Virus record (IMG/VR): IMGVR_UViG_2703718819_000006 | Direction: 5' to 3' (one strand) | Length of the DNA: 64,000 nt | Source: a virus | Lineage: Duplodnaviria > Heunggongvirae > Uroviricota > Caudoviricetes | Shown: positions 1 through 64,000 of the stretch, in pieces | Layout of the letters: the number at the start of each line of letters is the position of its first letter | Numbering within the stretch: the stretch's first letter is position 1 | Notes under the pieces: model-generated | Database searches by the model: none | What the model was told of the DNA's origin: nothing | Seen by the model: the letters and a program-made list of their open reading frames with translations, nothing else | Program-made: the position numbers and the translations under genes

Positions 1-544
1 TGTATATTTCGAACATCTCGGTTCGTTCATCGCCAACATCAAGCTCAGATGCTATAGCGTGGCATTCAGTCGCGAGAGCCGATATTTTCTGAAATAACTC
101 TGCATTATTCACTGTTCGACTCCTGCGGCGTTCTGGTAGTGGCATCCAGTGTGTGACATTGCTAATCAGACCATATTCATTAGTTTGAGGATGGTTGCCG
201 TTATCGTCTCCGTATTTAAGACTCTCCATAAAGCCATAATGCCTATCACCATTAACGCTCACAAAGCCGTAATAAGCAGGTATAACGCCGATCTCACACG
301 TAACCAGTAAAGGAAAACTAGTTCTCCAATTTAGCTCGCCAATTACAGGCATTCGCTCACTACAGCTTATCCAACCATCCTTAGTTGCTGCTGTATTGGC
401 ATAGGCCTTACGGTGCTTCTGTAGCTCTGCTGCAATCGCTCTCACGACTTCAACTGGTGCCCTTGCAGCAAACTCAATGTTGGTGATCAGCTCATTAAGA
501 TATTTCTCGCTTGGGTAGCATTTCTTATTGTTAACGGTGGTCAT
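1..544 (-). CDS. hypothetical protein, 3' part runs off the window start; contains a WMPLPE motif reminiscent of DUF551
   Basis: Open minus-strand frame from an ATG near 544 (TAATG overlap with next gene) to position 1; not in ORF track because no stop inside window. Confidence 0.4.
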   Translation of the reverse strand, partial: MTTVNNKKCYPSEKYLNELITNIEFAARAPVEVVRAIAAELQKHRKAYANTAATKDGWISCSERMPVIGELNWRTSFPLLVTCEIGVIPAYYGFVSVNGDRHYGFMESLKYGDDNGNHPQTNEYGLISNVTHWMPLPERRRSRTVNNAELFQKISALATECHAIASELDVGDERTEMFEIY

Positions 545-732
545 TAGATAGCTCTCTCAACAACAAGCAATTCGTCGTAGTCATAATCCGTTTCGGAACC
601 ATCTGTACCGAACAGAGTCACTTTGTCACCTTCCATCCAGAAAGATTTAACCGCACATCGTTTGCCTTTAGATGTTATGACCACATCACCTGGGATTACA
701 TCTTCAGCGCGAACTTCTACTGTTCTCATCAT
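544..732 (-). CDS. small hypothetical protein (start moved to internal ATG with AAGAGGG RBS)
   Basis: ORF track 544..765; internal MMRTVEV start preceded by RBS. Confidence 0.4.
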   Translation of the reverse strand: MMRTVEVRAEDVIPGDVVITSKGKRCAVKSFWMEGDKVTLFGTDGSETDYDYDELLVVERAI

Positions 733-1147
733 GCTGACCCTCTTTGGTGAAAACGCCTGATGCAATACTGTTTATGATGCTGTCAGTACAGGGAGTAGAA
801 AGCTGGGCATCTCCAGCTATTTTCATGACTTCGACATCCGCATATCGAATACCGAGGTGTATCAGACCTGCTATACCTGACTTAAGTCGAACATTTTCCA
901 TAAACAGATCCTTTTCCCGCTGTTTAACGGTCTCCAGCTCAACACGCAACTTCTCAATTTCGGCAGCCATGTAGTAACCAACCATAGCGAAAGTGGCGAA
1001 AGGGTAGTCAGAATCATCAGGAGATACGGAGGCCATTAGCAGACCATCGTGCATGTTCTGGCTTCCATCAGTGATGGATACCGCATAAGAATCGCTGGTT
1101 TCCCGTTTATACAATACGACGACCGGGTTCTTGATTTTCTCTCTCAT
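704..1147 (-). CDS. hypothetical protein
   Basis: ORF track; ATG start overlaps upstream stop (TAATG). Confidence 0.5.
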   Translation of the reverse strand: MREKIKNPVVVLYKRETSDSYAVSITDGSQNMHDGLLMASVSPDDSDYPFATFAMVGYYMAAEIEKLRVELETVKQREKDLFMENVRLKSGIAGLIHLGIRYADVEVMKIAGDAQLSTPCTDSIINSIASGVFTKEGQHDENSRSSR

Positions 1148-1689
1148 TACGATGCCTCTAACTTGTCTAACTCTTTCAGCCCTTCACGTACCGCGTTCAC
1201 AATGCGTTCCAGATACTGGTATTTCGGGTTTGGTACCGTTGGCCAGTCGGCATACCACGGATCATCACCAAAGAGATTCAGCAGTTTGTTACCGACGCCG
1301 AAACAACAGCAGCTTTCTTTTACGTCATCGGCGTTTTCCGCCTCGTCCCACATTTCACGAGCCAGTACGGCGTCGATTTCTCTCTCTCTTCGTAACTTTA
1401 TGATTTCTGACTTCACGAAAAGCAGATTTGCATCGTTGTCATCGTCGACCGTGCTTAGCAGTTGAGGGTCGAAATTGTCGATTAGATAATCGTTGCTAAC
1501 TCGCTTAATGAACGTCTGCACATCATCACCGCCCATAGCAAACCAAGCCGCAGTCCACGCTTTTCCGTAGCAGGTGATGGTGATTCTTCCCTTACCAGGT
1601 TCGTAGTTTTCAATCATCACTCGAACCGGATCGAGACGCTCCAGCTCTGTCAACACAAAGGAAAGAACATCTATTTTTTCTACCTTCAT
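1147..1689 (-). CDS. hypothetical protein
   Basis: ORF track 1147..1701 begins on GTG; ATG at 1689 has GGGAGG RBS and ATGA overlap with upstream stop. Confidence 0.5.
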   Translation of the reverse strand: MKVEKIDVLSFVLTELERLDPVRVMIENYEPGKGRITITCYGKAWTAAWFAMGGDDVQTFIKRVSNDYLIDNFDPQLLSTVDDDNDANLLFVKSEIIKLRREREIDAVLAREMWDEAENADDVKESCCCFGVGNKLLNLFGDDPWYADWPTVPNPKYQYLERIVNAVREGLKELDKLEAS

Positions 1690-2327
1690 GCAGCCTCCCA
1701 CGCGCTCCAGATCAGCGATTTGTGTTTTTCATAACGTTTGATGTGTACCGGTTTCAGAAGCGCAATACCTTCAGTGACTTTCGCCTTTGCGCTTAATAAC
1801 AACGGGTGTTCTATACCTATCCTCTCCATGTACTCGACAACATCAGCGTTGGCACCAATCTCCTTCCCGTTAAAAAGTACGTCCAGCATCAGCTCTTTCT
1901 CTGCAAGGTAGATAGCTGAAAACTCAGGATCGCGACTCACGATAGAAGAGGTATTGTCGAGCAGGTCAGCCAGCTTGATCATGCGCGTCTGCATGTCGAG
2001 ATTTTGCTCCAGCTCCCGGACATTGATGATGAAACGCTGTATTCGATTGCCGTCTTCTGGCCTTGCAATGTTGGTCAGAGCCTGAACCATTTCAGCTACG
2101 TGATCACCGAAGTGATCACGAACCATCTCTATGGTTACATGGGTGTCTTCGACCACATCATGCAGAAGCGCCGCGATTTGCATCTCCACGGTTCCGTCAT
2201 GCAATGCAACAATCTCTCGGACAGCAACCGGGTGGTTGATGTAGTTTTCGCCGGTATATTTTCTTTTCTGACCAACGCCACCATGAGCGCCAGCGGCGAA
2301 CATATGTGCTTCGGAAATACTAGACAT
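1686..2327 (-). CDS. HD-domain phosphohydrolase, SpoT/RelA-hydrolase-like small alarmone ((p)ppGpp) hydrolase
   Basis: Motifs HPVAV, LHDVVEDT, IKLADLLDN match the HD hydrolase domain of SpoT/Mesh1-type enzymes. Confidence 0.7.
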   Translation of the reverse strand: MSSISEAHMFAAGAHGGVGQKRKYTGENYINHPVAVREIVALHDGTVEMQIAALLHDVVEDTHVTIEMVRDHFGDHVAEMVQALTNIARPEDGNRIQRFIINVRELEQNLDMQTRMIKLADLLDNTSSIVSRDPEFSAIYLAEKELMLDVLFNGKEIGANADVVEYMERIGIEHPLLLSAKAKVTEGIALLKPVHIKRYEKHKSLIWSAWEAA

Positions 2328-2446
2328 TCTTAACTCCGTTGTTTTCTAGTTGTGGTTATTTTCACAAATAAGAAAAGGCAGAAAACAATTTATTTAAGGC
2401 CACAACTTATGGCCTTTATTTATTCACGCAGAAGGATTTGTAGCGT

Positions 2447-2827
2447 CTAATTGCCGGATAAAATGGGGTGAGGTGCTTGCCAGTAGGCTCCACCGTTCCA
2501 TGTGAATCCCATGCGAATAAGAGTGTTTATTGCGGCTTTGGTAGACTCAGATTCGACACTGGCTTTTCGAAACTCTTGAACCTCTTTCGCCAACTTGTAT
2601 GTAATTGTGCTGGGGACGATTGCAGCCCAGCCTTTCTCATGACTGTTAATGACCATCTGGATGTGACCATCCAGAATAGGTTGATTAGGCATGTTATTGA
2701 AAATGTCTGCCTGTTTTTGAATGTGAAGAAAAAGCCTTGCCAGCTCCATTTGCTCACTACGAGACAAGGGATTATCAAGAGGGCTTTTTGCAAAAGCGGC
2801 TATACGCTGTGCGTCAATGCCAAACAT
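2447..2827 (-). CDS. hypothetical protein
   Basis: ORF track; ATGA overlap with upstream gene. Confidence 0.5.
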   Translation of the reverse strand: MFGIDAQRIAAFAKSPLDNPLSRSEQMELARLFLHIQKQADIFNNMPNQPILDGHIQMVINSHEKGWAAIVPSTITYKLAKEVQEFRKASVESESTKAAINTLIRMGFTWNGGAYWQAPHPILSGN

Positions 2828-3531
2828 CAGCGCACCTCACCATCTTTATGGCTGGAGCTAACTTCCGCCATTAAATGTCTGACGTAATCGACAAGAGAGC
2901 CACCTGGTGGAATCTGGCATTCCTCAACTAACTGGAAGTAGATATCCGCTGCATTACGTGTATTGCTACCCGCACATATTCTTTCTTCCCGAAGTGCATG
3001 AAGCTCGTTGATCAAACGGTCACACTCTCCGTTACGCTGATCCACAACGGCCTCAAGCTCTGCGACGCGTTCACCTGGCGTCTTACCTTCTTTGCGTTGG
3101 ATGGTAACGACGAAATCGCCAATTGCAGGGGCGTTGTAATCCAGCTCAAGGTAGTTTTTGGCACCGCTGCGGACGAACTCACCCGCGAACATGGTGGCGA
3201 ACATCGCAGAGGCCACTTCGCCGTTGAAAAGTGACTCCAGATCTAACGGAGTCCCGGCATCAAGAGCCTCTTTTGCTGTATCCATTGCATCCATGAACCG
3301 ATCAAACTCATTGGCGCGCTTTTCCAGGTTTTTCCATTGCTCGCTCCAACGTTTGGCAACGAAGTCTATGAATGTTTTCGCGGATTCATCAAAATTCCCC
3401 TCAAACTTAACGATGCCTTTATCAATAATGATCTGGCCTACCGCATCCTCTGCATAACCTTTCAATGTAAACTTGAAAGGAAAATCAGAATGGCCTGTGA
3501 CGTTAAAATGCTCTAACTGGAGGTTGTTCAT
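2827..3531 (-). CDS. hypothetical protein
   Basis: ORF track; start carries the conserved AAAGGAAAAACACATG leader. Confidence 0.55.
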   Translation of the reverse strand: MNNLQLEHFNVTGHSDFPFKFTLKGYAEDAVGQIIIDKGIVKFEGNFDESAKTFIDFVAKRWSEQWKNLEKRANEFDRFMDAMDTAKEALDAGTPLDLESLFNGEVASAMFATMFAGEFVRSGAKNYLELDYNAPAIGDFVVTIQRKEGKTPGERVAELEAVVDQRNGECDRLINELHALREERICAGSNTRNAADIYFQLVEECQIPPGGSLVDYVRHLMAEVSSSHKDGEVR

Positions 3532-3592
3532 GTGTTTTTCTCTTATCGTTTAGTAACTACATTCTTACACAAATTAGGTAAGTATTTACCTA

Positions 3593-5278
3593 TCATTTAA
3601 CGCGTTTGAAAACGTATACGCTGACTGTGATCCCTGTGTCTTCAAACTCGTTGGTAAACGACTTCCCTCTGGCATAAACGTAATTATCCATCGTCATCCA
3701 GTCCAGTATTGGCGCAGTGCCCGGCAATACTGCTACAAGACGCCCGCCGACTTTCAGATGCCCCAGCGCAGCCAGCGTGTGCTCTCTATGACGACCAAGC
3801 GAGTACGGCGGGTTCATAACGATTTTGTCGAACTGATAACCTACGTTGTCCTCAGACCACTTTATGAAGTCGCAGCAAATCGTGTTCGTATACCCTTTTC
3901 CGCGCAGGATATCAGCGAAGAGAGGTGCGATTTCTATGCAGGTAACATCTTCCAGATCGGCGTTGATATAGGCCAGAAGATCCCCACGTCCGGCTTGAGG
4001 CTCCAGCAGCTTCTCACCAGGCTTCAATTCAGTGGCTCTGGCAACGTACTCAGCAATCAAGCGTGGGGTAGGGTAGAACTGGTGTGATTTTGTATCCGGT
4101 ATTAATCCGGTAGCCACAATCGTATTTAGCGTATGGCCGATCTCATACGGGAACTGCCAGTGCTTTTTCTCCTGCACGCCGCCAATGAAGCTCAGTGTGC
4201 GCTCAAGCTCTTCCACCTGCGACTTCTGGAGAGCTGAATCAGAGAAGTACCATACGCCTTTGTCTTTGCTTAATCGCCCGTCACGAAGCGCAGTGCGAAC
4301 CGGCACGGAGATCGTCTTCTGGATTAACCCGAACTGCTTTGGTGCCCGTGTTTTTGGCGCGGTGCGACATGGCGCGGGGATTGCAGCAGGCATACTGTAA
4401 GCCAGCACCTCATTCAACTTCCAGGCCACGTCAGGATGTATTTCAAAGTGAACGTTGCCGTTCTTGAACATCTTCACGCGCATTAGATTTCCATCGACGT
4501 TCATCCAGTCACCGGTCTGGCAGTCGTTTGCCCGATACGCAGCTGATAGCACCTCAGCAGTGCGGTTGATGGTAATAAATTCTTTGTGCGCGAAGAAATG
4601 AAGCAAGACACGCAGATCGTCGATATAGTCCTCTTTGCGATAGTTCACACTAACGCTGTCCCGCCAGAAATCAGAAATGCAGTCAGCGATTATCAGACGT
4701 TCGCTGAAACCGTTTGTCTTATTTGTCTTGTGCGCAGGACTCAGCGCCTTAAACAAGCCATACACGCGCTCAGAGAGATATTTGTGCCTGTCATTCAGCA
4801 AATTAAGCATCGTGGGTATGACCGTTTCTGCTTTGAACTCCGGTACACCAACGAACTCTTTAACCTTCATCTGGTAGCCGGTTCTGTCAGTTTTGATGAC
4901 TTCCTGTTTGCCCTCTATAAACTGCTCGCGCCACTCATCTCGACGGGAAGCTGGCATGATCAGCAAAACGTTAGTCATGTCCGTGACCTTCCTCCAGTAC
5001 TCGGCCCAAATATTCTGTTTCACCCATTCCAGATCGACTTTATCCAACCAACCTCGATTTAAACGCGAGCGATCTTCATCTGGTCGATGGTTTAGTCTCA
5101 GCAGGCGATTAATCATGTTGTGGCGTTCGTCGCCATAAACGAAGTCGTGTACCTGATACATGAAGGCGATCTCTTTCTCGCACTCGGCCACAATTTCGTG
5201 GATGACGTTCATTTCCTGCCGATAGTCGATAGCAGTGTTTGAGTTGGCATCGTCGATGATGGAAAGGGCTGTATTCAT
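3593..5278 (-). CDS. putative N6-adenine DNA methyltransferase (gamma-class core at C-terminus) with ~390 aa N-terminal domain of unknown function
   Basis: C-terminal motifs FYPTP (motif X), LEPQAGRGDLL (motif I), NPPY (motif IV) in that order; N-terminal part without recognisable motifs. Confidence 0.6.
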   Translation of the reverse strand: MNTALSIIDDANSNTAIDYRQEMNVIHEIVAECEKEIAFMYQVHDFVYGDERHNMINRLLRLNHRPDEDRSRLNRGWLDKVDLEWVKQNIWAEYWRKVTDMTNVLLIMPASRRDEWREQFIEGKQEVIKTDRTGYQMKVKEFVGVPEFKAETVIPTMLNLLNDRHKYLSERVYGLFKALSPAHKTNKTNGFSERLIIADCISDFWRDSVSVNYRKEDYIDDLRVLLHFFAHKEFITINRTAEVLSAAYRANDCQTGDWMNVDGNLMRVKMFKNGNVHFEIHPDVAWKLNEVLAYSMPAAIPAPCRTAPKTRAPKQFGLIQKTISVPVRTALRDGRLSKDKGVWYFSDSALQKSQVEELERTLSFIGGVQEKKHWQFPYEIGHTLNTIVATGLIPDTKSHQFYPTPRLIAEYVARATELKPGEKLLEPQAGRGDLLAYINADLEDVTCIEIAPLFADILRGKGYTNTICCDFIKWSEDNVGYQFDKIVMNPPYSLGRHREHTLAALGHLKVGGRLVAVLPGTAPILDWMTMDNYVYARGKSFTNEFEDTGITVSVYVFKRVK

Positions 5279-5381
5279 AATTGCACCATTAAGAAGTGAT
5301 TTGTTTAATGGTGCAATTATTTCAAAAATGAAAAGGTACTAAATAGAAATAAACAGGCAATCCTTCAAATAAAGGCATTGG

Positions 5382-5996
5382 CTAATCATACTTGGAGGTA
5401 TTTATCACCAGAATTTTGTTTGTATAAATCTTCTTAATATCCCATGTGACATTACCGGAATACCATTGACCGTTATATACTTGGTTTCCAGTTGCACCTG
5501 TCATTGTTACATAGACAGGTCTGTCGTAATCGGTTCGTCTATAGTTATATACCCCAACCATAGCAGGCATTACCGCACATGGATACCCCATATCTATTGT
5601 AAATTGAGGGTCAGAAATAGTGATAAGTTTCGCATCAAGGGGCATCATCTCACCGTGATACACCATTGCGCCTGCGCTGTTATACATGGCAATGCCATAG
5701 CCAGAATGTGGTAACACCATATCAGAAAAAGCATAAACTGTTATTGTTCCGGGGCTACCATTTACCTGATGCAATCTGAGAGCATTGTATCCGTTACTAT
5801 GCTCATGAATAAACATCATGTTCGCCTTATTACTGCTTTTTATGAAGAAAAAGCATGATTTGTTTGATGGGATTGATGTTTGAAAAACAGAACCTTTAGA
5901 TGTAGACATTGTCCCTTTATTAATCAGATTTTGCGGAGTAAATTCTGGACTCATCCACAAACTTCCATCTGATTGAGTAATTGACATCCCGAACAT
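5382..5996 (-). CDS. hypothetical protein, G/Y/N/T-rich, in AT-rich island
   Basis: ORF track 5382..6053 begins on TTG; internal ATG at 5996; low GC relative to flanks. Confidence 0.4.
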   Translation of the reverse strand: MFGMSITQSDGSLWMSPEFTPQNLINKGTMSTSKGSVFQTSIPSNKSCFFFIKSSNKANMMFIHEHSNGYNALRLHQVNGSPGTITVYAFSDMVLPHSGYGIAMYNSAGAMVYHGEMMPLDAKLITISDPQFTIDMGYPCAVMPAMVGVYNYRRTDYDRPVYVTMTGATGNQVYNGQWYSGNVTWDIKKIYTNKILVINTSKYD

Positions 5997-5998
5997 AA

Positions 5999-6280
5999 TT
6001 ATCCCCAGTATGTGTATATGTAAGAACCAAGCCCCGTATATAAATTTGACCAACTAACCGTATTTCCATTAATAGTAACTGTTGGAACAGGTAAATTAAT
6101 GTAGTTGTCGTTGTTAAGAGGCATCAATGACCACACGGCATGTAGCGATTTACCCGGTGGCGGATTGGAGTACGTCTTAGAGCCTGATGACGCAGTAAAT
6201 CGATCAAGAAAAAAAATAGGAGTAAGGAAGCCAGTAACGTTAATTCCTTTATTGTTGTAAATCCCTGTACCGTATGCCAT
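5999..6280 (-). CDS. hypothetical protein, G/Y/N/T-rich, in AT-rich island
   Basis: ORF track; ATG with AAGGA RBS. Confidence 0.4.
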   Translation of the reverse strand: MAYGTGIYNNKGINVTGFLTPIFFLDRFTASSGSKTYSNPPPGKSLHAVWSLMPLNNDNYINLPVPTVTINGNTVSWSNLYTGLGSYIYTYWG

Positions 6281-6335
6281 TTTTCATCCTTGTTTTTTAT
6301 CAACACAATATGGCCGATCATGCGGCCATATCAGA

Positions 6336-6905
6336 TCAATTAGAGCTTTGAAAGGCTTTGTGTGGCTGTGTTGCGAGGTTATGTCGATGGCTTAACTCAC
6401 GCATCATGTCTTCAAGCCGACTCTTTGTGTCGTCGAGTTGGTCGGCCATTGCTCCCAAAAGCTGACGAACGGCCATCGGATCATCGCTGTTTAGTGATGG
6501 CATTTTATAACCCGCCTGAGAAGACATAAGATTGAACGCAGACATCAACATCGTTAGAGAGGATTTAAGCCCAGCAATTTCACGATCTTTGCTGGCAATA
6601 ATCGCCTCACTCTTGTTAGTGTCATCAGTTCGTTGAGTCTCGCTCACCATATCCAAAGTCGCCTGCAACTTATCAGCGCGCTCTTTTTCAGCAAGATAAT
6701 GAACACCGAAATGATGTGCTAAAGCTACAACCTGAGTTGGCTCTTCAAAGGTGGACTCAAAATTAAGTGCTGTAACCACTCTCTCAAATATGGAAACGTC
6801 TTCTATTCCTCGAAGAATGGCTAACATTTTGACCAGTTCATTAGCATCCATTTCTTCGAATAAGGCGTTTTGTTCATCAGCTATCGCTTTGCATTTCTTG
6901 CACAT
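6336..6905 (-). CDS. hypothetical protein
   Basis: ORF track; conserved leader motif upstream. Confidence 0.5.
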   Translation of the reverse strand: MCKKCKAIADEQNALFEEMDANELVKMLAILRGIEDVSIFERVVTALNFESTFEEPTQVVALAHHFGVHYLAEKERADKLQATLDMVSETQRTDDTNKSEAIIASKDREIAGLKSSLTMLMSAFNLMSSQAGYKMPSLNSDDPMAVRQLLGAMADQLDDTKSRLEDMMRELSHRHNLATQPHKAFQSSN

Positions 6906-7202
6906 GTGTTTTTCCTAATGCTTAAACAAGTTGTTTTCTTATTGGCTTTATTGTGATGTGGCATAAAAGGGGAGCAAGCTAAACGTAAAGGTGCAAACTC
7001 TCTATTTCGGTCAACGAAACACAAGGGCCATTTGGCCCTTGTCATTAACACGTTGCTTTACGGACTAGCGGATAAGCGAAGTAGATCGCCAGACCAATGA
7101 GGACGCCATCAGAAATGACAGACATCATCTTTCCCGTAAAATCCACCAACACCGCCATCACCAGAAGAGCAATGACGGTCACAAGCCGGAATCTCTCAAG
7201 CA

Positions 7203-7628
7203 TTAGAGATAAGCATCCAGTGACAACTGAAGCGCCTGTGCGATCTTTTTCAGGGCCAGCTCTTCTTGTTCGCCAATACCGTCTTGGTCGGCAATATCAA
7301 GGCACAGACACAGTACATCTACTGCATCATTAGTCCCGGCCACATCAGCCAGCTCACGTAAAGCCTGGGCATTAGCGCGGCGCGGTGAGGCTTCGTATTG
7401 AGCACGGATATTGGCACTCATTTGGGCAATCTCACCAGCAAACGGAGAAAACGCAGGCAGAGCTGCAATTGTTTTCTCAAGAATGGAAATTTCCTTTGCG
7501 TCGCATGTGCCATCGGCATAGGAGATCATGTACGCGCCCCACACGGTGGCTTCAACCGCATCTCGGTTCTCCATTTTTTTGACCTCGATAACAGCTTTAC
7601 GAGTTTTCTTTTTGAATAAACCTAACAT
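7203..7628 (-). CDS. TerB-like domain protein (tellurite-resistance TerB fold), putative
   Basis: Pattern ADGxxDxKEIxxLxxxI and acidic C-terminal helices typical of TerB-like proteins; assignment from memory. Confidence 0.45.
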   Translation of the reverse strand: MLGLFKKKTRKAVIEVKKMENRDAVEATVWGAYMISYADGTCDAKEISILEKTIAALPAFSPFAGEIAQMSANIRAQYEASPRRANAQALRELADVAGTNDAVDVLCLCLDIADQDGIGEQEELALKKIAQALQLSLDAYL

Positions 7629-7721
7629 GTGCTTTCCTTTTGTTATTTGTTAAAACAAGTTGTTTTCTAGTTACATGAATTGCTTACGAAAAGACGGTCA
7701 ATGCATATGCACTAACAACCG

Positions 7722-7910
7722 TCAGAAATAACCAAGTACCGAACCGACTGGAAAAACAAAAATCCCAACAACACGAGCCAAGGTCATACCAGCCTGAAAC
7801 TGGAGATCACCAGAGCAAACGAGTTTTACAATGTTCGATACCCAACCGGCGACCATAAGGGCAAGAATTGCCAGCCAAATTTTTCCAAAGTGATTTGAAA
7901 ACCAGTTCAT
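7722..7910 (-). CDS. small membrane protein (two predicted TM helices)
   Basis: ORF track; hydrophobic segments. Confidence 0.4.
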   Translation of the reverse strand: MNWFSNHFGKIWLAILALMVAGWVSNIVKLVCSGDLQFQAGMTLARVVGIFVFPVGSVLGYF

Positions 7911-7919
7911 ACAACCGCC

Positions 7920-8414
7920 TTAGTCACAGCATGATCCTGAGTAACTGGATGAACTTGAGGTATCGCATCCACCGTCATCCCATCCAGAGTGACAGGACGC
8001 TCTACTGGAGTGGTGGTAATTGTCGTCGACGGAGGTGTGGTGATGGATGAACCCGGCATCAAAAGGCTCTGGCCGGCTGGAACGGCTACCGTCGCCAGTG
8101 AAACTATAATGAGAACGTAGGCCATTGGTTTCAGCCTCTTTCTTTGAAAATTTTCCATTCGAACTGTCCTTGTTGTTTTTCTCCTTCACTAAAGGCCGTG
8201 TACTTTTCGCTTCGCGTGAAGAACCAGAGGTAACAATCGCCCCCACGTTCGCAACAACTGACGCTTGCTTATCTAAACGTTCATTCAGCAACCGAACGGC
8301 AGTCTCTAGTTCATCAAGACGTGACAGAACACGACCGCTAAATAATTCGGCCAAAATTTGACGTAGTGAACGAGGACGTTTAGTTGCAGAAGTGAAATAG
8401 GTTTGACGTGCCAT
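7920..8414 (-). CDS. hypothetical protein (N-terminal half coiled-coil-like; C-terminal half low complexity and overlapped by a signal-peptide ORF in another frame)
   Basis: ORF track 7920..8414 and overlapping 7907..8158. Confidence 0.35.
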   Translation of the reverse strand: MARQTYFTSATKRPRSLRQILAELFSGRVLSRLDELETAVRLLNERLDKQASVVANVGAIVTSGSSREAKSTRPLVKEKNNKDSSNGKFSKKEAETNGLRSHYSFTGDGSRSSRPEPFDAGFIHHHTSVDDNYHHSSRASCHSGWDDGGCDTSSSSSYSGSCCD

Positions 8415-8559
8415 GTGGACTCCATCCAGTGTCAGAAAGAGTTGCGGCTGGCGATTGCCAGCCGCCTTTCTCGTTCCATCCTGGAACTGTGTCTTACCGA
8501 CACATTGTCATCCTGACGCCGATAAGATACATGATTTAAAATGATAGGTAAACACTTAC

Positions 8560-9153
8560 TTACTGCTTGTTGTAAACAAAACCAATATCTTTCTTGTGAG
8601 GCATATCTGCTGCGGAAAAAGCTGCGATCTTCGCGAGTCGATCACATATTTCATTTTCACGATGCCCGGCGTGACCTTTAACCCACTTCCAGCGAACATT
8701 ATGTCGACTTGCAGCCTCATCCAGACGCTTCCACAGATCAACATTCTTTACCGGTTTTTTGTCAGAAGTCACCCATCCATTGCGTTTCCACCATTTCATC
8801 CACTGTGTCATGCCGTTTTTCAGATACTGGCTATCAGAGTGCAAAATAACGTTGCATGGATATTTCAAACGCTCCAGCCCGATAAGTGCCCCCATCATCT
8901 CCATGCGGTTATTGGTGGTGCTATGAAAACCATCTGAGAACTCGCGTTCCTCACCACGATACTGGAGAACGATACCGTAACCGCCCGGGCCACCCGGATT
9001 TTTAAGGCAAGAGCCATCACTAAAGATTTTCACGGTTTTAAGCTGGGGATTGAACTCTACGACAGGCGTTGTGGGATTGGTGCGGGGGGAATTTTTGTTT
9101 TTGGCTTTTTTGCGAGTTTTTGCTTGCGATCGAGCTGGTGTCTTCGTCGTCAT
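8560..9153 (-). CDS. rnhA: ribonuclease HI
   Basis: Strong similarity to RNase HI (FSDGSC..GGYG, TNNRME, KGHAGHxENExCDxLA); start moved to ATG with AGGAG RBS. Confidence 0.85.
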
Positions 9154-9735
9154 ATAAACTCCTGAATCAAGCGCCGCGCCGATTTTTCCTCGCGCGTGCG
9201 CACACGCGTGCGTGTTAATAATTATTAAAATAAACAAATTACTTCCCAGAACAGGTTTTTATAAACCTGAACTGAACGAACGAAGTGAGTGAAGTTCACC
9301 TCGAACGAAGTGAGAGGTTGTCTTTTCAGGTAATACTCTCCCAGGGAGGTGAGTATAAAAATCTCTCACCAACCTGGTCGTTTCATAACCTGAAAAGTTA
9401 TGGTCTAAGTCTACTGCCAGCTTAGACTTGGGAAGTTATGGATGACAGCACCCCAGAACCGAGATCTTCCCACACTTTATGAAGGGGAGTACTGGATTCA
9501 ACCTCTCGAAACACCCCAGACTCGACAATCATAAAGTGACCCTTGTCTCCGCTCACTTTGGTTCCCCCTTCCCCGACACCTAAACGGCACCAGTTCTACG
9601 CTGGTAGTGAGCTTTTTTAAACCTGACGCCAGTGACGCTTACCCCCACCCATCAGGTCGAGTCTCCAGTCTACGACTGGAAACTATCAGATCTTAGCACT
9701 TACAATTCACTTTATGAATAGTTTGTACTTATCTA

Positions 9736-9990
9736 TCATTGTGATTGATTATTTTCTCTACCATGTAGTTGAACATTCAAGGCAAACACCTCATTGATCA
9801 ACTCACCTAAAAGCTGTTCAACAAGTTCGCGATGCTCGCCAAGATGCAAGCACTTAATTGCCCATTCGTACAAGTTGAAAGCCTGCTCACGATCTTTCAT
9901 CATTTCACGAGCCTGGGCCAGAAAATCGCTCTCTACGAGCGCAACGACATTAGTCGGGTATGACATGTTGGTTTCCTTAAAGTGGTTCAT
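9736..9990 (-). CDS. hypothetical protein
   Basis: ORF track. Confidence 0.4.
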   Translation of the reverse strand: MNHFKETNMSYPTNVVALVESDFLAQAREMMKDREQAFNLYEWAIKCLHLGEHRELVEQLLGELINEVFALNVQLHGRENNQSQ

Positions 9991-10071
9991 AAAATCGATT
10001 TTAAAGCGTCTGGGAAGGGGTTCTAGTGGATTCTGTAGTGATGTTCAGGTCTGGAGTCTCTGATACAAAAC

Positions 10072-10130
10072 AGCCTGCTTCCGTATATTAATAATTAATA
10101 TGTAGTTATTTATATATACAGAAGCAGGCT
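10072..10130 (-). terminator. long AT-rich-loop hairpin (17-bp stem), probable intrinsic terminator; near-identical copy at 58388..58443
   Basis: Arms agcctgcttccgtatat / atatacagaagcaggct; fully paired (one G-U) when read as minus-strand RNA, followed by U-rich tract. Confidence 0.4.
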
Positions 10131-10151
10131 AATTACAGACGCCAGAACAAA

Positions 10152-10745
10152 CTAAGCAACCTTCTTTGATGGTCTTTTTTTCCTGATCACATTCGCAGGA
10201 TCATACCCTCCCAGACTTTTCATGACGTCCAAAGGGATCTTGCTTATAGAGTGCCCAGCGTCCTGACAGAATCCTCGAAAAACAACGAGCATACTGCCAC
10301 CTGGGTTGATGTTTACTTCTACCTGACCCAGATTGACGTCAGGCTCGACAAACGCTACGCGGCCACCAGACAGAATAATCGTCTCATTCGCACACTCTGT
10401 TGCACGCTCATACCACTTTGTATCTAGGGATTGAGGAATTAGCATCACTGTTGTAACTCCGCGAGCCTGCTCACGTATAGCAGCATCAATCCAGGGGGAG
10501 ATTTTGGAGTAGGGTGGATTGAGGAAGGCAATTGTACCTGGCTGTCCCCATTCAGATTTCAAAGCATCACGCTCAATGCCTATGAAATTAGGCAGCTTTG
10601 CGTTGTCCTTGTTGCAGGCAACGTCAACATCAAATGTCACTCCAAGATAACGTTGAATGGCAGAAAACAGCCAATCAGGTGTTCTCCAGAGGTCACGAAG
10701 AGAGTTGTCGCGCTTTCGCTGTTTGATTTTTTCGGCTGCAATCAT
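10152..10745 (-). CDS. phage Dam-like N6-adenine DNA methyltransferase
   Basis: WRTPDWLF, FDVDVACN and NPPYS motifs characteristic of the small phage N-6-adenine methyltransferase family. Confidence 0.7.
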   Translation of the reverse strand: MIAAEKIKQRKRDNSLRDLWRTPDWLFSAIQRYLGVTFDVDVACNKDNAKLPNFIGIERDALKSEWGQPGTIAFLNPPYSKISPWIDAAIREQARGVTTVMLIPQSLDTKWYERATECANETIILSGGRVAFVEPDVNLGQVEVNINPGGSMLVVFRGFCQDAGHSISKIPLDVMKSLGGYDPANVIRKKRPSKKVA

Positions 10746-10812
10746 CTTCTTTCTCGATAGGTAAGTGATTACCTATTTTTGCATTTGATTTTATGTATGG
10801 CAATGAAATAAA

Positions 10813-10853
10813 ACGCGCCAGAAATGCAAACGAGAAGCTCTCTGGCGCGTTTT
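10813..10853 (-). terminator. rho-independent terminator candidate
   Basis: Inverted repeat cgcgccagag...ctctggcgcg followed by U-run on minus strand. Confidence 0.5.
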
Positions 10854-10928
10854 TGTGGTGCTGGGTATGTGATTGGCTTACCCAGCACTATAAAGCTCTC
10901 TATGGGCTTTATTTTCAGTAGGGGAACG

Positions 10929-11738
10929 TCATCCAATAGTGTACTCCGCGACAAACTTCTTAACGATCGGTGATTCTTCGTTCAATGTTAGATTTCCACC
11001 GTCTCTAACGGCAATTCCTGTCGCTGGAAATACAGCCATCATTTGCCCAGCCTGAGTTGACGCAGTGTTAAGCGGATACGGTTTTTCTGGATTGCTCATT
11101 AAAGCAATCTTAATACTATTACTTGTAGCCTTCTTTTCTGTGAGAAGGTGTCTCATGGAAATTACCGTGTAAACACTAATATCTGGACCTCCGCTAAACC
11201 AATTAAGAAGGTTTAATATCTTATCCTTTGCTTTGACAGGCGCGTTATCGTAAGCGTCTAAGAAAATATCTTTTTCTAAGCCCGCTTTATTGAAAAACGA
11301 ATCATCTTTATCACTTAAAGTAAAACGAGGACCTCTTGCAGTACGAGCTTTTTTATTTGTATTGCTATCATTTGACTGTTGAACTTTTAATTCATCATTA
11401 ACCTCAACACACTCTTCAACCTCAATAAATCCCAATTGTTCTGGCTCGTTTTCGGCAGCTTCAACACTTTCAGCGTTAATTACGTTTATAGGCTCATGCG
11501 CTAACTCCAACTCATTTAAAGCGGAGCTGAAATCACCTGCTTTTTCTTCATTGAACAGTTCTTCGGCAACATCATCAGGACTCATGGCTACGCCAGCATC
11601 GAGGCCGAGAAGCAGATCGTCAATATCATCAGTATTTTCAACCTGTGCAGCTTTTTTTACTGGTTCATCAAGTGATTGCAGCATGGCTGTCAGCTCATCC
11701 AGATCATCATTTGTCATTACATTTTCAACCGAACTCAT
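10929..11738 (-). CDS. hypothetical acidic protein
   Basis: ORF track; AAGGAGA RBS. Confidence 0.5.
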   Translation of the reverse strand: MSSVENVMTNDDLDELTAMLQSLDEPVKKAAQVENTDDIDDLLLGLDAGVAMSPDDVAEELFNEEKAGDFSSALNELELAHEPINVINAESVEAAENEPEQLGFIEVEECVEVNDELKVQQSNDSNTNKKARTARGPRFTLSDKDDSFFNKAGLEKDIFLDAYDNAPVKAKDKILNLLNWFSGGPDISVYTVISMRHLLTEKKATSNSIKIALMSNPEKPYPLNTASTQAGQMMAVFPATGIAVRDGGNLTLNEESPIVKKFVAEYTIG

Positions 11739-11896
11739 GTAAGTCTCCTTCTGTTTAGTTGCATTTGCGTTTCGATGGCTACATTTTGACTAAACCTATC
11801 AGGCGGAAAAGTATTAAATACAGGCAGTAAATGATTGAAAGGCGACTGTTCTTTAAAAGAAAGCCTACTTTAAACTTTTTAAAGTAGGCTTTTGTT

Positions 11897-12454
11897 TTAC
11901 ACAATTTCAGAGGGTAATTTAAAAAATCCGTACTTATTACGTGCCTTAAAGAAGCATTGCATCATTAAGTTTGTGTCATATAAGGCACTATGTGCTTTGG
12001 CATGATCGTATATAAAGCCAAGAGAGAAGGCCAACTCTTCAAGGCGGGGACGTTTACCGTCTTCTGTGGCCCAAAATCCCGATAACATAGTATCTATAAC
12101 AGGAACTTCTGGCAGTCTTACTCCATACCCTGAAAACTCGTGTCGAATAAATGGTATATCAAATGCTTCGCCGTTATGAGCAACCCACACACTACATGCC
12201 CCCATATAAGCGCCAATTTCGCTGGCATGATTTGACAACAAAGGTTCAGCTGCGAGCTGTTCCAATGAAATGCCATGAACGGCTTGAGCTTTCGGATCTA
12301 TGTTTCTGCGAGGGTTAAAACGCATCTCCAGACTATCAATATGTCTCTGTGTCTCCAGTTCATAGCGGGTAATTGCGATTTCAATAATTTTATGACCAGC
12401 AAGGAAATCCAGTCCCGTAGACTCGATATCGATGCCTGCAACAATCGTTGTCAT
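11897..12454 (-). CDS. DnaQ-like (DEDDh) 3'-5' exonuclease
   Basis: GIDIESTGL exo I motif, HNGEAFDIPF exo II, C-terminal H/D motif; AAGGAG RBS. Confidence 0.75.
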   Translation of the reverse strand: MTTIVAGIDIESTGLDFLAGHKIIEIAITRYELETQRHIDSLEMRFNPRRNIDPKAQAVHGISLEQLAAEPLLSNHASEIGAYMGACSVWVAHNGEAFDIPFIRHEFSGYGVRLPEVPVIDTMLSGFWATEDGKRPRLEELAFSLGFIYDHAKAHSALYDTNLMMQCFFKARNKYGFFKLPSEIV

Positions 12455-12463
12455 CAGAACTCC

Positions 12464-12883
12464 TTACAACTTCTTAGCGCCCTTAAGTAGTGCGCTACGT
12501 ACAAATTGAGCCGCTTTTTTCAAAGTTTCTTCACTGGTTTCACAGACAATCGGATCTTTCCACTTACCTGACACAGTGTTGAGAATATTGATTTGGTTGC
12601 TATCCAGACAAACAGAGATATAAAGCACCGTGCCACCAGCCAGCATCAAATGCATAGGAAACAGAGGCTTTTTACTGCCTTCACTGAACTGAGACATGGC
12701 GATGTTAATGGCTTCACCCACTTGTGTACCAACAAGCCCCTGCGCAGTTTCGAATATGGCACGAATAGCCAGACGAGCCTCTCGATCGCTCATAAGCGAC
12801 CGGGAATGTTCGTCCGCTACACGAATCAAAGCCTCTGTTGTTTTCCGATCCAGTTCATCTTCAAGCAACATTTCACTAAACAT
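12464..12883 (-). CDS. hypothetical protein
   Basis: ORF track. Confidence 0.5.
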   Translation of the reverse strand: MFSEMLLEDELDRKTTEALIRVADEHSRSLMSDREARLAIRAIFETAQGLVGTQVGEAINIAMSQFSEGSKKPLFPMHLMLAGGTVLYISVCLDSNQINILNTVSGKWKDPIVCETSEETLKKAAQFVRSALLKGAKKL

Positions 12884-12944
12884 TTTTTATCCTTAACCCA
12901 TTTTGAGAGTTTTATTGTCGCAATGTCGAAGAGGCGAACAATTT

Positions 12945-13589
12945 CTAATGAACGGTCACTCGGCCACAGAACCGGTTTTCTATCTTTTCTACAGCGTTAT
13001 CTAGCATTCTCATCACTGATCTGGCTCTTGCTTCAACTGTGCGATACCGGTTGGAAACGACGAAGGTTTGCAGATCTCCCCTTTGCGGATGCAGGTGAAT
13101 TTTTGTCAGTTCCCCGCACATCAACGCATCAATACGAGCGACATACAGACGGTCTAATGATGCTCGTTGTGACCGCAAGTAATCTCGCTCTGAGAGAGCG
13201 ACCACCGGGCGTAGGCCAGCAATGGCGTTAAAGTTTGAAATAGCAGTTTTGTGGCAAAACTTTTCGATATCGAGGGCTAACTCAATACATCGATCTTCAT
13301 TGGTATGGCCGACCAAATCCAACGTGTAGGCCATAACATCAGCAGGTGTGCGATCGATAACAAAGCCTTCAGCACCACGCGTAAGTAGCTCTATATGCTT
13401 TGCTATTTCCATTTGAATCTGAAGCCGCTCATATAGAGGCATAGAATCACCTACTCGAACACCGAGGCGGCTCATCAAACTTCCGACACCAGCATCCACG
13501 TAAGGGATTCCGTAATGTTTGTCGATATATTTAGCCAGGGTTGTTTTCCCACTGCCCTGAGCACCAGTGATCCCAATCCGGTAATCCAT
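12945..13589 (-). CDS. P-loop NTPase, putative nucleotide or nucleoside kinase
   Basis: Walker A GITGAQGSGKTT at N-terminus; position among nucleotide-metabolism genes. Confidence 0.5.
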   Translation of the reverse strand: MDYRIGITGAQGSGKTTLAKYIDKHYGIPYVDAGVGSLMSRLGVRVGDSMPLYERLQIQMEIAKHIELLTRGAEGFVIDRTPADVMAYTLDLVGHTNEDRCIELALDIEKFCHKTAISNFNAIAGLRPVVALSERDYLRSQRASLDRLYVARIDALMCGELTKIHLHPQRGDLQTFVVSNRYRTVEARARSVMRMLDNAVEKIENRFCGRVTVH

Positions 13590-14065
13590 TACGACCTTCT
13601 GTATACGATCTGCGAAAAGCCAGGCTCTTCCTCGCTGGCTCGTTGGGTATAAGCTGTTTCAACAGGCACAAAGCCTAAATTACGCATCATGCTTGCCGGG
13701 AAGAATGCATCGGCGTTTGGCACATCAACGCCGATGTGGGAGAGCCAAATCTCTTCAACATGCGGCATGAATAGCGAGTAAATTTGTTCCCCGCCAATCA
13801 CCCACACAGGCTCTGGTAATCGCAACACATCATCCACACCAGCAGGGTAGAATCCATTTGGTACAAAGCCATGAGAGCGCGTCAAAACGAGGTTATGACG
13901 CTCTGGAAGAGGGCGTTTGAGACTTTCCATCGTTTTACGCCCCATAACGACAGTGGCGTTTTTGGTGAGTCTCTTAAATAGCTTCAGATCGGTAGAACAA
14001 CGCCAGGGCAGTTCGTTCGCTATGCCGATCTCATAGTTACGGCCAACAGCAGCTATCATCTTCAT
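13589..14065 (-). CDS. folA: dihydrofolate reductase
   Basis: MIAAVGRNYEIG..LPW..DLKLFK..T..VVMGRKT..S..RPLP.R.N.VLTR pattern of DHFR. Confidence 0.8.
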   Translation of the reverse strand: MKMIAAVGRNYEIGIANELPWRCSTDLKLFKRLTKNATVVMGRKTMESLKRPLPERHNLVLTRSHGFVPNGFYPAGVDDVLRLPEPVWVIGGEQIYSLFMPHVEEIWLSHIGVDVPNADAFFPASMMRNLGFVPVETAYTQRASEEEPGFSQIVYRRS

Positions 14066-14475
14066 TTGCTCACCTCATAGATGACCGGTCTATGATGAGA
14101 GTCAGCTAAAGCGGCACGGAGTCGAGGATCGTGCACCAGCGCAGCGATAAGCAGATCGCCTTTATGCTCCGCTAATGTGCGCTTAATATGCTTCTCATAA
14201 CTAGTGCTATTCGGTACGAGGTGAAGCCAGTCGTAATCAACACCAAAATCTTTCAGCCATCGTTTAGTGGGCGCTTCAAGAGTTTCAGAGCGGCTACTGA
14301 TAAGCACCACTTCAGCCCCTGAGCGAGCAAAACCACGCAACATACGGCTGGTGGGGAAAATGAGTTCATCACCGGCAATGAATTGGCCTGCATCCGAGTC
14401 AGATACAGATTTACGATGGCTGGTATTTGCCAGCACACCTTCAATTTCGCATAAGACATACATACCTCTTGCCAT
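14062..14475 (-). CDS. hypothetical protein
   Basis: ORF track 14062..14571; internal ATG at 14475 lies directly after the thyA stop. Confidence 0.4.
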   Translation of the reverse strand: MARGMYVLCEIEGVLANTSHRKSVSDSDAGQFIAGDELIFPTSRMLRGFARSGAEVVLISSRSETLEAPTKRWLKDFGVDYDWLHLVPNSTSYEKHIKRTLAEHKGDLLIAALVHDPRLRAALADSHHRPVIYEVSK

Positions 14476-14476
14476 A

Positions 14477-15580
14477 TCACACCGCCACTGGAACCTTGAT
14501 CCACGGTAGAGGGGCATAGCCAAGAATAAGAATCTCGTCCCATTTGAAATCATCCAGCTCAGACCATTCATTAGGGAATATAACGACCGGATCTGAATGC
14601 TCTGGAGCCTGTCGTTGCATTAGCTCACACACACCTTCCATGTGGTTGTTGTACAAATGCACGTCAAAGCCAAAATGCACAAATGCACCGGCCATGTGAC
14701 CCGTAATCTTCGCGAGAAAATGAGTGAGAATGCCATAGCCAGCAATATTGAATGGCATACCAACAAAAGTGTCTACGCTACGCTGTACGAGGCAGGAGTT
14801 GAGGATGCGTTTGGGGATTCCAAGTTCATCCAGTTCAGTTTCAGTAACACTGCCGTCCATCTCCAGATCGTATAGCATCTTGGTGTAGATAGACTCATAA
14901 CCGAGGCGACTGTGTTGAAGACCAATGTCAGTTGCCATCGTTAAACGGGTTTCAAAATCCAGTTCACGACTCCACAAAGAGAAGACAAAGTGGCAAGGTG
15001 GCAGTTTCATATCCTCAAGCTCGCCTACGTTCCATGCGTTAAGCATGATGCGACGATCGGTAGGGTTCGTGCGCAGTGTATCGACAATACGCTGTAGCTG
15101 ATCGATTTCACGGGACAGCACTACGCGATCTTCACTGATACCCAGGTATCCCTCGACTTTGTACCCGCGTTCACGGAAAGTAGCGATCTTGCTCAGATAT
15201 TCACTATGGCTCACGATGCGGGTATCTTCCCATCGACGCCACTGCTTACCGTAAACCGGCCCCAAATCGCCATTCTCATCGGCCCATGCATCCCAAATCT
15301 TAACGCCGTTATCCTTGAGAAATTGGATGTTGCCCGTGCCTTTCAGATACCACTCAAGTTCGACAAGCAGTGGCTTAAGATTTACCGCCTTTCCAGAAAT
15401 AAGCGGCACAGTCCCACCAGTAAGCATGTAGTAAGAGGGAACGTAGCAGGTGCTTAAAGTACCAGTGCCTGTGCGATCATCAGCCTGCACGCCGCTTTTA
15501 AGCACCGTCTCAATAACTTTTGCATACGATGCGTTTGTTACCTGACCGTTCGTATGCTCACGATTCAAAAGGAGTGACAC
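14477..15580 (-). CDS. thyA: thymidylate synthase (ThyA type) with ~50 aa internal insertion
   Basis: DRTGTGT, PPCH active-site motif, GMPFNIAGY; ORF track start 15607 is GTG, a GTG at 15580 has better GAGG RBS (start uncertain). Confidence 0.8.
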   Translation of the reverse strand: MSLLLNREHTNGQVTNASYAKVIETVLKSGVQADDRTGTGTLSTCYVPSYYMLTGGTVPLISGKAVNLKPLLVELEWYLKGTGNIQFLKDNGVKIWDAWADENGDLGPVYGKQWRRWEDTRIVSHSEYLSKIATFRERGYKVEGYLGISEDRVVLSREIDQLQRIVDTLRTNPTDRRIMLNAWNVGELEDMKLPPCHFVFSLWSRELDFETRLTMATDIGLQHSRLGYESIYTKMLYDLEMDGSVTETELDELGIPKRILNSCLVQRSVDTFVGMPFNIAGYGILTHFLAKITGHMAGAFVHFGFDVHLYNNHMEGVCELMQRQAPEHSDPVVIFPNEWSELDDFKWDEILILGYAPLPWIKVPVAV

Positions 15581-15663
15581 AAAAACCTCACAAAGATAAG
15601 TAACCACTTATTCATTAAGTGAGTTTACATTTATTGAGGGAACAAGGCCAGATAGATAAAAAA

Positions 15664-15682
15664 ATGGTGGCCATAGGCCACC
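15664..15682 (-). terminator. rho-independent terminator
   Basis: tggtggcc ata ggccacca hairpin followed by U7 on minus strand. Confidence 0.65.
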
Positions 15683-15751
15683 AAAAACGAATAGTTGTTT
15701 CAGAAATTTAACGCGCCAGCGCAATATACACAGATAGATAACTACCTACAA

Positions 15752-16621
15752 TTATTTTTTGATCATTCCGTACATTGCTGAGGCTTTAGCTTGCTCAACA
15801 AAGGAGGATAAATCGACATCACTATAGGTTGGAGACTTCAGAATCTTTCCATCGGAAATTCGAAAACCGATCATCTTATCGGTGCCATCAGCATGGCGAA
15901 ATCCCAGGTCAGAAGAGTCGTATTTGCAGTTGGCCACAGCATGGCGACGCTCTTCGGCATCTGCAGGCCATAATTTTGTCATGTTGGACCGATGAATTTC
16001 GCCAACCAGCTCGACGACATTGATACCGAGAAAATCAGCCAGTCGATAAGTCATCATGCACGCCACATAGATTTTGTTCATTACACGGCGCAGTTCCTGA
16101 ATCAGCTCAGAATCCTTAACAGTCTTCTTCTCAAGTTTATCTGCCAGCTCTTCGAGCATACATGACGCCTCACGAGCTTCCTGAAATGGCATTGCCATAT
16201 CATCGAAAACAGTGTTACCAGGCACAAAAATTGTCTGCATAAAGCGATCAATGCTCTGTTCCTGCGTGTAATAAGTCATGCCGGTAGAAATACCACCTTT
16301 GATGGCGACCATCGTACCAACACCAACGTATAAAAAGTCGGCCATTGCATCCAGCAGTTGCTCAATATCCCCATTCATTGCGGCTGGAATACCTTCCACT
16401 ACAGCTTCTTCATGAATCAGGCTTGCACGGAGACGAAGCAGCTCTGGTGTCGGCATAACGCGTCTCGGATGCTGGAAGAGTTCATGAAACTGATCGACCA
16501 TCTTGTAAATACTTTCAGTGGCTACACCATGGCCTTCATGCAATTCATATGGTTCTGGCTTAAATCCAATGAGTCGATCGGTGGCAAGTTTCAGGTGGTC
16601 AGTCAGTTTGGTAAAGTTCAT
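15752..16621 (-). CDS. putative all-alpha NTP pyrophosphohydrolase (MazG or dimeric-dUTPase-like), uncertain
   Basis: Acidic EExxE-type helical motifs; location between thyA and nrdB; weak assignment. Confidence 0.4.
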   Translation of the reverse strand: MNFTKLTDHLKLATDRLIGFKPEPYELHEGHGVATESIYKMVDQFHELFQHPRRVMPTPELLRLRASLIHEEAVVEGIPAAMNGDIEQLLDAMADFLYVGVGTMVAIKGGISTGMTYYTQEQSIDRFMQTIFVPGNTVFDDMAMPFQEAREASCMLEELADKLEKKTVKDSELIQELRRVMNKIYVACMMTYRLADFLGINVVELVGEIHRSNMTKLWPADAEERRHAVANCKYDSSDLGFRHADGTDKMIGFRISDGKILKSPTYSDVDLSSFVEQAKASAMYGMIKK

Positions 16622-16698
16622 GCTAGTTTTGTTCCTTCTTAATTCTTGTGATCCATTGTGGCCCAGCGTTGCCAGGCCACATAATGCTTTGTATCGGT

Positions 16699-17841
16699 TT
16701 ACAGGTCTGCAAACTGGCTTAGAGAAGCCTTATCCACGGTAGAATCGATCTGACCTACCAGATATGTGCTTTGCTCTGCCTCTTGTGGTGCAATTTGCAG
16801 TGTGTCGGTTAACAACCACTTGTTCATCCAGACCAGCGGATCAGTGGTAACTTCTGGAAATAAAGCCTTCAGGCCAAGACGATTCATAGCCAGATTGGTG
16901 CGGTATTTTACATAGGTTTTGAGAATATCCGCGTTTAAACCAATCATCGAACCGTCTTTGAAGAGATAGTCGGCCCAGTTCATTTCTTGTTCGGCGACTG
17001 ATTTCATGGTGTCGTAAATGACGTTTTCTTCATCAGCAGCAATCTCTTTCCACAATAAACCTTCGCGACCGGTACGCATGAAGCGGATCATGCGTTCAGT
17101 TCCTTCGCAATGCAGAGCTTCATCACGGGCAATAAAGCGCATAATTTTGGTGTTACCCTCAAGCAACTTCCGTTCACCAAAGGCAAACGTACATGCAAAA
17201 CTTACGTAGAAACGGATCGCCTCAAGCGCATTAATGGACACCAACGTGCGGAAAAGCTGACGATGCAAAGGGTATGGCTCCCAGCCATATTCATTTACGT
17301 ACAGACGCTCAAATTCCTTCTCACCTAACGACTGGCGCTCGCAGGTCATCCCATAAAGCCTGTCATATTCAGCAGAGATACTGATCGCTCGGTTGATGAT
17401 TTCTTCATCCGTAACAATACCGTCAAAAACAATACTCGGATCGTCCACCATGCCACGAATAATGTGGGTGTAGCTGCGGCTATGGATAGTCTCAGAGAAA
17501 GACCACGTTTCAACCCACGTTTCCAGTTCAGGAATAGAGATAAGCGGCAGCAGCGTTGCATTTGGACTACGTCCCTGAACTGAATCGAGTAACGTTTGAT
17601 AACGGAGATTGCTCAGAAAAATGTGACGTTCGTGGTCCCGCAGCTTCGTGTTGAAGTCGATACGATCGCTCGAAATATCAACTTCTTCCGGCCGCCAGAA
17701 GAAAGACAATTGACGTTCAATCAACTTTTCAAAATCACGGTATTTTTGCTGATCGTAACGTGCCACGTTGACAGATTGTCCGAGGAACATAGGCTCTTTG
17801 GTTGCATCATTAGCACCCAAACGGAACGTTGAATATGACAT
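16699..17841 (-). CDS. nrdB: ribonucleotide reductase class Ia beta subunit
   Basis: Near-collinear with enterobacterial NrdB ([42 protein letters not shown]). Confidence 0.95.
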
Positions 17842-17947
17842 GTGTTTTTCCTTTTTCTTTTTTGGTGCGTTTAAACAAGTTGTTATCTTATGTGTTTAAA
17901 CAAGGCTTACAAATCAAAGAGAAGGTGGGGATATCCCCCACCATATG

Positions 17948-20263
17948 TCAGATTTTGCAGGCTCCGTCGCACTCATCTTCTGGCTCGACGGCTACAGCTT
18001 GCGTCAGTGGATTCTGCGGTTCGTCGTCATCACGCTTTCCTGCCCCATCTCTGGTGTTGTGGTAGTAAAGCGTTTTAACTCCCATCTTGTAGGCGAGAAG
18101 CAAATCTGACAGTAGCGTCATCATTGGGACTTTATCGCCTTCAAAGCGAGAAGGGTCATAGTTGGTATTGGCTGAAATAGCCTGGTCAAAGAACTTCTGG
18201 ATGATCGCCACCTTTGTCAGATAGCCGCGGTTGTCCGGCATATCCCACAGGTATTCATACTGTTCCTTCAGTTTTTCAAACTCAGGCACGACCATCTTGA
18301 CGATGCCGTCCTTAGAAGATTTCACTGACACCGGGCCACGAGGCGGTTCGATGCCGTTGGTGGAATTAGTGATCTGGCTGGAAGTCTCGCATGGCATTTG
18401 TGCCGTCAGTGTGGAGTTGCGAAGGCCGTATTTTGCAATACGTTCACGCAGTTCTTCCCACGGCATCTTTAACTCAAAGTTGGTTTCGCCACTTTCGTCT
18501 AATGAAGAACGGTAATGGTCGATCGGCAACTGACCAATTGCGTATTTGGTCTGCTCAAACCAGTCACACTCACCTTTTGCTTCAGCAAGTCGGCAGCTGG
18601 CATCAAGAAGGTAATACTGGATAGCTTCGAACGTTTCATGCACCAGTTTATTGCCAGCGGTATCAGAATAACGAACGCCATTCTTTGCCAGGTAATAAGC
18701 AAAGTTGGTTACACCAATTCCCAAGCTACGACGAGCTTTGGCAGGCACTTCGGCTGCCTCCATCGGATAGTCTTGATAATCCAGTAACGAATCCAGTGCA
18801 GCAACGGCATAGAACGCCACCTCTTTAAGAGACTCCAGTGAACGGATGGCTCCGAGGTTAAAAGCGGATAAAGTGCATAGCGCGATCTCACCGTTCGGGT
18901 CGTCGGTAAATGCCAGTGGACGGGTGGGTAGGGTGATCTCCATACACAGGTTTGACTGGCGAACAGGTGCAAGAGCAGGAATGAAAGCGCCATGCTCATT
19001 AATATGATCGACGTTCGCAATATAAATTCGGCCCGTGGACGCTCGTTCCTGCATCAGAGATGAGAACAGCTCAATGGCAGGTACTGACTTCTTGCGAATT
19101 GAATCATCGGCTTCGTATTTATGGTACAGCTTTTCAAACAGCTCCTGGTCTGTGAAGAAGGCTTCGTACATATCAGGCACATCATGCGGGCTGAACAGAG
19201 TGATGTTCTCGCTTCTGACGAGTCGACGGTACATTAGACGGTTACTCATGACGCCGTAATCAAGATGGCGAACGCGGTTTTCATCAATACCACGGTTATT
19301 TTTCACCACCAGCAGACTTTCAACTTCAAGATGCCAGATCGGGTAAAACGCTGTTGCTGCGCCACCACGAACACCACCTTGCGAACAAGATTTAACAGCC
19401 GTCTGGAAATGCTTCAGGAATGGAATAACTCCAGTATGGGTGGCTTCACCATTGCGGATCTCGCTGCCCAGCGCACGGATACGGCCAAAACCAATACCAA
19501 TTCCAGCACGACGTGAAACGTAGTCGATAATTGCGGCTGAAGCTGCACTAATCCCTTTCAGACTATCGCCAGACTCAATCAGCACACAACTGGAGAACTG
19601 ACGGGTTGGAGTACGGACGCCGGCCATGATTGGTGTGGGCAGAGACAGTTTGAACGTACTTGTAACGTCATAGAAACCTTTGACCATCTCCATACGTGTT
19701 TTGCCAGCGCAGTCGTCTTCCCAATTCTGGAACAGACACATGCCTACCAGCATATAGATATGTTGCGGTCCCTCATGAATCTCACCAGTAACACGGTTTT
19801 GAACGAGGTATTTGCTTTGCAACTGCACCGTAGCTGCATAGCCAAAAAGATCGTCACGTTTCGGCTTAATGTAATTGCCGAGTTCTTCGATCTCTTCAAA
19901 CGAATAATGTGTCAGCAAATCCTTGTCATAAACGCCCTTGTTAACGTTCTTGACAATGTGTTGGTAGAAGTTCGGATAGTCGTAACGACCGAAGGCATCT
20001 TTGCGGATTTTAAAAATGTTCAGGCGGGCAGCCACCTGTGAGTAATTTGGTGCTTCTGGTGAGATCAAATCAGCGGCAGATTTAACCAAAGCCTCATGCA
20101 ACTGGCTGGTGGTCATCCCATCAAAAATGCTGGCCGCAGCTCCCATTGCTACAGCGGATGCGCTTACACCACGAATGCCTTCTACGCCATACATTACGAC
20201 GCGGTTGTATTTTTCTTCGGATAACGGCTCTGTTTGGCCGTTACGTTTTACGATGCTTATCAT
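17948..20263 (-). CDS. nrdA: ribonucleotide reductase class Ia alpha subunit
   Basis: Near-collinear with enterobacterial NrdA (YLVQNRVTGEI, SCVLIE, CSQGGVRGGAAT, NLCMEI, C-terminal CxxC tail). Confidence 0.95.
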   Translation of the reverse strand: MISIVKRNGQTEPLSEEKYNRVVMYGVEGIRGVSASAVAMGAAASIFDGMTTSQLHEALVKSAADLISPEAPNYSQVAARLNIFKIRKDAFGRYDYPNFYQHIVKNVNKGVYDKDLLTHYSFEEIEELGNYIKPKRDDLFGYAATVQLQSKYLVQNRVTGEIHEGPQHIYMLVGMCLFQNWEDDCAGKTRMEMVKGFYDVTSTFKLSLPTPIMAGVRTPTRQFSSCVLIESGDSLKGISAASAAIIDYVSRRAGIGIGFGRIRALGSEIRNGEATHTGVIPFLKHFQTAVKSCSQGGVRGGAATAFYPIWHLEVESLLVVKNNRGIDENRVRHLDYGVMSNRLMYRRLVRSENITLFSPHDVPDMYEAFFTDQELFEKLYHKYEADDSIRKKSVPAIELFSSLMQERASTGRIYIANVDHINEHGAFIPALAPVRQSNLCMEITLPTRPLAFTDDPNGEIALCTLSAFNLGAIRSLESLKEVAFYAVAALDSLLDYQDYPMEAAEVPAKARRSLGIGVTNFAYYLAKNGVRYSDTAGNKLVHETFEAIQYYLLDASCRLAEAKGECDWFEQTKYAIGQLPIDHYRSSLDESGETNFELKMPWEELRERIAKYGLRNSTLTAQMPCETSSQITNSTNGIEPPRGPVSVKSSKDGIVKMVVPEFEKLKEQYEYLWDMPDNRGYLTKVAIIQKFFDQAISANTNYDPSRFEGDKVPMMTLLSDLLLAYKMGVKTLYYHNTRDGAGKRDDDEPQNPLTQAVAVEPEDECDGACKI

Positions 20264-20336
20264 GTATCACCAAATAAAGAGGGCCACTAAATATAGTGGC
20301 TCATGTTAATAGATAAGCACTTACCTATCAATGAAA

Positions 20337-20906
20337 TCAAATGAGAGACTTAAGAACATCGCGCACCTGGCGGAACTGATCTGTTTGCATACCGGTATGG
20401 ATGGCAGCCACCGCATCAGCCAAATGTTCGTTTTTGTTCACGAGAACATCCTGTCCAGATTGCTTACGACGCAGCCACGGTGCTTTAGGGTGTTTTTTCG
20501 TAGCCCACTGGATAATCTCTTCTTTCGATGTAGTAAGTTTATTGCCGACAAAATGCTTGATTTCGTTTGGAGTAACCTGGATCAATGGCTTATCCACACA
20601 CGCAAGTACACCGATACAAATACCGTAAGACGTCTGCGAACGAGAGTTTTGGCTCCCAACCGGTAGCTCACAAAAAACCATATTTGCCTTATCAATGATT
20701 GGCTTCGCAACACGCCATATTTCACTGGCTCGGCGCAGATCGTCACTGTTCACACGAACGGTCTTTTTGTTACTCCCCGCTTTAGTCTCAACAAGAGTAA
20801 GGCCGTGAATCTCAAGTTCGTCCGTCTCAAGGTCTAAAGTGCCCACAGCAAGCCCAAAGTTGCTCATTGAGGGATCAACACCAACTACGCTGATTTTTTT
20901 ACTCAT
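20337..20906 (-). CDS. RuvC-like Holliday junction resolvase, putative
   Basis: N-terminal GVDPSMSNFGLAV resembles RuvC catalytic motif I; AAGGAGA RBS. Confidence 0.55.
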   Translation of the reverse strand: MSKKISVVGVDPSMSNFGLAVGTLDLETDELEIHGLTLVETKAGSNKKTVRVNSDDLRRASEIWRVAKPIIDKANMVFCELPVGSQNSRSQTSYGICIGVLACVDKPLIQVTPNEIKHFVGNKLTTSKEEIIQWATKKHPKAPWLRRKQSGQDVLVNKNEHLADAVAAIHTGMQTDQFRQVRDVLKSLI

Positions 20907-20915
20907 ATAGTCTCC

Positions 20916-21659
20916 TTACCATGTTCCCCATATAGGGTTTTCCAATAATCTCGCCTCCAACGAATTGGCTACTATTGCCGTTTGCAACGTTGGTTGGGGA
21001 TAGTTTGCAAAGTCTGAATACTCATTTTCCTGCGTGACACGTTTATCTGCGGCATGTTTAACACCACTTGCTATGAAATGACGCATGATGCCCAACAGCC
21101 TCCGACTGTCTGCACTATCGTTTGCTAAAACATGAGGGAGCTGAAGTTCGATTTCTACCATTTCTCCATACTTACCAACAAACTGTAGTTTGTCCGCACT
21201 GTACTTTTTATCCCTCCTTTGGATAAGGAAACCAGTAAAAGCATCACCTGGCGATGCCAAACTATCCACCCGCTTATTGGCAAGTCGAATAAGGTTCGTG
21301 AAAGCCATACAGTGATGCGCACCCATTCCCCCAAAGAACCCTTCGCTATTAATGTTAAGATCTTCAGTTTCATGGGATGCAATAAACCCAGGCCCGACGT
21401 TGGGAAGATATCCCCCCTCAACAAAAGGATTAATCAGGATCGGCGCAATACATCCAGGTGGTAGTGATTTCAAACTTTGCATCAATGGCGTCTCGGATAT
21501 TAGACCAAGCAACGCGGCGAATTGTACTCCGTCAATATTGTTGCTGCCCCACAGAATACGTGGAGCCGCACCATTGGAAGTATGCCCATTGATCAGTTTT
21601 ATCGACTGCATCACTGCAAATACCTGCAAAAACTGCGAGCGGCTTAATTTAAACGACAT
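20916..21659 (-). CDS. hypothetical protein
   Basis: ORF track. Confidence 0.5.
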   Translation of the reverse strand: MSFKLSRSQFLQVFAVMQSIKLINGHTSNGAAPRILWGSNNIDGVQFAALLGLISETPLMQSLKSLPPGCIAPILINPFVEGGYLPNVGPGFIASHETEDLNINSEGFFGGMGAHHCMAFTNLIRLANKRVDSLASPGDAFTGFLIQRRDKKYSADKLQFVGKYGEMVEIELQLPHVLANDSADSRRLLGIMRHFIASGVKHAADKRVTQENEYSDFANYPQPTLQTAIVANSLEARLLENPIWGTW

Positions 21660-23565
21660 AGCTGCGCCCCTCTTTAACTTCCAGCGTAATAGTTTCCCGG
21701 AACCATGACTTCATCTCTTTATGGGAGATAATCAGCACAGTACCTCGCTCGCGAGCTTTGGACTCCAAAATACCCATGAGGCGTTCAAGACCGGCTGTAT
21801 CGAGTGCATCGTCAATTTCGTCGCCGATAAACAAATCGATGTTTTTACTCGCCCGGTTACTAACCAGATCCTGCAATGCCAAAGAACACGCAATGCGAAC
21901 CTTCCGCTTCTCACCACCAGAGAGGGTCTGGAACGACTTACTTGAACCTTTCTTCTGCACACTAATGTTGAATTTGTCGCGATACTCACCTTTTTTAGTG
22001 ACATCCATCGTCGACCACTCAGCAGTAATATTCCCGTCAGACAACGTATTGAGATACTCGGCAGTGCGTGTATTCAGGAAAGGCGTAACAGACGTCAAAA
22101 TATGAGAACGCACCCCGGCAGGAGAGTAGACCTGACGAGCTTTTTCCAATAGCAACGTTTGTTCCTGAATAGCCTTCAACTCATCTTTTAAGGACTTGAA
22201 GGTAGACTTACTGGATACCAGGTTATCTTCGTGTCTGGCGATAAGAGCAATAAACGGATTAATCTCTTTTGATATACGATCGACCTCAGTACGAGCACGA
22301 GTCACAAGAGACTCAATAGCAACAACCTCCTTCTCACGATGACGCAAAGATGAGAGTTGTTTCGTAAGCTCTTCAATCCGGGCAATGATAGCCGTTACAT
22401 CAGGTGTCGTTTTAACAAGGGCAGACTCAATGCTTAACGCCTTCTCAAGATTCGTTTTGTGTTTAGCCATTGCCTCTGCAAGTGTCTTCGCCTGACCAAT
22501 TTCCTGACGTGCTTGTTCAATGAAATTCTCCTTCACCGTTGATAGATCTTCTTCGCAGTAGGCTTTGCCACAAGTAGGGCATGGTGATCCCACTTTAGTA
22601 CCAACCTCTTCTGCTTTGGTCTTAAAATTACGCGCGCGGTTCATTGCATCAGCCTGACTATTTTCTGTAGCGTTGATGCTTGCCCGAATATCAGTTATCG
22701 CACCACGAACTTTGAGCAACTTGGCGTCATGTTCTTCTTTTGAGGCTAACTTTTTGCGCTCACTTTCGATTGCCTTCTCGGTATCACGGATCTGTTCGGG
22801 AAGAGTGCGGATCTCAAGTTCAACTTCCGTTAACTCAACTTCGGCACTGGCCAGCCCAGCCAGGGCATCGTCATAACGTTTAGAACGCTCTTGCTCCCAT
22901 GATTCAGAGGAGGCTTTCGCTGACTCAATTTCTGACTGTGTTGCCTCAATGGTCGAGATTGTCGACTCCAATTTGGTTTTAACCACATCCATACGTGCGG
23001 CAGCTGCATTAGCTCGCTCACGAGCAATAGCGTAGGCGCGTGTCAGTCTGTCAACGCCAGCGGCTTCTTCTACGATGGTTTTGAGGTTTTTGTCGGACAT
23101 TCCAGGTAAATCTGGCATAGCTTCTTGGCTCGCATAGATGGAAGCCATGAAAACCTCTTTAGATGCACCGATCAGACGCTCGACGAACTCTTGCGTCAGC
23201 GCATCTTTGCCTTTCGTCATATCGCCGTCTTCACCACGAACGATAAGCCGATTTTTGAACTCTTTGTGTTTACGGTGACGAATGATCGCATATCTCTTGC
23301 CTTCATCCTCGATGGTTACTGCAACACGACAGTTCTTTTCATGGTCGGTAGACAACACATCGTCACCCTTCACACCATGAGCTGTTTCGCCATAAAGACA
23401 CCACATCAGGCTATTCATTAGCGTTGACTTTCCAGAGCCATTACTTGATGCGGAACTATCATCACTATTAACACCCTGAATGAGTACTAAACCACGCTGA
23501 TCTAACTCGACCTCCGCGCTGGCGATAGCCATAAAATTCTCAACCTGGAGCTTTAAAAACTTCAT
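21649..23565 (-). CDS. sbcC: SbcC/Rad50-like recombination ATPase
   Basis: N-terminal Walker A GSGKST, long coiled-coil, CPTCG zinc hook, C-terminal LSGGE signature and D-loop. Confidence 0.8.
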   Translation of the reverse strand: MKFLKLQVENFMAIASAEVELDQRGLVLIQGVNSDDSSASSNGSGKSTLMNSLMWCLYGETAHGVKGDDVLSTDHEKNCRVAVTIEDEGKRYAIIRHRKHKEFKNRLIVRGEDGDMTKGKDALTQEFVERLIGASKEVFMASIYASQEAMPDLPGMSDKNLKTIVEEAAGVDRLTRAYAIARERANAAAARMDVVKTKLESTISTIEATQSEIESAKASSESWEQERSKRYDDALAGLASAEVELTEVELEIRTLPEQIRDTEKAIESERKKLASKEEHDAKLLKVRGAITDIRASINATENSQADAMNRARNFKTKAEEVGTKVGSPCPTCGKAYCEEDLSTVKENFIEQARQEIGQAKTLAEAMAKHKTNLEKALSIESALVKTTPDVTAIIARIEELTKQLSSLRHREKEVVAIESLVTRARTEVDRISKEINPFIALIARHEDNLVSSKSTFKSLKDELKAIQEQTLLLEKARQVYSPAGVRSHILTSVTPFLNTRTAEYLNTLSDGNITAEWSTMDVTKKGEYRDKFNISVQKKGSSKSFQTLSGGEKRKVRIACSLALQDLVSNRASKNIDLFIGDEIDDALDTAGLERLMGILESKARERGTVLIISHKEMKSWFRETITLEVKEGRSYVV

Positions 23566-23794
23566 ATAACACCTTTGATACCGTGTGTTAGCTTTTGACC
23601 TTCTTTCAATCTGAACTCCGTATGCGCCGGGAAGGATCTGCGCCTCAATACGCCTTTTCTGGTTAACCTTCCAAGATAAAACGCTACGGGATTTCCTTGT
23701 GGCGGGTAGGGCTTGTGAAACATCACCGTCTGGCCTCGTTCAAGTCTTTTCATCGTGATGGCAAAGTCTCGAAAGCTCCCATAACGACTTTGCC

Positions 23795-24880
23795 TCACAC
23801 AGCCTCCGAACTCTCCGCTTCGGTGAGGATTTCCTGACACAAAATATCCAACTTGCTTAGATCAAATCCGCCGTCAGTATCGTGGACAATCTTGCAATAA
23901 GCAGATACCGACTCTCCCAGGCTATCGATTTTGCTGGTTTCCGTTGTGCTTGCTGTCCCTTCCATCATTGATGACTTACGGATGAAGTTGCACACGACAC
24001 CTTTTGCACCCATTGTTTTGAGGATGTTCTGGTACTTAATGCCTTCTTCATCGTTCTCAATTACGGCGCGGAAACGCACGTAGTTGCCGCGAATTTGGTC
24101 ATCGGCAACATAATCTTCCAGGTTAATGAATTTAGGCGCACTGGTTTCGTAGTGACTGAAACTGCCGTCCGGGTTTACGATCATGTAACCAGCCAGAGAT
24201 CCAACATCTCCCCAATTTTGATGGGTCAGCGCACCGACACTGATAACTCCAGGAATGACCTCTTTGTGGTTGTGGTAATGCCCACTAAGCACGAGACGAA
24301 AGCCGATATCCTTTAACTCCTGCGCATCGATACCGACGTCAGGCATTGTTGGAATGGCTTTGTTAATGGATGTATGGATAACAACGTCATGATTATCACC
24401 TTCTACGCTCTTACGTAATGCTTTCAGATCGCTGATAAGCTCCGCATGATTGTTACGCCAGCTAATCAGGTGGACAGTCACATCACCAATTTTTATTGAG
24501 TGTGGGCGTTTGCCACATACGATTACCACGCCGATAGAACTCAGCGATGCTGCTGCGTTGGCGCTATATACTGAATCGTTGGTTTCAAGATCGTGATTAC
24601 CGGCCAGCATTACTACTGTCAGATCAAGCTCGTTGATAATCCACTTGTACGTTTCAGTTACGTAATGCAAAACAGAAGGGGACACAGTTCCTCGGACGTG
24701 AAATGTATCACCGGCAATCAGCATGTACTTACAACCGGCCTTCTTCATGGCGATGGCTGCTTCTTTCGTTGCTTCCAACTGTATTTCAAGTCTGGAGTTA
24801 AGCCCCTCAGCGTTCGTCGTGGAGAACGCATCCCATTTGTGGTAGTGGCAGTCAGAAATGACGCCGTATGGCAAAGTCAT
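23795..24880 (-). CDS. sbcD: SbcD/Mre11-like nuclease (calcineurin-like phosphoesterase)
   Basis: Metallophosphatase motifs DxH, GDxxH, GNHD, GHxH. Confidence 0.8.
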   Translation of the reverse strand: MTLPYGVISDCHYHKWDAFSTTNAEGLNSRLEIQLEATKEAAIAMKKAGCKYMLIAGDTFHVRGTVSPSVLHYVTETYKWIINELDLTVVMLAGNHDLETNDSVYSANAAASLSSIGVVIVCGKRPHSIKIGDVTVHLISWRNNHAELISDLKALRKSVEGDNHDVVIHTSINKAIPTMPDVGIDAQELKDIGFRLVLSGHYHNHKEVIPGVISVGALTHQNWGDVGSLAGYMIVNPDGSFSHYETSAPKFINLEDYVADDQIRGNYVRFRAVIENDEEGIKYQNILKTMGAKGVVCNFIRKSSMMEGTASTTETSKIDSLGESVSAYCKIVHDTDGGFDLSKLDILCQEILTEAESSEAV

Positions 24881-25134
24881 GTGTTTTTCCTTTGTGGTTA
24901 TTTTGATACAAATTTTAAGAGCAATGAGAAGGTAAACAACTATGCATAACGGTATGTTAGGAATGAAACGAGCGCATTAATATACAAAATTTATAAGTAA
25001 GTATATACCTATTTGTTGTGACGCAACTTTGCTTGTCTGTATGACTAAAAATAAGACAGGATCACTGTAGAACGCTATGAGAGCTATTTTGAGGGGGCGT
25101 AGATTCTATCTACGCCAATATACGATCTGGAGGG

Positions 25135-25779
25135 TTACAGCGCGTCAGTGGGCTTTTTACGCGCTGCGTTTATGCTTATGACGCCAGCTTTTGGACGTGG
25201 GTCAACAAGGTTAAGCTCTTCTTCACTGTGGTATTCGAGGTCGAACTCACGTTTTACATGTCTGATGTAGATTGCGGTGAGTAGGCTATCTTTGGTCAAA
25301 AAGTGTCCGTAGGATTTGCGGATCACTTCTTCAACCTTCTCGATTTTCTCACCACCCATGCAGAGGTGATTAAACCGGCTGTGTTTCCGCAACATCTCGT
25401 CAACTGGGCCTGAGTAAACCTTGTCTACTTTCCCAAAACGAATGATTTTTCCTGTATCTGCGGATACAAGGCAAATCAGTTTGTCTGGTGATAAACGATC
25501 TCGCCACGTCACACCTGAACGGAGTGTGTTGAAGTAGGGGGCATCCAATCCGATGATCGGTTTACGAAATGCGAGCAATGGAACGTACCTAATACAACTA
25601 TTCAAATGAAAGTTCACACCAGCCTTATCAAGTTTAATTCTGGTTTCGTAGATCGGGCACTTCGCCGCTATACCGCAGATATCACAAAGTAACTTCTGCT
25701 TATTCAGGTTGGAATTTGATTCGATAGTGTAGGAGCCGTCCTCAAGACGACGAACCCAGCGCGTGCGTTTTAGATCCAT
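25135..25779 (-). CDS. hypothetical protein adjacent to origin
   Basis: ORF track. Confidence 0.5.
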   Translation of the reverse strand: MDLKRTRWVRRLEDGSYTIESNSNLNKQKLLCDICGIAAKCPIYETRIKLDKAGVNFHLNSCIRYVPLLAFRKPIIGLDAPYFNTLRSGVTWRDRLSPDKLICLVSADTGKIIRFGKVDKVYSGPVDEMLRKHSRFNHLCMGGEKIEKVEEVIRKSYGHFLTKDSLLTAIYIRHVKREFDLEYHSEEELNLVDPRPKAGVISINAARKKPTDAL

Positions 25780-25865
25780 AATCGTTTTTTCAGTAGTTAT
25801 TGGCCGATGCTACGATAACTCATTAGGCATACCTTAATCTGCATTTGCCTGTTTACTTATCCCAG

Positions 25866-25874
25866 TTATCCACT
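25866..25874. promoter_or_regulatory. DnaA-box-like sequence (TTATCCACT) next to GATC cluster
   Basis: 8/9 match to TTATCCACA; adjacent repeated GATC sites. Confidence 0.4.
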
Positions 25875-25977
25875 GGATAGATCCAAATAAGAGATCCCAA
25901 GTAAGATCAAATAGAAGATCCAAAGAGATCCCCGATCGCCTCTAGCCGTTGCGGTTACTGGTCTGAAAGGGTGTTGC

Positions 25978-26080
25978 CATCCACTATGGAGAGCAAAGAA
26001 ACCTCTGTAGAGAGCTGAATAACCGCTATGAAGAGTAAAACAACCACTCTGGAGAGCTGTATATATCCACTGTAGAGAGT
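25978..26080. repeat. iteron array A (5 direct repeats of ~16 bp, ~21-22 bp period)
   Basis: Repeats of consensus ATCCACTATAGAGAG. Confidence 0.75.
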
Positions 26081-26238
26081 AGAGCACATTGTCTTTTATG
26101 GATAACTTAATGACTTAATTCTTCATTAACATACTGATATACATAGATATATTTTAAACTCTACTCTTAGTCATGATTCTTATGTCCTTAAATATCCACA
26201 GAAGAGTAGAGTTACCTGTTCTTGAAATCCTCTGATTT

Positions 26239-26247
26239 TTATCCACA
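26239..26247. promoter_or_regulatory. DnaA box (TTATCCACA)
   Basis: Perfect 9-mer in AT-rich segment between iteron arrays. Confidence 0.5.
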
Positions 26248-26357
26248 GGCCCGATCCAGTAATTCAGATCACAAAGAGAACCAAAGAGACCCATAAAGAC
26301 CCAATAAGATCCCCGCCCACCTCAAACCGTTGTGCCATCTGCCTTCAGACATGATCG

Positions 26358-26480
26358 ATATCCACTATAGAGAGCGAATAATCCACTATAGGGAGCAAAG
26401 CAACCACTATAGAGAGGAGAAAAACCACTATAGACGGTAGGATAACCGCTGTGATGAGTGCTACTATCCACTGTAATCAG
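26358..26480. repeat. iteron array B (6 direct repeats) immediately upstream of repA
   Basis: Repeats of (A)ATCCACTATAGAGAG at ~21-22 bp spacing. Confidence 0.8.
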
Positions 26481-26521
26481 CAAAGGCCACCAAAGCCGTC
26501 GAATAACAAGAGACATTTGGA

Positions 26522-27577
26522 ATGAGCGAAAACGGCAATAAAAACATAGCGATCGTTGAAGCATTTTCAGAAACAGATAAAAAGACAGGCGAAGTTGTTA
26601 CGTTGGTTCCTAACACTAATAACACTGTTCAGCCTGTTGCTTTGATGCGTCTGGGCCTCTTCGTTCCGACGCTGAAATCGACATCCAGAGGAAGAAAGGG
26701 GCAAATGGTCTCTATGGATGCCTCTGCTGAACTCAAACAGCTGTCTCTGGCAAAAGCCGAAGGGTACGAAGACATAAGGATCTCTGGCCTTCGGCTTGAT
26801 ATGGATAACGACTTTAAAACGTGGGTGGGAATAATCCACGCGTTTGCCAAACACAAGGTCGTTGGCGATACTGTCACGTTGCCGTTCGTTGAGTTTGTAA
26901 GGCTGTGTGGCATTCCGACCGCCAGGTCATCAGCGAAGTTACGCAAACGCCTGGACAGTTCGCTAAGCCGTATTGCCACAAACACCATCTCGTTCCGTAG
27001 CAAAGGCTCTGATGAGTTTTACGTAACGCATCTTGTGCAAACGGCAAAATATAGTGTCAAGCACGATACGGTCGAACTGAAAGCAGATCCCAAGATTTTC
27101 GAACTCTACCAGTTCGACAAAAAGGTTCTTCTGCAACTCCGGGCTATAAACGAACTCTCAAGAAAAGAATCCGCTCAGGCGCTTTATACTTTTATTGAAA
27201 GTTTGCCGCCTGATCCGGCACCAATATCACTAGCCCGTTTACGCGCCAGACTTAATCTGACAAGTCGCACTATTACTCAGAATGCGACGGTAAGAAAGGC
27301 TATGGAACAGCTGCGAGAGATAGGATATCTCGATTACACGGAAGTTAAGCGCGGAAACTCGGTCTACTTCGTCATCCACTATAGGCGGCCAAAGTTACGC
27401 CAGGCACAAATATCAACAAAAATCGATAATGATGAGACGGAATATAGCCTCCCAGATGAGAATCAAGATGACATTATCGACGTTGTGCCTGACGAAAAAG
27501 AAGGCAAAATGGTCATGTTGAGTAAAGAAGAACTGGCACTTCTCGAAGAGTTGCGCAAGGCAAAGACTCGCAAATAG
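26522..27577 (+). CDS. repA: plasmid replication initiator RepA (P1 RepA family)
   Basis: [42 protein letters not shown] and [12 protein letters not shown] closely recall P1 RepA; flanked by iterons. Confidence 0.85.
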
Positions 27578-27580
27578 CCC

Positions 27581-28060
27581 AACCACTGTAGTTAGTAGTA
27601 AGGCTCACTATCCACTGTAGTGAGCCTTACTTATATCTGTAATTCGCTATCCACTATAGTGAGTATCGTTATCTGTTGATAACCACTGTAGGCAGTAGAA
27701 TGCAAATACTGAATTAAATGTTAGTGATCACTAACACTGATGAAACAAGGGCTGCGAGGTTAGTGGTCACTGGGTATCTTGGAAAATTTACTGTCTATAG
27801 TGGTTGTTGTCGCCCTCATCTTTGAGCGTATCCACTGTGGCGAGTGGATATCCACTGAAAACAGCAAAGGCTTACTCACCATAGTGGATACCCGCTGGAC
27901 ATCTCACTCCAATACTCACCATAGTGGTTGTTTGATGCGAATGAAAGGCTGTCTACTCGCTACAGTGGTTAGCAGATATGTAGGAAGGTTTTGTTACTGA
28001 CTACAGTGGATAATGAGCTGGATACGAATGCGGTGAGCAGACTACTCACCGCAGTGGTTG
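27581..28060. repeat. downstream iteron array (incA-like), repeats in both orientations
   Basis: About 11 copies of CCACTGTAG / CTATAGTGG-type repeats. Confidence 0.75.
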
Positions 28061-28109
28061 GTGCTATTAGTGTATTTTCTTCAACAGACCCCAAAGTGTT
28101 CAGGCTTTT

Positions 28110-28279
28110 GTAGTCAGTTTTCCTGTTTCTGGATCGTACATACGCCATTCACGCCGCTGGTGGACGATATACCCATCTTCACGTTCCAGACGCTCAAGAA
28201 TGCCAGGCTGCTTGAAACCCTTAGCACGCCAGTAGCCGCTTGTTTTCTCGATTTCCAGACCTGCCAGTGTTAATGCCAT
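28110..28279 (-). CDS. small hypothetical protein (55 aa), below ORF-track size cutoff
   Basis: AGGAGG RBS; ATG overlaps stop of upstream gene (TAATG). Confidence 0.35.
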
Positions 28280-28614
28280 TATCCAACCTCCTTGCAGTCA
28301 TCGAAAAGGTAGCTTTGCTGAGAAGCGTGAACGCCATAGAAGCCCTTGTATTTGTTGTATACGAAGTGGTCTTCTCCGACGCCGGTTAATTTGCCATTAC
28401 GGTTTGTGAGATATGGGGATGACAACACTCGATCGTCACGCACAACATAGAACTGGTCGCCGCTGTCTACGACCATCGCTCCATATGGTGCTTTTATGAC
28501 GTCGGTAAGAGCGCCATTCTTAACGTCGGCTACAGACATTTCACACTGATAAACAGTGGTGTCGGCCACAACGATCGAAGAAAGGAACAACAGCGCAAAT
28601 GGGATGGCCTTCAT
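28279..28614 (-). CDS. secreted protein with N-terminal signal peptide
   Basis: MKAIPFALLFLSSIVVA signal-like N-terminus. Confidence 0.5.
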   Translation of the reverse strand: MKAIPFALLFLSSIVVADTTVYQCEMSVADVKNGALTDVIKAPYGAMVVDSGDQFYVVRDDRVLSSPYLTNRNGKLTGVGEDHFVYNKYKGFYGVHASQQSYLFDDCKEVG

Positions 28615-28790
28615 GCTGCCACCTCTTTGATTACATCAAATGCTGAATTAAATACGAGCACGATAGCCAAAGCGTTTATGACTACGTCGTTCACCGGGGA
28701 AAAGACTTTACGAATGACACCAGTGAAAATGCAGTCGATGACAAAAGCTATTGACACGATGAGTAACAAGTATTCAATAAAAATCTTCAT
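28611..28790 (-). CDS. small membrane protein (58 aa), below ORF-track size cutoff
   Basis: Hydrophobic helices; stop overlaps ATG of downstream gene (ATGA). Confidence 0.35.
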   Translation of the reverse strand: MKIFIEYLLLIVSIAFVIDCIFTGVIRKVFSPVNDVVINALAIVLVFNSAFDVIKEVAA

Positions 28791-28829
28791 GATAGGTAGA
28801 TACTAACTTATATAAATTTTACTGTAAAC

Positions 28830-29105
28830 TCACTCAAAAGTGCTGATGCTTAAAATACGCTCAAGATGTGCGGCATCTTCATCACTGATTTGTTGAGTCT
28901 CTTCTACGTACCAACAGTTGCCGTTATGCCAACAAACACCATCATCATCAACCATCACTGAATCAGCGTCATGACCTGTATATTCAACGAGAATACGCTG
29001 GATCAGTGCGTCAGTTTCTTCGTCGTTAAGGCCATCGGCTTTGACCATAAAAAGCGGAAACACGTCATAGACAGTGCTGGTAACGATTCGAACTAAAACT
29101 CTCAT
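28830..29105 (-). CDS. hypothetical protein
   Basis: ORF track; conserved leader. Confidence 0.5.
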   Translation of the reverse strand: MRVLVRIVTSTVYDVFPLFMVKADGLNDEETDALIQRILVEYTGHDADSVMVDDDGVCWHNGNCWYVEETQQISDEDAAHLERILSISTFE

Positions 29106-29160
29106 GTGTTTTTCCTTTTGTGGTTAGTGTTTACTTATTTTGTTAGTTATGAATAGGCGA

Positions 29161-29586
29161 TCAATCATCTTGTTTAGGGAAAAACTGTTCAATAACTCTG
29201 TCAACGGCTGTGTCTATATGGAGTAGATGCCACACAACCATATCTTTGCTCCCCATGCCTTGTGTGAATATCACGTCATACTTACGCCATGCGCAGTGGA
29301 ACCAATATGCTGAGTCATCAATTGGTAAATCCTCTCCCGCCTCTTTGAAGTATTTCAGCAGCATTGCTTGCTCTGCCGTTGGCGTTGGACCTATTTCCTG
29401 AGCGTACATACGGATAAATCGCTGCCAGTCTGTCTCGTCGGTGGTCGGATCTGGTGGATTCATTTCGGCGATAGCGTTTCGTAGCTGATGCGCCCAATCA
29501 GGTTCAGGAAAGCCTTTTGATACTTCATCATCAATAACATCCAGAGCCGCGTTTGCGGCATCGTAGAGTTTCTTAATTGCTGCCAT
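29161..29586 (-). CDS. hypothetical protein
   Basis: ORF track. Confidence 0.5.
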   Translation of the reverse strand: MAAIKKLYDAANAALDVIDDEVSKGFPEPDWAHQLRNAIAEMNPPDPTTDETDWQRFIRMYAQEIGPTPTAEQAMLLKYFKEAGEDLPIDDSAYWFHCAWRKYDVIFTQGMGSKDMVVWHLLHIDTAVDRVIEQFFPKQDD

Positions 29587-29647
29587 GTTTACTTCTCCTT
29601 ATAAATAGGAAAATAATCACCTTTGAAAAAATAAAGCAAAGATATAT

Positions 29648-30037
29648 TCACTCCGATACAAGACGTTTATATGCTTCGATGTCTCGACGTGCTTCACCGA
29701 GTTTTCTTCTTAGGTCCATATTTTCTGATTCAAGTTTTTCAATGTTTTTTTGGTATCGGCCACGATGTTCTTCCCAGGCATCCTGATATGCCTTCATATA
29801 TGTCGTATTAGCCTTTCTTTTTGCCTGACGAACCGCGTGGTGATTTTCTACAAACCAGTCAGGGTCGTTAAATGCTGCTCTTGCGCATTTATACCAATAA
29901 TCGGTTGACTCTCTGTTTAACCAATGAATGGTGATAAATGGTAATCGAATAGACAGAATTTTTCGTTTGGAATCTCGCTCACCAAACATATGCCCTTTTT
30001 TTATCTTTAAACCGAACCCAGGTTGAATTAAAAGCAT
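29648..30037 (-). CDS. hypothetical protein (AT-rich island)
   Basis: ORF track; GAGG RBS. Confidence 0.45.
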   Translation of the reverse strand: MLLIQPGFGLKIKKGHMFGERDSKRKILSIRLPFITIHWLNRESTDYWYKCARAAFNDPDWFVENHHAVRQAKRKANTTYMKAYQDAWEEHRGRYQKNIEKLESENMDLRRKLGEARRDIEAYKRLVSE

Positions 30038-30057
30038 TGTCAGTACCTCAGATGCAT

Positions 30058-30798
30058 TTATGGCAGTAATTCTTTACCGCTTTCCATTTTGGTGATAGAG
30101 ACAGTAGGATCATCGTTAATGCATGATTCTGTGCCTAATGCTGCTAACCCTTTACGCATAACCGTGCCCGCAACATACGCCTCAATCTCCGCCTTTCCAG
30201 ATGAGACAATTTCATCCATTTGTTCCTGCATTAATTCGGTAGCAAAGCACAGATTTTCAGGAAGGTTAGCTACAGCAGATGCTAGTTTTCTATATAGTTC
30301 TTCAAGGTCACGTTTTCCAGCTCTTCCTTTTTTCACAAGTTCACCTAGCTCTGAAACTTGCTGATTAAGTCGATCAATCTCACTATTCGTAGCGGCCTTT
30401 ATTTGATCGTTGAATTTTTGCCGAATACTTTTTTGCTCGGCAATATCATGAACTCTAATTGAGTCTCCAATGGTTTTATATGAAATAGTGCATGGCACAC
30501 CTTCGCCCACTCCAAAACTGCTAACCATAGCAGCCCATTGTGCCTGGCTAAGTCTAATTTCAACTAAAGGCCGTCTATTGCAACTTCTTTGTGGGCGGGT
30601 TCGTTCATTGTCTAAGGACAGTTCCGCCTCGTAAACGCCTATTTCAATATAGTCTCTATGTTCCAGTTCTGAATCAAATAGGCGAATGCCAGTTGTGCTA
30701 ACACGGCTTGTTTTCACAAGACCGAACGCTGGATGTGTTTGAATTTTTTCCCCATGTTTATTAAGGGTCGTTTTTGGTTCTTCAATTTTTCTTTTCAC
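30058..30798 (-). CDS. hypothetical protein (AT-rich island), GTG start
   Basis: ORF track. Confidence 0.45.
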   Translation of the reverse strand: MKRKIEEPKTTLNKHGEKIQTHPAFGLVKTSRVSTTGIRLFDSELEHRDYIEIGVYEAELSLDNERTRPQRSCNRRPLVEIRLSQAQWAAMVSSFGVGEGVPCTISYKTIGDSIRVHDIAEQKSIRQKFNDQIKAATNSEIDRLNQQVSELGELVKKGRAGKRDLEELYRKLASAVANLPENLCFATELMQEQMDEIVSSGKAEIEAYVAGTVMRKGLAALGTESCINDDPTVSITKMESGKELLP

Positions 30799-30844
30799 CT
30801 TATTAACCTCTATGCTTCATGCGTAAAGCTAAATGACAATTTTT

Positions 30845-31669
30845 TTAATATCCGGCGTATTCGTATTCTTCATTTAGACCGTATTCTTGTGGAGTGATAC
30901 CAGGACAACATAACTCAAAGGCGAACTTGCGCCATTTGATTTTTTCTTCTGACGATTGTTTGTTATTCGCCGGTGCAATGTAGTCATATTCCCATTTGCC
31001 GTTGCGAAGTAAAATGAATCCGCAGTTATTGCCGAAGTCTTCGTCTGCATAACGTATTACAAACTCAAGGTGCGGGAACTTTCTAGCCATCGCTTGATAA
31101 ATTGGTTTTGGCATAGACCAGGCTGTTTCAAAGCGAATCACCAACTCACCACCAGTTGCGGCATGTCTTGCAAGACGTTTTTTATAGATTCGTTTTGCAT
31201 ATGCTCGAACGTGTGTATGGCGGAAATTATGGCCGTACTTAATACGTGTAGGGATACGTTTTACGGGCATTTCGATGTTGTAGGCATTCCATTTTGTTCC
31301 CCAATTAGCTCGCGACCAGTCAAACCATGAGTAATAGCCATAGCGACGATAATTCTCAAGCCGCATAAGAGCCTGCTCTTTGATTTTGCGAATTTCCTTG
31401 CGTGTCATTCCTGATTCACGCATAGCTAATTCGATCTGTTCTGGAGTCTTTAATTCACCGAACATGTGGTCGTAAACTGTTTCGCCCGCCATTGCAGAGG
31501 CCATGCGCCTGATATGATTGTTTTCTTCCATTTCTATACTTTTCGGACGTCTGCAAATGGTATTAAAGTCAATTAGACCTTTTTTGTTAGTTATGGCACG
31601 TATGAAATCTAAGCGTTGTTTATTTGTACCACCTATGACTCGGATTTCGTTTGTAATGTGGTTGGGCAT
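30845..31669 (-). CDS. hypothetical protein with conserved WFDWSRANWGTKWN motif (AT-rich island)
   Basis: ORF track. Confidence 0.5.
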   Translation of the reverse strand: MPNHITNEIRVIGGTNKQRLDFIRAITNKKGLIDFNTICRRPKSIEMEENNHIRRMASAMAGETVYDHMFGELKTPEQIELAMRESGMTRKEIRKIKEQALMRLENYRRYGYYSWFDWSRANWGTKWNAYNIEMPVKRIPTRIKYGHNFRHTHVRAYAKRIYKKRLARHAATGGELVIRFETAWSMPKPIYQAMARKFPHLEFVIRYADEDFGNNCGFILLRNGKWEYDYIAPANNKQSSEEKIKWRKFAFELCCPGITPQEYGLNEEYEYAGY

Positions 31670-31728
31670 AATTAACTTAACCTTTTAACAAATTGTTTTC
31701 TTGTGTGTGATAATAACGAGAATAAAAC

Positions 31729-31746
31729 GGCGTCCAACTGGACGCC
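31729..31746 (-). terminator. rho-independent terminator
   Basis: ggcgtcc aact ggacgcc hairpin followed by U-rich tract on minus strand. Confidence 0.6.
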
Positions 31747-31764
31747 TGATCTTCTTAATGAGAG

Positions 31765-32595
31765 TTATTTCACTGTAATGAAAGGAGTGTTAGCCCCTTG
31801 AGTCATGTACTGCGGTAACTGGCCATTCCATTTATTGATGGCTTCCAGCTCCATAACGTTCGGGTTTTGACGCAGAGCTTCACCGCGCAGACGAATGGCG
31901 TCGGCTTCTGCTTGCGCACGAGCACGGATAGCATCAGCTTCACCATTAGCCTGTTCACGTAGCATATTCGCCTCAGCTTTACGCTGTTCAACTTCCTGCT
32001 GACGTTGCAGAGTACGCTGGTTAGCCGTTACTTTGGCGTTGATAGATTCAATGACGGTTTTTGGGTAATCAGGCTTTCCAACCCATGACAGGCTCAGTAC
32101 CTCAATACCAACCGGAGACATCTCTTTCTGAATATCTTTCAGTGCGTTGTCCAGCAATTGCGCCTTACCACCGTCGATAAATGAGTCAGTGGTCATACGG
32201 CTGGCCAAACGGTTTAGAGAGTCGGCAATTTTCTGACGCAGATCTGATTCGGTGATATCGTCTACGCCTTTGCGATAGGTCTGGAACACCGTCGTTACCT
32301 TGTCACGATTAACCAGATACGCAACGCCAATTTTGTGACCAATAGCAGTACCGTCACTCATCTGGAATGTGAACGGCTCGTCGTAGGTCTTCATTTGTTT
32401 GAAGGTCGGGAATACGTAAAGTTCGGTGTTAAGACCTGTCCATTGGCGACCAACGCCAACCACTTCACCGATCCCTTTGTCTTCACCTAATTTGTTTACT
32501 TTGATGCCAACGTATCCAGGCTCCACGCGATCACAGCCAGTAAGACCCATTGTGCAAATAGCCGCCAGAGCAACTGCAAGTAAACCTTTCTTCAT
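31765..32595 (-). CDS. SPFH/band-7 domain lipoprotein
   Basis: Lipobox LTGC after signal peptide; SPFH-like core and Ala/Glu-rich coiled-coil C-terminus. Confidence 0.65.
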   Translation of the reverse strand: MKKGLLAVALAAICTMGLTGCDRVEPGYVGIKVNKLGEDKGIGEVVGVGRQWTGLNTELYVFPTFKQMKTYDEPFTFQMSDGTAIGHKIGVAYLVNRDKVTTVFQTYRKGVDDITESDLRQKIADSLNRLASRMTTDSFIDGGKAQLLDNALKDIQKEMSPVGIEVLSLSWVGKPDYPKTVIESINAKVTANQRTLQRQQEVEQRKAEANMLREQANGEADAIRARAQAEADAIRLRGEALRQNPNVMELEAINKWNGQLPQYMTQGANTPFITVK

Positions 32596-32598
32596 TAC

Positions 32599-32799
32599 TT
32601 ATTTCCCCTTTGCTTTGATTAATGAGTTGATAAACTTACGACCAGCAATAAGACCGATTACAGGAGCACCAAAACCAACGATAACTCCAAACATGACGGC
32701 TAAATCACTCTTGGTAGAAATCAGCGACGGAACCAGTAATCCGTAGATGAGAGCCACTGAAAGGCCTGTGGCTACTGCCAATAGATAGATTTTGATCAT
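32599..32799 (-). CDS. small membrane protein (2 TM), upstream partner of SPFH protein
   Basis: ORF track; hydrophobic. Confidence 0.45.
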   Translation of the reverse strand: MIKIYLLAVATGLSVALIYGLLVPSLISTKSDLAVMFGVIVGFGAPVIGLIAGRKFINSLIKAKGK

Positions 32800-32866
32800 G
32801 TGTTTTCCTATGTGGTTGTTATGTGAAAATGATAAGTAAGTACTTATATATTTTCAAGAAATAAAA

Positions 32867-32887
32867 AAGGCGTCCTGTGGACGCCTT
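32867..32887 (-). terminator. rho-independent terminator
   Basis: aggcgtc ctgtg gacgcct hairpin followed by U6 on minus strand. Confidence 0.65.
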
Positions 32888-32891
32888 GTGT

Positions 32892-35231
32892 TTACTCTTC
32901 TACTGACTCGGTGGGATTGTCTTTTGATCTCCGGTCGTCGATTGCCTGTAAAGCCGCAATGATTTCAGCTAGTGGCTTCTCCCGATACATCTCGACGATC
33001 TGTGATTTGGTGTATTTCTTGTCACCAATTTCTACTCGACCGCTGGCGTTCTTTGGCAGGTATCCTTCTTCCAGCATGTACTCGACGAGCGACTCGATAA
33101 CGTCGAGGCCACGAGTAGGATCGAAGTAGAATTTCCAGGTGCATTTGCCATACGGTGGTGCAACTTTGTTTTTGATGCACTCTGCGCCTACGTCCTGGCC
33201 GATCTTCTCTTTCCCATCCTTCATCACCGATGCACCGAGACGGATGCGCACAGAAGCGTAAAACTTCGGTGAATCGCCGCCTGGAGACGTAGTAGGGTCG
33301 CCAAACATTACACCGATTTTTGTGCGAACCTGATTCAAGAAGATGATGCAGGCGTTGTATTTGCGTGCCCACAAAGCCAGAGTAGGGAAGTTCGCACTCG
33401 TCGCACGAGCCAGCGCCGTATTGTCGTTCATGTTTAGCTGATCTTTGTCTTTGGCAGTGCCTTCAGCCATCTTTTCGAACTTCTCGGCTTTGGAGTTCGG
33501 AACCATAGACGCAAGTGAGTCAGCCACGATACAGATAGGTGCTGATTCAGGAATAAGCTCTTCATCACGTACCAATTTAAGAATTGTGCCGATCAACTCT
33601 ACAGAGTCTTCGAAGGTATCAGGCTGCTTGTATACCCACTGACCGTCATCCTCATCTGCATTCAAACCATTGGCTACAGCCAGGCCAACGTCAAAACTGT
33701 TTTCATGATCGAGGAATACCGCCAGACCATCTTGTTTTTGAGCGGAGATCATCGCTGCTGTTGCAAGGAATGTGTTGTGGCTGATAATCCCGTTAGACCA
33801 GAAAGAGTGTGTTTCCGGCATCGCTACGTCGAACGTTGGTGCTTCACCTTCCTCAATAGCCACGACTTCGTCGTAGAACAAGTTAGAGCCAATTACCGCT
33901 GCCAGTTGTGCAAACAGATGCTCGTTAAAACGATTCTTTCTGCCAATGAAGGAGACATAGATTTCTCGCAGTTTGTCTATTCCGACACGATCGCCGCGGC
34001 CAATAACGTGGTCTACCAGAGCGTAGTCTTCACGGGTGGTCTTGGTGAGCGACTCGTAGAGTGATTTCACTAAGCCGCTGATGTGCGGAACATAGCCTGA
34101 GTAAGTGCGGTCAAAACCAATGTCCCGTTTGGTTGCCACTGATAAACGTGCCGGAGATTCGAAACCAATCGTTGACAGAAAAAGGTCGTAATTAGAGCCA
34201 CTGAATGACAGCCGGTAATATGTATTTTCATAACCCGCGACGTGTTTTTCAGAGATAGTTGACGTAATCCCCAGATTCAGGAGCATGAGGCGAATTTGCT
34301 GTAGCAGCAGCCCACTCGCGCTCACAACCTCAATGCAGCGACCATCATTGACGTGGCATTCCAGCTCAAAGTAGCCGCGAAGGAATGCAATTTGAGCCTC
34401 GCTATTGGCGCGACGCACACTCAACGGAACCTGCTTGCCAGCAGCTTTCTCATACTCCAGACCATATTCTTTAAAAAGCAGCGAACGCACCTCTTTGCTA
34501 AACAGCACATGGTCTTCCGAGCCGTTATGTTTTCTCGTAACTGGCATCTTGTCTGATACCAGCGAAATGAGGCGGTAGTACTCATCCTTGATGAAAGGAT
34601 CTGTGTTAGAAAAATTCACTGAATTTTCAGAGGCCACGTATCCGTCAGCAATTAAATAGCCCATCAGTTTTGCGATATTGGCATCCAGGTGCTGATCGCC
34701 GAATTGATGTGTGCCAACCATTGAAGGAATCGTGTCGCCTACACTGATTTTTTCAGCATGTCGCCAGACGACATTACCTAAGTCGTCAACCACACGGATT
34801 GGGTGACGGAACGTAGCCTCGATATAACCGCCTGATGCCAGCTTAATACGCTTGAATTTGCGACGGTTGTTCCATGTCAGGTGTGAGGTCTTCTCTATCA
34901 CGCCATTTTCATTGATGAGTCCAACGTTATGCTCTACATCGCGAGTAGTGCATGTCGCTTTGTACCCTTCAATCTCAAACAACTCTTTCACTGTTACCAT
35001 TCCACGCTCCGTCAGCAGCATGGTGTCTGCGGTAACACATTTCCCCGCGCTTGGAGGACCGAATACTTCTACGATACGACCACATGGGAAACCGCCATCG
35101 TAACGACCGGAAATAGCTTTGTTTAACGGAGGAAAGCCTGTGTCAATCCAATGAGTTACTTTCTGAATTTCGTCGTTGCTACCGATTTTCTTTTTCAGAG
35201 CAAGTGCCAGTGCGGATTTTCCTTTTGCCAT
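32892..35231 (-). CDS. RecA-like recombinase interrupted by an intein with LAGLIDADG homing endonuclease domain
   Basis: Exteins give GPPSAGK|TFLATAAM Walker A and RecA-like FLDHENSFD, YKQPDTFEDSVEL; insert begins with Cys, ends SHN, contains LMGYLIADGYV. Confidence 0.8.
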   Translation of the reverse strand: MAKGKSALALALKKKIGSNDEIQKVTHWIDTGFPPLNKAISGRYDGGFPCGRIVEVFGPPSAGKCVTADTMLLTERGMVTVKELFEIEGYKATCTTRDVEHNVGLINENGVIEKTSHLTWNNRRKFKRIKLASGGYIEATFRHPIRVVDDLGNVVWRHAEKISVGDTIPSMVGTHQFGDQHLDANIAKLMGYLIADGYVASENSVNFSNTDPFIKDEYYRLISLVSDKMPVTRKHNGSEDHVLFSKEVRSLLFKEYGLEYEKAAGKQVPLSVRRANSEAQIAFLRGYFELECHVNDGRCIEVVSASGLLLQQIRLMLLNLGITSTISEKHVAGYENTYYRLSFSGSNYDLFLSTIGFESPARLSVATKRDIGFDRTYSGYVPHISGLVKSLYESLTKTTREDYALVDHVIGRGDRVGIDKLREIYVSFIGRKNRFNEHLFAQLAAVIGSNLFYDEVVAIEEGEAPTFDVAMPETHSFWSNGIISHNTFLATAAMISAQKQDGLAVFLDHENSFDVGLAVANGLNADEDDGQWVYKQPDTFEDSVELIGTILKLVRDEELIPESAPICIVADSLASMVPNSKAEKFEKMAEGTAKDKDQLNMNDNTALARATSANFPTLALWARKYNACIIFLNQVRTKIGVMFGDPTTSPGGDSPKFYASVRIRLGASVMKDGKEKIGQDVGAECIKNKVAPPYGKCTWKFYFDPTRGLDVIESLVEYMLEEGYLPKNASGRVEIGDKKYTKSQIVEMYREKPLAEIIAALQAIDDRRSKDNPTESVEE
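33774..35039 (-). other. intein (~422 aa) within RecA-like gene
   Basis: Cys1 after GPPSAGK, LAGLIDADG motif, C-terminal HN followed by Thr+1. Confidence 0.75.
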
Positions 35232-35233
35232 GA

Positions 35234-35500
35234 TCAGGCTCCTTTTGTTTCGTTGATTCGTTTTAAAGCGGCGGATTCGTCGAATACAATCGCATCGTGG
35301 TTAAGGTGTTTGGATACACGAGCGAGGATTTTTACGATCTGCTCGCTGACTAATCCAAACTCGCGATCTGTCGCTTTCATTCCGGCAGTGCCTAGAATTG
35401 ACGGCAGTGCGATGACAGCGTACTCACCGTGATAAAAGACAATCTCTTTTGCCAGTTGGGTAGGGGTGGTGGTAGCGCCATTAATAATCGATTTAAGCAT
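35234..35500 (-). CDS. hypothetical protein
   Basis: ORF track 35234..35506 begins on TTG; ATG at 35500 overlaps FEN stop (TAATG). Confidence 0.45.
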   Translation of the reverse strand: MLKSIINGATTTPTQLAKEIVFYHGEYAVIALPSILGTAGMKATDREFGLVSEQIVKILARVSKHLNHDAIVFDESAALKRINETKGA

Positions 35501-36444
35501 TAGCAATACCTTTCGAATGGAAGAACAAACACTTCAAGGTCTTCAAGGAACGAACGGAAATTCAGCTCGTAGCACAGTTGCTCGAATGCTTTCACGTCAC
35601 GATTGCCTTTGATTGTTTCGATTTCGGTAGGCGGAAACTTCGTCTCAATCAGGTTCATTAGCGTGATGTTTCTCTTGAACGCTTCGAGCATTCGACAGCC
35701 TGTTTTCTCGTTGAAGGCATTCTTCGCTAGTTTGTTGAAGGCGGTCTTATGACGCCCTTTATTAACCACGATTGAGCCGTCGTTGATGCCGCGTACCATC
35801 GTTGCGACACTTCCCCATTCATGCAGCAGCTCTTTCGCACCGCCAGCACCAATGCCACCAACACCGCTAATGTTGTCCGAGTTATCGCCTTGTAATGCTT
35901 TTGCTTCCAAAAATGCGCGAGGCGTGGCGAATCCTGTCAGCTCCGCAAATTGCTCAAAATTAACCTGCTTGTTTTTGGCGTCTTCACGCAGGCTTACCCA
36001 GCTTACGTTTTCGCGAACTAACTGAAGCCAGTCGCTATCGCCTGTTAACAGATAGATGTGTTCAACGGTTGGCTGCGGTGCCATGCGGGATACCAGCAGC
36101 CCGGCCAGATCATCCGCTTCTGCATCTTTTGCAATGATTTGGTTAACACCAAGCGCGGTCATCATTTTGAGGATGTATGGCTTCTGGATAGCAAAGCCTT
36201 CCTTCATCTTTTTCATATCAGGATCGTCGTCGCGATTTGCTTTGTAGTCCGGGTAAAAGTCGCGACGCTTGTCACTAAATCCATCCCAAAGAATCATAGG
36301 TCGGGCATGGAGGATGGAGGCATAACGACGGACGTTCTTAACAAAGCCGAAAGCAGCCTGTACTTCCATTTCGCCGTTGTGCAATTTGTCAGATTGTTGG
36401 TGGTAATAACCCAGGCTATTGCCATCTACGAAGAGATAATTCAC
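35500..36444 (-). CDS. 5'-3' exonuclease / flap endonuclease (FEN)
   Basis: LFVDGNSLGYY, EADDLAGLL, GDSDWLQL, GVGGIGAGGAKELL; ORF track start 36495 is GTG upstream of a terminator hairpin, so a GTG at 36444 with GGAAGGA RBS is preferred. Confidence 0.75.
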   Translation of the reverse strand: MNYLFVDGNSLGYYHQQSDKLHNGEMEVQAAFGFVKNVRRYASILHARPMILWDGFSDKRRDFYPDYKANRDDDPDMKKMKEGFAIQKPYILKMMTALGVNQIIAKDAEADDLAGLLVSRMAPQPTVEHIYLLTGDSDWLQLVRENVSWVSLREDAKNKQVNFEQFAELTGFATPRAFLEAKALQGDNSDNISGVGGIGAGGAKELLHEWGSVATMVRGINDGSIVVNKGRHKTAFNKLAKNAFNEKTGCRMLEAFKRNITLMNLIETKFPPTEIETIKGNRDVKAFEQLCYELNFRSFLEDLEVFVLPFERYC

Positions 36445-36464
36445 CGGTACATTCCTTCCAAAAA

Positions 36465-36488
36465 GTAAGGCGTCCGTAGACGCCTTAC
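36465..36488 (-). terminator. rho-independent terminator candidate downstream of SSB gene
   Basis: gtaaggcgtc cgta gacgccttac hairpin followed by U5 on minus strand. Confidence 0.55.
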
Positions 36489-36504
36489 TGGTCACGTAAT
36501 GGGA

Positions 36505-37533
36505 TTACAGAGAGTCCAGCTCTCTCAGTAGATCATCCAGACCTTCATCTTCCACCGCAGATGCTGCGGCTACAGGTGTTGCTGCGACTGCTTCAGAGTC
36601 TTTGACTGATACAGCAACGGCAGCGGAACTTGCCTCTGGTTTAAATTCAGTTTCAACGGCACGGAGGATTTCTTCATCAACCAGACTGGTTGGTTCAGAA
36701 GCCGGTGTGTGCGCGGTTGCTACAGCCGTCGCTCCTTCTGTATGACCAGTGACAGAGCCAAATCCAGGTAGTGCCGCAGCCGATGTTTTCGCGGTTGAGG
36801 AAATTGCTGGTGCAGATGCTGCGGCAGTTGGTGCAGCGATGCCAATCAGACGACCCATAGTGCGAACTGTCGACAGAAGACGAGTTTCATCAGCCTGATT
36901 TGCGTATGCGATCAGATCATGCTGGGTGTTCCAGAATTTATCTTCGATATCGCCTTTGTAGACTTTACGCTTAGGCGAGACGTCATATTTGGTATCGCGA
37001 CCAGAGCCAGTACGTTTAATCAGGAATGCGTAGCCTTCCTCTTTGCTCAGTGGATTGCCGATATCATCAGCGATGTCTTCGGTGATTGCTTTGCAGATAT
37101 CATCGAATACAGTAGACGGCAGCTCGATTAACTGGCATTTCTCAGCATCTGCGAAATCCTCACGAGCAGAAAGAATGCCGTTGACCAGGTAGCGAGGAGT
37201 GGCACGCATTTGACCGATGCGTTCTTCCATTGCTTTGTTACCCTTGTGACGAGCGCGACCTTCCATCACCATTTCGCATAGCTGACAAGCGCGACCGTGA
37301 GTATGTTGCTCACAAATATAAGCGTTGGTTGCTTCTTTACCTTCCTCGTTCTGATACTTAACGTAGTGCATACCGAAAGTCTGGAAGAACTTACCGTTTG
37401 GGTCGTCTTTATTCGGGAAGATGCGGATATAGTTGACGCCGTCTTTTAAGCGAGTCAGATCAACGTTGTTACCACGTTTGGCGGCAATGTCTTCACGAGT
37501 TTTGTTAAGCAAATCAAGTAATGTCTTAGACAT
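36505..37533 (-). CDS. single-stranded DNA-binding protein, T4 gp32-like, putative
   Basis: Zn-binding-like YICEQHTHGRACQLC, Ala-rich linker and acidic C-terminal tail DEGLDDLLRELDSL. Confidence 0.55.
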   Translation of the reverse strand: MSKTLLDLLNKTREDIAAKRGNNVDLTRLKDGVNYIRIFPNKDDPNGKFFQTFGMHYVKYQNEEGKEATNAYICEQHTHGRACQLCEMVMEGRARHKGNKAMEERIGQMRATPRYLVNGILSAREDFADAEKCQLIELPSTVFDDICKAITEDIADDIGNPLSKEEGYAFLIKRTGSGRDTKYDVSPKRKVYKGDIEDKFWNTQHDLIAYANQADETRLLSTVRTMGRLIGIAAPTAAASAPAISSTAKTSAAALPGFGSVTGHTEGATAVATAHTPASEPTSLVDEEILRAVETEFKPEASSAAVAVSVKDSEAVAATPVAAASAVEDEGLDDLLRELDSL

Positions 37534-37650
37534 GTGTTTCTCCTTGTTGTGATTTGGCCGATGGCGCTATGCGCGTTGGGCTTTCGTTCATTCGTGGCTC
37601 TTTCGAGCTGTTAAATGATAGATCAGTGCTTACTTATTATCTATCAAAAA

Positions 37651-38082
37651 TCAACGGGGAGTAATAAAGCGTTCAGAGCCTAATCGCTCTAATTCAACGA
37701 TGGCCATCTTTGACGCCTGAACGATCATGTCTCGGCGATGCGAAAAGGCGGCGACAGCATGTTTGTATATGTCTGCGATGTGCCGTGCTTCATCCAACTT
37801 CTGCCTTTTAGACAGATACTGTGGGTTTGTTTTAACCTTAGCGTCCAGTACAGATTCGTTGAACTTAATGCCGTTCATACTCAAGTTCTTACGCTCTGTG
37901 TCGTATAGCTTTGCTTCAACAGCTTCAAGGTTAAGTTTTGCCTCTGCGACACTTCTTTCTGCATGAGCGAGTTTTGAGCCATACTCCATTAAAAGGCGGG
38001 GTTGTCTACGCCAGACTTCCTCCAGATTGTCTCGGTCAAACTCGAGATCAGACATTATTTTCTCGTAAATATCGGTGATCAT
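37651..38082 (-). CDS. hypothetical protein
   Basis: ORF track; conserved leader. Confidence 0.5.
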   Translation of the reverse strand: MITDIYEKIMSDLEFDRDNLEEVWRRQPRLLMEYGSKLAHAERSVAEAKLNLEAVEAKLYDTERKNLSMNGIKFNESVLDAKVKTNPQYLSKRQKLDEARHIADIYKHAVAAFSHRRDMIVQASKMAIVELERLGSERFITPR

Positions 38083-38207
38083 GTGCTTTCCTTTTTACTT
38101 ATCATCTTATATTGATTATATCATTGTGATGATAAGGCAAGGAGTTCGAGGATAGGGGATATGAGGGGATAAGAGAAAACATGGCCATAGAGGCCATGTT
38201 TATGGGA

Positions 38208-41200
38208 TCACGACTTAATAGTTTCTGCTACGTCGGCTAATATCGCTTCTAGTCGTTCTCCCTCTTCAGGTCTGAAGTAAAGAATGTTGGGGTTAAACCC
38301 GTAAAAGACAGTAACGTCAAGGTCTGGAAGATACTCCTTCCTGCCGACCAAATCGGATGGCTTGTTTTTGTTGTTAAACAATGAAGTTGCCCGGCTGCCA
38401 CACGTCAGCACATAGGTCGGACGCACCAGATTGATCTCTTCACGCATAAAGTCGGTGAACTGGCCGATCTCGTCTTTGGTGTAGTCCTTTTCTTTGTCTT
38501 TAACCTTCTTGCAAACGCCTGTGACATAGAGATCGCCCATGCGCAAATCCCCAGCCGTCAACAGCTTGGCCTTAAAATCGTCGTATCCGTTCTCCATAAA
38601 GTAACCGGTTCGAGCATCATTGCCGTTCGCATTGTCCAGAATGATCATGATTTTCGGCTTAATACCAATGCTGGGGCGGATTAGTTCATCACCTAAGCCC
38701 ATTTCAGCCGCCATCCGCGTCATGAGTACGTTAATCTCAGCCGAACGTTTGGGGTTCATCTCAAACGGACGTGAGGCTTTAACTGCGTCTATGACAAGGT
38801 TTCCCATCAATTCAGCCTGGTCGCGTAGGCGCTCTGGATCAGTTGCTGGCAGACTGCCTGGCTCGATGGATGCAAACGCCCCTACTTTTTGCAGCGATTC
38901 GCGCACTCGACTATTACAGGCACGTTTCTCGACAGCTTCTTCGAATTGCGCAAGTGACTCGAATTTGCCACCAACCTTTTCTCGCGCTCTCATGATGGCC
39001 TGGCAGCCATTCTCAGAACACCCCTTCACAGCAGAGAAGGGCGCATACAGCACCTGGCTGCCATCTTCAAGCGTGCGGATCTCAATTCGGTTAGATGACA
39101 CGTTAACGTCTGGTGGCAATACGCGAATACCATAGGTCAGCGCATCTTTAACCAGCCCCTGGTGTTTATCTTCGCCAAGAATAGTGAGAGCAGCAGCGAA
39201 AAACTCTGCGGGATAATGAGTTTTCAACCACATAGATTGATAGCTGATTAAGGAGTAAGCAACAGAGTGTGATTTGTTGAACTGGTAGGCACCATTCTTT
39301 TCGAATGCGGTCCATATCTCCTTCGCTTTCATCTCTGATAGCCCTGGATGTGACGCTGTAACGCGTACTGCGTTTATAGGTAGTTTTGCGCCGTACTCAA
39401 GTGCCTCTTCGACAGTTTTCAGAGTTCCGTCTTCGCATTTAAAATGTTCCGCACGGTGAATGCGCTGTGTAGTGCCATCTTCCAGCTCAACGTCTATCCA
39501 GCCAGCTTGAGCCTGAACGATGAACTTCTCGCCCATGCTCTTCATTTTTTCCATGTCTTTTTTGCCGATCGCTTTACGAACGCCGTCAGCTTCAGCCATT
39601 GTGAAGCCAGCAAGCAATCGAGTCGCGTTCATCGTCTGTTCCTGATAGAGAATCACGCCATTTGTTTCTGCGGTAAGTTCATCAAGAACGGGGTGTAATG
39701 ATTCCGGCGTCATAAAGCCTTTGGCTACAGAAACATAGTCATCCAACATGCCTGACTGAATTGGCCCCGGCCGGAAGAGCGCAGTCGTAGCAACAACCGT
39801 TTTAAAGCTCATTGGCTCAATTCCACCACCTAAATCTTTAAGCAGCTTGCGCATTGGGCCTGATTCAAGCTGGAAAACACCTTGAGTGTACCCAGCAGCA
39901 AAACCATCCAGCACCTTGCGATCTTCAAGAGAAATGGCATCAAGATTGATATCTTCACCTGTGTTCTCTTTTATGTAGCGTTTTGCACTATCGAGCAAAT
40001 CGAGAGTTGCCAGACCAAGTACGTCCAGCTTAATTAGGCCCATAGCCTCGCAGTAACGCTTGTCAAATGCGATACAACGCGCGTCACCACGGCGTTCAAC
40101 CGGTGTACGTTCTGTCAGAGGAACACCTGCTACGATCATCCCTGCCGCATGTCTACCAAAGCCACGCATAAGACTTTGTAACTTGCAGGCAGCATTGAAT
40201 GCATCAGGGTATTTTGTCGCGTATTTGTCGAGACTTGCCAGTTGTTCGCGCAGCTCCTCCAATGGAAGGCTATCATCCTCGACGTTCTTCAGCTCTTTTG
40301 ATACCGCCATATCTGCGGACTCCACACCATAAATACGAGCGGTATCACGTAGTGCAGAGGCTGCGCCCAGGTAGGTGAAGTTCGGAATGCCTGCAACGTA
40401 ATCTTCGCCGTAGCGTTCATTCAGATACTCGATCACCTCATGGCGACGTGCCTGGCTGAAGTCCAAGTCCGCATCCGGCAAGTCGAGACGCTCAGGGTTG
40501 ATGAAACGCTCAAACAGAAGACCGTGACGGATTGGGTCGACGTTGGTTATGCCTATGCACCACGCCACCAGAGAACCGGCAGAGGAACCACGACCAGGCC
40601 CGACAGGAATGCCAGTTTCACGACTGTGATTCATCAGATCGCGTACCATCAGGAAGTAACCACAAAATCCCAGGCGAGTCAGCGTGTCCATTTCGTACTT
40701 TAGCCGCTCAACATAAACCCTGTTCTCAGAAGCAGGTGGTGTGTAGCCAAACTCTTTTGTGGTAAGACGTTTACGCAGCCCTGCAACAGCCAGTTTCATC
40801 AGCGTTGCAGGTTCGTCGTCTGCCATCTTGGGCAGTGCTGGTGGCAATTCATGCCAGCGCCATGTGCAGGCATCGATAATGGAGTCCTGCGTTGTTGAGG
40901 CCATTGCAGCTGTTACCGGCACATCCATGCGAACGGAGAAGGCTTTAAGCGCCTCAAGGAGATGGCGACGACCATTGATGGCGTTATCTCGCTGGTGGGG
41001 GATACGCAGACGATGCGGCTGGTCGATTTTTATGTTGTTCGTAACCATGTGCGCAATGTCTTTAATGTCTGCATCGTCGATCGATTCGTAATAAGCGGGA
41101 TAGAACGCCACTGGCTCTATTTTCAATGCGCTGGCGACTTTCATCGCCCGGACGTTAATCTGGTCGTAGAATGGGGTAGGGTGCGGATAAACCACACTAT

Positions 41201-41726
41201 AGAAGTTGTCTTTTCCACCCGCTGTAATCAGTGAGCTTATGATTTTTGCAAAATCGTTGCGTTGGAACACGCTACCGATGTCGGAAGTGAGCAGGATGAT
41301 GTTGCCTTTGGCATATGTAGAAACCAACTGTTCGAGCGAGAGACGCGGTACAAAGTAGAACTGTTCTCGTGTGTTGGCCACCGTCATTAGTTCGCAGATG
41401 TCGCGATATCCTTGCTCATTTTTAATTAGAGCGGTAAACGAGTAGTTACGTCCTCGCTCTAATGATTCCATACATCCCTTAGACTCTTTAGCAATTTTAG
41501 CCCGGTACTCGTATGTGGGATCATCAACGATATTTAGTTTCACACCACAAATAACCGCCATGTCGTCACCAGCGGCACGTTGTAGTGGAATAACGCTCGC
41601 AATATTCATGCTATCTGCTGAAATTACAGCGGTGTAGCCAGCTTCTCTGGCAATCTTCACCGCGTTTTCTGCTTTTAGAGCCGACTCCCCAAGTGAGAAG
41701 TCAGTTCGAACCATCAGTGCCTTCAT
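38208..41726 (-). CDS. dnaE: DNA polymerase III alpha subunit-like replicative polymerase (DnaE family, N-terminal PHP domain)
   Basis: 1172 aa; PHP-like N-terminus, GIPVGPGRGSAAGSLVAWC and DIDLDF-type palm motifs. Confidence 0.9.
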   Translation of the reverse strand: MKALMVRTDFSLGESALKAENAVKIAREAGYTAVISADSMNIASVIPLQRAAGDDMAVICGVKLNIVDDPTYEYRAKIAKESKGCMESLERGRNYSFTALIKNEQGYRDICELMTVANTREQFYFVPRLSLEQLVSTYAKGNIILLTSDIGSVFQRNDFAKIISSLITAGGKDNFYSVVYPHPTPFYDQINVRAMKVASALKIEPVAFYPAYYESIDDADIKDIAHMVTNNIKIDQPHRLRIPHQRDNAINGRRHLLEALKAFSVRMDVPVTAAMASTTQDSIIDACTWRWHELPPALPKMADDEPATLMKLAVAGLRKRLTTKEFGYTPPASENRVYVERLKYEMDTLTRLGFCGYFLMVRDLMNHSRETGIPVGPGRGSSAGSLVAWCIGITNVDPIRHGLLFERFINPERLDLPDADLDFSQARRHEVIEYLNERYGEDYVAGIPNFTYLGAASALRDTARIYGVESADMAVSKELKNVEDDSLPLEELREQLASLDKYATKYPDAFNAACKLQSLMRGFGRHAAGMIVAGVPLTERTPVERRGDARCIAFDKRYCEAMGLIKLDVLGLATLDLLDSAKRYIKENTGEDINLDAISLEDRKVLDGFAAGYTQGVFQLESGPMRKLLKDLGGGIEPMSFKTVVATTALFRPGPIQSGMLDDYVSVAKGFMTPESLHPVLDELTAETNGVILYQEQTMNATRLLAGFTMAEADGVRKAIGKKDMEKMKSMGEKFIVQAQAGWIDVELEDGTTQRIHRAEHFKCEDGTLKTVEEALEYGAKLPINAVRVTASHPGLSEMKAKEIWTAFEKNGAYQFNKSHSVAYSLISYQSMWLKTHYPAEFFAAALTILGEDKHQGLVKDALTYGIRVLPPDVNVSSNRIEIRTLEDGSQVLYAPFSAVKGCSENGCQAIMRAREKVGGKFESLAQFEEAVEKRACNSRVRESLQKVGAFASIEPGSLPATDPERLRDQAELMGNLVIDAVKASRPFEMNPKRSAEINVLMTRMAAEMGLGDELIRPSIGIKPKIMIILDNANGNDARTGYFMENGYDDFKAKLLTAGDLRMGDLYVTGVCKKVKDKEKDYTKDEIGQFTDFMREEINLVRPTYVLTCGSRATSLFNNKNKPSDLVGRKEYLPDLDVTVFYGFNPNILYFRPEEGERLEAILADVAETIKS

Positions 41727-41904
41727 GTGTTTTTACCTTTCTGGTTTTTTTGATTTTGTCATTGGGGAAGCCTACGAACTTCCCATGCATCGAAATCGCA
41801 ACTTCTTTTGCTGATTGGTGACAATCGGGCTTGTCTGGACACACCAGACAAGCCTTACCAGTTTCAGAAGCAGCGATAAGAGAGCCGAAACATCCTTTAC
41901 GCAC
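41701..41904 (-). CDS. small Cys-rich ORF filling CobS-Pol spacer (GTG start, no clear RBS)
   Basis: ORF track only. Confidence 0.2.
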   Translation of the reverse strand: MRKGCFGSLIAASETGKACLVCPDKPDCHQSAKEVAISMHGKFVGFPNDKIKKTRKVKTHEGTDGSN

Positions 41905-41906
41905 GA

Positions 41907-43142
41907 TTAACCAAATATTTTTTGAACAACTTCACGAGCCGCTTGTGCAGAAGCTGAAGGGAGTTTGTTAATGAAAGAACGCTCAATACCTGTCACAAAG
42001 TCGCCTCGCATCATTCCAATCTTGGCCGACAACAAAAGTTCACGAGGGCCAATTGGCTGACTAATAAGGTGTTCTTCGTATCCATCGCGAACGATACCGG
42101 CAAACTTAACCATCTTTTCAGCGTATTCATCCACGATGCCTGCATTTATCAACATGTTGATCTCTGCGTCTTTGCTCATGTATTTCACATTCGAAACGAT
42201 GCCAAAACGCGAAAAGTTCGCGGCGTTCTGGATGTTTGTACCCTGGTACAAGCCGGTTTCATCACCAGATCCGTTCGTGTTGCCAGTGCCAATGAAAGCA
42301 AACCGTTCATGCGGAGTAATGCGACGCCATTCTGGAGTCGCCTCTTTGATGACCAACGCTTCACCTTCCAGCACTGGCTGATACACGCCAAGAATCTGTG
42401 GAAACGCAAAGTCGTATTCATCCGCGAGGTAAACCCAGCCATGCTTCATTGCGAGCGCAAGCAAGCCAGGCTCGAAATACGTAGAGCCATCACGCGCCAG
42501 AATTTGCCCCGTAACATGTGCCTCTTCCATTGATGCTGTATGTTGGGCACGGATCAACGGACGATTGAGCAAAGCACATAGCTGTGTAGGCAATGACGAT
42601 TTGCCTGTTCCTGCATGACCCCACAAATAGCCAGGTATGCCAAGTTCAAGCATCATGAAAATGTCTTTGATCAGTTCGAAGTCGCCATATACGTATCCCT
42701 TCTTCACTTCTGGAACGAACTCTGGAAACGGCGTATTGACGTTGACGCTAACCATGAGCGGCGTCCCACGTTTTGTTCCGAGTTCTTTCACCGTTACATT
42801 TAGCAGTTCGTGAGCTGCGACCAGATCTGTCTTGTACTCAACTGTGCCTGTGTAGCCTGGGCTACTGGTCACGCCAGATGATTTGGCCATTTCGCTTTTT
42901 TGCTCGGCACGTTTAGCTTGAATTGCATCAAGTGCCTTTTTCGATAGCGTTGGCTCATCTGGAAACTGTGTTGTGTACATTTTCAGTACGGTGTCAGGAT
43001 CGGCATCTTTTACTGACTCAGGAATGCCCTCGCAATTACCATTGGCTACATGGGACTTAAAATAGTGAAATGATTTTCCGCACCACTTGCAAACAAGGTA
43101 ATCAGAAGGATTTTTTTCATTTTGCAGTGCAGTAGTAGTCAT
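41907..43142 (-). CDS. CobS-like AAA+ ATPase (MoxR family)
   Basis: Walker A GHAGTGKSSL, AAA+ core; paired with vWA protein. Confidence 0.7.
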   Translation of the reverse strand: MTTTALQNEKNPSDYLVCKWCGKSFHYFKSHVANGNCEGIPESVKDADPDTVLKMYTTQFPDEPTLSKKALDAIQAKRAEQKSEMAKSSGVTSSPGYTGTVEYKTDLVAAHELLNVTVKELGTKRGTPLMVSVNVNTPFPEFVPEVKKGYVYGDFELIKDIFMMLELGIPGYLWGHAGTGKSSLPTQLCALLNRPLIRAQHTASMEEAHVTGQILARDGSTYFEPGLLALAMKHGWVYLADEYDFAFPQILGVYQPVLEGEALVIKEATPEWRRITPHERFAFIGTGNTNGSGDETGLYQGTNIQNAANFSRFGIVSNVKYMSKDAEINMLINAGIVDEYAEKMVKFAGIVRDGYEEHLISQPIGPRELLLSAKIGMMRGDFVTGIERSFINKLPSASAQAAREVVQKIFG

Positions 43143-43237
43143 GCGTTTTTCCTTTGTTTTCTAATGAGCGTTCAACTTCTTATATAAATATATCATTAAC
43201 TATCGTAAGTGGTTACTTATCATTAAGGCTGTTTTAT

Positions 43238-45346
43238 TCACTTCAAAATGATACGAGATAGTTCAGTAACTACAGATGAACCAAGACTATCAACGCTCGT
43301 TACCAGGGCATGATTTGAGTAAAATCTCTCCGGTGCGTCAGTCATGATGCCAATTGCCATCAAATCAATGTCAGTCTGCGTTTCAATTTGCTTCGCAACC
43401 GAACGCAAATGAGCGTCAAAACCTCTCCCAACAGCCAACGGCGCGCCATCACTCAGAACAAGCATGATCTTCCTGTCCTCCATGCGACCGGAAAATAACG
43501 ATGCAAGGCTGGCTATGCTTTCACCATCCACGTTATTAAGAAGTGGGAATGTGTAGCCTACGCACCCCATACGTGAGCGAACTTCGCGAGAATTTACCTT
43601 TTCATTCCAATTTTTGATGATAGGTAGCATTAAAGATTCAAAGCGAGAGAACTCATACTTGACAGCCTTAAGTTCTCCTGCCGCCATATGACTACCAAAT
43701 GTAGTGAAGCCGGTGATAATGTTGGGAACATTTATTCGATCAAGGGCATCGGCGATGGTATATGCACTTGCAAGAGCCAATTGTATCGTTATACCACTCA
43801 TTGAACCTGATAAATCAATCACTTGTTGAACACAGGCGTTAACGGCTTTAGATTCTTCTTTTTTACGAAACACGCGATCATCATTCATTGCTAATCTGTA
43901 GATACTAGAACCATGAATGCGCCCCCGACGCTGGCCCGGTATAAACTGAACTCTGTTTCTGCTTGCTATTGCTCGCTCCAGATCTTTTGCCAGCGTCGAC
44001 GAAACACCTGACGAAAGATGCTTTTCAATATATTTGTCGAAGAGCTGGTTGCCTTCAGGAACGATGCGATAGCGGCTGATTGGATATCCTCCTAAATCAA
44101 TATCGGAGAATGTTTTAATAAGCCGTTTGATATGGGCTTCTGCCTGATCAATCGAGCCGATGAAGTCGTATGAGCGATTGTATGGTCTGTATTCGCTTTT
44201 CGAGCTTTCTGTTAACTCGCTTTTAATCGTTTCGGATAGCGCATCTTCTGTCATGCCTCCGACTTCATCTTCCATGCTATCCAACTCCTCTAAAGCCTCT
44301 TCCAGACTCATTTTTGACGGAGTTGGAATGTCTGAAGAGCCGTCTTCTGTCGATTTTCTTTTTTCGTGGTCAGTGGTAAATGATTCTGACGCCGCGTTAT
44401 CAGAAGCACCAGAATCTGATACCTCTTTATCATTTTCTGTATCATCGAATATTGTTTCTGATGATTCAGAATTATCTGAATCATCACTGTCGTTATTATC
44501 ATGTTTGTGCTTACTGTGTGATTCTGATTTGATAGATTTGTGATTATCTACCGCTGAGGGTGTCTCATGATCTTCGTTGTCTTCATTGTTTTCTCCAGAG
44601 GCATCCGTCTGGTCAGCGTCTGAAGGATCGGAAGTTTTTCCCGGAGCTGACTCCTTACCTTTGCTTTCACTTTCAGTGTCTTTGAGGATCTTAGCTATGG
44701 TCGCAGCCACCTTTACACAATCCTCGGTGCAAGACATGTTACGCACGGCCACATCGATACCATGTTCTTTTAATAATGAAATTGGTTTCTCAATGACAGG
44801 CCAATATTCATCCATGAAATCTACGAACGGTGCTTGGCCATCCCAGGCTCTTACAACCGGACAGAGAAAGAAGTTTAGAAAAAGCGCGCGCTGATCTTTG
44901 CCACAATAAGCAATAGCCTCTGAAGCCTTTGGTTTAAAGACTTTTTCGATTATAAGGCGCTGAGTTGCCATCAGATTACGTCTTGTTCCGTTAAAGACCT
45001 GACCCATTTTTCGCTCGATGAACACGTCTTCTAAGGCATTCCATAGCGACCAGGAAGGAACGCGTCCCTTTTCTCTCATTTTGTTGGACACACGAATATC
45101 GGTAAACAAAATGTGAGCAACCTCATGATCGAGAAATCCGCGCACAGCATTCATCAATGCCGGTGTTGCGTTATCCGGGATTGATGGGATGTTTACGAGA
45201 ATTGGCTCTCCATCATCGTTATAGCGTACATAAGCGTCGTCCCCTCGTTCTGCAACAGGGATGTTTTTACCTGAAAGGAGAGCGACTACTCGTTTTACAC
45301 TGTCACGGAAGTCCTGAACCTCTTTGATGGAACGTTTTTTAGACAT
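43238..45346 (-). CDS. CobT-like protein with acidic linker and C-terminal von Willebrand A domain
   Basis: Long D/E/S-rich segment; MIDAS motif DLSGSMSG. Confidence 0.65.
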   Translation of the reverse strand: MSKKRSIKEVQDFRDSVKRVVALLSGKNIPVAERGDDAYVRYNDDGEPILVNIPSIPDNATPALMNAVRGFLDHEVAHILFTDIRVSNKMREKGRVPSWSLWNALEDVFIERKMGQVFNGTRRNLMATQRLIIEKVFKPKASEAIAYCGKDQRALFLNFFLCPVVRAWDGQAPFVDFMDEYWPVIEKPISLLKEHGIDVAVRNMSCTEDCVKVAATIAKILKDTESESKGKESAPGKTSDPSDADQTDASGENNEDNEDHETPSAVDNHKSIKSESHSKHKHDNNDSDDSDNSESSETIFDDTENDKEVSDSGASDNAASESFTTDHEKRKSTEDGSSDIPTPSKMSLEEALEELDSMEDEVGGMTEDALSETIKSELTESSKSEYRPYNRSYDFIGSIDQAEAHIKRLIKTFSDIDLGGYPISRYRIVPEGNQLFDKYIEKHLSSGVSSTLAKDLERAIASRNRVQFIPGQRRGRIHGSSIYRLAMNDDRVFRKKEESKAVNACVQQVIDLSGSMSGITIQLALASAYTIADALDRINVPNIITGFTTFGSHMAAGELKAVKYEFSRFESLMLPIIKNWNEKVNSREVRSRMGCVGYTFPLLNNVDGESIASLASLFSGRMEDRKIMLVLSDGAPLAVGRGFDAHLRSVAKQIETQTDIDLMAIGIMTDAPERFYSNHALVTSVDSLGSSVVTELSRIILK

Positions 45347-45444
45347 GGCTAATCCTTTGTTATGAAAACAAATTATTTACTAGTGTGTTTAATGTAGCAC
45401 TGCGCGAACAGGGAACTAAGCCATTCGCGCAGGGAGAAGAGGGG

Positions 45445-45657
45445 TTAACAGATTCTGACGGCTAAAGACCCGGAGCCGATATTGAGAAGCGTGAAGCGTT
45501 TGTTGTTAAGTTCGAATATAAAGCCAGTTGTGTCATTCACACCAATCTGAATCTGCTCATTCGGTAGATCGGTGAGGATGTCAGCTACACACTCATCAGC
45601 TAATTTCTGTACGTGTCCGATCTCAAGAGCGATTAGGCTGGAAATAGTGGTGTTCAT
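45445..45657 (-). CDS. hypothetical protein
   Basis: ORF track. Confidence 0.4.
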   Translation of the reverse strand: MNTTISSLIALEIGHVQKLADECVADILTDLPNEQIQIGVNDTTGFIFELNNKRFTLLNIGSGSLAVRIC

Positions 45658-45908
45658 TCAATCAATCCATTCTAACTTATACTATGGTAAGGAATACTAC
45701 TAAAATTTATATCAATACTGAATACATTCATATCATATGCAAGTTAATTTTCTTACCTGTTTTGGGCTAATTTTTCTCCGTGCAATGGCCTTTAACCGGT
45801 CTTTTAAGTGCCTATCGAAAAAAATGATAATAGCTTTACAACCCTAACCTTTGATGTAATATCGGTAAGCACTTACCAGAGAGAATTGAACGCGCAAAGG
45901 TTGTAACC

Positions 45909-46295
45909 ATGTCTGATAACAAGATTGAATTTATAGAAAGTCGCTATGCTGCTTTTATCGCAGGGCTGATTGAATCCTCACCTATGAGTCAGGCCCAAAT
46001 AGCCAGACTTATTGGTTATAAAAATGCCAACAACCTTTCTTTAATTAAAAGTGGCAAAATTCCTTTGCCTATCGATAAGGTTCGTCCGTTGGCGCTGGCG
46101 CTGGGTATTGAGCCAAGTCGTCTTATGATGATGGTGCTGGAAGAACGCCAACCTGAACTCGCAGCATTTTTATACAAAGAAGGCACCGCTCCTCTTAACG
46201 AGGACGAAAAACAGGTTCTTGCTGCATATAACGAGCGATTCGGTAAAGAGAAAGGCGCATCACAAAAGGTTGTTGAGGCTATAAAGTCTCTATGA
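45909..46295 (+). CDS. helix-turn-helix (XRE-like) transcriptional regulator
   Basis: HTH segment SQAQIARLIGYKNANNLSLIKSG; convergent with recombinase gene. Confidence 0.6.
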   Translation: MSDNKIEFIESRYAAFIAGLIESSPMSQAQIARLIGYKNANNLSLIKSGKIPLPIDKVRPLALALGIEPSRLMMMVLEERQPELAAFLYKEGTAPLNEDEKQVLAAYNERFGKEKGASQKVVEAIKSL

Positions 46296-47393
46296 AAAAT
46301 TTACACGAATAAGCTCTGTTGATAGACGATCTCCCTTGAATTTGTGGTCAATTTCGTCTAAATCCGGTTGCTCTACGATTGATGCGATGTACGTCGAGAA
46401 ACTTTCTAAGGCGTCTCGCATCTCGTCCATATAATCGTGCCGGTCGTAGACTCGATCTATCCCCTCAAGACTGTGGTTCATGATTTTGCGTGATACCTCC
46501 TGGCTTATGCCTAATGCTGGGAAGTAACTACGCGCAGTACGGCGCAAGTCTCGGGGTGTAAATGGCTCAAGCTCCATCAGTTCTGGTCGTTCCAGAATAC
46601 GACGTAATGCCTGGGCTATTGCCACTTTAGACATAGGAAGGTCTTTCCCGATTTTTTTATTCGAAGGCACGAGCCACTGGCTGCCTTTACCGTATTCGAA
46701 CAACTCTTCAATACATGTGCGCATTAATGTGCTTAAAGGCAGCGAATGCTCACGGGCAGATTTGTTCCTCTTGCCTTGATTCCAAACCCCATGCTTAAGA
46801 TTGAACTCACTTTTTTTAGCCCGCAGTACTTCGTCAGGTCGTCTTGCGGATACAAGACACAGCCTGGCCGCCCATTTTGTACCAGCGCACACATTGAAGT
46901 AGTCCCATATATTCCAGAACACCCATACCTCTGCGTCGGTCAGCTTCCGCTCGCGAGGTGTTGGCTTTGCGCCACCGGCAACTTTGTTAAGTGACATATC
47001 GTTTAACGGTGACACGTCTATCATCCCCTGGAAGGCGCACCAGCTAAGGAACTGCTTCATCAGAGAGAAAACGCGGCGGCCCATAACAATTTTGCCATCC
47101 AGTATTAGTGGGTTGACCAGTTGGTTCACCATGAACCTATTAATGTCACTTACTTTTACATCGGCAATGTGCGGCAAAACATGTATCAAAATACAATGAA
47201 CAGCGATCTCTGGCCGACGTCTTGTTATCAGCAAAGATAAGCGAGTGAATAACATGAATGCGTCCGAGAATCTCATGTCATTGCTGACCTGGGAGATCAT
47301 AACGGCCTGCATTTGAGATGCTCTTTCGAGATACTCAATCGCCTCTTTTGAGGTGTTCTCCGCAGCGCGTGCTCTGTCAAAGCTATTTTTCAT
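46290..47393 (-). CDS. tyrosine site-specific recombinase / integrase
   Basis: C-terminal R..HxxR..Y catalytic pattern (TPRDLRRTARSYF, HSLEGIDRVYDRHDY). Confidence 0.75.
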   Translation of the reverse strand: MKNSFDRARAAENTSKEAIEYLERASQMQAVMISQVSNDMRFSDAFMLFTRLSLLITRRRPEIAVHCILIHVLPHIADVKVSDINRFMVNQLVNPLILDGKIVMGRRVFSLMKQFLSWCAFQGMIDVSPLNDMSLNKVAGGAKPTPRERKLTDAEVWVFWNIWDYFNVCAGTKWAARLCLVSARRPDEVLRAKKSEFNLKHGVWNQGKRNKSAREHSLPLSTLMRTCIEELFEYGKGSQWLVPSNKKIGKDLPMSKVAIAQALRRILERPELMELEPFTPRDLRRTARSYFPALGISQEVSRKIMNHSLEGIDRVYDRHDYMDEMRDALESFSTYIASIVEQPDLDEIDHKFKGDRLSTELIRVNFS

Positions 47394-47491
47394 ATGACAA
47401 TCACCGAGTTACGCCGATGCACTGTATAAGTAAACAGTATATTAGGCATAGATTCTTATAGGATCAAGAGTCAAAGTAACTCATTTTTAGT

Positions 47492-47524
47492 AATGATTCC
47501 ATACATAGTAGGTATGGAATCATT
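47492..47524. promoter_or_regulatory. lox/dif-like recombination site candidate: 13-bp inverted repeats with 7-bp spacer
   Basis: aatgattccatac atagtag gtatggaatcatt, ~100 bp upstream of recombinase gene. Confidence 0.5.
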
Positions 47525-47712
47525 TTAGGTCTAAAATTTAAATCTGTAATATCTATAGAGAGGAATTGCACGAAAACCGATAACCCTTTATAGCGAGGAT
47601 TATTGGTTTATTTTTGTTATGGCGTCGTTGTTCCGCCGGGATTATCAAGTTCGATTTTGAGATTTTGATCAGAGCGTTGGCCCTGTGGGACACTGAAGCT
47701 ATTACTTTTGGA

Positions 47713-48129
47713 TCAGGAGGCGTGAAACTTTTCTGCAACGTCTGAAAAAAACTTTAGCAACCTAGTATCTCTAGCAGACATGCGATCGTGAGCTGGAGTG
47801 ACTAAACCCATCAGCAAATAACGGCCGCTCTCCCACATATGCTCGGTATAGATGAGATAGTGATCTGAGGTTCGATTGTAGTTTTCTTGCCTTGCAGTCC
47901 AAGTTAACTGGTAATGCAAATTTACATGAATATGTTGGACGTTAGCGTCAACGGCAAACGGAGGAAAGTCGAATGGCGCATCCCTACCGAGAAGGTTGGA
48001 CGGCTTACCCGTGGATTTGTAGGTAATGAACTCAGTTTTGAGCTGACTTTCCAGATCAGGATAAACGACAAACGTGGGTTGAAAAAAATCAACCCACGTA
48101 TCTTGACTGTATTCAGCCGTCAATGCCAT
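47713..48129 (-). CDS. hypothetical protein; possible YafO-family toxin-like (weak, from memory)
   Basis: Motifs GRDAPFD, HIHV, RTSDHYLIY, YLLMGLVTPAHD; overlaps upstream gene by 10 nt. Confidence 0.3.
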   Translation of the reverse strand: MALTAEYSQDTWVDFFQPTFVVYPDLESQLKTEFITYKSTGKPSNLLGRDAPFDFPPFAVDANVQHIHVNLHYQLTWTARQENYNRTSDHYLIYTEHMWESGRYLLMGLVTPAHDRMSARDTRLLKFFSDVAEKFHAS

Positions 48130-48668
48130 TTAGCCGCAGCCTTGTTGCCAGTCATCAATAGATGGTTCATGGCAGAAAGGTTCACGCCAGACTCACGCAC
48201 ACAAGAGGTGCGAGTAATCTGATCAATCAGATTTAGATAATTTTTGGCGGCAATACTGACCATTTTAATAGCTTTAAAGAAGGCAAACTCTACAGCGTTT
48301 TTGTCGTAAGACAAAATGACGTCTTTTTCAGGTAACATCAAAACGAAAGATTCTGCGATACCGGCTACATGAATAGTTTGATTCTTAATTTCTTCCGCTA
48401 CATTGATAGCAGCAAAGAAGTCAGTATCAGCATAACGAGCAAGTTCAGCGCGGCTTGCGCGAAGTTCTGTCGCTAGCTCATTAAGGGCTGCTGTAAGATC
48501 ACTGATGTCGGTTTTATTGACTCTAGCGCCCATCTCATAAACCCGCTCTACAATAGTAGGCTGACACGCAACCGCTTTTGGTTGCGGCTGGATACTGGCA
48601 AGAACCAGTGCCACTGCTGCCTGTAAATGCTGGATTTTAAATTTCACGATAGACTCCATTGTCGTCAT
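48120..48668 (-). CDS. hypothetical protein (upstream partner of 47713..48129)
   Basis: ORF track. Confidence 0.45.
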   Translation of the reverse strand: MTTMESIVKFKIQHLQAAVALVLASIQPQPKAVACQPTIVERVYEMGARVNKTDISDLTAALNELATELRASRAELARYADTDFFAAINVAEEIKNQTIHVAGIAESFVLMLPEKDVILSYDKNAVEFAFFKAIKMVSIAAKNYLNLIDQITRTSCVRESGVNLSAMNHLLMTGNKAAAKWH

Positions 48669-48795
48669 TTCTCGACGAGGCGTAGCATTCTACTACTGAA
48701 TCTAACTATAAGCTAAAAAAACTTGGTTGCATATGCGACTTAGACTGCAAAACACGAAATGAAAAATTAAAGGCCGCTTTCACGGCCCTTTAAAG

Positions 48796-49041
48796 TCAAA
48801 GTGTGCTGACATGTGCTGCCAGTTCTGTGTATCCGCCAATCGGTTGACCATCGATCAGCACTTGGGGGATAGTCTCTACCGGTTTACCAACAATTTCACT
48901 TAGTTTTTTCTTGTCGATACCGGCAGTGGTGATGTCTATGTACTCATAATCACCGTAGCCATGTCCCTTTAGTTGCTTCGCCAGCTCGACCGCACGTTTG
49001 CAGTATGAGCAGTTATCTCGTCCGTAGATAGTGATCGTCAT
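48796..49041 (-). CDS. glutaredoxin-like protein
   Basis: CSYC active site in thioredoxin-fold context. Confidence 0.75.
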   Translation of the reverse strand: MTITIYGRDNCSYCKRAVELAKQLKGHGYGDYEYIDITTAGIDKKKLSEIVGKPVETIPQVLIDGQPIGGYTELAAHVSTL

Positions 49042-49388
49042 TGCTTTGCCTCATGCCACTTTTGCTTCAGGAGATAGCCTTCCAGGGGCCAGATTTGATC
49101 GATAGCATCTTTTCGAGCGTACTCGCGACCAACATCAAAGTTGAAGATTTCTGGTCTTACGCACGCAGATTTTCCCGTTACGGTATATCCATTTTTGAGA
49201 ACCATAACGCAGAACGTTAAGAGTTTTAACGACTCATGACCTTTGTCGATATCTGTTTTTGAATTGTAAACAGAGATGAAGTTATCCCCGTGGCTGGCAT
49301 CATATGCAGTGAAATAATGTTCACTTTGAATGAGTTGTTCAATGTGTTCAGGGGTGACTTTTAGTGGTGTGTTCTCTTTGCTGGTCAT
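49038..49388 (-). CDS. hypothetical protein
   Basis: ORF track; ATGA overlap with glutaredoxin gene. Confidence 0.5.
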   Translation of the reverse strand: MTSKENTPLKVTPEHIEQLIQSEHYFTAYDASHGDNFISVYNSKTDIDKGHESLKLLTFCVMVLKNGYTVTGKSACVRPEIFNFDVGREYARKDAIDQIWPLEGYLLKQKWHEAKQ

Positions 49389-49434
49389 TATTTCTTCCTA
49401 CAAAGTTCGTAGACTTGACTCTTTCAGTTGCAAA

Positions 49435-49454
49435 AAAGGGGCCGAAGCCCCTTT
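49435..49454. terminator. rho-independent terminator (bidirectional-looking), closes the tRNA transcription unit
   Basis: aaaggggc cgaa gcccctttt with U-run on minus strand. Confidence 0.65.
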
Positions 49455-49608
49455 GAATTTTGCGCTGAAAAAAGTGTTGCTAGGATGTTAGCAAGCTATG
49501 GTTAAGAACGTCTGCCGTAATTGTCTATCACAGCGTTGAGCGGTCTGGTTTATGTTAGCGGAGTCTTAATCTGGGTGATTAAAAGGCCAAACCGCTCAAC
49601 GCTGTGTC

Positions 49609-49695
49609 TGGCGGAGAGTAATGGAATCGAACCATCATCGCTTGCGCAATGGGACGGTTTTCAAGACCGCTTGAGCACCATGCTCCCTACTCTCC
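49609..49695 (-). tRNA. tRNA-Ser (anticodon TGA), type II with long variable arm
   Basis: Hand-folded: acceptor GGAGAGT/ACTCTCC, anticodon loop CTTGAAA, T-loop GGTTCGATTCC, encoded GCCA 3' end. Confidence 0.7.
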
Positions 49696-50341
49696 AATTG
49701 TTGTGGTGCCGGGTGCCTCCCGGTGTCCTTTGGCTGGTTATCCACCGTGAACGGGGCCACAGATGTCATAAGATGAGCAATATAACCATTTCCCCGCGTG
49801 CGCTTAGCCGCATTCACCACAACGGAAAGAGCATTCACATCTCGCGTGCCGCCACGAATAGCAACTCAGAGAGTCGAACTCTGAAAATGCTCTTACCTGT
49901 TGTGTGCTGTGTCACTCCCTCCGCTATTACCTGGCTTTGCCTCGACCTTTTAGGTTGCGTCCGATGATAAACAGGGCTGTCGGAAATTTGTCTGTGGCAC
50001 AGCGATAAGAGAACTCGATGCATTTAAGCCAAGCCCCATATGGGAAGTTCTCTTATCTGTTGTGCGCTCCGTTTCGTGGAGCTAACGGCGGGTGAACAGG
50101 CCGCACCAGGTTGGACATATTTCAGCGTTATGCTGTTGCAAGAGAGCCAAATTGTGATGGTCGGTGCTGAACTCCGACACAGGGTTGTAGCAAGCCCCGC
50201 AAAGCGCGCACTACTGTAGTTACGGCACATCAGCCTGTGCATTCATCACAATGTTGAGAACACTGGTTGTCACGCGGCAACGCAACATTTATTCATAAAT
50301 TGGGATATGAACCCGTTACGCCAATGTTCTCAATATTATGT

Positions 50342-50417
50342 TGGTGCCGGTTAACGGACTTGAACCGCTGGCCATTCGCTTACAAAGCGACTGCTCTACC
50401 AACTGAGCTAAACCGGC
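50342..50417 (-). tRNA. tRNA-Thr (anticodon TGT)
   Basis: Hand-folded: acceptor GCCGGTT/AACCGGC, D-arm GCTCAGTTGGTAGAGC, anticodon loop TTTGTAA, encoded CCA. Confidence 0.7.
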
Positions 50418-50421
50418 AATT

Positions 50422-50508
50422 TGGTGGGGAGTGATGGAGTCGAACCACCCGAGTCGCAATGACGGTAGATTTACAGTCTACACCGCTACCTCTACGGACT
50501 AACTCCCC
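50422..50508 (-). tRNA. tRNA-Tyr (anticodon GTA), type II
   Basis: Anticodon arm GTAGA-CTGTAAA-TCTAC, T-loop GGTTCGACTCC, acceptor GGGGAGT/ACTCCCC, encoded CCA. Confidence 0.75.
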
Positions 50509-50513
50509 TAAAT

Positions 50514-50588
50514 TGGCGATGGTGGGTGGATTCGAACCACCGACCAGTTGGTTAACAGCCAACTGCTCTACCGCTGAGCTACACCATC
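50514..50588 (-). tRNA. tRNA-Asn (anticodon GTT)
   Basis: Anticodon arm GTTGG-CTGTTAA-CCAAC, T-loop GGTTCGAATCC, acceptor GATGGTG/CACCATC. Confidence 0.75.
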
Positions 50589-51364
50589 AATTCAGCACTG
50601 CCAGTATTTATTACTCAACAGTGCCAATCGCGGCGGTGTTAGTTTCTGCCAGGAAACGCACCGCTACTTGCACTTTCCGTTAGTGCCAGACGTTTTCGAC
50701 TTCGCTCAATAGAAGGCAAAATCTTTAAGTAGATGATGTTTCTGAGGACAGCACCTACTTTGTAATTCATACAATGTGATGTATGGAATCATTTGTTGTG
50801 AAAACAGGCACCAATGGCAACAGTGGTTAAACCTACACAACAATCCTGTCTTCACAACGTTGAGGCCACTACTCCGATTGAATGTTTGCCCAACATGTTA
50901 CATATCAACGCTCGCCGGTATCTCTGTGAATAGAACCTTAGAATTGATAAAAATGTAATGGCCTCAACGTTGTGTGCTGGCTAACCATACCAGCCGGGCT
51001 ACGTCGCCGCTTTTTAACCCAGTATAAACGACATAATTAAACAAAATGACGTAACAGGATGGGCGGTCAGTGGCTAAGAATCCGGGAGTCATATGGAGTT
51101 GAAAATATACCAACCGCCCATTCTGTTACTTCATCGGAGGGAACATGAATGTTCCCTCCTGCGTTCTGCAATCACACTCGCTCAGTGTGTCCCATTTCGG
51201 TAACGAGGCTGGAAACTGACCTCGCTGGTGTTTGGCTTATTAGGCTACTGCCAGATAGACTTCTTCGTTTGCACTTGTATTTAAGTTCAAACAGTCGCGT
51301 CTCAACGAAAACAAAGTCATCTTATACACAAAAGATAAGTAAGTAAATACTTATCAATATGTTT

Positions 51365-51655
51365 TTATTCGGTTGTGACTTTTTTGATCAAGGCCACTCT
51401 ACGACTAGGTGTTCTTGTAATGGTGGCAGTGAATCGTTTCGCTTGGATAGTAATGGTTTCGTTCTCCTTAAGTTGCCCGTAGCGAGTTTCCACCAGGGTG
51501 CCAAGACGCCACAGACCATCATCGATACGTTTATGACTAGCAAATTTAATCAGCAACAGTTTTACGACTAACTGACCTACGTAAAAGGCGAATGCGACTC
51601 CGGCCGCTAAGAAATAGGTGGCCAACCACCATTCCCAAGAAGTTAAATTGCTCAT
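51365..51655 (-). CDS. membrane protein, hypothetical
   Basis: ORF track; N-terminal TM helix. Confidence 0.45.
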   Translation of the reverse strand: MSNLTSWEWWLATYFLAAGVAFAFYVGQLVVKLLLIKFASHKRIDDGLWRLGTLVETRYGQLKENETITIQAKRFTATITRTPSRRVALIKKVTTE

Positions 51656-51804
51656 TTTTTCACCTTTGTTTCATGAACTACCCGATACACACGCTTTCCA
51701 ATGCACAGTGTTTTGGTTTTAAGTTCCTGCTTAATTAAATCACGACAGATGCCGAAGCCGATAAGGAAGCCACCCATAAAAGCTAATGAGATGTATGGAA
51801 TCAT
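51652..51804 (-). CDS. small hydrophobic protein (50 aa); its start codon lies in the repeated ATGATTCCATAC motif
   Basis: ATGA overlaps with both neighbours. Confidence 0.3.
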   Translation of the reverse strand: MIPYISLAFMGGFLIGFGICRDLIKQELKTKTLCIGKRVYRVVHETKVKK

Positions 51805-52016
51805 TTTAACGCTCCTGATTCTACTAATTGCTGTAGCAATACTTTCCCTTTATCAGTTAACTGGTAGTTGGCCGAACACCACGTTTCAGAAACGTTTGCA
51901 ACCAACCCTAAACGCTCTAACTTAGCTCGCGTTTTAGGCTTCCAGTACTCAGGGAACTCCGGCCACTTACTGATTTCATGAAGCGTTTCCTTCTCCCGTT
52001 TACTTAATACGATCAT
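51801..52016 (-). CDS. hypothetical protein
   Basis: ORF track. Confidence 0.45.
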   Translation of the reverse strand: MIVLSKREKETLHEISKWPEFPEYWKPKTRAKLERLGLVANVSETWCSANYQLTDKGKVLLQQLVESGALK

Positions 52017-52179
52017 CCTTAATCTCCTTCAGGGTGTTGGTTATTTCTACAATGCGATAAATACGACCGCGTCTTTCTATAACACCGCTTTTAATGTAGT
52101 CATTGATGCAACTGGACATCACCACAATACCTATGAAAAAACCAACTGCTAAAAATGCAATCATCCAGCCGAGCATCAT
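52000..52179 (-). CDS. small membrane protein (59 aa), below ORF-track size cutoff
   Basis: Start overlaps ligase stop. Confidence 0.3.
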   Translation of the reverse strand: MMLGWMIAFLAVGFFIGIVVMSSCINDYIKSGVIERRGRIYRIVEITNTLKEIKDDRIK

Positions 52180-53498
52180 TCTTTATCTCCGATTCGATCT
52201 TCTGTATCGCGTAAGCAACGCGGCCATTTGAGTCGGGGGTGGCGTAAGCTGCCATCCGGTGTTTTCTCGTGACAATGAACCTCAACAATACGACCACGGT
52301 ACTTCTCTTTGTTGTTCCAGATCTCGTCCAGATATTTATGCTTAATACCGCTCGCACGAACGATGACGCCGTTTTCAAGACGAATAACAATTTTTCCAAG
52401 TGTGTTGGCAAAACCAGAGTCCGGGTCGCCCGGCTCAAAGTCGATAATTTCACCATCTTCTGAATCTTCGTCTTTTAACTTCCACCAGCTGCGGGTACGT
52501 TTAAACTCGTAAACAGAGTTCGGATCTTTGCCCATCTCCCCTTCTTCGTTATCGTCCAGGCGTTTCATGAAGCGTTCGATGAAGTCTTCGTGGCTATGGA
52601 TGATATAGAACGGATGCAGGTGAATGTCTTGTGTGTAGCCTTCACTGCGATCGTTTTTGAACAACGCCACCAGCATAGCCAGGCGCTCTTTCAGCTTCAT
52701 ACCTGTCTTTGCATACTCTTTGGATTTAGCCTGTGCTCGCCATTCCGGTAGGAAGAAGTCAAAAACATGATAAATAGCGCCAATTGCCTGCACGTTCTTT
52801 TTGCGCAATGCAGATACGGACTGGTTAAATGAACCGGCAGTTCCTTCACCATCGAAGAAGATGTGTTTGTGGCCTGAAAGTTTGCCTAATTCGAGCATGG
52901 CTGGCTTTAGGTGATCGAGAGACGTGATTGGATTACCAGTACGAGAAAGGAAGTTAACCTCTTCCTCGTCAACAATAACCTCGCAAATTACTCGCAAACC
53001 ATCGAGCTTAAGACTGCCAATCATCGGCCATTTTGCTTTAGGATTTGGCTTGAAGGGGTATTTGTCGCCTTTTTCTTTATACGGTGACGCCAGCTGCACC
53101 TCGAATTTCGGAATGGGATTTTCAAAAACCTTGTTGCATAGGCTAATCCCAACGCCAGCTTTCGGGTCTTTTAAGAGGAAACGACGGAACACGTCCTGCC
53201 CATCGGCGCACATTGACGCCACGATAGACTCAACAGCTGCTATTGCTGCGTTCCCCGTTAGCTCGCGAGAGGCCAGCTTATTCAGTACATCAATGGCTTT
53301 TTCGTCACTTGGGATGGACTCACTAAGCGGCTCTGCCACTTTGTATTTCTTTACCCCAAAACGGATGAAAGGGTTGAGCATCAATGAAACCATGCTTTGT
53401 TCAAAGTCATCCATGTTGGCCAATGCCTCTTTTTTTGCATTGGTTCCCATAGCTTTCATTTCGTCCAGCTTATGCTTAAGTGCGATCAACTTTTTCAT
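52176..53498 (-). CDS. ATP-dependent DNA ligase
   Basis: Motif I KLDGLR (KxDG), motif III IFFDGE. Confidence 0.8.
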   Translation of the reverse strand: MKKLIALKHKLDEMKAMGTNAKKEALANMDDFEQSMVSLMLNPFIRFGVKKYKVAEPLSESIPSDEKAIDVLNKLASRELTGNAAIAAVESIVASMCADGQDVFRRFLLKDPKAGVGISLCNKVFENPIPKFEVQLASPYKEKGDKYPFKPNPKAKWPMIGSLKLDGLRVICEVIVDEEEVNFLSRTGNPITSLDHLKPAMLELGKLSGHKHIFFDGEGTAGSFNQSVSALRKKNVQAIGAIYHVFDFFLPEWRAQAKSKEYAKTGMKLKERLAMLVALFKNDRSEGYTQDIHLHPFYIIHSHEDFIERFMKRLDDNEEGEMGKDPNSVYEFKRTRSWWKLKDEDSEDGEIIDFEPGDPDSGFANTLGKIVIRLENGVIVRASGIKHKYLDEIWNNKEKYRGRIVEVHCHEKTPDGSLRHPRLKWPRCLRDTEDRIGDKE

Positions 53499-53977
53499 TG
53501 TTGTTTTGCCTCCATATGTTGATCGATTTGCTCATGTGTTTTTTTTGTTGTTTCTTCAAGCAACGCCGCATACACGTCAGTGATCGCTGTTTGTGATGTG
53601 GCGCTCTTCTTAACCATGCTATTAATCGTTACACTGTCACGTTTTCGTTTTAAAGTTCTGGCTTGTTTATTCCGTTCTTCAACCTCCTTAATGAGCGCGG
53701 TCATATCTTCGAAATACAGAGATTCTCCTTTACGAATCTCTTCAACCATCATTTTTAACGCCTTGCATTTGCCTGCTTTGATAGCGGTTGCGCACGACTG
53801 GAATGAAGTTCGAGGAAGACGGTTTTCTTTGAAGGCAAGAATGGTGTGCTGGCAAACGGAGTAGCTGCAATATGCCGACTCACCGTTTATCTTTACTTCC
53901 TCACAACGAAGTGAATAACCATTATTTCCTGAAATAGAGGGGATTTTTGACAAATCAGCTTTCACAACTACCGCCAT
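53495..53977 (-). CDS. hypothetical protein
   Basis: ORF track. Confidence 0.5.
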   Translation of the reverse strand: MAVVVKADLSKIPSISGNNGYSLRCEEVKINGESAYCSYSVCQHTILAFKENRLPRTSFQSCATAIKAGKCKALKMMVEEIRKGESLYFEDMTALIKEVEERNKQARTLKRKRDSVTINSMVKKSATSQTAITDVYAALLEETTKKTHEQIDQHMEAKQQ

Positions 53978-54031
53978 AAATAATCTTGTACTTACCTATC
54001 GTTATTTGCGTAAAAACGACGCGCGGAGAGA

Positions 54032-54808
54032 TTACCAACTTCCCCAGCTAATCATCTTGCGCTGATTGCTTTCTAAGCGATAGGGGGCAAGAAGCTCTGT
54101 GACATGATTGGTGGCGTATGATTTAGCCTCTTGCTCTATCATCGGTAATTCGTTAGCAATCCTGACCACCTTCCAAGCAAATTCCGCCATTACGCCATCA
54201 CATGCCTTCCCAGCATCAATAACGATATGCACCAGATCCAACTGGCTTTTGCACATGTCGCAAAGAGACGCATACTCACTCTCTCTGATTACATTTACGG
54301 CATCATTAGCCCCTTTATTAAGCAAGACTTCCAACAGATTTTTCGGGGTAACGAAATCTGCTTTCAGAGATAATGTCTTTTCACCACTTATCGAACGCAA
54401 GTACTCTTCGTAGTTATTCTTCATCAAACCGCTGCTGCGCATTGCTAGAACTGCTTCTTGAATGGCCGCTTCAATAGTTTCGTCGTTTGAAAGACAAAAA
54501 ACGGTATTTGTGTAGATCACTCTGCCATCAAGCCATGCTCCAACCTGCACTTTAAGACTGAGCGGGTTTTCTTTGCTAATAAAAACAACTAATGCAGAAC
54601 GCCGTGCACAAGAAGGTTCACCCCATACGTGTAACTTAACCTTCAGATAAGGTAGCCCCGGTAGCGGGATCTCGACCAAACGAGTGGCGATATGATCCAT
54701 TGCTGTTTTTACCGCTTTTTCAATGATGTCTAGTCGATTGCTCTCGCTGATTTCTAAACCAGTTTTATCAATGATGTCGCAGGCTAATTTCTGAATTTCG
54801 TCTTTCAT
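54032..54808 (-). CDS. hypothetical protein
   Basis: ORF track. Confidence 0.5.
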   Translation of the reverse strand: MKDEIQKLACDIIDKTGLEISESNRLDIIEKAVKTAMDHIATRLVEIPLPGLPYLKVKLHVWGEPSCARRSALVVFISKENPLSLKVQVGAWLDGRVIYTNTVFCLSNDETIEAAIQEAVLAMRSSGLMKNNYEEYLRSISGEKTLSLKADFVTPKNLLEVLLNKGANDAVNVIRESEYASLCDMCKSQLDLVHIVIDAGKACDGVMAEFAWKVVRIANELPMIEQEAKSYATNHVTELLAPYRLESNQRKMISWGSW

Positions 54809-54886
54809 ACCAACTCCTAGCTAACAGATGAAAGTATTCTCACAGAAAGATAAGTAATCATCTACTTATTTTAAAGGTGATTGTTA

Positions 54887-56065
54887 TCATAGAGCCTTAA
54901 TGCCCAAAACCTTGCTTTGTAACTCCAACTGCTTGGTATACGGTTTTGCCCGATAATAGGCTTTGATGATTTGCTCTGGCGTTGCATCGCCCGGGTCGAG
55001 TCCTTCCTCGCCCAAACACGCCACTTTGACATTAAGACCAATACTGGTCAGTCGCCTGGCTGCGGCCATCGTGTTGCGTATAGCTTGCTTTTCACTATCC
55101 CACATCATGATCACATTACGTAATCCACGCGCCTTGAGCGTCAGGAACGCGCCTAACTGATCTTCTGCATCCTGAGTGGTGTTACCAGATAGATGCATCC
55201 CGAACGTTCCTATCGGTTCCACGTAATCACGTAATGTTTCTTCATCAAAAATAGCTCGTTTAACCCCCATAACATCGAACGCCCCCTCACAGACAACTAC
55301 AGTCTGTTTGCCGACTGCATTATGGCCGTTGTAGAGAAACTTACCTGAAGCTGGAAGTTGCATAGGAAAGAGGTAGCGGCGTTCTGCTGTACCGGTAATG
55401 TCTCGTCCCTGAAATGTCTTCATTACCCCATCCAGATCGTAAACCGGTATCAGTATTCGCATATCGAATATCTGTCCTTTAACCTGATCTGTATACGGAT
55501 CTACATAAGCGTGCTTGCCTTCGACGCAGTATCGTAGGTCAAAATACTTTGCCATTTCAGGCGATATGTTTCGTTCAACCAGATAGTCTGGAAGACGGCC
55601 ATCTATAGGAAGTTCGTAATGACGAGGGAGTGCAAGTGGTCCCTCTAACTCGACTGTGCTTGCAAGCACTATCTCTTCTTTCTTTGGTGTCCACCCCTGG
55701 GAAAGAAGAGCGTTCTGCACATATTCCTCGAACTGTCGTCGTGATTTACCGCTGTAGTGCTTGAGGAAGACCAGCTTATTGAACTGAATCTCTTCGGGAT
55801 GATCACCAGCGAAGCATTTGCCGACGCCACTGGTCAGATTGAAATATACCTTCCAGTTGGAGCTGCCGCATACCGGACACTCCTTGATATTCACTTCACG
55901 ACCGCGAGCACTCACGCCTCCACGTCGATAAACGATACCTTCAGTGTCCAACCATTGTTCAAAATCTAATTCGGTAATTAGCTCTTTCAGCTCGCTCACG
56001 ATAATTCCACTTTTAACAGGCAATATTGTGACCAACCTAAATGTTGATATAACATAAAGGCTCAT
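54887..56065 (-). CDS. DNA primase (zinc-ribbon plus Toprim)
   Basis: CPVCGSSNW..GKCFAGDH zinc-binding region; VVVCEGAFDVMG Toprim; ORF track start 56137 is GTG, ATG at 56065 carries conserved leader. Confidence 0.75.
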   Translation of the reverse strand: MSLYVISTFRLVTILPVKSGIIVSELKELITELDFEQWLDTEGIVYRRGGVSARGREVNIKECPVCGSSNWKVYFNLTSGVGKCFAGDHPEEIQFNKLVFLKHYSGKSRRQFEEYVQNALLSQGWTPKKEEIVLASTVELEGPLALPRHYELPIDGRLPDYLVERNISPEMAKYFDLRYCVEGKHAYVDPYTDQVKGQIFDMRILIPVYDLDGVMKTFQGRDITGTAERRYLFPMQLPASGKFLYNGHNAVGKQTVVVCEGAFDVMGVKRAIFDEETLRDYVEPIGTFGMHLSGNTTQDAEDQLGAFLTLKARGLRNVIMMWDSEKQAIRNTMAAARRLTSIGLNVKVACLGEEGLDPGDATPEQIIKAYYRAKPYTKQLELQSKVLGIKAL

Positions 56066-56146
56066 GTGTTTTTCTTTTGTGGTTTGGCAAAAGAAAAGTT
56101 GTTTCACCAATGAATCAAGCGTGGAGGTGTTCTCCACGCTTATTTT

Positions 56147-57487
56147 TTAGGTAACGTCTAAGATTCGCTCAATGAAGCGCATTTGTTCGAGGTTTTGTTT
56201 AACGCGAATGCTGATCCCTCCCTGCTGGTTACGTGAACCAGCAAAGTAGAGACGAGCCTCTCCTTTCGCTTCTTCTTCTTCGGTTTTGTTGATCGTTATT
56301 ACCAGGTCAGCAATACGTACTTTTTCGATGTTGTCGGCAGCGTGCATCATTGTGGCAACTTCTGACGCGCCACCTTCACGGTTTGTCTGCGATGCCGTGA
56401 TCCCAGCAACGTTATGCTTGTCATAAAGAGCACGTAAATCGGTGTAGATACTACGAATGTTGGCGCGATCATCACGAAGGTCATAACTGGCACGCATCAA
56501 ATCTGCGTAGTCGACAACAACCATGTCAGGCACCATGCCGTTGGCTTTCATGCTGTTAAGCATACGGTCCAGATCTGCCGGTGACATACTTCCTGACGGA
56601 CGCTCAACCACCCACAAACTACCAATCCCCTTCGTGGCTCCCAACTCTGCCAACTTACGATGAACCTCATCGCGCCGTTCCACCAGCTTGGACATTTCTG
56701 TCTCCGACAATCTTGCATCAAAACGGTCGGATAAAATGGTGGTGTGAACCTCCAGCGAGAGATACAGAACATTGTAGCCAGCAAGCGTTGCGTTTATGGA
56801 AAACTCACCCATTGCGGTCGATTTACCGGATTTAGCGAACCCCATGAAGAGCACCATTTCGCGCTTTGCCCAGCCTTTTTGGTACAGCAACCTATCGAGA
56901 AGAGGGAGTCCAGTTGTAATACTGTTTGGTACATACTCCTCTGAAGCCTCATATTCACGCGCTTTCAATCGCTCACTTGCGGAGGTGTAGTAGTCATAGA
57001 TTCCGGTCGCTTCGTTCGATCCAATCTGCTGAACCTTGGCCATGATTGCCATCGCCCCCTGAAAGTCGCCTTTCTCTTTCAGTTCAGCAGCCTTAATCAG
57101 AGCATCATCAAACGCTACACTTTTTGCGAAGGTTGATACCTGGTCAACCATGTACGAGGTATCGGACAATTTTTCTGCAAGAATACGCTTAAACGCAGCA
57201 ACAACATCGGCGAATAGTTCCTCACGGATAGTCTTATCGCGTTTCGCACGCTTAAGCATATCCAGAATTGCAGATGAAGAGGGCGCGCTCTTGTACATAC
57301 GGTAATAGCCCGAAACCATATTAACCAATATGGCATTGGCCGCATTGGCAAACTGGCTAGGCACAACCAGATCTCCCGCACGAGTAAGAAACTCGTGATC
57401 ACGACAAAAATATGCCGTCAGTCTGTTCTGGAAATCTTCATCAAACTCTTCGGACAGCCCGCGTCCTGTATGGCAAAGTTCGGTCAT
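56147..57487 (-). CDS. replicative DNA helicase (DnaB-like, RecA-fold)
   Basis: Walker A GFAKSGKST, Walker B VVVDYADLM, arginine finger region. Confidence 0.8.
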   Translation of the reverse strand: MTELCHTGRGLSEEFDEDFQNRLTAYFCRDHEFLTRAGDLVVPSQFANAANAILVNMVSGYYRMYKSAPSSSAILDMLKRAKRDKTIREELFADVVAAFKRILAEKLSDTSYMVDQVSTFAKSVAFDDALIKAAELKEKGDFQGAMAIMAKVQQIGSNEATGIYDYYTSASERLKAREYEASEEYVPNSITTGLPLLDRLLYQKGWAKREMVLFMGFAKSGKSTAMGEFSINATLAGYNVLYLSLEVHTTILSDRFDARLSETEMSKLVERRDEVHRKLAELGATKGIGSLWVVERPSGSMSPADLDRMLNSMKANGMVPDMVVVDYADLMRASYDLRDDRANIRSIYTDLRALYDKHNVAGITASQTNREGGASEVATMMHAADNIEKVRIADLVITINKTEEEEAKGEARLYFAGSRNQQGGISIRVKQNLEQMRFIERILDVT

Positions 57488-57530
57488 GTGCTTTCCTTTG
57501 TTTTTTAAACAAATTGTTTTCTAGTATTAG

Positions 57531-58271
57531 TTAATTAGATAGGGGATCAATAAACCGCCGTGCTTCTTCCAGTTCTTCTGGAAAGTGGGCGGAAATAAGG
57601 CGCTCTGGAACGATTTCCATTAGCCAGATAGCGGAGAAAATTGCGCGTATGCGCTTGCTGCGAGGGATGGTGCGCAAACGCTCCAGAATCCACTCAAAAT
57701 AGCTTTCCTGAATCGGGTTGAACTGCATGTCTCCCATATGCTTAAAGCTAACCAGAGAGTCATCCAGACGGGTTGTTGCGCGTCTGGCTAATTTCTCTTC
57801 AAATATCTCAATCAGTTCTGGCTGCCATAAATGCTGTGGGCGCGGCAGCTTGTCCCACAGCCGTCGTGCAGCTGCGGAAAGAACGGTGGAGATAAAGTAG
57901 TCGTATGAGCAGCAATAGCGATCCGCAAACTGGCGTGCTTTCCATAGCGACGTTTTATTGGCAGTCGACAACTCCTGATAAGGCAGGCGTTTTAACCCGG
58001 TGGTGAACGGAGCTGTTTCAAAGTGTTCGCGACCGTGCGTCAGCATGATATTTGAGTACTGACGTTTGTATGCCTCCGTAAAAAGACAGGTGGCCATGAG
58101 AGGATGCATGTCGCGGTAATCAAACCACTTCGTCTCGAAGAGTTCAGCCTCGTCTTTACAGCGCGACAAACCAATGTTTTCAGCGACCCACTTGTCCATA
58201 ACAGCGGTATTCCACTCTGTCATGAAGTCGTACTGGTCGTTGTCGATGGTATCGAAAAAGATTTGGCTCAT
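57531..58271 (-). CDS. hypothetical protein
   Basis: ORF track 57531..58280 begins on GTG; ATG at 58271. Confidence 0.5.
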   Translation of the reverse strand: MSQIFFDTIDNDQYDFMTEWNTAVMDKWVAENIGLSRCKDEAELFETKWFDYRDMHPLMATCLFTEAYKRQYSNIMLTHGREHFETAPFTTGLKRLPYQELSTANKTSLWKARQFADRYCCSYDYFISTVLSAAARRLWDKLPRPQHLWQPELIEIFEEKLARRATTRLDDSLVSFKHMGDMQFNPIQESYFEWILERLRTIPRSKRIRAIFSAIWLMEIVPERLISAHFPEELEEARRFIDPLSN

Positions 58272-58387
58272 GTGGCTCACCTGGTAGGTAGTTACTTACT
58301 TATCGCAATGAGCGGATGATAGCGACTGGTGGCAGTTTTTGGAAGTGGAAACGGAAGGGAGTTGTTCTGGTGGTGTCTTTTAAAAGA

Positions 58388-58443
58388 CCTGCTTCCGTAT
58401 ATATTTAATAAGTTACTTATTATTTATATATATACAGAAGCAG
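58388..58443 (-). terminator. long AT-rich-loop hairpin, second copy of element at 10072..10130
   Basis: Arms cctgcttccgtatatat / atatatacagaagcagg. Confidence 0.4.
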
Positions 58444-58555
58444 GCATAACTTGTCGTCTTAGACGCCCAGAAGCTCTACACTTTGAGCCTGTTAAATTGA
58501 TTAAAAACTTATGTGTAAAATAGAACGCATTAGTCAGTAGCAAAGAGATGCAATA

Positions 58556-59323
58556 ATGGACGATTTATCGGTATACGCGAGATCATTGGATAAGGCTAAA
58601 TACTATGTTTACTGTCTCTATGATACAGAAGACAAGATGAAAAGACCGTTTTACATAGGAAAAGGCAAATCGACTCGTTGTCTCGATCACATCAAGTATC
58701 CCGATGACTCTCCCAAATCCATGCGGATCAAAGAACTTTTGGCTAATAAAAAATTAGGCATAGATATACTTCGTCATGGTATGGATGAAACCACAGCCAA
58801 ACTTGTTGAGGCGACATGCATCGACCTTATGGGGGTCGGAGAGCTTACGAATAAGGTACGAGGAAGTGGTTCCATGATGGGCAGAATATCACTGGACGCC
58901 TACCATCACTTAGTGCTGCAAGAGGAAACTGAAATTGCTCCTGAGCACGCCGGTCTTGCCTTCCTGCTAAACAGCACCTACAAGTCAGGAATGTCCGCTC
59001 TGGCATTATATGAAGCTACGCGTGGCGTATGGGCAAAGGTTCCAAGAGACGAGAATCTCAAATATGCCTACGCTACATATGGTGGGCTGATAATGGAAGT
59101 TTATCAGATTGAATGCTGGGTCAAAGCCGGTTCTCAGCAGTACTTTACAAGGGATATAGCTCTTGGCCCTGACACAAAACGTTATGAATTTGTTGGCAGA
59201 ATAGCCGATGAGCATATTAGAAAACTGTATGTAGGCAAATTAATCAAGAAGCCACCAAGCTACGGTAGCCCTTTTGTGAAGGTTGGGGTGGTTAGGACTG
59301 AACATAGTGTTAGCGCGGCATAA
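58556..59323 (+). CDS. GIY-YIG domain nuclease with C-terminal domain of unknown function
   Basis: YVYCLYD...PFYIGKGKSTR matches GIY-(x10)-YIG-R catalytic motif. Confidence 0.6.
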   Translation: MDDLSVYARSLDKAKYYVYCLYDTEDKMKRPFYIGKGKSTRCLDHIKYPDDSPKSMRIKELLANKKLGIDILRHGMDETTAKLVEATCIDLMGVGELTNKVRGSGSMMGRISLDAYHHLVLQEETEIAPEHAGLAFLLNSTYKSGMSALALYEATRGVWAKVPRDENLKYAYATYGGLIMEVYQIECWVKAGSQQYFTRDIALGPDTKRYEFVGRIADEHIRKLYVGKLIKKPPSYGSPFVKVGVVRTEHSVSAA

Positions 59324-59375
59324 AGCTGACACTGTAGTTATGCATTGGCGCAATGTACGCGCCAATGCATAATTT

Positions 59376-59735
59376 TTAACCTTTCTTCATCAACTCTCGT
59401 TTGATTTCATCGGTACGCATCGTGACATCGGCAGCGGTGATCGCCTCATTCAATTTCACGATGTCCTCGATTTCCTGCGGTGACTTCTCTGCCAGATGGA
59501 AAATGGCTGCTCGAATCACGTCAGAACGAGTGAACTTCTCGAAGCGAGGGATGAACTTCATCATCTCCAGCAGTTCGAAGTATTCGTCCTCCAGTGACAT
59601 TGTGCGGCTTTTAATTTTCTCTTTGCCACGAGTCGGGCGTCCCTGTGGTCTGACTGGTTGGCGCAAAGGAGTTGTGTTCTTAGCCGGTGCATCAGGCTCT
59701 TTGCGCTTTGCTAGGTCACCCATTTTCATGGACAT
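59376..59735 (-). CDS. partition protein ParB/ParG-like (small centromere-binding protein), putative
   Basis: Small basic protein immediately downstream of parA with TAATG overlap. Confidence 0.5.
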   Translation of the reverse strand: MSMKMGDLAKRKEPDAPAKNTTPLRQPVRPQGRPTRGKEKIKSRTMSLEDEYFELLEMMKFIPRFEKFTRSDVIRAAIFHLAEKSPQEIEDIVKLNEAITAADVTMRTDEIKRELMKKG

Positions 59736-60403
59736 TATTCTTCTTCCTCCAGACTCAACAGATAATCTACAAATTCTTCAAACTCGGCTTCCGCCTTTTT
59801 GTCGCGCTCGCTACCGGTCATTTCAAAGATAGAACGACCAGACTCTTCCGCATCATCATAGACGTTGCGGTTATATAGATTGACTGGCGCAGACTCGATT
59901 CCAAACGTCTCAACAATCTCTTTAGCCGCCAGAATGCGAGACACTTGTGATGGCAAAGCCGGGCACTGGTTCATGACCGCGCGGACCTTCACTTTATCGT
60001 TTACATTGCGAACATTGTCGATAATAGGATCGATGTCACGTAAAGATTTCAAATCACGACGCTTAGGACGCAGCGGGATAATGATAACGTCAGCCATCAG
60101 CATCGCTTGTCGCTGAATTTCGGAGTCGAAGCCACCAGCATCTACCACTACAAACTCAGCTCTACCCTGAAGCGATTTTAGGTGCTTAATGATGTCATCC
60201 TGAACGTATGCAAAAGGAATCAGCTCAAGGTCTTCGTTCTGTCGACGGTCTTCACACCAGCTCGTTGTCGTGCGCTGAATATCTATATCGGTAATATAAA
60301 CCTTCTTCTTCTTTTTGACTTTCAGGCAAACGGCAATTTGCTGGGCAACGGTGGATTTGCCAGGCCCGCCCTTTGTGCCGCCAACCACAAAGATCTTGGT
60401 CAT
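59735..60403 (-). CDS. parA: partition ATPase ParA
   Basis: Deviant Walker A GGTKGGPGKST and ParA/MinD fold motifs. Confidence 0.8.
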   Translation of the reverse strand: MTKIFVVGGTKGGPGKSTVAQQIAVCLKVKKKKKVYITDIDIQRTTTSWCEDRRQNEDLELIPFAYVQDDIIKHLKSLQGRAEFVVVDAGGFDSEIQRQAMLMADVIIIPLRPKRRDLKSLRDIDPIIDNVRNVNDKVKVRAVMNQCPALPSQVSRILAAKEIVETFGIESAPVNLYNRNVYDDAEESGRSIFEMTGSERDKKAEAEFEEFVDYLLSLEEEE

Positions 60404-60721
60404 TGGAGAGTTCCCTTTGCGTATATAATTATCGTCTGAAACAACTTGTTTTCTTATATGTGATATAGCCTAAATGCCTACGGCTGCGGTGTAAAGGTTA
60501 AATGGTAGGTTGTGATTAACAATTGGCAAACATAGCTTGTATTTGTCTGTTGAAAAAAGTAACAATGACCTCTATATTACAAGTACGGTGATATGCCGTA
60601 CACAATTTGATAATGCACACGTAATGGGCTATAGCCTTTTAAAGTAATTTTTGAGTCGAAAACTCAGTTTGAACAGAGGAGATTGATGGCCTTCCTACAT
60701 CACGGCCATCAGGAGGAATAC

Positions 60722-60991
60722 ATGTCAGCACTAAAAAAGCAGCGCATCGATTTGAGATTAACCGATGACGATAAAAGCATCATCGAGGAAGCTGCCGCAA
60801 TGTCTAACCAGAGCATTACTCAGTTTATGGTTAGCAGTGCATCTGAACGTGCCGTGAAAGTTATAGAGCAACACCGTAGACTAGTTCTGAATGAAGAATC
60901 CTGGAATCTGGTTATGGACGCTATAAGCAATCCTCCGGCACCGAACGACAAGCTGAAACGAGCTGCTGATCGTCTGAAAAGCATGGAGTAG
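60722..60991 (+). CDS. RHH antitoxin of GNAT toxin (TacA/DUF1778-like)
   Basis: KKQRIDLRLTDDDKSIIEEAAA pattern; AGGAGG RBS at internal ATG. Confidence 0.65.
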   Translation: MSALKKQRIDLRLTDDDKSIIEEAAAMSNQSITQFMVSSASERAVKVIEQHRRLVLNEESWNLVMDAISNPPAPNDKLKRAADRLKSME

Positions 60992-60998
60992 TTTACTC

Positions 60999-61520
60999 GT
61001 GGATAATATAAAGATAGAAATTTTCTCTGGAGAGAAAGATTATGATTTGAATGGTTTTGATTGCGGTGAAGAATCACTAAATGCCTTTTTAACCAACCAC
61101 TTAAAAAGGCAGCATGAGGGAAAAATTCTTCGTGCTTATGTGCTTTGCACGAAAGAAGGCAGACCAAAAGTGTTAGGGTATTACACTTTGTCAGGTAGCT
61201 GCTTTGAAAAGGAGTCCTTACCTTCAAGAAGCCAGCAAAAGAAGGTACCTTATCGGAATGTTCCAAGTGTTACTTTGGGTAGGCTGGCTTTGGACAAGTC
61301 CCTTCAAGGTCAAGGATTTGGCTCAATGCTTGTAACACATGCAATGCGCGTTGTGTACAATGCATCTCTTGCTGTAGGCATTCATGGACTTTTCGTTGAG
61401 GCGTTAAATGACAAAGCCAAGGCGTTTTATAAAAGTTTAGACTTTATCCAGCTGGTTGGTAACAACGAGCGTTCTTTGTTCTATCCTACAAAATCTATCG
61501 AAAAATTGTTCGAAGAATAA
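60999..61520 (+). CDS. GNAT-family acetyltransferase toxin (TacT/AtaT-like)
   Basis: GRLALDKSLQGQGFGSML acetyl-CoA binding motif; GTG start 8 nt after antitoxin stop. Confidence 0.7.
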   Translation: MDNIKIEIFSGEKDYDLNGFDCGEESLNAFLTNHLKRQHEGKILRAYVLCTKEGRPKVLGYYTLSGSCFEKESLPSRSQQKKVPYRNVPSVTLGRLALDKSLQGQGFGSMLVTHAMRVVYNASLAVGIHGLFVEALNDKAKAFYKSLDFIQLVGNNERSLFYPTKSIEKLFEE

Positions 61521-61551
61521 TGTACTCCCCTCAAGTGAGGGGAACTTCGCA

Positions 61552-61737
61552 TCACCAACCGCAAACTCTCTCTCCCATCGTATTGTGAAAAAGGATTTGG
61601 CGTTCGGTTTCTTCGGTCATCACATCATTATTGCTGATATAGATAGGCCCAGCTCCATCGCAGAACAATACGCTGGCGGTTTGTGGTTTAATGACGCACC
61701 CACTTATCATACAACTCACGATGAACGGCAGAAGCAT
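61552..61737 (-). CDS. outer-membrane spanin (Rz1-like lipoprotein), overlapping Rz in a different frame
   Basis: Signal plus lipobox MISGC; overlaps 3' end of Rz-like gene. Confidence 0.5.
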   Translation of the reverse strand: MLLPFIVSCMISGCVIKPQTASVLFCDGAGPIYISNNDVMTEETERQILFHNTMGERVCGW

Positions 61738-61939
61738 CTTTCTGACGTATTTTATTGCTCGTCTCATTCACCACTTCCACTGTGCTTTGAAGTCGTTTTC
61801 TGTCTTCCTGTTTTGCCTTCTCTTCCATTGCTCGTCGCGCCGCATTCCCGCCCATCGTGTAAGCGCCGACAAGAACGAAAAGAACGGCAGCCAGCGTAAT
61901 CAAAGCAACTTTTAGCTTTGTCATCAGGCTGCCTAGCAT
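61688..61939 (-). CDS. inner-membrane spanin (Rz-like)
   Basis: N-terminal TM helix followed by charged coiled-coil. Confidence 0.5.
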   Translation of the reverse strand: MLGSLMTKLKVALITLAAVLFVLVGAYTMGGNAARRAMEEKAKQEDRKRLQSTVEVVNETSNKIRQKDASAVHRELYDKWVRH

Positions 61940-61940
61940 A

Positions 61941-62633
61941 TTAGACCATCCCTTTCTGGTGTTTTCTTACCTGCGACCAGGCAATGAATCCGGCCACAAC
62001 AATAGTGGCAATACCGAAGATGATGCGTACTGTATCCCCGCTAGAGATATGGCCTTGTGCCTTATCCATAGCAGCGGAAACCTGCGGCATAACATCGGCA
62101 AGCTGCGCCAGACCAATCCCTGCGGTAACAGTTGCGCCTGCGGTTTCTTTAGTTACAGGAACAGCCTTCACGGTTTTCACCGGCTTAACGACGCCAGCTC
62201 GACGCAGACCTTCCTCAATAACTTCTGCCGCATACCAGGTGTTCAGCGTTTTTAGTGGACCTCGACCATTCTCGTGGCGAATGATTGCCTCAACCAAAGG
62301 TCGAAGGATGTCGTAATCATGCAGATCGATAATCATGTCTGCGGTTACACCAACGGCTTTAGACACCTCATTAATGTAGGCGTCAGTGTTGTTTTCATTC
62401 GGCGGTGCCCAACGTTCAATAACTTCACGAATGGTATCGATACTTGAGCCGTCTTTTGCGCGACGTTTGTCGTGGTAGGTAATTAGAGTCACCGCCAGCG
62501 CACGAATCCCCCAAACAGGGTCTTTAAACGTGCAAAAGCGCGGTTCGTCTGGATTCGCAACTAGACCTTGCCACGGTGATCCTTTGTCAAGATTACCGGG
62601 GTTATTATTACGAATGCCTCTCGGAGTCTTCAT
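61941..62633 (-). CDS. putative endolysin / cell-wall hydrolase with C-terminal TM helix
   Basis: Position between holin-like and spanin genes; GIRNNNPGNL motif; start moved to ATG with AGGAG RBS. Confidence 0.4.
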   Translation of the reverse strand: MKTPRGIRNNNPGNLDKGSPWQGLVANPDEPRFCTFKDPVWGIRALAVTLITYHDKRRAKDGSSIDTIREVIERWAPPNENNTDAYINEVSKAVGVTADMIIDLHDYDILRPLVEAIIRHENGRGPLKTLNTWYAAEVIEEGLRRAGVVKPVKTVKAVPVTKETAGATVTAGIGLAQLADVMPQVSAAMDKAQGHISSGDTVRIIFGIATIVVAGFIAWSQVRKHQKGMV

Positions 62634-62646
62634 CCTTGATCTCCTG

Positions 62647-62970
62647 TTATTGCAGTCCATTTTTTACGCCATACGCGGCTAACCCCAAAAGCAGTGCAGT
62701 GATAATGAACGACGTTATTTTAGAAACAATGCCGCCAAAGAACCCACTGGAGATGGAATCTAACCGGTTAAGGAGTTTGTCCAGATTGGAGTGTTGAATA
62801 CTATGTTGCGCCGGGGTCATATCACCAAAGTAGGTTTTCAGCTGATCATTGACCTCCTGGCCAATTTCTTCACGTAGCTCTTTACCTAATTTGCCAACAA
62901 CCTCCCGAGCAACGATCGCGGCGATACGCTCAACTTGCTCTGTTGTAACGCCCGCCATCTCGTTCGACAT
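62647..62970 (-). CDS. holin-like small membrane protein
   Basis: C-terminal TM helix; GGAGGA RBS at internal ATG; first gene of lysis cassette. Confidence 0.4.
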   Translation of the reverse strand: MSNEMAGVTTEQVERIAAIVAREVVGKLGKELREEIGQEVNDQLKTYFGDMTPAQHSIQHSNLDKLLNRLDSISSGFFGGIVSKITSFIITALLLGLAAYGVKNGLQ

Positions 62971-63107
62971 GTTTCCTCCATGAAAAGTCAAATCGGGATG
63001 GCGGATTTATATCACATTTTACCCCTCAATTGATAGGTATGTACCTGCCTATTTATATTGCAAAACTAATGAGGGCTTGGTTCTAAACTAATCCTCGTTG
63101 AAGTTAT

Positions 63108-64000
63108 TTATTCTTCACGTGAATTTAACTTCGTTTCAAGCTCCTCAACCCTTTTGGTCAATTGCTGAATATGATGAATGAGTGGTACAACCAAACGCTC
63201 ATACATCACTCCTTCAGCGACCATACCATTTGAGGAAATATCTTCTGGAGAATCATTATTTGTTGGTTCACGCCAATGGACATATTGCGGGGCAATCTCA
63301 CCAACCTCTTCAGCAATAAGGCCGTAATACCCCCAATCCTTTCGGTCACCTCGACAAATTGAACGATACCAAACAGGTCTTAATGACAAAAGTTCATCAG
63401 CATATCGATCTTGTAATGTTTCAATATCCTTTTTATAGCGCCTTGAAGAGGTTGAACGCCAAACTGTATTGATACCTGGGTTTGGATCAATGTACATATT
63501 GGCACCGCTAGTAGTTGTGCCAATATCCCATATAGCAAACCCTCCACTACCGCCTGATTTGACAACCAGTGTTTCAGCAATAATATCCAGGTTGCCACTA
63601 TAGCCTGTCAGTGATGATCTGCTTGCATAGGAACTTAGAAGGTTTGTTACCTCTGTTTTCGTGTAAGCATTAAGGTTAGTCGCAGTCAAAGTTATATCGG
63701 CAGAGCCATCAAACGCCACACCAGCAATTTTCCTTGCTGTCTGCAATTTTGTGGCGGTTGCGGCATTACCAGTAGTGTTCTGATTACCAGTTGTATTCAC
63801 ACCAGGGATTGAATCCTTAGCGGTATATACCTGCGCCCACTCTGACCATGCCGCACCTGTGTAATCTCTTCGGGAGCGAATGAAAACCGGCGCATGTGCA
63901 CCGCTCGTACCACTCCAGCCAATAAGCAACTCGCCCTCACCAGCAGCACTCGCACCTTTCATGTGCAATACGTTGCCATACGTGGTCGGGTAGCTATTGT
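63108..64000 (-). CDS. tail fibre protein, C-terminal part with intramolecular-chaperone (S74-like) domain; 5' end beyond window
   Basis: Gly/Thr/Ser-rich beta region followed by SSRRYKKDIETL..LRPVWYR..GLIAEEV chaperone-like C-terminus. Confidence 0.55.
   Translation of the reverse strand, partial: NSYPTTYGNVLHMKGASAAGEGELLIGWSGTSGAHAPVFIRSRRDYTGAAWSEWAQVYTAKDSIPGVNTTGNQNTTGNAATATKLQTARKIAGVAFDGSADITLTATNLNAYTKTEVTNLLSSYASRSSLTGYSGNLDIIAETLVVKSGGSGGFAIWDIGTTTSGANMYIDPNPGINTVWRSTSSRRYKKDIETLQDRYADELLSLRPVWYRSICRGDRKDWGYYGLIAEEVGEIAPQYVHWREPTNNDSPEDISSNGMVAEGVMYERLVVPLIHHIQQLTKRVEELETKLNSREE

Follow-up and report, generated by a model that had tools for sequence, protein, structure and literature searches.

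The operators of global repressors that act at many sites of one replicon have been described for C1 of phage P1, where they are scattered over the genome, for KorA and KorB of RK2, with KorB operators about 39-40 bp upstream of start sites, and for omega of pSM19035, whose operators are heptads. A protein can also control expression at the level of mRNA, as in Salmonella, where FljA represses translation of the fliC message. In the phage-plasmid N15, four identical inverted repeats dispersed in the genome, IR1-4, are centromere sites of a type Ia SopB system (PMC7205306). Here, we describe a palindrome that, like the operators of P1 C1, RK2 KorA/KorB and omega, is a short motif found at many promoters of one replicon, the promoter of the partition gene included, with a predicted overlap of the polymerase footprint and with half sites that are both inverted and direct. 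It differs from these operators in its unrelated sequence and in its location, which is mostly at +14, just before the Shine-Dalgarno (SD) sequence, in a stereotyped cassette. It would be an ordinary kind of control element, with no sequence membership in the known multi-site operator systems.

The window, that is, the whole stretch of 64,000 nucleotides analysed here, is 99.3-99.8% identical to Escherichia phage Cyrano (OV696614), CMS-2020a and many E. coli plasmids of ~110 kb, and ~76% identical to Salmonella phage SSU5 and Klebsiella phage-plasmids. Based on these identities, we assign it to an E. coli phage-plasmid of the SSU5/pHCM2 type, of which it is a part. Its genes lie mostly on the minus strand, and their names were mapped over from the Cyrano annotation. 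Phage-plasmids of the SSU5/pHCM2/pMT1 type are frequent in clinical Enterobacterales, with core genes of the family in more than 800 PLSDB records, and the family has been reported as a carrier of resistance genes. Next to nothing has been published on gene control in these plasmids; our literature search found no description of the motif or of the operators of the SSU5-type family, and an earlier description may still exist. The motif defines a testable regulon that joins partition, replication and nucleotide metabolism with the packaging operon. In combination with a second operator family, it provides a first map of transcription units, and it is a ready probe for its regulator, which probably helps to set the plasmid-versus-lytic state.

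A palindrome within a copied promoter-leader cassette

The palindrome, AAACAAnTTGTTT, is 13 bases long and lies inside a promoter-plus-leader cassette that is copied before many genes. With at most one mismatch, AAACAANTTGTTT matches the window eight times (starts at 2383, 6924, 7653, 17873, 31686, 45366, 57507 and 60439) compared to 0.38 matches expected, and a count of eight was reached by none of 100 shuffles. The palindrome is found upstream of parA, helicase, cobT, orf31669, nrdB, tciA and hyp87, with left-half copies before cobS and an HD-domain gene. The 9-mer AGAAAACAA occurs 12 times in the window compared to 1.2 expected, 11 times on the gene-sense strand. This enrichment bears out the first-pass annotation, which had placed a near-palindromic element before at least seven transcription units and gave coordinates that all prove to be real sites. 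It had also set the palindrome 15-40 nt from the start codon; measured from palindrome centre to ATG, the distance is 11-42 nt.

From its upstream end, the cassette comprises a weak -35, a TGnGATAAT extended -10, 10-11 nt, AGAAAACAAnTTGTTTAA, an SD and the ATG. Approximately 45 sites aligned with wide flanks give the consensus cTTT(T/G)ACGCCTTTTc ... TGcGATAAT-AACACCAACA-AGAAAACAAnTTGTTTAAgGAG ... ATG. At 22 of 43 sites, the end of a -10-like hexamer whose second base is A and whose sixth is T lies exactly 10-11 nt before AGAAAACAA, and these hexamers are mostly preceded by TGn. Because transcription is assumed to start ~7 nt past the -10 hexamer, the palindrome centre is placed at about +14, with the SD directly after it. 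Most copies are predicted to have a sigma-70-type extended -10 promoter upstream. Features in common with known extended -10 (TGn) sigma-70 promoters are the TGnGATAAT, TATTAT or GAAAAT hexamers, the weak -35 and the fixed distance to the leader, although the promoters described here are predicted ones.

In a second class of sites, TTAAACAAnTTGTTTTCT lies on the sense strand 24-26 nt upstream of the -10, with its centre at about -38, over the -35 region. Where a promoter carries both a +14 and a -38 copy, as several do, the spacing between the two is always 51 bp. Most of the full palindromes in NZ_CP055187 are at -38 and occur with direct repeats of the half site TTGTTTTCT. Across all promoters, each of them predicted from sequence, the operator is centred at about +14, at about -38 or over the -10. 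Half of the sites have no clean -10 with the canonical spacing, the assignment of the -10 is ambiguous at several sites in the window (parA, tciA), and a consensus promoter scan did not flag the operator-bearing promoters.

A recurrent ribosome-binding block, AAAGGAAAAACACATG, has 12 matches with up to three mismatches, all on the coding strand, compared to 1.13 expected. Eleven of these are at gene starts, typically just past an intergenic gap (Ead, hyp87, tciA, nrdB, sbcD, hyp59, SSB, uvsY-like, Pol III alpha, cobS and primase), and the twelfth, at 53533-53548, lies within a gene, upstream of the ligase start. The helicase gene has a variant of the block that is shorter by one base. More than a dozen genes had been credited with an almost invariant start block; about a dozen is right, but the invariance was overstated, as the 20-mer originally given occurs exactly only once, at sbcD, and has five matches within three mismatches. 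We take the CCACAAAGGAAAAACACATG block to be the transcription-start and SD part of the same cassette without the operator, not a separate element, because the -10, discriminator and start region of sbcD (CAAAAT, AACCACA, AAGGAAAAACAC, ATG; 24878-24897, minus strand) match GATAAT-AACACCAACA joined directly to the SD. The operator-less leader is very short and A-rich, and its Shine-Dalgarno sequence, AAGGA, lies at a distance of 8 nt from the start codon ATG; we see no need for the block to do anything beyond efficient initiation.

A position weight matrix (PWM) built from the window sites and applied to Cyrano, SSU5 and Klebsiella phage pJN2-26 at a score cut-off of at least 20 returned 16-17 sites per genome, compared to ~0 in shuffles, and 14-15 of these were gene-sense and just upstream of start codons. 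A search for the motif across related phage-plasmids, which had been suggested as a check, yielded copies at orthologous positions in Cyrano, SSU5 and pJN2-26, at ~76% DNA identity, as well as copies in more distant relatives. The orthologous sites are at terS (two copies), parA, helicase, cobT, nrdB, tciA, hyp87, a DUF4942 gene, the HD-domain gene and, at 93-98.5 kb of Cyrano, a cluster of small units with one gene each. L071-L074 are among the more distant relatives with the motif, as is plasmid NZ_CP055187, the most divergent sequence examined. Part of this conservation may come from the duplication of one cassette instead of selection site by site. A scan of viral contigs with a 17-mer recovered SSU5-like contigs and scattered single matches at roughly chance level. 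The terS leader (Cyrano 40-135) contains two motif copies, a GC-rich hairpin AGAGCGCATGGACGCGCTCT, GTGTGTTTT and then the terS SD, a layout common to SSU5, pJN2-26 and pMT1. Its hairpin looks like a terminator or attenuator in sequence, which hints at control of the late genes by antitermination.

Putative operator copies at nrdB and other promoters

Window positions 17842-17947 are the spacer between the nrdA stop, at 17948, and the nrdB ATG, at 17841, and the features described here are on the minus strand. An intrinsic-terminator-like hairpin with a T-rich tail, GGTGGGGGATATCCCCACC (17924-17942), follows nrdA in all three genomes compared, and nrdB would therefore need a promoter of its own. 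The promoter predicted for nrdB has a -35 of TTGTAA (17907-17912) and, after a 16-nt spacer, a -10 of TAAGAT (17885-17890); it scores 8/12, below the 9/12 threshold of the promoter scan. This -10 overlaps the left half of the full operator copy, AGATAACAACTTGTTTAA (17871-17888), and the predicted start falls at the operator centre. An A-to-T variant of the nrdB operator, AGATAACAA, present in the window, SSU5 and pJN2-26, creates the TAAGAT hexamer, and TTGnnn-16-TAAGAT is found in the window, SSU5 (TTGAGC) and pJN2-26 (TTGAAT). Where the first-pass annotation saw two tandem copies, one is full and the other, CCTTGTTTAAAC (17894-17905), is a right half only, which is only partly conserved in relatives. 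The nrdB SD and leader block with its ATG, AAAGGAAAAACAC + ATG, occupies 17839-17854. When the window, SSU5 and pJN2-26 were compared, the best-conserved block of the spacer was ATAAGATAA(C/T)AAnTTGTTTA; conservation extends to the terminator hairpin of nrdA and to the GGnAAACACATG start region, and the sequence in between has diverged. NrdR boxes are 16-bp pairs specific to nrd promoters. The motif does not appear to be an NrdR box: it differs from the NrdR consensus and is present at at least 15 unrelated promoters, and nrdA has the other operator type.

The parA operator, AGAAAACAAGTTGTTTCA (60437-60454, minus strand), was recovered by the search with at most one mismatch. Its predicted promoter, on the same strand, consists of TTTACA (60490-60495), 17 nt and TAGGCT (60467-60472), and Cyrano, SSU5 and pJN2-26 have a near-identical parA promoter region. 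The operator before the DnaB-like helicase gene (57505-57522, minus strand) is abutted by a predicted -10, AATACT (57523-57528), with a predicted -35, TTGATC, at 57545-57550; a -10-like hexamer 1 nt upstream of the motif is also present in SSU5 (TAGTAT) and pJN2-26 (TACGAT). Two minus-strand sites are additions to those first listed. One is a degenerate cobT operator, AGTAAATAATTTGTTTTC (45364-45381), which has a predicted extended -10, TGCTACATT, at 45391-45399 and orthologues in SSU5, pJN2-26 and pMT1. The other is a left-half-only copy of AGAAAACAA at cobS (43154-43162), fused directly to the cobS SD block.

Three more minus-strand operators precede a 274-aa ORF (operator at 31684-31701, predicted -10 TATTAT at 31710-31715), tciA (7651-7668) and hyp87 (6922-6939), where a -10-like CACAAT (6950-6955) ends 10 nt before the motif. 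The tciA operator has a weak terminator-like hairpin on its upstream side (7697-7716), and another terminator-like hairpin lies near the hyp87 operator (7021-7042). Because such hairpins are upstream of each, we argue that the nrdB, hyp87 and tciA copies belong to independent transcription units. The 274-aa ORF (30845-31669), with its own operator copy, takes the place of several Cyrano genes, for example memb56, that are absent from the window, which is unlike Cyrano at ~29600-32600.

The leader of the HD-domain gene (Eae-like) illustrates both positional classes. The site noted there earlier, at ~2337-2352, is real, with the qualification that only the left half of the palindrome, AGAAAACAA, is present (2339-2347, minus strand), followed directly by an SD, GGAG. 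An extended -10, TGTGAAAAT, lies at 2358-2366 on the same strand, and the left-half site is kept in SSU5, pJN2-26, L071 and L074. Upstream, a full palindrome of the -38 class (2380-2397, plus strand) abuts a hairpin at 2396-2416. The full palindrome and the downstream half site are 51 bp apart, centre to centre, in opposite orientations, and this pair is also found in Cyrano, SSU5 and pJN2-26. The hairpin after the motif copy at 2380-2416 (plus strand) has its better T-tract on the strand opposite the genes and was called a plus-strand terminator by a scan tool, and 7 nt upstream of the unit is a -10-like AATAAG (GATAAG in SSU5 and pJN2-26). Judged by these sequences, 2380-2416 could encode a short antisense RNA of about 45-55 nt; the arrangement of motif, hairpin and -10-like hexamer is conserved in SSU5 and pJN2-26.

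A predicted DNA operator and the competing explanations

We estimate at roughly 55% the probability that AAACAAnTTGTTT, within AGAAAACAAnTTGTTTAA, serves as a DNA operator through which a global repressor encoded by the plasmid controls a family of extended -10 promoters. A profile of the core was obtained from 56 family sequences, which contributed 169 distinct contexts of the +14 class and 120 of the -38 class. In both classes, the two arms of the 13-bp core carry about 1.0-1.9 bits per position and the centre carries 0.04-0.11 bits, so the core has the dyad symmetry, equal arms and free centre of a dimeric-repressor operator. Only the outer flanks differ by class: the +14 class has AGA on its left, and the -38 class has TCT on its right. 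The symmetric core, its free centre and its occurrence at two positions, one of which is outside the transcript of its promoter, are together the signature of a dimer site in duplex DNA. Folding of the leaders gave energies of -0.3 to -2.3 kcal/mol with z-scores that were not significant, no compensatory changes between the palindrome arms were seen among the mismatched sites compared, and an Rfam search had no match at the motif, with only three tRNAs detected. An RNA hairpin, a 5' stabiliser or another structured 5' RNA element was rejected on these results.

If the palindrome is such an operator, a single dimeric regulator encoded by the plasmid would bind it in sigma-70-type promoter/leader cassettes across the SSU5-type phage-plasmids. 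The commonest layout would have the operator centre at about +14 and the second at about -38 over the -35, with both at some promoters, 51 bp apart, and at nrdB and helicase the predicted -10 would overlap or abut the operator. Occupancy of any of these positions by a protein would shut out RNA polymerase or trap it, and regulation by repression is therefore most likely. Repression would tie together at least 15 transcription units, including parA, helicase, cobT/cobS, nrdB, tciA, terS and the small-gene cluster. Three observations count against a purely symmetric dimer site or fit another level of control: the AGA left flank is kept asymmetrically in the +14 class, the left-half-only copies (cobS, HD-domain gene) are conserved across genomes, and many sites abut the SD, as a translational operator would. 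These observations keep an RNA-level role alive. The first-pass annotation had offered an operator overlapping a promoter or a 5'-UTR element bound by a translational regulator; both options still lead, and the evidence favours the operator.

The main rival is an RNA-level mechanism, which we consider unlikely, in which the palindrome is a 5'UTR site for a plasmid FljA-family tandem Sm/Hfq-like RNA binder that represses translation of a whole set of mRNAs. Cyrano (100780-101301, minus strand), SSU5 (SSU5_121) and pJN2-26 (pJN226_0046) all encode, on the same replicon as the motif and outside the window, a full-length member of PF03614 (E = 1e-80) for which a tandem Sm/Hfq-like fold is predicted. 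This protein is of the same Pfam family as Salmonella FljA (~40% identity), and tblastn finds it in 831 PLSDB plasmids, 341 of them from Klebsiella and 62 from Yersinia. Flagella are absent from K. pneumoniae, and Y. pestis lacks motility, which excludes host fliC as the conserved target of the FljA-like protein; there is a small chance that it acts not as a flagellin repressor but as a plasmid-wide post-transcriptional regulator reading AGAAAACAAnUUGUUUAA at the 5' ends of ~15 mRNAs. The copies of the +14 class lie in predicted 5'UTRs, often abutting the SD, with strand-specific conservation of the flank, and the 8-mer CAAGTTGT is common to the fliC leader and the motif. However, the -38-class copies are outside the mRNA of their promoter and the predicted start at nrdB and helicase is within or after the left arm, so a leader site next to the SD is not found at all copies. 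The leaders have no stable hairpin, and the symmetric profile with its free centre is typical of a duplex-DNA dimer site. The fliC 5'UTR scores -4.8 bits on the PWM, compared to 17-31 at real sites, and 0.13 matches of that quality are expected per UTR by chance. In NZ_CP055187, the FljA-like protein is down to 36% identity, and the motif is unchanged. FljA and fliC also differ from the present case in that ~15 mRNAs would be controlled, not one, and in that many copies fall outside the predicted UTR. It is the low score of the fliC leader and the divergence of the protein under an unchanged motif that make this reading the main rival and not the best explanation. If it were true, reverse motif-plus-hairpin units such as window 2380-2416 might be small decoy RNAs.

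Protein-DNA recognition could also serve partition. There is a slim chance that the palindromes are mainly parS/parC-like sites of a dispersed centromere, with promoter effects as a by-product or secondary. The sites are palindromic and dispersed and include the par promoter, where a copy is located identically in all genomes with this parA, and the plasmid encodes a small conserved protein after its type Ib-like ParA as well as two ParB-N proteins. In N15, there are four sites and the system is of type Ia (PMC7205306), whereas here at least 15 sites lie at fixed promoter positions alongside a type Ib-like ParA. Because nearly all of these sites are locked to a fixed distance from the -10 and are gene-oriented, gene control fits better than partition. 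A search for a repeat array beside parA found none. Y. pestis pMT1 lacks the type Ib parA operon yet keeps intact motif copies at terS, cobT and one other promoter, a natural deletion test that carries little weight because the plasmid is too young for decay. We give little credence to the view that there is no dedicated trans-acting factor and that a duplicated, A-rich and unstructured leader is kept for its benefit to promoter escape, to the stability of the mRNA or to ribosome loading, its palindromic look being incidental. The leaders are indeed essentially unstructured, left-half copies fused to the SD are conserved, the cassette occurs with and without the palindrome, and the flanking promoter sequence is also kept between copies. 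Against this, the right arm is as informative as the left with the centre base alone free, and copies of this 13-mer are also found at -38, a second position, and in reverse orientation. Recognition by a conserved enterobacterial DNA-binding protein of the host is likewise quite improbable. Plasmids of Escherichia, Salmonella, Klebsiella and Yersinia all have the motif in unchanged form, with plasmid proteins that diverge to 36-90% identity, but retention of specificity is expected anyway of a regulator with at least 15 sites. To our knowledge, the palindrome matches no host consensus (NrdR, LexA, Fur, FNR, CRP, IHF or Fis).

Several other resemblances were examined and set aside. The upstream part of the cassette recalls a T7/T3-like polymerase promoter (AATTAAC...); no polymerase gene is annotated in Cyrano, SSU5 or pJN2-26, and the asymmetric upstream part is accounted for by the TGnGATAAT sigma-70-type -10. 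A late promoter of the P1 Lpa type was rejected on the grounds that the SD is too close for a palindrome centred at -22. The resemblance of the fliC leader to the motif and its surroundings (shared CAAGTTGT, AATAACA and AAGGA) is striking by eye and failed the PWM significance test. Co-variation between the motif and the FljA-like protein offered nothing to exploit, as the motif is invariant where the protein is 36-57% identical. The FljA-family protein is a core gene of SSU5/pHCM2/pMT1 plasmids, those of non-flagellated Klebsiella included.

Candidate binders and a second operator family

Candidates for the protein that would bind the operator are a small protein encoded after parA, two small winged-helix-like proteins and two ParB-N proteins; profile searches of Pfam, PHROGs and PDB gave no significant match to a DNA-binding domain among them. 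The ParA partner, a candidate DNA-binding protein of 119 aa, is encoded by the second gene of the parA operon (59376-59735, minus strand). It appears ribbon-helix-helix-like by eye and has a conserved core, SRTMSxEDE...FTRSDVIRAAI; it matched nothing in Pfam, PHROGs or PDB profile searches, and its AF2 monomer model was poor (pLDDT 63), too weak for a fold search. The candidate winged-helix binders are a 71-aa protein (51801-52016, minus strand), a putative transcriptional regulator in the Cyrano annotation, and an 88-aa protein adjoining terS, both with only sub-threshold winged-helix matches (E about 0.06 for the 71-aa protein). The 88-aa protein is 76-78% conserved in divergent relatives, and the two ParB-N proteins adjoin it.

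A second operator family, TA(G/A)GTAAnnnnTTAC(C/T)TA, has 16 matches with up to two mismatches compared to 0.5 expected. Its 18-mers (plus coordinates 3575, 8545, 10758, 15597, 20310, 24994, 28793, 32833, 37619, 51336, 54851 and 58285) lie upstream of Ead, dam, thyX, nrdA, sbcD, hyp60, SSB and others. The related sequence GGTAAGCACTTACC is about 30 nt upstream of the start of an HTH_19 repressor-like gene (45909). The promoters marked by the second family, TAGGTAAnnnnTTACCTA, form a set of their own in this genome, which is probably the regulon of the main prophage repressor.

Three tRNA genes lie at 50345-50588 of the window (minus strand), annotated as Asn, Thr and Ser in Cyrano. The primase gene occupies 54887-56137 of the window. 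Its start in the Cyrano annotation is a GTG (55999); translation more likely begins at 56065, where an ATG in the same frame follows the shared leader block, CCACAAAAGAAAAACAC.

Follow-up and report, generated by a model that had tools for sequence, protein, structure and literature searches.

P1, RepFIB and the replicon in the window

The replicon of plasmid P1 possesses one origin module, oriR, in which five 19-bp iterons (incC, spaced at 21–22 bp) follow a tandem pair of DnaA boxes, some five GATC heptamers and a GC-rich stretch, and the repA promoter lies inside these iterons. The mapped −10 element of this promoter, PrepA, sits where the last two incC iterons meet and overlaps the final iteron. 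A second set of nine copy-control iterons, incA, is located downstream of repA at a spacing of 30–41 bp. Single heptamer changes can inactivate oriR and Dam methylation is required, and the P1 core itself contains one non-GATC heptamer, AGGTCCA. In F RepFIA (ori2 and the repE operator) and in R6K (alpha, beta and gamma), the origin and the operator are separate, or several origins are served by one initiator. These systems resemble the locus described here in that initiation and autorepression sites are separated and more than one origin-like element exists per initiator; however, neither their operators nor their additional origins are known to have arisen as tandem copies of a full module, and their initiators are distant Rep_3 relatives.

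The nearest characterised Rep is that of the RepFIB replicons (F, P307 and pO157; BCDD'D''-repA-EFGHIJK), which carry the same core of DnaA box and GATC heptamers upstream and a downstream block that controls replication. Genetic work on FIB replicons (PMC11983097) links the upstream iterons to the origin and shows that the downstream block is by itself enough to displace the plasmid. F-FIB, however, has one core followed by divergent irregular iterons, with neither a second core nor the 21-bp-phased double array found here. The same replicon as in the present locus, i.e., the IncFIB(pHCM2) type, occurs in pMT1/pFra of Yersinia pestis, pHCM2 of Salmonella Typhi and phage SSU5, with 80–81% upstream identity. 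The copy number of pMT1, measured as 1.2–1.8 per chromosome, is low, and nearly all of its GATC sites are methylated in Y. pestis; four loci are exceptions, and no exception is described for the origin (PMC13321490). For the Escherichia phage-plasmid Cyrano, a likewise low copy number of 5.5 was measured (PMC9928086).

The window, i.e., the whole stretch of 64,000 nucleotides analysed here, is 99.9% identical to Cyrano. The replicon region is at least 99% identical across about 100 complete, independently assembled plasmids and phage Cyrano, and its identity to pMT1, pHCM2 and Enterobacter plasmids is 77–81%; MOB-suite types pMT1, pHCM2 and the Enterobacter and E. coli relatives as IncFIB. An Rfam search of positions 25000–29000 gave no match. 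The initiator gene and the elements 3' of it are as follows.

26522..27577, + strand: repA, 351 aa, Rep_3-family initiator
27597..27631, + strand: terminator-like hairpin 3' of repA with a 15-bp stem, containing downstream iteron 2
27580..28060, unstranded: downstream control array, incA-like, 12 iterons oriented ++++-++----- at irregular 20–108 bp spacing

RepA matches Pfam Rep3_N (1.3e-10) and Rep3_C (1.3e-4), with no match to NCBIfam or PDB sequences. It shares 49% identity with P1 RepA (267 of 286 aa), 60–65% with the F RepFIB Rep and 91–92% with the RepA of pMT1 and pHCM2, and an alignment of 10 sequences contains 77 invariant columns. A 65-aa C-terminal extension distinguishes it from P1 RepA. 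Judged by its initiator, a Rep_3 protein close to the F/P307 Rep, the locus belongs to the RepFIB replicons; cross-incompatibility with reference FIB plasmids is nevertheless doubtful, because the iteron sequence of the window differs from that of F-FIB. The iterons also differ from those of P1 (ATCCACTRTAGAGAG in the window vs. GATGTGTGCTGGAGGG).

As in P1-type replicons, a second, irregular array of mixed orientation stands 3' of repA. It is without a heptamer core, GC spacer or 21-bp phasing, and pMT1 and pHCM2 differ in having 13–14 iterons there. The hairpin at its start (−30.7 kcal/mol, z = −5.45) is conserved in alignment A4. A matrix scan confirmed that repA is flanked by iterons on both sides, 11 upstream and 12 downstream (5 and 9 in P1); true iterons score 15.8–28.1 bits, and no site in the 64-kb window exceeds 15 bits outside 25978–28060. 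The first-pass annotation had called this a P1-type replicon, and the RepA homology, a nucleotide identity of about 65% between the distal core and the P1 oriR core, and the order of origin iterons, repA and control iterons, as in the P1 record, bear this out. The locus is best explained as the plasmid-maintenance module of an SSU5-like phage-plasmid, an iteron-controlled theta replicon of the P1 RepA/RepFIB family; P1, too, carries its replicon as the prophage-plasmid replicon of a phage-plasmid.

Anatomy and duplication of the upstream units

Upstream of repA, the window departs from the P1 arrangement of a single origin module per replicon, for two modules lie about 375 bp apart. The distal unit and the spacer that follows it contain these elements.

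25857-26082: distal unit (unit 1), two DnaA-box-like sites, six GATC, GC-rich spacer, five iterons
25857..25874, + strand: tandem DnaA-box-like 9-mers, TTATCCCAG and TTATCCACT
25876..25940, + strand: distal GATC-heptamer core, six Dam sites at 25880, 25893, 25905, 25917, 25927 and 25934
25941..25977, + strand: distal GC-rich spacer from heptamers to iterons, 54% GC
25978..26082, + strand: distal iteron array, five direct 19-bp iterons, 18.0–28.1 bits in the matrix scan
26097..26105, − strand: inverted DnaA box directly 3' of the distal iterons, TTATCCATA
26083..26227, unstranded: inter-unit spacer, 28% GC, poorly conserved
26192: semi-conserved DnaA-box/iteron-like site in the inter-unit spacer, ATATCCACA

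The distal unit possesses every element of the P1 oriR core. Its box pair TTATCCCAG/TTATCCACT aligns to the tandem DnaA boxes of P1 oriR (CACTTATCCACATTATCCACT, an annotated DnaA site), its GC spacer matches the P1 GC-rich stretch in place and approximate length (about 40 nt), and its five iterons, as many as in incC and likewise phased at 21 bp, start at 25978, 25999, 26020, 26041 and 26064 (21, 21, 21 and 23 bp from start to start). All six core GATC sites are invariant in the alignment with pMT1, pHCM2, Enterobacter and the 77% E. coli variant, and so is TGGATAACT of the inverted DnaA box, equivalents of which occur in the Pantoea locus L006 as well as in two distal-only loci, L055 and L030.

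The proximal unit repeats this layout in diverged form.

26239-26483: proximal unit (unit 2), DnaA box, diverged heptamers, GC-rich spacer, six iterons
26239..26247, + strand: single perfect DnaA box, TTATCCACA
26249..26315, + strand: diverged heptamer core, GATC at 26253, 26267 and 26308, GAACC at 26278, GACCC at 26288 and 26298
26316..26358, + strand: proximal GC-rich spacer, 53% GC, one GATC at 26353
26359..26483, + strand: proximal iteron array and proposed repA operator, six direct iterons, 15.8–25.1 bits in the matrix scan
26459..26467, + strand: putative extended −10 of the repA promoter, TGCTACTAT, between proximal iterons 5 and 6

Only part of the P1 core is thus present, i.e., one DnaA box and GATC in three of six heptamers: the tandem pair lacks its first member (TCCTCTGATT), and three heptamers carry GAACC or GACCC in place of GATCC. 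The non-GATC heptamers are identical in pMT1, pHCM2, Enterobacter and Ec77. The six iterons are spaced at 21, 21, 21, 21 and 22 bp and lie at −163 to −57 from the repA start, a position that is constant across the family, single-unit replicons included. From −142 to −57 they coincide with the single array of the one-unit relatives, in agreement with P1, whose PrepA lies inside incC.

The two units had been described in the first-pass annotation as successive copies of one unit of about 375 bp, each with a DnaA-box-like site, a GATC cluster and 5–6 iterons, and all of these elements were found. The proposal would have fallen had the similarity been confined to the iterons, and it extends beyond them. 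Self-alignment gives a main diagonal at offset 381, and the iteron-free parts (25855–25975 vs. 26228–26356) align locally with a score of 42, compared with 17.2 ± 2.8 for dinucleotide shuffles (z = 8.9), 0 of 2000 of which reach 42. The motif CCGTTG with its flanks is common to both GC spacers (repeat D7). Chance resemblance, an assembly artefact or a recent, functionless neutral duplication is practically negligible as an explanation, given the shuffles, the near-identity of the region in the roughly 100 independent plasmids and Cyrano, its persistence at 77–81% in pMT1, pHCM2 and Enterobacter, and the conservation of both units above the neutral baseline.

This baseline was taken from pMT1, to which the inter-unit spacer is 61% and the third codon positions of repA are 67% identical; against about 61–67%, the window shares 78% identity with pMT1 in the distal core and 91% in the proximal core. 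Recent recombination as the source of the high proximal conservation is unsupported, a 60-nt sliding identity profile having no block-like switch. The first-pass annotation also placed an AT-rich stretch between the units, which holds for this window but is lineage-specific: GC content is 28–29% in the window's lineage, 43–45% in the pMT1 group and 43% at the median of 41 two-unit loci. The spacer is unlikely to be an unwinding element, and this role was rejected since its AT-richness is confined to a lineage, family members have spacers of anything between 19 and 175 bp, and the sequence evolves in a near-neutral way. The best promoter consensus match, TTAACA-16-TATATT at 26126–26153, also lies in the spacer; it was rejected as the repA promoter as neither hexamer is kept in pMT1 or pHCM2.

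Two minus-strand open reading frames of 73 and 80 aa, dismissed from the outset as translations of the iterons, are indeed spurious: they overlie the iteron arrays, are unannotated in Cyrano and RefSeq relatives, and in pMT1 are broken or cut to 44/61 aa. Annotations repeatedly mistake iteron arrays for ORFs or for the N-terminus of Rep.

Conservation and loss of the units across the family

Comparison with relatives, as the first-pass annotation had proposed, revealed the two-unit layout in pMT1, pHCM2, Enterobacter and the 77% E. coli variant as well; pMT1 and pHCM2 have 11 upstream iterons, with six and three-to-four GATC in the two units. Of 80 species-level loci that were fetched, 40 have two units, with representatives in Kluyvera, Buttiauxella, Yersinia, Rahnella, Erwinia, Pantoea, Cedecea and Xenorhabdus; together with the window, this gives 41 two-unit loci. 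Among close relatives, no natural single-unit deletion variant was found in the sampled PLSDB matches; match coverage falls from 86–100% directly to at most 48%, and the lone 86% match is clipped by the record start. A search of the accessible full-text literature on iterons in pHCM2, SSU5, pMT1 and RepFIB found no prior description of the double module, and the two-unit origin may already have been noted in the 1998 pMT1 papers.

In a neighbour-joining RepA tree, built without support values, loci of two-unit or distal-only architecture fall into a single clade, outside which lie the single-unit replicons of P1, F-FIB, Klebsiella/O104, Cronobacter and the Pantoea megaplasmids. The core tree, constructed in the same way, groups 9 of 13 proximal cores together, with the window/pMT1 proximal core on a long branch of unsettled placement, and none of the 13 proximal cores in the core alignment has GATC at the penultimate heptamer. 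That Pantoea and the SSU5 group acquired their duplications separately is unsupported in view of the single RepA clade, the clustered proximal cores and the shared lack of this GATC. From these comparisons, the duplication is ancient and marks a whole clade rather than this element alone.

The two copies are not equivalent, the proximal one having lost half its Dam sites and one DnaA box. In 39 of the 41 loci, the distal core contains more GATC than the proximal core (means 5.4 vs. 3.5), the loci being phylogenetically related, so that such counts are not independent events. The core HMM score is likewise higher for the distal core in 39 of 41, with a bias towards the distal type, as the HMM was trained mostly on canonical cores. 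In 11 loci and in Moellerella, the proximal core is unrecognisable, but the proximal iterons and the promoter motif persist; the distal core of these lineages is complete and canonical, has 5–6 GATC and is accompanied by five phased iterons and by DnaA boxes on its flanks. The reverse case, a decayed distal unit, is found in L059 only.

The conserved promoter motif, TGnTAnnnT, lies within the proximal array at 38 of the 41 two-unit loci, and at 2 within the distal array; in the window, it is present only in the proximal copy, unlike in P1, where the one module carries the promoter inside its iterons. We place a putative repA promoter within the proximal iterons, at about the position of the PrepA −10 in P1; its −35 element is poor.

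Taken as a whole, the sequence comparison leads us to a reading to which we give slightly better than even credence: the distal unit would be the principal, P1-like origin, the proximal unit would provide the repA promoter and operator with maybe some origin activity, and the downstream array would be incA-like. The distal unit is read as the origin in part because losses of the proximal core (11 loci and Moellerella) far outnumber the loss of the distal unit (L059). An alternative is that the proximal unit is the sole origin and the distal unit an accessory that lowers copy number, its iterons serving titration and handcuffing and its core acting as a DnaA/SeqA sink. The proximal unit does occupy the place of the sole origin of P1 and of the single-unit relatives, its DnaA box is perfect in the window and its core shares 91% identity with pMT1, and extra iterons are known as negative regulators in P1 and FIB replicons. 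However, lineages without a proximal core keep the full distal unit, which must therefore be the origin there, and a pure control array needs no heptamer core, GC spacer or 21-bp phasing, as the downstream array without them illustrates. We consider this alternative quite unlikely.

Preference for the distal origin does not make the proximal unit a decaying relic, because its perfect DnaA box, strict 21-bp phasing and core-to-iteron spacing of about 40 nt are kept, and it could still fire. Also speaking against the preference are the higher conservation of the proximal core within the SSU5/pMT1 clade (91% vs. 78% for the distal core between the window and pMT1), the tolerance of the P1 core for its one non-GATC heptamer, and L059, in which a lineage survives on the proximal unit alone. 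Both units may be working origins, redundant or condition-specific, with either able to support replication, possibly as a Dam/SeqA-sensitive distal origin beside a Dam-poor proximal one that largely escapes sequestration. In the SSU5/pMT1 clade, the cores and arrays of both units are conserved above the neutral baseline, and DnaA boxes, 21-bp phasing and core-to-iteron geometry are kept in both; losses are reciprocal (at least 11 loci without the proximal core, one without the distal), as expected if each copy sufficed. Yet the losses are strongly one-sided, the proximal core is the GATC-poorer in the 39 of 41 loci noted above, and the sensitivity of the P1 heptamers to change and their Dam requirement would disfavour a core so altered. 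On balance, two working origins seem unlikely, although the idea merits some weight.

For the preferred reading, with a distal principal origin, the following sequence of events is proposed. A full oriR-type module would have been duplicated in tandem in the ancestor of a large enterobacterial clade, and the two copies would since then have partly split the ancestral functions. At the distal copy (25857–26105), with all the P1 oriR hallmarks, RepA monomers and DnaA would open the Dam-methylated heptamers, and SeqA would sequester the newly made origin. At the proximal copy, RepA binding over the promoter between the last two iterons would autorepress repA; this copy would also supply six extra RepA-binding sites, its core origin activity being perhaps only auxiliary. 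The 12 downstream iterons, like P1 incA and FIB E–K, would titrate RepA and handcuff the origin iterons, leading to low copy number and incompatibility. The earlier suggestion that two origin-like units could affect copy number or incompatibility is a plausible one.

Implications for phage-plasmids and related replicons

Besides pMT1 and pHCM2, this replicon maintains the SSU5-like phage-plasmids that are widespread in E. coli, Enterobacter and Citrobacter, and related versions maintain large plasmids of Pantoea, Erwinia and Rahnella. In practice, its layout bears on plasmid-curing cassettes, for which an iteron block has to be chosen, as well as on replicon typing and annotation.

A further, improbable prospect is that both modules are live, one a Dam-rich distal origin open to sequestration by SeqA, the other a Dam-poor proximal origin coupled to repA transcription. 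If so, the phage-plasmid, pMT1 and pHCM2 could switch, or hedge, between initiation coupled to the cell cycle and initiation uncoupled from it, depending on the host, the growth state or the route to lytic induction, and the locus would exemplify an origin that was duplicated in nature and whose copies then diverged in their regulation inside one replicon.

In P1, the origin and autorepression share five iterons, so their roles are hard to separate genetically. A lineage in which these roles are apparently divided would offer a natural system for relating iteron number and placement to copy number. It may also allow one to ask whether Dam and SeqA control acts on initiation or on initiator expression, and how origins evolve through duplication and subfunctionalisation.

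Replicon identity and the two upstream units

A search with the 2.3-kb replication region returned a 99.9% identical match in Escherichia phage Cyrano, an SSU5-like phage-plasmid of E. coli LF82, and an 83% identical one in Salmonella phage SSU5. Approximately 100 complete plasmids of E. coli, E. albertii and Shigella matched at ≥ 99%, and 270 more from Yersinia, Enterobacter, Salmonella and Citrobacter at 80–90%. In the Cyrano annotation, the interval from the ASCH-domain gene to the cra-like gene has one gene only, "RepA replication initiation protein". RepA of the window is 91–92% identical to the initiators of pMT1 (Yersinia pestis) and pHCM2 (Salmonella Typhi), 69% to those of Pantoea and Moellerella, 60–65% to the RepFIB initiator of F, and 49% to P1 RepA over 267 aa.

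Features of the replication region
25978–26082: distal iterons (farther from repA); five, direct, start-to-start 21, 21, 21, 23; matrix scan
26097: inverted DnaA box after the distal iterons, TTATCCATA; TGGATAACT invariant in relatives
26359–26483: proximal iterons (next to repA); six, direct, start-to-start 21, 21, 21, 21, 22; matrix scan
26459–26467: putative extended −10 motif, TGCTACTAT, matching TGnTAnnnT
26522–27577: repA, 351 aa, Pfam Rep3_N and Rep3_C domains
27373–27391, + strand: iteron-like 19-mer inside repA (IHYRRP codons), CATCCACTATAGGCGGCCA, 15.5–18 bits according to which matrix is used
27580–28060: downstream iterons; twelve, orientation ++++-++-----, irregular spacing; matrix scan
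27597–27631: terminator-like hairpin directly 3′ of the repA stop codon; 15-bp stem, −30.7 kcal/mol, z = −5.45

The distal core, i.e., the DnaA boxes and GATC heptamers upstream of the distal iterons, can be aligned nucleotide by nucleotide with the annotated P1 oriR core (~65% identity), in the order tandem DnaA boxes, GATC heptamers, GC-rich stretch and first iteron. The same alignment is possible for the cores of F-FIB and of SSU5-like plasmids from Klebsiella, E. coli O104 and Cronobacter. The annotated P1 record has a comparable layout with a single module (one DnaA site, five Dam sites, and an incC array of five iterons at 21–22 bp), PrepA inside that array, and nine incA iterons at 30–41 bp downstream of repA. 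Thus, the label of P1-type replicon given in the first-pass annotation is correct; judged by sequence, the nearer label is RepFIB-type, and relatives are typed IncFIB in PLSDB. We hold this anatomy and homology to be nearly certain.

The iterons were located with a position matrix made from the repeats and scanned over the 64-kb window, in which no site exceeded 15 bits outside the three arrays and a weaker site within repA. Both upstream arrays are preceded by DnaA-box-like 9-mers and then an A-rich heptamer run, which carries six GATC in the distal unit (25857–26082) and three in the proximal unit (26239–26483; GATC at 26253, 26267 and 26308), where the other three heptamers read GAACC or GACCC. 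The aligned units are offset by 373–381 bp, and their iteron-free halves align with a local score of 42, compared with 17.2 ± 2.8 for dinucleotide shuffles, 0/2000 of which reached 42. The similarity is therefore not confined to the iterons, bearing out the tandem duplication of the origin module that had been proposed. The 73-aa and 80-aa minus-strand ORFs, rightly called spurious in the same annotation, overlie the iteron arrays; no relative has them annotated, and in pMT1 they are not preserved as reading frames. Two RefSeq Reps of 405 and 404 aa, from SSU5-like plasmids of Klebsiella and E. coli O104:H4 (L007 3171–3290; L008 3136–3255), begin with MLSAVNDMLSAVRYMLPTV..., a periodic peptide that reads as translated upstream iterons, so that their annotated start codon is probably ~40 codons too early.

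The two cores are not equivalent. The distal one is of the canonical type, with 60–66% identity to the P1, Klebsiella, O104, Pantoea and Cronobacter cores, whereas the proximal core is an outlier with 43–51% identity to these and 48% to the distal core; it is without the first DnaA box and has one additional heptamer. With the inverted box at 26097, DnaA sites flank the distal unit on either side. The inter-unit spacer (26083–26227) has 28–29% GC in this E. coli lineage only and 43–45% in the pMT1 group. The region's top sigma-70-like match lies in this spacer (TTAACA-16-TATATT, 26126–26153, + strand) and lacks conservation among relatives; the spacer also contains a semi-conserved DnaA-box/iteron-like site, ATATCCACAGAAGAGTAGAG, at 26192.

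Age and spread of the duplication

pMT1, pHCM2, an Enterobacter plasmid and a 77% E. coli variant also carry both units, and across this set all six distal GATC and the three non-GATC proximal heptamers are invariant. The upstream regions of 80 species-level loci encoding RepA relatives (62–91% identity) were scanned for cores by an nhmmer profile and for iterons by the matrix. Two cores, 198–402 bp apart (median 350), were found in 40 loci, in Kluyvera, Buttiauxella, Yersinia, Rahnella, Erwinia, Pantoea, Cedecea and Xenorhabdus. Another 11 loci have the distal core only, with iterons retained directly upstream of rep; direct reading of L055, L030 and L022 showed a canonical distal core (5–6 GATC), phased iterons, 150–230 bp without a core and then rep-adjacent iterons, and Moellerella has a like layout. 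A single rep-proximal core, as in P1, was found in 28 loci (25 Pantoea-type megaplasmid loci, two of Photorhabdus, and L028, whose upstream flank is cut off at the contig end). The remaining locus, L040, is truncated at a contig end. Many Pantoea genomes (L067–L091, large plasmids) hold two related replicons of this family on separate contigs, one with one unit and iterons GTTCACTGTAATCAG, the other with two units and iterons AACCACTATAGCGAG; the differing iterons suggest that the two are compatible.

In a neighbour-joining RepA tree without support values, two-unit and distal-only loci form one clade that includes the window, and single-unit P1, F-FIB, Klebsiella/O104, Cronobacter, Pantoea megaplasmids and Photorhabdus lie outside it, the exceptions being the truncated L028 and Moellerella (read as distal-only). 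In a core tree, also without support values, 9/13 proximal cores group together, separate from the distal cores, and the window/pMT1 proximal core is a long, unplaced branch. The penultimate heptamer lacks GATC in 13/13 aligned proximal cores. Taken together, the RepA clade, the clustering of proximal cores and their shared GATC loss fit better with a single ancient duplication than with repeated recent ones.

Proposed division of labour between the units

Among the 41 two-unit loci, window included, the distal core averages 5.4 GATC vs. 3.5 for the proximal core; it scores higher in 39 (proximal in two) and has more GATC in 39 (proximal in one). TGnTAnnnT, an extended −10-like element, lies in the proximal iteron array in 38 and in the distal array in two, between the final two iterons when present. 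The annotated −10 of P1 PrepA, at the junction of the final two incC iterons, occupies about the same place as the motif in the window. The proximal iterons of two-unit loci span −163/−142 to −57 from the rep start, and the sole array of single-unit loci lies at equal positions. Core loss is lopsided, with at least 11 lineages lacking the proximal core vs. one with a decayed distal unit. The latter, L059 (Buttiauxella metagenome-assembled genome contig DASXXQ010000321.1; −457 to −57 from rep), retains an intact proximal unit beside distal remnants (core score 22, three GATC, one iteron) and shows the duplication resolved in the opposite direction. The same assembled genome additionally holds a normal two-unit replicon, L049. 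The core asymmetry, motif placement and lopsided losses are read as subfunctionalisation, in which the distal copy would have kept the origin core and the proximal copy the promoter/operator. That the distal unit is the principal origin and the proximal unit the operator is the reading towards which we lean, by a little over even chances. Another assignment, with the proximal unit as only origin and the distal unit as accessory, agrees with the rep-proximal single core of P1 and runs against the lineages that have a canonical distal core and no proximal one; we consider it improbable.

However, this reading is tempered by the SSU5/pMT1 clade, in which neither unit is in decay. Between the window and pMT1, identity is 78% for the distal core, 88% for the distal iterons, 91% for the proximal core, 89% for the proximal iterons and 95% for the leader, compared with 61% for the inter-unit spacer and 67% for repA third codon positions; a sliding identity profile showed no recombination signature explaining this pattern. 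The proximal unit also retains a perfect DnaA box, the ~40-nt distance from core to iterons and strict phasing at 21 bp, and P1's core itself includes one non-GATC heptamer. The proximal core thus has some function in this lineage, perhaps leftover or alternative activity as an origin, or else control of repA through DnaA/SeqA. Both units acting as live origins, which the intact proximal geometry would allow and the lopsided core losses disfavour, is unlikely, if somewhat less so than a proximal-only origin.

Downstream array, proposed mechanism and significance

The upstream iterons are constant at 11 in the window, pHCM2, pMT1 and the 77% E. coli variant, whereas the downstream iterons number 12, 13, 14 and 14, respectively, through indels of ~41-bp iteron-containing units. 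The second downstream iteron occupies the loop and 3′ arm of the hairpin at 27597–27631, so that RepA binding could hinder termination and vice versa; the hairpin is conserved in relatives, where its T-tail is better. Midway in the array, a conserved ~65-bp iteron-free block (27715–27778) contains a perfect palindrome, GTTAGTGATCACTAAC (27719–27734), and the related GGTTAGTGGTCACTGGG (27758–27774); the surrounding sequence, AAACAAGGGCTGCGAGGTTAGTGGTCACTGGGT, hardly varies across pMT1, pHCM2 and the 77% variant, and the block is possibly a site for another regulator. The 19-mer inside repA is conserved in place in the same three, despite a third-codon identity of only ~67%, and the Pantoea homologue has no counterpart; the 19-mer may serve RepA as a binding site within the gene or simply follow from the protein motif.

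By homology with P1, RepA monomers on the five distal iterons would act together with DnaA, bound at the boxes on either flank, to open the methylated heptamers. RepA on the six proximal iterons would cover the promoter and autorepress repA, as position and motif conservation suggest. The 12 downstream iterons would titrate RepA and handcuff the upstream arrays, by analogy with FIB replicons, in which the downstream block alone displaces a plasmid and the upstream block is linked to the origin (PMC11983097). Measured copy numbers are low, at 1.2–1.8 per chromosome for pMT1 (PMC13321490) and 5.5 in overnight cultures for Cyrano (PMC9928086).

The replicon family and type are already known; the tandem double module, its clade-wide distribution and the reciprocal asymmetry were not found described in the literature searched, which did not include the original pMT1, pHCM2 and RepFIB papers. 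The double module offers a clean, testable natural experiment in the separation of origin and operator within the P1 family, and the replicon carrying it occurs in medically relevant plasmids.

Follow-up and report, generated by a model that had tools for sequence, protein, structure and literature searches.

Within the window, the whole stretch of 64,000 nucleotides of viral DNA that was analysed, three consecutive open reading frames, here called g1, g2 and g3, are encoded on the minus strand beside a P1-like replicon. The gene g1 (28611-28790) encodes a predicted membrane protein of 59 aa belonging to PHROG 2535, g2 (28279-28614) a 111-aa precursor of PHROG 2077 that is predicted to be exported, and g3 (28100-28279) a basic Cra-family protein of PHROG 804, which is present here as a 59-aa truncated allele of a 70-aa protein. 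According to the sequence and the ORF list, the start of g2 lies on the stop of g1 in an ATGA overlap (28611-28614), and the start of g3 lies on the stop of g2 in a TAATG overlap (28277-28281). The ribosome site of g3 is AAGGAGGT, with the fuller stretch AAGGAGGTT at 28285-28293, 5 nt before its ATG, and g2 has a ribosome site of its own, GAGGTG, at 28620-28625.

A preliminary description of this DNA had proposed a three-gene cassette at this position. The gene order, both overlaps and the strong ribosome site of g3 were found as described, but two sizes had to be corrected, since g1 has 59 and not 58 aa and g3 has 59 and not 55 aa. The 111 aa of g2 and its signal peptide agree with the ORF list, the hydropathy profile and the -3/-1 rule, the signal peptide being a prediction. 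Moreover, the proposed membrane, secreted and cytoplasmic architecture with translational coupling is borne out by hydropathy and by the overlaps, with localisation predicted in each case. What is added here is the assignment of g3 to the Cra family together with its truncation in this copy, a conserved promoter-like element that belongs to the cassette itself, and published expression data for a 99%-identical element. In addition, public records already annotate the trio, all three genes being hypothetical proteins in hundreds of them.

The host element and the genes of the cassette

The region analysed shares 99.1% identity with the phage-plasmid Cyrano (pLF82 of E. coli LF82) and 76% with Salmonella phage SSU5. 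High-stringency matches to it were obtained in 423 PLSDB plasmids, Y. pestis pMT and S. Typhi pHCM2 among them. Judging by these similarities, the host element is a phage-plasmid of the SSU5/pHCM2/pMT1 type. Clinical E. coli, Klebsiella, Enterobacter and Salmonella frequently carry phage-plasmids of the SSU5 type, a group to which Y. pestis pMT1 and S. Typhi pHCM2 also belong, and the majority of the accessory genes in this group lack an assigned function.

Regarding the replicon, repA is found at 26522-27577, with iterons on one side at 25970-26480 and an incA-like iteron field on its other, downstream side at 27580-28060. The cassette is located on the right side of this replicon and converges on repA. 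It directly abuts the incA-like iterons, as the preliminary description had stated, the last RepA-type iteron ending at 28060. No intrinsic terminator was predicted between the cassette and these iterons, towards which the cassette is transcribed. On the opposite side lies g0 (28830-29105, minus strand), which encodes a 91-aa acidic protein of PHROG 2209. This neighbour carries its own copy (29121-29138) of the dyad motif described below, is lacking from the relatives in Klebsiella and does not share the induction of g1-g3; it is a unit separate from the trio.

The g1 product has a GRAVY value of 1.55 and, by hydropathy, two hydrophobic segments that are predicted to be membrane helices, with an invariant I-R-K loop between them. 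A Shine-Dalgarno sequence is absent from g1. With the promoter-like element lying so close upstream, this absence suggests that the g1 mRNA would be nearly leaderless, transcription being expected to start 0-3 nt ahead of the ATG.

The g3 product matches PHROG 804 with an E value of 1.1e-26 over profile positions 3-61 of 72. In its full-length form it shares 42-44% identity with Cra of P1 and P7 over 62 residues (E 1e-4 to 4e-4, tblastn, 2.3 Gb), the values for P1 being 42% and E 4e-4, and pairwise BLASTP against P1 Cra gave E 5e-12. On the strength of this similarity, g3 is a homologue of P1 Cra, the cre-associated protein. Both proteins are about 70-73 aa long (g3 in its full-length form) and basic, and both have no assigned function. 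However, P1 cra is a solitary gene between lox and cre that carries the cre promoters, whereas g3 closes a three-gene operon that abuts incA/repA, has no recombinase adjacent and is cut to 59 aa in this copy. A published functional study of Cra or of the cassette genes was not found in the literature.

The truncation of g3 is caused by a single base. Alignment with Cyrano and SSU5 showed that position 28102 (minus strand) turns codon 60 from GGA into TGA, which shortens the 70-aa protein to 59 aa. In the relatives examined g3 has 70 aa, as do all 79 complete copies among the 80 IMG/VR loci. The exact 61-mer around 28102 was found in none of 183 plasmids and in none of 205 complete E. coli genomes, and the stop allele was absent from the other loci compared and from IMG/VR. 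The last 10 codons and the stop of the ancestral gene persist as an untranslated remnant (28067-28099, minus strand), which is still identical to Cyrano and codes for the predicted C-terminal helix (residues 62-69).

Conservation, promoter region and expression of the trio

For the study of conservation, g1-g3 were extracted from nine diverged lineages (E. coli, SSU5, Y. pestis, Buttiauxella, Enterobacter, a second E. coli type, Salmonella Newport, Cronobacter and Klebsiella). The GTDB species genomes gave four loci only, and the diversity was therefore drawn from PLSDB and IMG/VR. In the nine lineages every frame is intact and the overlaps are kept. The median dN/dS (Nei-Gojobori) is 0.24 for g1, 0.13 for g2 and 0.06 for g3, with synonymous sites at or near saturation; g1, g2 and g3 are all under purifying selection. 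With a more permissive search the cassette was found in 787 PLSDB plasmids. In IMG/VR, 78 of 80 contigs carry the intact trio: 62 have exactly 59, 111 and 70 aa with overlaps of 4 nt and 1 nt, and 16 more are intact variants. The two exceptions are one contig with a shortened g1 (54 aa) and one with an incomplete g3 match.

The preliminary description had named dN/dS near 1 or a failure of conservation as what would speak against these small ORFs, and the ratios of 0.06-0.24 together with the IMG/VR counts answer that they are real genes. Their small size, and the fact that g1 is unlisted in some PLSDB gene tables (which are incomplete), are what could be said for the opposite reading, in which they would not be functional genes. 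It is refuted by the dN/dS analysis, given the strong purifying selection and the frames, overlaps and ribosome sites kept across lineages whose synonymous sites are saturated.

Furthermore, the trio accompanies the replication region with other initiators, namely RepB-family proteins in Salmonella Newport and Klebsiella and another cluster in Cronobacter, and in Klebsiella it is present without the upstream g0. The same order of a small membrane protein, a g2 homologue and a 70-aa Cra homologue also occurs by a Rep3 gene in two deeply diverged lineages, a Serratia element and a metagenomic contig, the g2 homologue of the latter matching the profile at no better than E 1e-13. Because it is kept by the replication region across Rep types and also without g0, the trio is one module, and it is among the most conserved non-structural units of SSU5-type phage-plasmids. 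Damaged copies nevertheless exist: pHCM2 carries an in-frame fusion of g1 and g2 and a 3-codon deletion in g3. Together with the truncated g3 of the window, this indicates that the module is dispensable for plasmid carriage.

A promoter-like and operator-like element was located at 28791-28828 (minus strand) by a consensus scan and by conservation. It consists of TTTACA (28828-28823), 17 nt, TAGTAT (28805-28800) and 9 nt up to the g1 ATG. The 40 nt before this ATG are kept in all nine lineages, including Klebsiella, where the upstream gene is lacking, and the sequence further upstream is unrelated in some of them. The strict promoter-like pattern is found at 68 of the 80 IMG/VR loci, and in the two most diverged lineages a leader of 13-17 nt with a ribosome site is inserted after the element.

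This element overlaps an 18-nt dyad-like motif, AAGTTAGTATCTACCTAT (28809-28792), with the dyad TAGGTAAGTAnTTACCTA. Allowing up to three mismatches, the motif occurs five times in the window, against 0.04 occurrences expected. In a looser version, about 17 loci carry it, and most of these copies immediately precede a minus-strand gene, g0 and the DUF7238 gene being among them. The dyad is read as a candidate operator of a regulator encoded by the element; the repressor candidates of Cyrano are CYRAN_45, CYRAN_98 and CYRAN_114. Other boxes were sought by eye in the cassette promoter: there is no LexA box, and half-sites resembling a PhoP box are not conserved across lineages, so both candidates were discarded.

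Expression data are available for the 99%-identical Cyrano copy, which is covered by RNA-seq of strain LF82 (PMC9928086 S1 Table; re-analysis of GSE154648). Values are given as log2 fpkm with a detection floor of 2.32, and CYRAN_60, CYRAN_61 and CYRAN_62 correspond to g1, g2 and g3, respectively. After overnight growth in LB the three genes showed 2.3, 2.5 and 3.7 (PMC9928086). The corresponding values in DMEM were 4.3, 4.7 and 5.4 at 1 h and 3.3, 3.1 and 6.3 at 6 h, and in THP1 macrophages they reached 7.0, 6.2 and 7.2 at 1 h and 8.6, 8.4 and about 8.9-9.0 at 6 h (PMC9928086). The upstream neighbours CYRAN_58 and CYRAN_59 did not exceed 5.7, and RepA went from about 7 to 8.3 (PMC9928086).

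According to our own calculation from the PMC9928086 table, CYRAN_60 and CYRAN_61 have the largest rise in macrophages versus DMEM at 6 h among the 123 Cyrano genes (about +5.3 log2), which makes the trio, in this one dataset, the most strongly macrophage-induced unit of the plasmid against the DMEM control at that time. The trio is induced while its upstream neighbours barely change, so it forms a transcription unit of its own whose expression is conditional. CYRAN_60-62 are not among the morons reported by the authors of that study because their screen used LB only (PMC9928086). It should be noted that the macrophage induction is seen in a single dataset, and that a partial derepression of the prophage or a general stress response may account for it.

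The predicted exported protein g2 and its comparison with known systems

The predicted Sec-type signal peptide of g2 (28564-28614, minus strand) is MKAIPFALLFLSSIVVA, with cleavage expected before DTT from hydropathy and the -3/-1 rule. Hydropathy shows one N-terminal hydrophobic segment, and in all 17 family members compared the rule-based cleavage site that is predicted has Ala in position -1 and a small residue in position -3. In these 17 diverged proteins an invariant Cys follows 6-8 residues after the site. The predicted mature protein has 94 aa, a mass of 10459 Da and an acidic pI of 4.88, and the residues invariant in the family are Cys24, F55, S66, P67 and Cys107. The best AF2 model of g2 (pLDDT 83.5) is all-beta with ten short strands, while the other four models have values of 53-60. 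Cys24 and Cys107 are placed in the first and last strands of the best model, which suggests that g2 may be a small beta-barrel with a disulfide between these two strands. Judging from the alternation of residues along the strands, the conserved DSG(D/E)Q, SSP and G-x-G-E-D loops would lie at the same end of the barrel. A Foldseek search of the model against the PDB gave no significant match.

The g2 family is tiny, with 27 proteins recovered by a profile search of 1.84 billion representatives. About ten of them are diverged full-length relatives with 24-32% identity, all of about 112-118 aa and with a signal peptide. One relative belongs to Pantoea phage PdC23 and was matched by tblastn with the Klebsiella copies (36% identity, E 1e-6). 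This gene heads an operon divergent from a cro-like gene, and stop/start overlaps link it to two small ORFs, one soluble (76 aa) and one membrane-type (46 aa). These partners had been suspected by eye to be diverged versions of Cra and g1, an assignment not supported by the hhalign probabilities of 0.8% and 0.5%, respectively. The PdC23 arrangement is thus treated as analogous only, and homology of the partners is not claimed. Other g2 relatives are solitary, after a primase gene or near a Tlde1-domain protein.

Searches of g1, g2, g3 and three neighbours with Pfam, NCBIfam and PADLOC returned nothing relevant, and with PHROGs (E up to 0.1) g1-g3 matched 'unknown function' families only and no annotated exclusion family. 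This agrees with the preliminary description, according to which no motif gives the function. UniRef names in the g2 cluster include 'Lysozyme inhibitor' and 'C-type lysozyme inhibitor', which appear automatic. These names and fold matches prompted a comparison with the MliC/PliC family (COG3895, PF09864), and membership was rejected at the sequence level. Seventeen g2 family members had no Pfam match at E up to 10, MliC included, and the family profile found no MliC, PliC or ACP chain in the PDB. Comparison with an MliC/PliC alignment built from PDB sequences gave an hhalign probability of 0.17%, and the MliC motifs SxSGAxY and YxxxTKG (as in PMC5507604) are absent from the g2 family alignment.

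Nevertheless, the export that is characteristic of MliC/PliC proteins is also predicted for g2, from the hydrophobic segment and from the -3/-1 rule that holds in 17 of 17 members. PliC is a periplasmic protein of 90 aa and 9981 Da, with a pI of 4.76, two Cys and a disulfide-bearing barrel (PMC2267010). It is physically close to g2 in size, pI and number of Cys, and possibly in fold, without sequence or profile similarity. Unlike MliC and PliC, g2 is borne by phage-plasmids and shares its operon with a membrane protein and Cra. ACP of Neisseria has an MliC-like fold and inhibits lysozyme without the MliC motifs (PMC5507604). However, no sequence similarity between ACP and g2 is detectable, and ACP is surface-exposed on the outer membrane.

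A likeness in architecture is found in the Imm and Sp proteins of phage T4, a small two-helix inner-membrane protein and a periplasm-facing protein, of which Sp inhibits the lysozyme of incoming phages. The cassette also combines a small two-helix membrane protein with a periplasm-facing protein, both as predicted here, and neither system is constitutively expressed. There is, however, no homology between them; Sp is helical and membrane-anchored, and imm and sp are not adjacent in T4.

The CBASS effector Cap15 was also considered and rejected, with an identity of 2%, no cyclase gene nearby and a negative PADLOC result. Its barrel is cytoplasmic and fused to its helices, whereas g2 has a predicted cleavable signal peptide and a conserved Cys pair. 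A holin was likewise discarded, since the annotated holin, endolysin and Rz genes of the element are located elsewhere.

Possible roles of the cassette

By its appearance, the cassette is an uncharacterised, ordinary-looking phage accessory operon. The explanation that we prefer, tentatively and at somewhat short of an even chance, is that it is a conditionally expressed module for envelope protection or exclusion and not an addiction module. In such a scheme, SSU5/pHCM2/pMT1-type phage-plasmids would carry it as an autonomous operon that is expressed only when certain conditions prevail. The g2 barrel would bind and neutralise, in the periplasm, a protein from outside that attacks the cell wall or envelope, most plausibly an enzyme that degrades the wall. 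Candidate targets would be lysozyme-type enzymes, whether from the animal host, from a superinfecting phage or from a competitor. The small membrane protein g1 would be the inner-membrane partner of g2, and Cra (g3) would possibly be regulatory.

Neutralisation of wall-attacking enzymes in the manner proposed for g2 is known from PliC, ACP and T4 Spackle. The suggestion of superinfection exclusion or an immunity-like function made in the preliminary description is viable and close to this best explanation, and it rests on the architecture, the predicted fold, the gene position and the expression pattern. Several points argue against envelope protection: no sequence or profile similarity relates the cassette to a known inhibitor or exclusion protein, only one of the five g2 models, all of them AF2 predictions, is confident, and it offers no explanation of what g1 and g3 do. 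The reliance of the induction on one dataset, the negative PADLOC result and the damaged copies in pHCM2 and in the window count against it as well.

A more specific version of envelope protection seems unlikely. According to it, g2 would found a sequence-unrelated family of periplasmic lysozyme inhibitors beside Ivy, MliC/PliC, PliI, PliG and ACP, carried by SSU5-type phage-plasmids (among them Y. pestis pMT1, relatives of S. Typhi pHCM2, and pLF82/Cyrano of adherent-invasive E. coli) and switched on inside macrophages with a small membrane partner and Cra.

If the g2 barrel blocks a wall-degrading enzyme, it would represent a new family of inhibitors and, being carried on plasmids, a factor in fitness or virulence, and if g2 is a macrophage-induced lysozyme inhibitor, these widespread 'cryptic' plasmids would contribute to the evasion of innate immunity. 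The other possible consequence is a new exclusion device, which would influence the range of phages able to infect the carriers. A true reading of this kind would also give Cra of P1 its first functional context. If none of them is true, the cassette would simply join the many conserved phage operons to which no function is assigned.

Among the other explanations, superinfection exclusion without enzyme inhibition is the one to be taken most seriously, although we consider it improbable on balance. Here g1 and g2 would prevent the injection of DNA or conceal a receptor or channel, like T4 Imm, Cor/Llp or P22 SieA, with Cra as a passenger or a regulator. That a membrane protein, predicted for the inner membrane, is combined with one predicted to be periplasmic fits this idea, as does the dyad motif that the cassette has in common with the promoters of many other phage-plasmid genes. 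Moreover, the position of the PdC23 homologue at the head of an operon divergent from a cro-like gene is a classical one for exclusion genes, such as sieB of lambda and P22 and rexAB. However, silence in LB-grown lysogens would be odd for a prophage exclusion gene, and the PHROGs families matched are of unknown function, with no annotated exclusion family among them.

A role in plasmid biology centred on Cra is less probable than exclusion and seems unlikely. In that case g3, or transcription into the incA iterons, would modulate replication, copy number or dimer resolution, and g1 and g2 would be accessory. In favour of it, 7 nt separate the end of g3 from the last iteron, the operon runs towards repA and no terminator is predicted, and g3 is the most constrained gene of the trio (dN/dS 0.06). 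P1 cra is likewise found beside lox/cre, another plasmid-maintenance locus, and one source names g3 a 'hypothetical regulator'.

A resemblance to toxin/immunity modules had also been suggested by the preliminary description, and an addiction module of the toxin-antitoxin or toxin/immunity type is not supported. In it, g1 would be the toxin and a partner would neutralise it. The small overlapping genes adjoining a replicon, and the resemblance of g1 to small hydrophobic toxins in size and composition, are compatible with it. However, no toxin, antitoxin or defence model of Pfam, NCBIfam or PADLOC matches, CYRAN_60 and CYRAN_61 are at the detection floor in LB, where the true toxin-antitoxin pairs of Cyrano are high (PMC9928086), and both the g1-g2 fusion of pHCM2 and the truncated g3 of the window are tolerated. 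Damaged alleles thus persist, and an addiction module is very improbable.

Slightly less remote, and still very unlikely, is the control of the element's own lysis, in which g2 would restrain its endolysin or tail muramidase, or g1 would modulate the holin, thereby timing lysis after induction. Such a function would be consistent with the periplasm as the predicted location, with a fold class like that of inhibitors and with expression confined to a stressed prophage. However, a large distance separates the cassette (CYRAN_60-62) from the holin, endolysin and Rz genes (CYRAN_22-25), and its induction is earlier and stronger than that of the lysis genes, being seen 1 h after infection.

Variants of the three-gene cassette

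The cassette (g1, membrane protein, 28611-28790; g2, exported protein, 28279-28614; g3, Cra homologue, 28100-28279; all on the minus strand) differs among the elements compared. In the window, codon 60 of the Cra homologue is changed from GGA to TGA through base 28102, and the predicted C-terminal helix of the protein is lost through this stop. No second instance of the stop-creating base was present among the other records searched; it could be a mutation of recent origin or an error made when the source was sequenced.

A larger change was found in pHCM2 of S. Typhi (L016 1503-2011), where an in-frame deletion joins codons 1-36 of g1 to g2 from codon 46 onward, the fusion point being a shared G-A-M-V stretch, and where three codons of the Cra homologue are deleted. 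This locus is a natural knock-out of the three-gene module.

In the pMT plasmid of Y. pestis (L013 429-887), the three cassette genes are intact despite a neighbouring IS1541A (IS200/IS605-type) transposase gene, which lies in the iteron region, between the Cra homologue and repA. A fragment carrying repA, the cassette and the neighbouring gene g0 in the order g0-g1-g2-g3-repA was also found in an E. coli record, CP043541.1 (5195546-5203758; L021), flanked by purH/purD and an oapA-like gene. The host record is chromosomal and 5.57 Mb long, and the fragment could be an integrated piece of a phage-plasmid or a misassembly.

Expression and internal repeat of the Cra homologue

In the published LF82 RNA-seq data (PMC9928086 S1 Table), the Cyrano copy of the Cra homologue, CYRAN_62, showed a higher baseline than those of g1 and g2, CYRAN_60 and CYRAN_61 (6.1-6.4 vs ~3.3 log2 fpkm, DMEM 6 h). 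This difference may reflect an additional internal promoter or differing mRNA stability for the Cra homologue, and it recalls the arrangement of P1, in which the cre promoters lie inside the cra gene.

Concerning the protein itself, the N-terminal hairpin of the Cyrano homologue (residues 1-18) matched residues 33-50, in the middle of P1 Cra, by BLASTP. The pattern L-x-I-E-K-x-x-G-x-W-R is present twice, as a weak internal repeat, which suggests that a beta-hairpin unit has been duplicated.

Iterons and a dispersed dyad-like motif

Downstream of repA, the iterons are arranged in two oppositely oriented blocks. The first (27580-27700) holds ~4 copies of the ACCACTGTAG type, and the second (27788-28060) holds 6 reverse-complement copies with a spacing of ~41 bp. 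Between the last of these copies and the stop codon of ancestral g3 lie 7 nt.

Moreover, a dyad-like motif, approximately TAGGTAAGTAnTTACCTA, occurs at ~17 loci in the window, mostly in intergenic positions directly 5' of minus-strand genes (for example 3576-3593, 8544-8561, 10757-10776, 20309-20328, 24995-25012, 28792-28809, 29121-29138, 29605-29622, 53982-53999 and 58284-58301). Close copies numbered 5 in the window vs 0.04 expected, and loose matches 34 vs a shuffle mean of 7. The motif looks like a putative dispersed operator or promoter element of a regulator encoded by the element.

Other genes of the window and its relatives

A distant relative of g2 is found in the integrative element GCA_041954745.1 (L029/L030 2152-4211). 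Two genes upstream of it lies the gene of a Tlde1-domain protein, from an effector family targeting the cell wall. Other small membrane and secreted ORFs surround the g2 relative, and this could be an immunity-island context. Finally, the window encodes a RecA-like protein of 779 aa (32892-35231, minus strand); at the equivalent position, the relative L019 carries an equal-sized gene with intein-splicing and LAGLIDADG endonuclease domains.

Follow-up and report, generated by a model that had tools for sequence, protein, structure and literature searches.

The slot between ninE and ninF in the nin region of lambdoid phages is occupied in HK630 by gp55, close to NinB and NinG, and by NinX (DUF2591) in P22; ORFs of the same kind as gp55, in the same slot, are H0040 of VT1-Sakai and an ORF of CP-933V. 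A second described family, Api92/DUF1281, is represented by the crystal structure 2IJR and by the Pfam family PF18406 ('YubB ferredoxin-like domain'). The retron anti-defence protein Rad, ORF75 of phage SP15, is a TOPRIM protein of 189 aa. SSU5-type phage-plasmids have been reported to carry assorted defence systems, and Rad in 16% of those from Escherichia and 22% of those from Shigella, the Rad-carrying subset of the lineage including S. sonnei and E. coli (bioRxiv 10.1101/2025.09.12.675607).

The DNA analysed here, a stretch of 64,000 nucleotides referred to below as the window, belongs to an SSU5/pHCM2-type phage-plasmid of E. coli. Within it, an earlier note made from the sequence alone had delineated an AT-rich island of three ORFs at 29600-31700. 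We recovered the ORFs exactly as described, co-oriented on the minus strand and encoding 129, 246 and 274 aa (ORF list), and RefSeq annotates the same three CDSs on p09EL50. Comparison with the empty site places the edges of this cassette at ~29,591 and ~31,682, at most 20 bp from the earlier coordinates, and in related plasmids the occupied site exceeds the empty one by 2,087 bp (Table 1).

Table 1. Features of the cassette and of its flanks (coordinates in the window; aa, amino acids).
Feature	Position	Strand	Basis
DUF7238 gene, left flank, core to the phage-plasmid lineage	29161..29586	-	PF23885, E 6e-38; adjoins the SPFH gene in the empty site
Variable cargo cassette, ~2,092 bp	29591..31682	.	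Alignment of occupied and empty sites
129-aa lambdoid nin-region ORF, C-terminal coiled coil	29648..30037	-	phrog_1511
246-aa protein, large unnamed phage/plasmid family	30058..30798	-	GTG start; phrog_6452, without Pfam match
274-aa DUF1281/Api92-fold ('YubB-like') protein, first gene of the cassette	30845..31669	-	Pfam PF18406, 2IJR fold
WFDWSRANWGTKWN motif, residues 115-128 of the 274-aa protein	31286..31327	-	Alignment of 51 sequences
Resident leader	31683..31718	-	Common to occupied and empty sites (alignment)
Intrinsic terminator behind the SPFH gene	31719..31746	-	7-bp GC-rich stem and GTTTTATTCT; terminator scan
SPFH/Band 7 lipoprotein gene, right flank, core to the lineage	31765..32595	-	PF01145, E 2.6e-30

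All of the 190 related plasmid records possess the flanks and 25 possess the cassette. In complete E. coli genomes, flanks with at least 95% identity recur in ~203 records, and 15 of these sites are occupied. The remaining relatives display an empty site in which the DUF7238 gene comes straight after the SPFH gene, as do the isolated phages Cyrano and PhiR41_1 at this position, and the SPFH protein has an identical accession in occupied and empty plasmids. The insertion point is exact, bounded by the leader behind the SPFH terminator on one side and by the DUF7238 start codon on the other, within a leftward operon that runs from the genes for a RecA-like recombinase and a 5'-3' exonuclease towards the replication initiator. 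Judged by these comparisons, the cassette is true optional cargo of lateral origin, carried by about one in ten relatives, as the earlier note had suggested; conservation in all relatives together with matches to replication-accessory families, named there as the contrary outcome, is not what the records (25 of 190) or the family searches returned.

The drop in base composition put forward in the same note is real, the GC content of positions 29590-31687 being 0.404 compared to 0.457 window-wide, and the cassette is the lowest-GC 2.1-kb stretch of the 64 kb (0.08% of sliding 2.1-kb windows are as low; z = -2.6); at ~5 GC points, however, 'markedly' slightly overstates it. GC3 likewise ranges from 0.30 to 0.40 in the cassette genes and from 0.44 to 0.55 in the flanking genes. 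The locus resembles the accessory or 'moron' hot spots of phages in that its genes are small, co-oriented and foreign in composition, differ in presence between close relatives and lie between core genes, and the insertion site is a recombinational hot spot of this SSU5/pHCM2-type phage-plasmid. That the cassette is itself a transposon, an integron cassette or another mobile integrative element was considered and rejected: the ORF list and Pfam display no integrase or transposase among the three ORFs, and a search across both boundaries found no flanking direct or inverted repeats. Rfam gave no credible RNA within 27.5-33 kb.

Classical morons bring their own promoter and terminator, whereas neither was found for the cassette. 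The terminator behind the SPFH gene is conserved in the alignment across occupied, empty and NinX-variant sites, and the leader that follows it runs into the DUF7238 gene where the site is empty and into the 274-aa gene where it is occupied. The promoter scan detected no sigma-70 consensus on the strand of the leader and none for the cassette, and expression would therefore proceed through read-through or from a weak promoter, with the cassette genes probably co-transcribed with the resident DUF7238 operon. Note that a terminator just upstream of a cassette that looks promoterless is a point against established expression.

The 129-aa product of the gene furthest from the leader matches phrog_1511 over its full length (residues 1-128, E 2.7e-76) and is 75-83% identical to the lambdoid nin ORFs; at the DNA level this is the only cassette gene to match Stx/lambda-like phages, more than 30 of them, at 82% identity. 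By homology, this gene is derived from the ninE-ninF slot of lambdoid phages, with which it shares sequence, position of origin and, in sibling plasmids, a NinX neighbour. It differs from its lambdoid relatives in lying outside any nin operon, on a phage-plasmid, beside unrelated genes.

The contents of the site vary between hosts. In E. albertii, a fourth gene, NinX, adjoins the 129-aa ORF; in Salmonella, the slot comprises a 274-like gene, a 246-like gene and DUF2591; and in Klebsiella phage-plasmids a 246-like gene is present without DUF1281. The third slot of the cassette is thus interchangeable, holding the 129-aa ORF, NinX or both. Compared with the E. albertii copy, dS is unequal gene by gene (0.018, 0.090 and 0.139) and all three genes are under purifying selection, with dN/dS from 0.02 to 0.26: ten synonymous and one non-synonymous differences in the 129-aa gene (dN/dS 0.02), fourteen and two in the 246-aa gene (0.04). 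Such selection, together with the motif conservation described below, marks them as real genes. The differing origins and divergence of the three show that mosaic recombination of the phage type put the cassette together.

The 274-aa protein scores well above the Pfam threshold for DUF1281_C (PF18406; 57.8 bits against 22.8, E 1.1e-15, residues 171-242), and its structural model has the fold of Api92 (2IJR), on which it superposes over 137 residues at 15% identity; besides 2IJR, the model matched only generic ferredoxin folds, none of them meaningful. In current PGAP annotation, copies that are identical or nearly so bear the name 'DUF1281 family ferredoxin-like fold protein'. By sequence, neither phmmer nor a 51-sequence profile of the subfamily retrieved 2IJR at E<=1, and no N-terminal DUF1281 Pfam domain was detected at E<=0.1. 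The subfamily differs from Api92/DUF1281 by a helical insertion and by an invariant set of its own (MPNH..., WGTKWN, TAW, ADEDxGxNxG), and the protein is, on this sequence evidence, a divergent DUF1281 subfamily. The motif that had looked conserved in the single sequence proved so across 51 homologues, down to 27% identity: four residues of WFDWSRANWGTKWN never vary (T125, K126, W127, N128), and conservation reaches at least 90% at W115, W123 and G124. Further invariant positions are P2, N3, P42, Y130, T182-A183-W184, A208-D209-E210-D211, G213, N215 and G217. With polar invariant residues (the N-terminal Pro-Asn-His, WGTKWN, TAW and ADEDxGxNxG) located where strands end, the protein resembles an enzyme or else a binder of some specific ligand. 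DUF1281 membership in itself carries no information on mechanism.

Relatives of DUF1281 are found in prophage regions beside integrases and repressors, and in large phages. One is fused to the polyvalent-protein domain LPD28, the only informative fusion found. On the F plasmid, a DUF1281_C-like ORF occupies the yubB position, in the sopB-oriT block with antirestriction, ssb and psiB genes.

The 246-aa protein combines an N-terminal beta domain with a C-terminal helical hairpin (model pLDDT 83) and belongs to a family of 4,103 representatives at E<=1e-3, each representative being a cluster at 50% identity, with the conserved motifs THPAFG and AQWAxxVSSxGxGxGVPCT. Its longer members contain no Pfam domains. 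The family is present in 126 phage records, including the large or jumbo phages phiR1-37, phiTE and phiCbK, which we take to be virulent, and in large/jumbo phages its genes lie within long arrays of small hypothetical genes, presumably early ones. It is also present in 276 conjugative IncHI plasmids; in IncHI plasmids the 246-like gene has a RepB-family initiator within a few kb. The earlier description of three unknown proteins is partly outdated, the 274-aa protein being a DUF1281 member and the 129-aa protein a known lambdoid nin-region ORF. Overall, the cassette amounts to a rather ordinary accessory island that encodes hypothetical proteins.

In phage-plasmids of E. coli, Salmonella, Moellerella and Pectobacterium, the 274-like and 246-like genes lie side by side, even though identity is as low as 30-45%, the gene order is swapped and the position relative to the SPFH gene has changed. 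Within this plasmid lineage, the 246-aa protein may act as the partner of the DUF1281 protein, and the adjacency could also be a coincidence within a common hot spot. An obligatory two-gene system is rejected as a strict claim, each family occurring alone in many contexts: 246-like genes in Klebsiella phage-plasmids, IncHI plasmids and phage contigs, DUF1281 in prophages.

We then compared the products with known defence and anti-defence proteins. PADLOC-DB 2.0 returned no matches for the 246- and 274-aa proteins and, for the 129-aa protein, only a chance-level LmuB match of 12.8 bits on the coiled-coil tail; NCBIfam has no name for any of the three. Pfam detected no nuclease, ATPase, toxin or sensor domains, and Pfam, NCBIfam and PDB searches no characterised anti-defence family (Ard, Ocr, Acr, Tad, Gad and others). 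Sequence and profile searches of the PDB with the two larger proteins yielded coiled-coil noise or nothing, Pfam gave no informative matches for the neighbours of homologues in IncHI plasmids, Klebsiella, Pectobacterium and prophage loci, and the literature on DUF1281, Api92, YubB, the accession numbers, the PHROG identifiers and the motifs held nothing functional. The defence or anti-defence role that the earlier note had raised thus finds no backing in PADLOC or NCBIfam, and Rad is a different gene located elsewhere.

The genomic context leans, indirectly, towards functions that serve the element, be it counter-defence or host takeover, rather than towards defence of the host, because the 246-aa family is found in large/jumbo phages and IncHI plasmids and DUF1281 in prophages and large phages, and because of the LPD28 fusion, the F-plasmid antirestriction block and the lack of a fitting PADLOC model. 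The homologues in presumed early arrays and in the F antirestriction/ssb/psiB block recall the anti-defence islands of plasmid leading regions and T5-type phages, from which the cassette differs in that its genes match no characterised anti-defence protein. We tentatively favour, as an account that may well be right but falls somewhat short of probable, an optional mosaic three-gene cargo in a hot spot, expressed early and serving the incoming element. Its products would act for the element upon DNA entry or host takeover, through counter-defence, takeover or establishment, and would be neither host-protecting nor replication proteins.

Placement alone suits DNA metabolism equally well. On one side of the cassette are the genes for the RecA-like recombinase and the 5'-3' exonuclease, on the other a RepB-family initiator, the 129-aa ORF comes from the nin region beside NinB and NinG, and IncHI plasmids carry their 246-like gene near such an initiator; the three products could then be accessory proteins, for instance ssDNA-binding, annealing or end-protecting ones, of the recombinase, exonuclease and Rep module, in parallel with the lambdoid nin region that is home to NinB/Orf and NinG/Rap. 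We regard this as unlikely: for replication and recombination, about 90% of sibling plasmids manage without the cassette, the fold matches are limited to Api92 and generic ferredoxins, and no replication or recombination family was matched in Pfam, NCBIfam, PHROGs or the PDB, in line with the earlier statement that none of the three resembles a replication protein.

Equally doubtful is that the genes are functionally unlinked passengers of one hot spot, each with an unrelated or marginal role. Each family is mostly found without the others, and the interchangeable third slot and the unequal dS fit such a loose association, but the 274/246 adjacency has been held in four diverged phage-plasmid lineages through rearrangement and selection is purifying on every gene. 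A defence, superinfection-exclusion or abortive-infection module favouring the lysogen is quite improbable: variable AT-rich hot-spot cargo is a frequent home of defence genes, of which SSU5-type phage-plasmids reportedly carry an assortment (bioRxiv 10.1101/2025.09.12.675607), but no PADLOC match is meaningful, Pfam found no nuclease, ATPase, toxin or sensor domains, and the wide occurrence of both larger families in large/jumbo phages, which we take to be virulent, and on conjugative plasmids would be unusual for a lysogen-protecting gene.

Returning to a cargo that serves the incoming element, a bolder version of it would make the DUF1281 protein, by itself or jointly with the 246-aa protein, a factor for counter-defence or establishment that temperate and virulent phages have in common with phage-plasmids and conjugative plasmids, and would make it an enzyme whose catalytic centre comprises the invariant N-terminal proline, the lysine of WGTKWN and the ADED cluster; we hold this to be a long shot. 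The proposed catalytic proline would be exposed by methionine removal, as in tautomerase-type enzymes. Should the counter-defence or establishment reading be true, the 246-aa family, with ~4,100 clusters, would rank as a major family of early phage proteins that has so far escaped recognition.

Clinical E. coli, Shigella sonnei and Salmonella commonly harbour SSU5-type phage-plasmids, whose variable cargo is the expected seat of host-range and persistence traits. Near-identical plasmids and inducible phages with and without the cassette form a clean natural presence/absence pair, which could help assign a first function to the DUF1281/YubB-like and the unnamed 246-aa families, both of which also reside on F-type and IncHI resistance plasmids and in large/jumbo phages.

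The reported frequency of Rad in SSU5-type phage-plasmids resembles the distribution of the cassette. Identity of a cassette protein with Rad (SP15 ORF75) was rejected, the best tblastn E value of Rad against the window being 1.6, and the profiles of two cassette proteins likewise gave no Rad match. What the two have in common is co-carriage in the same phage-plasmid lineage, at separate loci and with no similarity of Rad to the three proteins or to the window: on sibling plasmids that bear the cassette, a Rad homologue is present as well, at a distance of ~29-33 kb and just outside the window.

The slot between the gene for an SPFH/Band 7 lipoprotein and the DUF7238 gene is a hot spot whose gene content differs between relatives, and the block that fills it here was shown to be a variable cassette of mosaic origin whose genes are under purifying selection. 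Its three open reading frames, predicted earlier from the sequence alone, were recovered exactly (table below). The same earlier note had described an AT-rich island and suggested acquired cargo; the first point is confirmed and the second supported. The GC content of the block is 40.4%, against 45.7% for the window, the lowest value in a scan with 2.1-kb sliding windows (fraction 0.0008, z = -2.6), and GC at third codon positions is 0.30-0.40 in the cassette genes versus 0.44-0.55 in the flanking ones; its patchy presence among relatives supports acquisition.

Coordinates of the cassette genes, their neighbours and related features
Feature	Sequence	Position	Strand	Remark
129-aa ORF	window	29648-30037	minus	same CDS in RefSeq
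246-aa ORF	window	30058-30798	minus	same CDS in RefSeq
274-aa ORF	window	30845-31669	minus	same CDS in RefSeq
Intrinsic terminator after SPFH gene	window	31719-31746		common to occupied and empty sites
SPFH/Band 7 lipoprotein	window	31765-32595	minus	directly after 66-aa membrane protein gene
Predicted membrane protein, 66 aa	window	32599-32799	minus	directly precedes SPFH/Band 7 gene
RecA-like recombinase ORF	window	32892-35231	minus	779 aa here
Four tRNA genes	window	49609-50588	minus	Ser-TGA, Thr-TGT, Tyr-GTA, Asn-GTT
NinX/DUF2591 gene	E. albertii pEA26_1 locus (L003)	3480-3896		adjoins 129-aa nin ORF
NinX/DUF2591 gene	Salmonella AnCo3 locus (L005)	6632-7003		replaces 129-aa nin ORF
246-aa homologue	IncHI1A plasmid NZ_LT795503 locus (L014)	6983-7681		41% identity; among hypothetical genes
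Rad homologue	NZ_CP045933	79332-79823		TOPRIM domain, 42% identity
Rad homologue	NZ_CP022085.2	66004-66495		TOPRIM domain, 42% identity

The region is 97-99.8% identical to non-mobilizable plasmids of ~105-125 kb from E. coli, Shigella sonnei and E. albertii, which are SSU5/pHCM2-type phage-plasmids; the matches include p09EL50 (E. coli O104:H4) and GenBank records titled as phages (CMS-2020a, PhiR41_1 and Cyrano). Every gene around the cassette lies on the minus strand and reads leftward, in the order RecA-like recombinase, small membrane protein, SPFH lipoprotein, the three cassette genes, DUF7238 protein and several small ORFs, after which comes a RepB-family initiator on the plus strand. 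The recombinase gene encodes 357 aa in p09EL50 and E. albertii pEA26_1, and in one equivalent plasmid its ORF bears the annotation LAGLIDADG homing endonuclease; the longer form seems to contain an intein with a homing endonuclease that some siblings have and others lack, irrespective of whether they carry the cassette. The 66-aa membrane protein and SPFH genes, kept together throughout the plasmid lineage, look like an NfeD-like/SPFH membrane pair. Each of the two has its own GC-rich terminator, with similar sequences (GGCGTCC...GGACGCC).

Alignments of occupied and empty sites place the cassette boundaries at ~29,591 and ~31,682. On the right side, the terminator and a ~36-nt leader are common to both kinds of site, and the cassette starts shortly before the start codon of the 274-aa gene, where the empty site enters the DUF7238 start codon; in the empty-site plasmid CP027358, 91 bp separate the SPFH and DUF7238 genes. 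The cassette has neither an integrase or transposase gene nor terminal repeats, and its own strand yielded no sigma-70 consensus for it; judged from these features, it is probably a promoter-less insert expressed together with the resident DUF7238 operon.

With the block and its flanks as query, 25 of 190 matched plasmid records hold the block, the others giving two-piece alignments over ~43% of the query. The block by itself retrieves the same 25 plasmid records in full, the sole additional hits being four lambdoid prophage-plasmids that match in the 129-aa ORF only. In complete E. coli genomes the flanks find ~203 matching records at ≥95%, and 15 carry the block. Since phages Cyrano and PhiR41_1 are without it, the cassette appears dispensable for the phage life cycle. 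In one occupied record (NZ_JBYMEV010000003.1 68545-73724, E. coli strain 22919), the locus match is split into three pieces and an IS1-family transposase is annotated under it.

What the slot holds varies between lineages. A fourth gene, NinX/DUF2591, lies between the 129-aa and DUF7238 genes in E. albertii and some E. coli plasmids, while Salmonella plasmid AnCo3 has 274-like (66% identity), 246-like (62%) and DUF2591 genes and lacks the 129-aa gene; two alternative genes of the lambdoid ninE-ninF slot have therefore moved into the same hot spot. One Klebsiella phage-plasmid has a 246-like gene between two other small genes, without a DUF1281 (Api92-like) gene, and plasmids of Moellerella and Pectobacterium have the two larger genes in reversed order on the opposite side of the SPFH gene. 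Relative to the E. albertii copy, purifying selection is seen in 14 synonymous and 2 non-synonymous changes in the 246-aa gene, 10 and 1 in the 129-aa gene, and 3 and 3 in the 274-aa gene. Synonymous divergence differs from gene to gene (0.018, 0.090 and 0.139), which indicates recombination within the cassette.

The cassette is a mosaic accessory set of hypothetical proteins. The 129-aa protein, with a coiled coil at its C-terminus, matches phrog_1511 over its full length; its gene is 82% identical in DNA to an ORF found in over 30 phages of lambda and Stx type; in HK630 this ORF sits between ninE and ninF. The 274-aa protein matches phrog_12644 and Pfam PF18406 (DUF1281_C, "ferredoxin-like domain in Api92-like protein"; 57.8 bits), and its homologues form 850 clusters, some with names such as "YubB ferredoxin-like domain-containing" and "DUF1281 family ferredoxin-like fold protein". 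It represents a divergent branch, as its subfamily profile does not find 2IJR, the crystal structure of Api92. The motif WFDWSRANWGTKWN, which had looked conserved in the single sequence, proved to be so: among 51 homologues, down to 27% identity, T125, K126, W127 and N128 are invariant and W115, W123 and G124 at least 90% conserved. Pro2-Asn3, at the N-terminal end, are invariant in the same set, with His4, Thr6 and Asn7 nearly so, and Pro42, T-K-W-N-x-Y (125-130), T-A-W (182-184) and A-D-E-D-x-G-x-N-x-G (208-217) are invariant in it as well, a pattern that suggests a catalytic or ligand-binding site.

The 246-aa protein matches only phrog_6452, with no match in Pfam, NCBIfam or PADLOC. In an exhaustive profile search, the family numbers 4,103 cluster representatives (50% identity) at E≤1e-3 and 2,410 at E≤1e-30, almost all 220-250 aa long, the longer members having no recognisable additional domain. 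Its model (pLDDT 83) predicts an N-terminal beta domain, in which the conserved THPAFG, LFDSxxxH and AQWAxxVSSxGxGxGVPCT motifs lie, and a long C-terminal helical hairpin.

A function in counter-defence, host takeover or establishment is the reading we tentatively favour. Both larger families are common to large phages, temperate phages, phage-plasmids and conjugative plasmids, all of which have to get their DNA established on entry into a hostile cell. The 246-aa family occurs in 126 phage records, including phiR1-37, phiTE, CR3/CR9, phiCbK-like Caulobacter phages and Microbacterium phages, large or jumbo phages that we take to be virulent, and in 353 plasmids, 276 of them large and conjugative. 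At the three phage loci inspected (MementoMori, phiTE and phiCbK), the 246-like gene is embedded in an extended series of small hypothetical genes, taken to be an early-gene array. In the one conjugative plasmid inspected (NZ_LT795503, E. coli), a RepB-family initiator lies a few kb away and the neighbours have no Pfam matches. Relatives of the 274-aa protein are found near repressors and integrases in prophage regions and in large phages of Vibrio, Variovorax and Microbacterium; one has the polyvalent-protein domain LPD28 fused to it, and the F plasmid has a DUF1281_C-like ORF (53,322-53,777) between sopB and the methylase/antirestriction/ssb/psiB block. The location in gene arrays, the place of the F-plasmid ORF and the fusion with LPD28 point in the same direction.

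That the cassette is a DNA-metabolism helper seems unlikely. It is likewise doubtful that its genes are unlinked passengers. The 274-like and 246-like genes are adjacent in four diverged phage-plasmid lineages, which hints at cooperation; each of the two families also occurs alone, so that pairing is not obligatory. Host defence is improbable, as lysogen-protecting genes would be unexpected in virulent phages. The earlier suggestion of defence or anti-defence is unproven, with indirect support only for the anti-defence or takeover side. The cassette is chiefly of value because it is naturally present in some relatives and absent from others, a contrast that could help to assign functions to two large orphan families.

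One specific candidate was the retron anti-defence protein Rad, the 189-aa ORF75 of phage SP15 (bioRxiv 10.1101/2023.03.15.532788), whose gene is reported, in a survey of clinical isolates, from SSU5-type phage-plasmids of Escherichia (16%) and Shigella (22%), mostly S. sonnei (bioRxiv 10.1101/2025.09.12.675607). It was rejected: Rad shows similarity neither to the window nor to the profiles of the two larger proteins, and cassette-carrying sibling plasmids have a Rad homologue at an unlinked locus, ~29-33 kb from the cassette. Coordinate arithmetic on NZ_CP045933 puts this locus ~2 kb before the window start. A phage tRNA-Tyr reportedly cancels the tRNA-cleaving effector of retron Ec78 (bioRxiv 10.1101/2023.03.15.532788); the window itself has a cluster of four tRNA genes.
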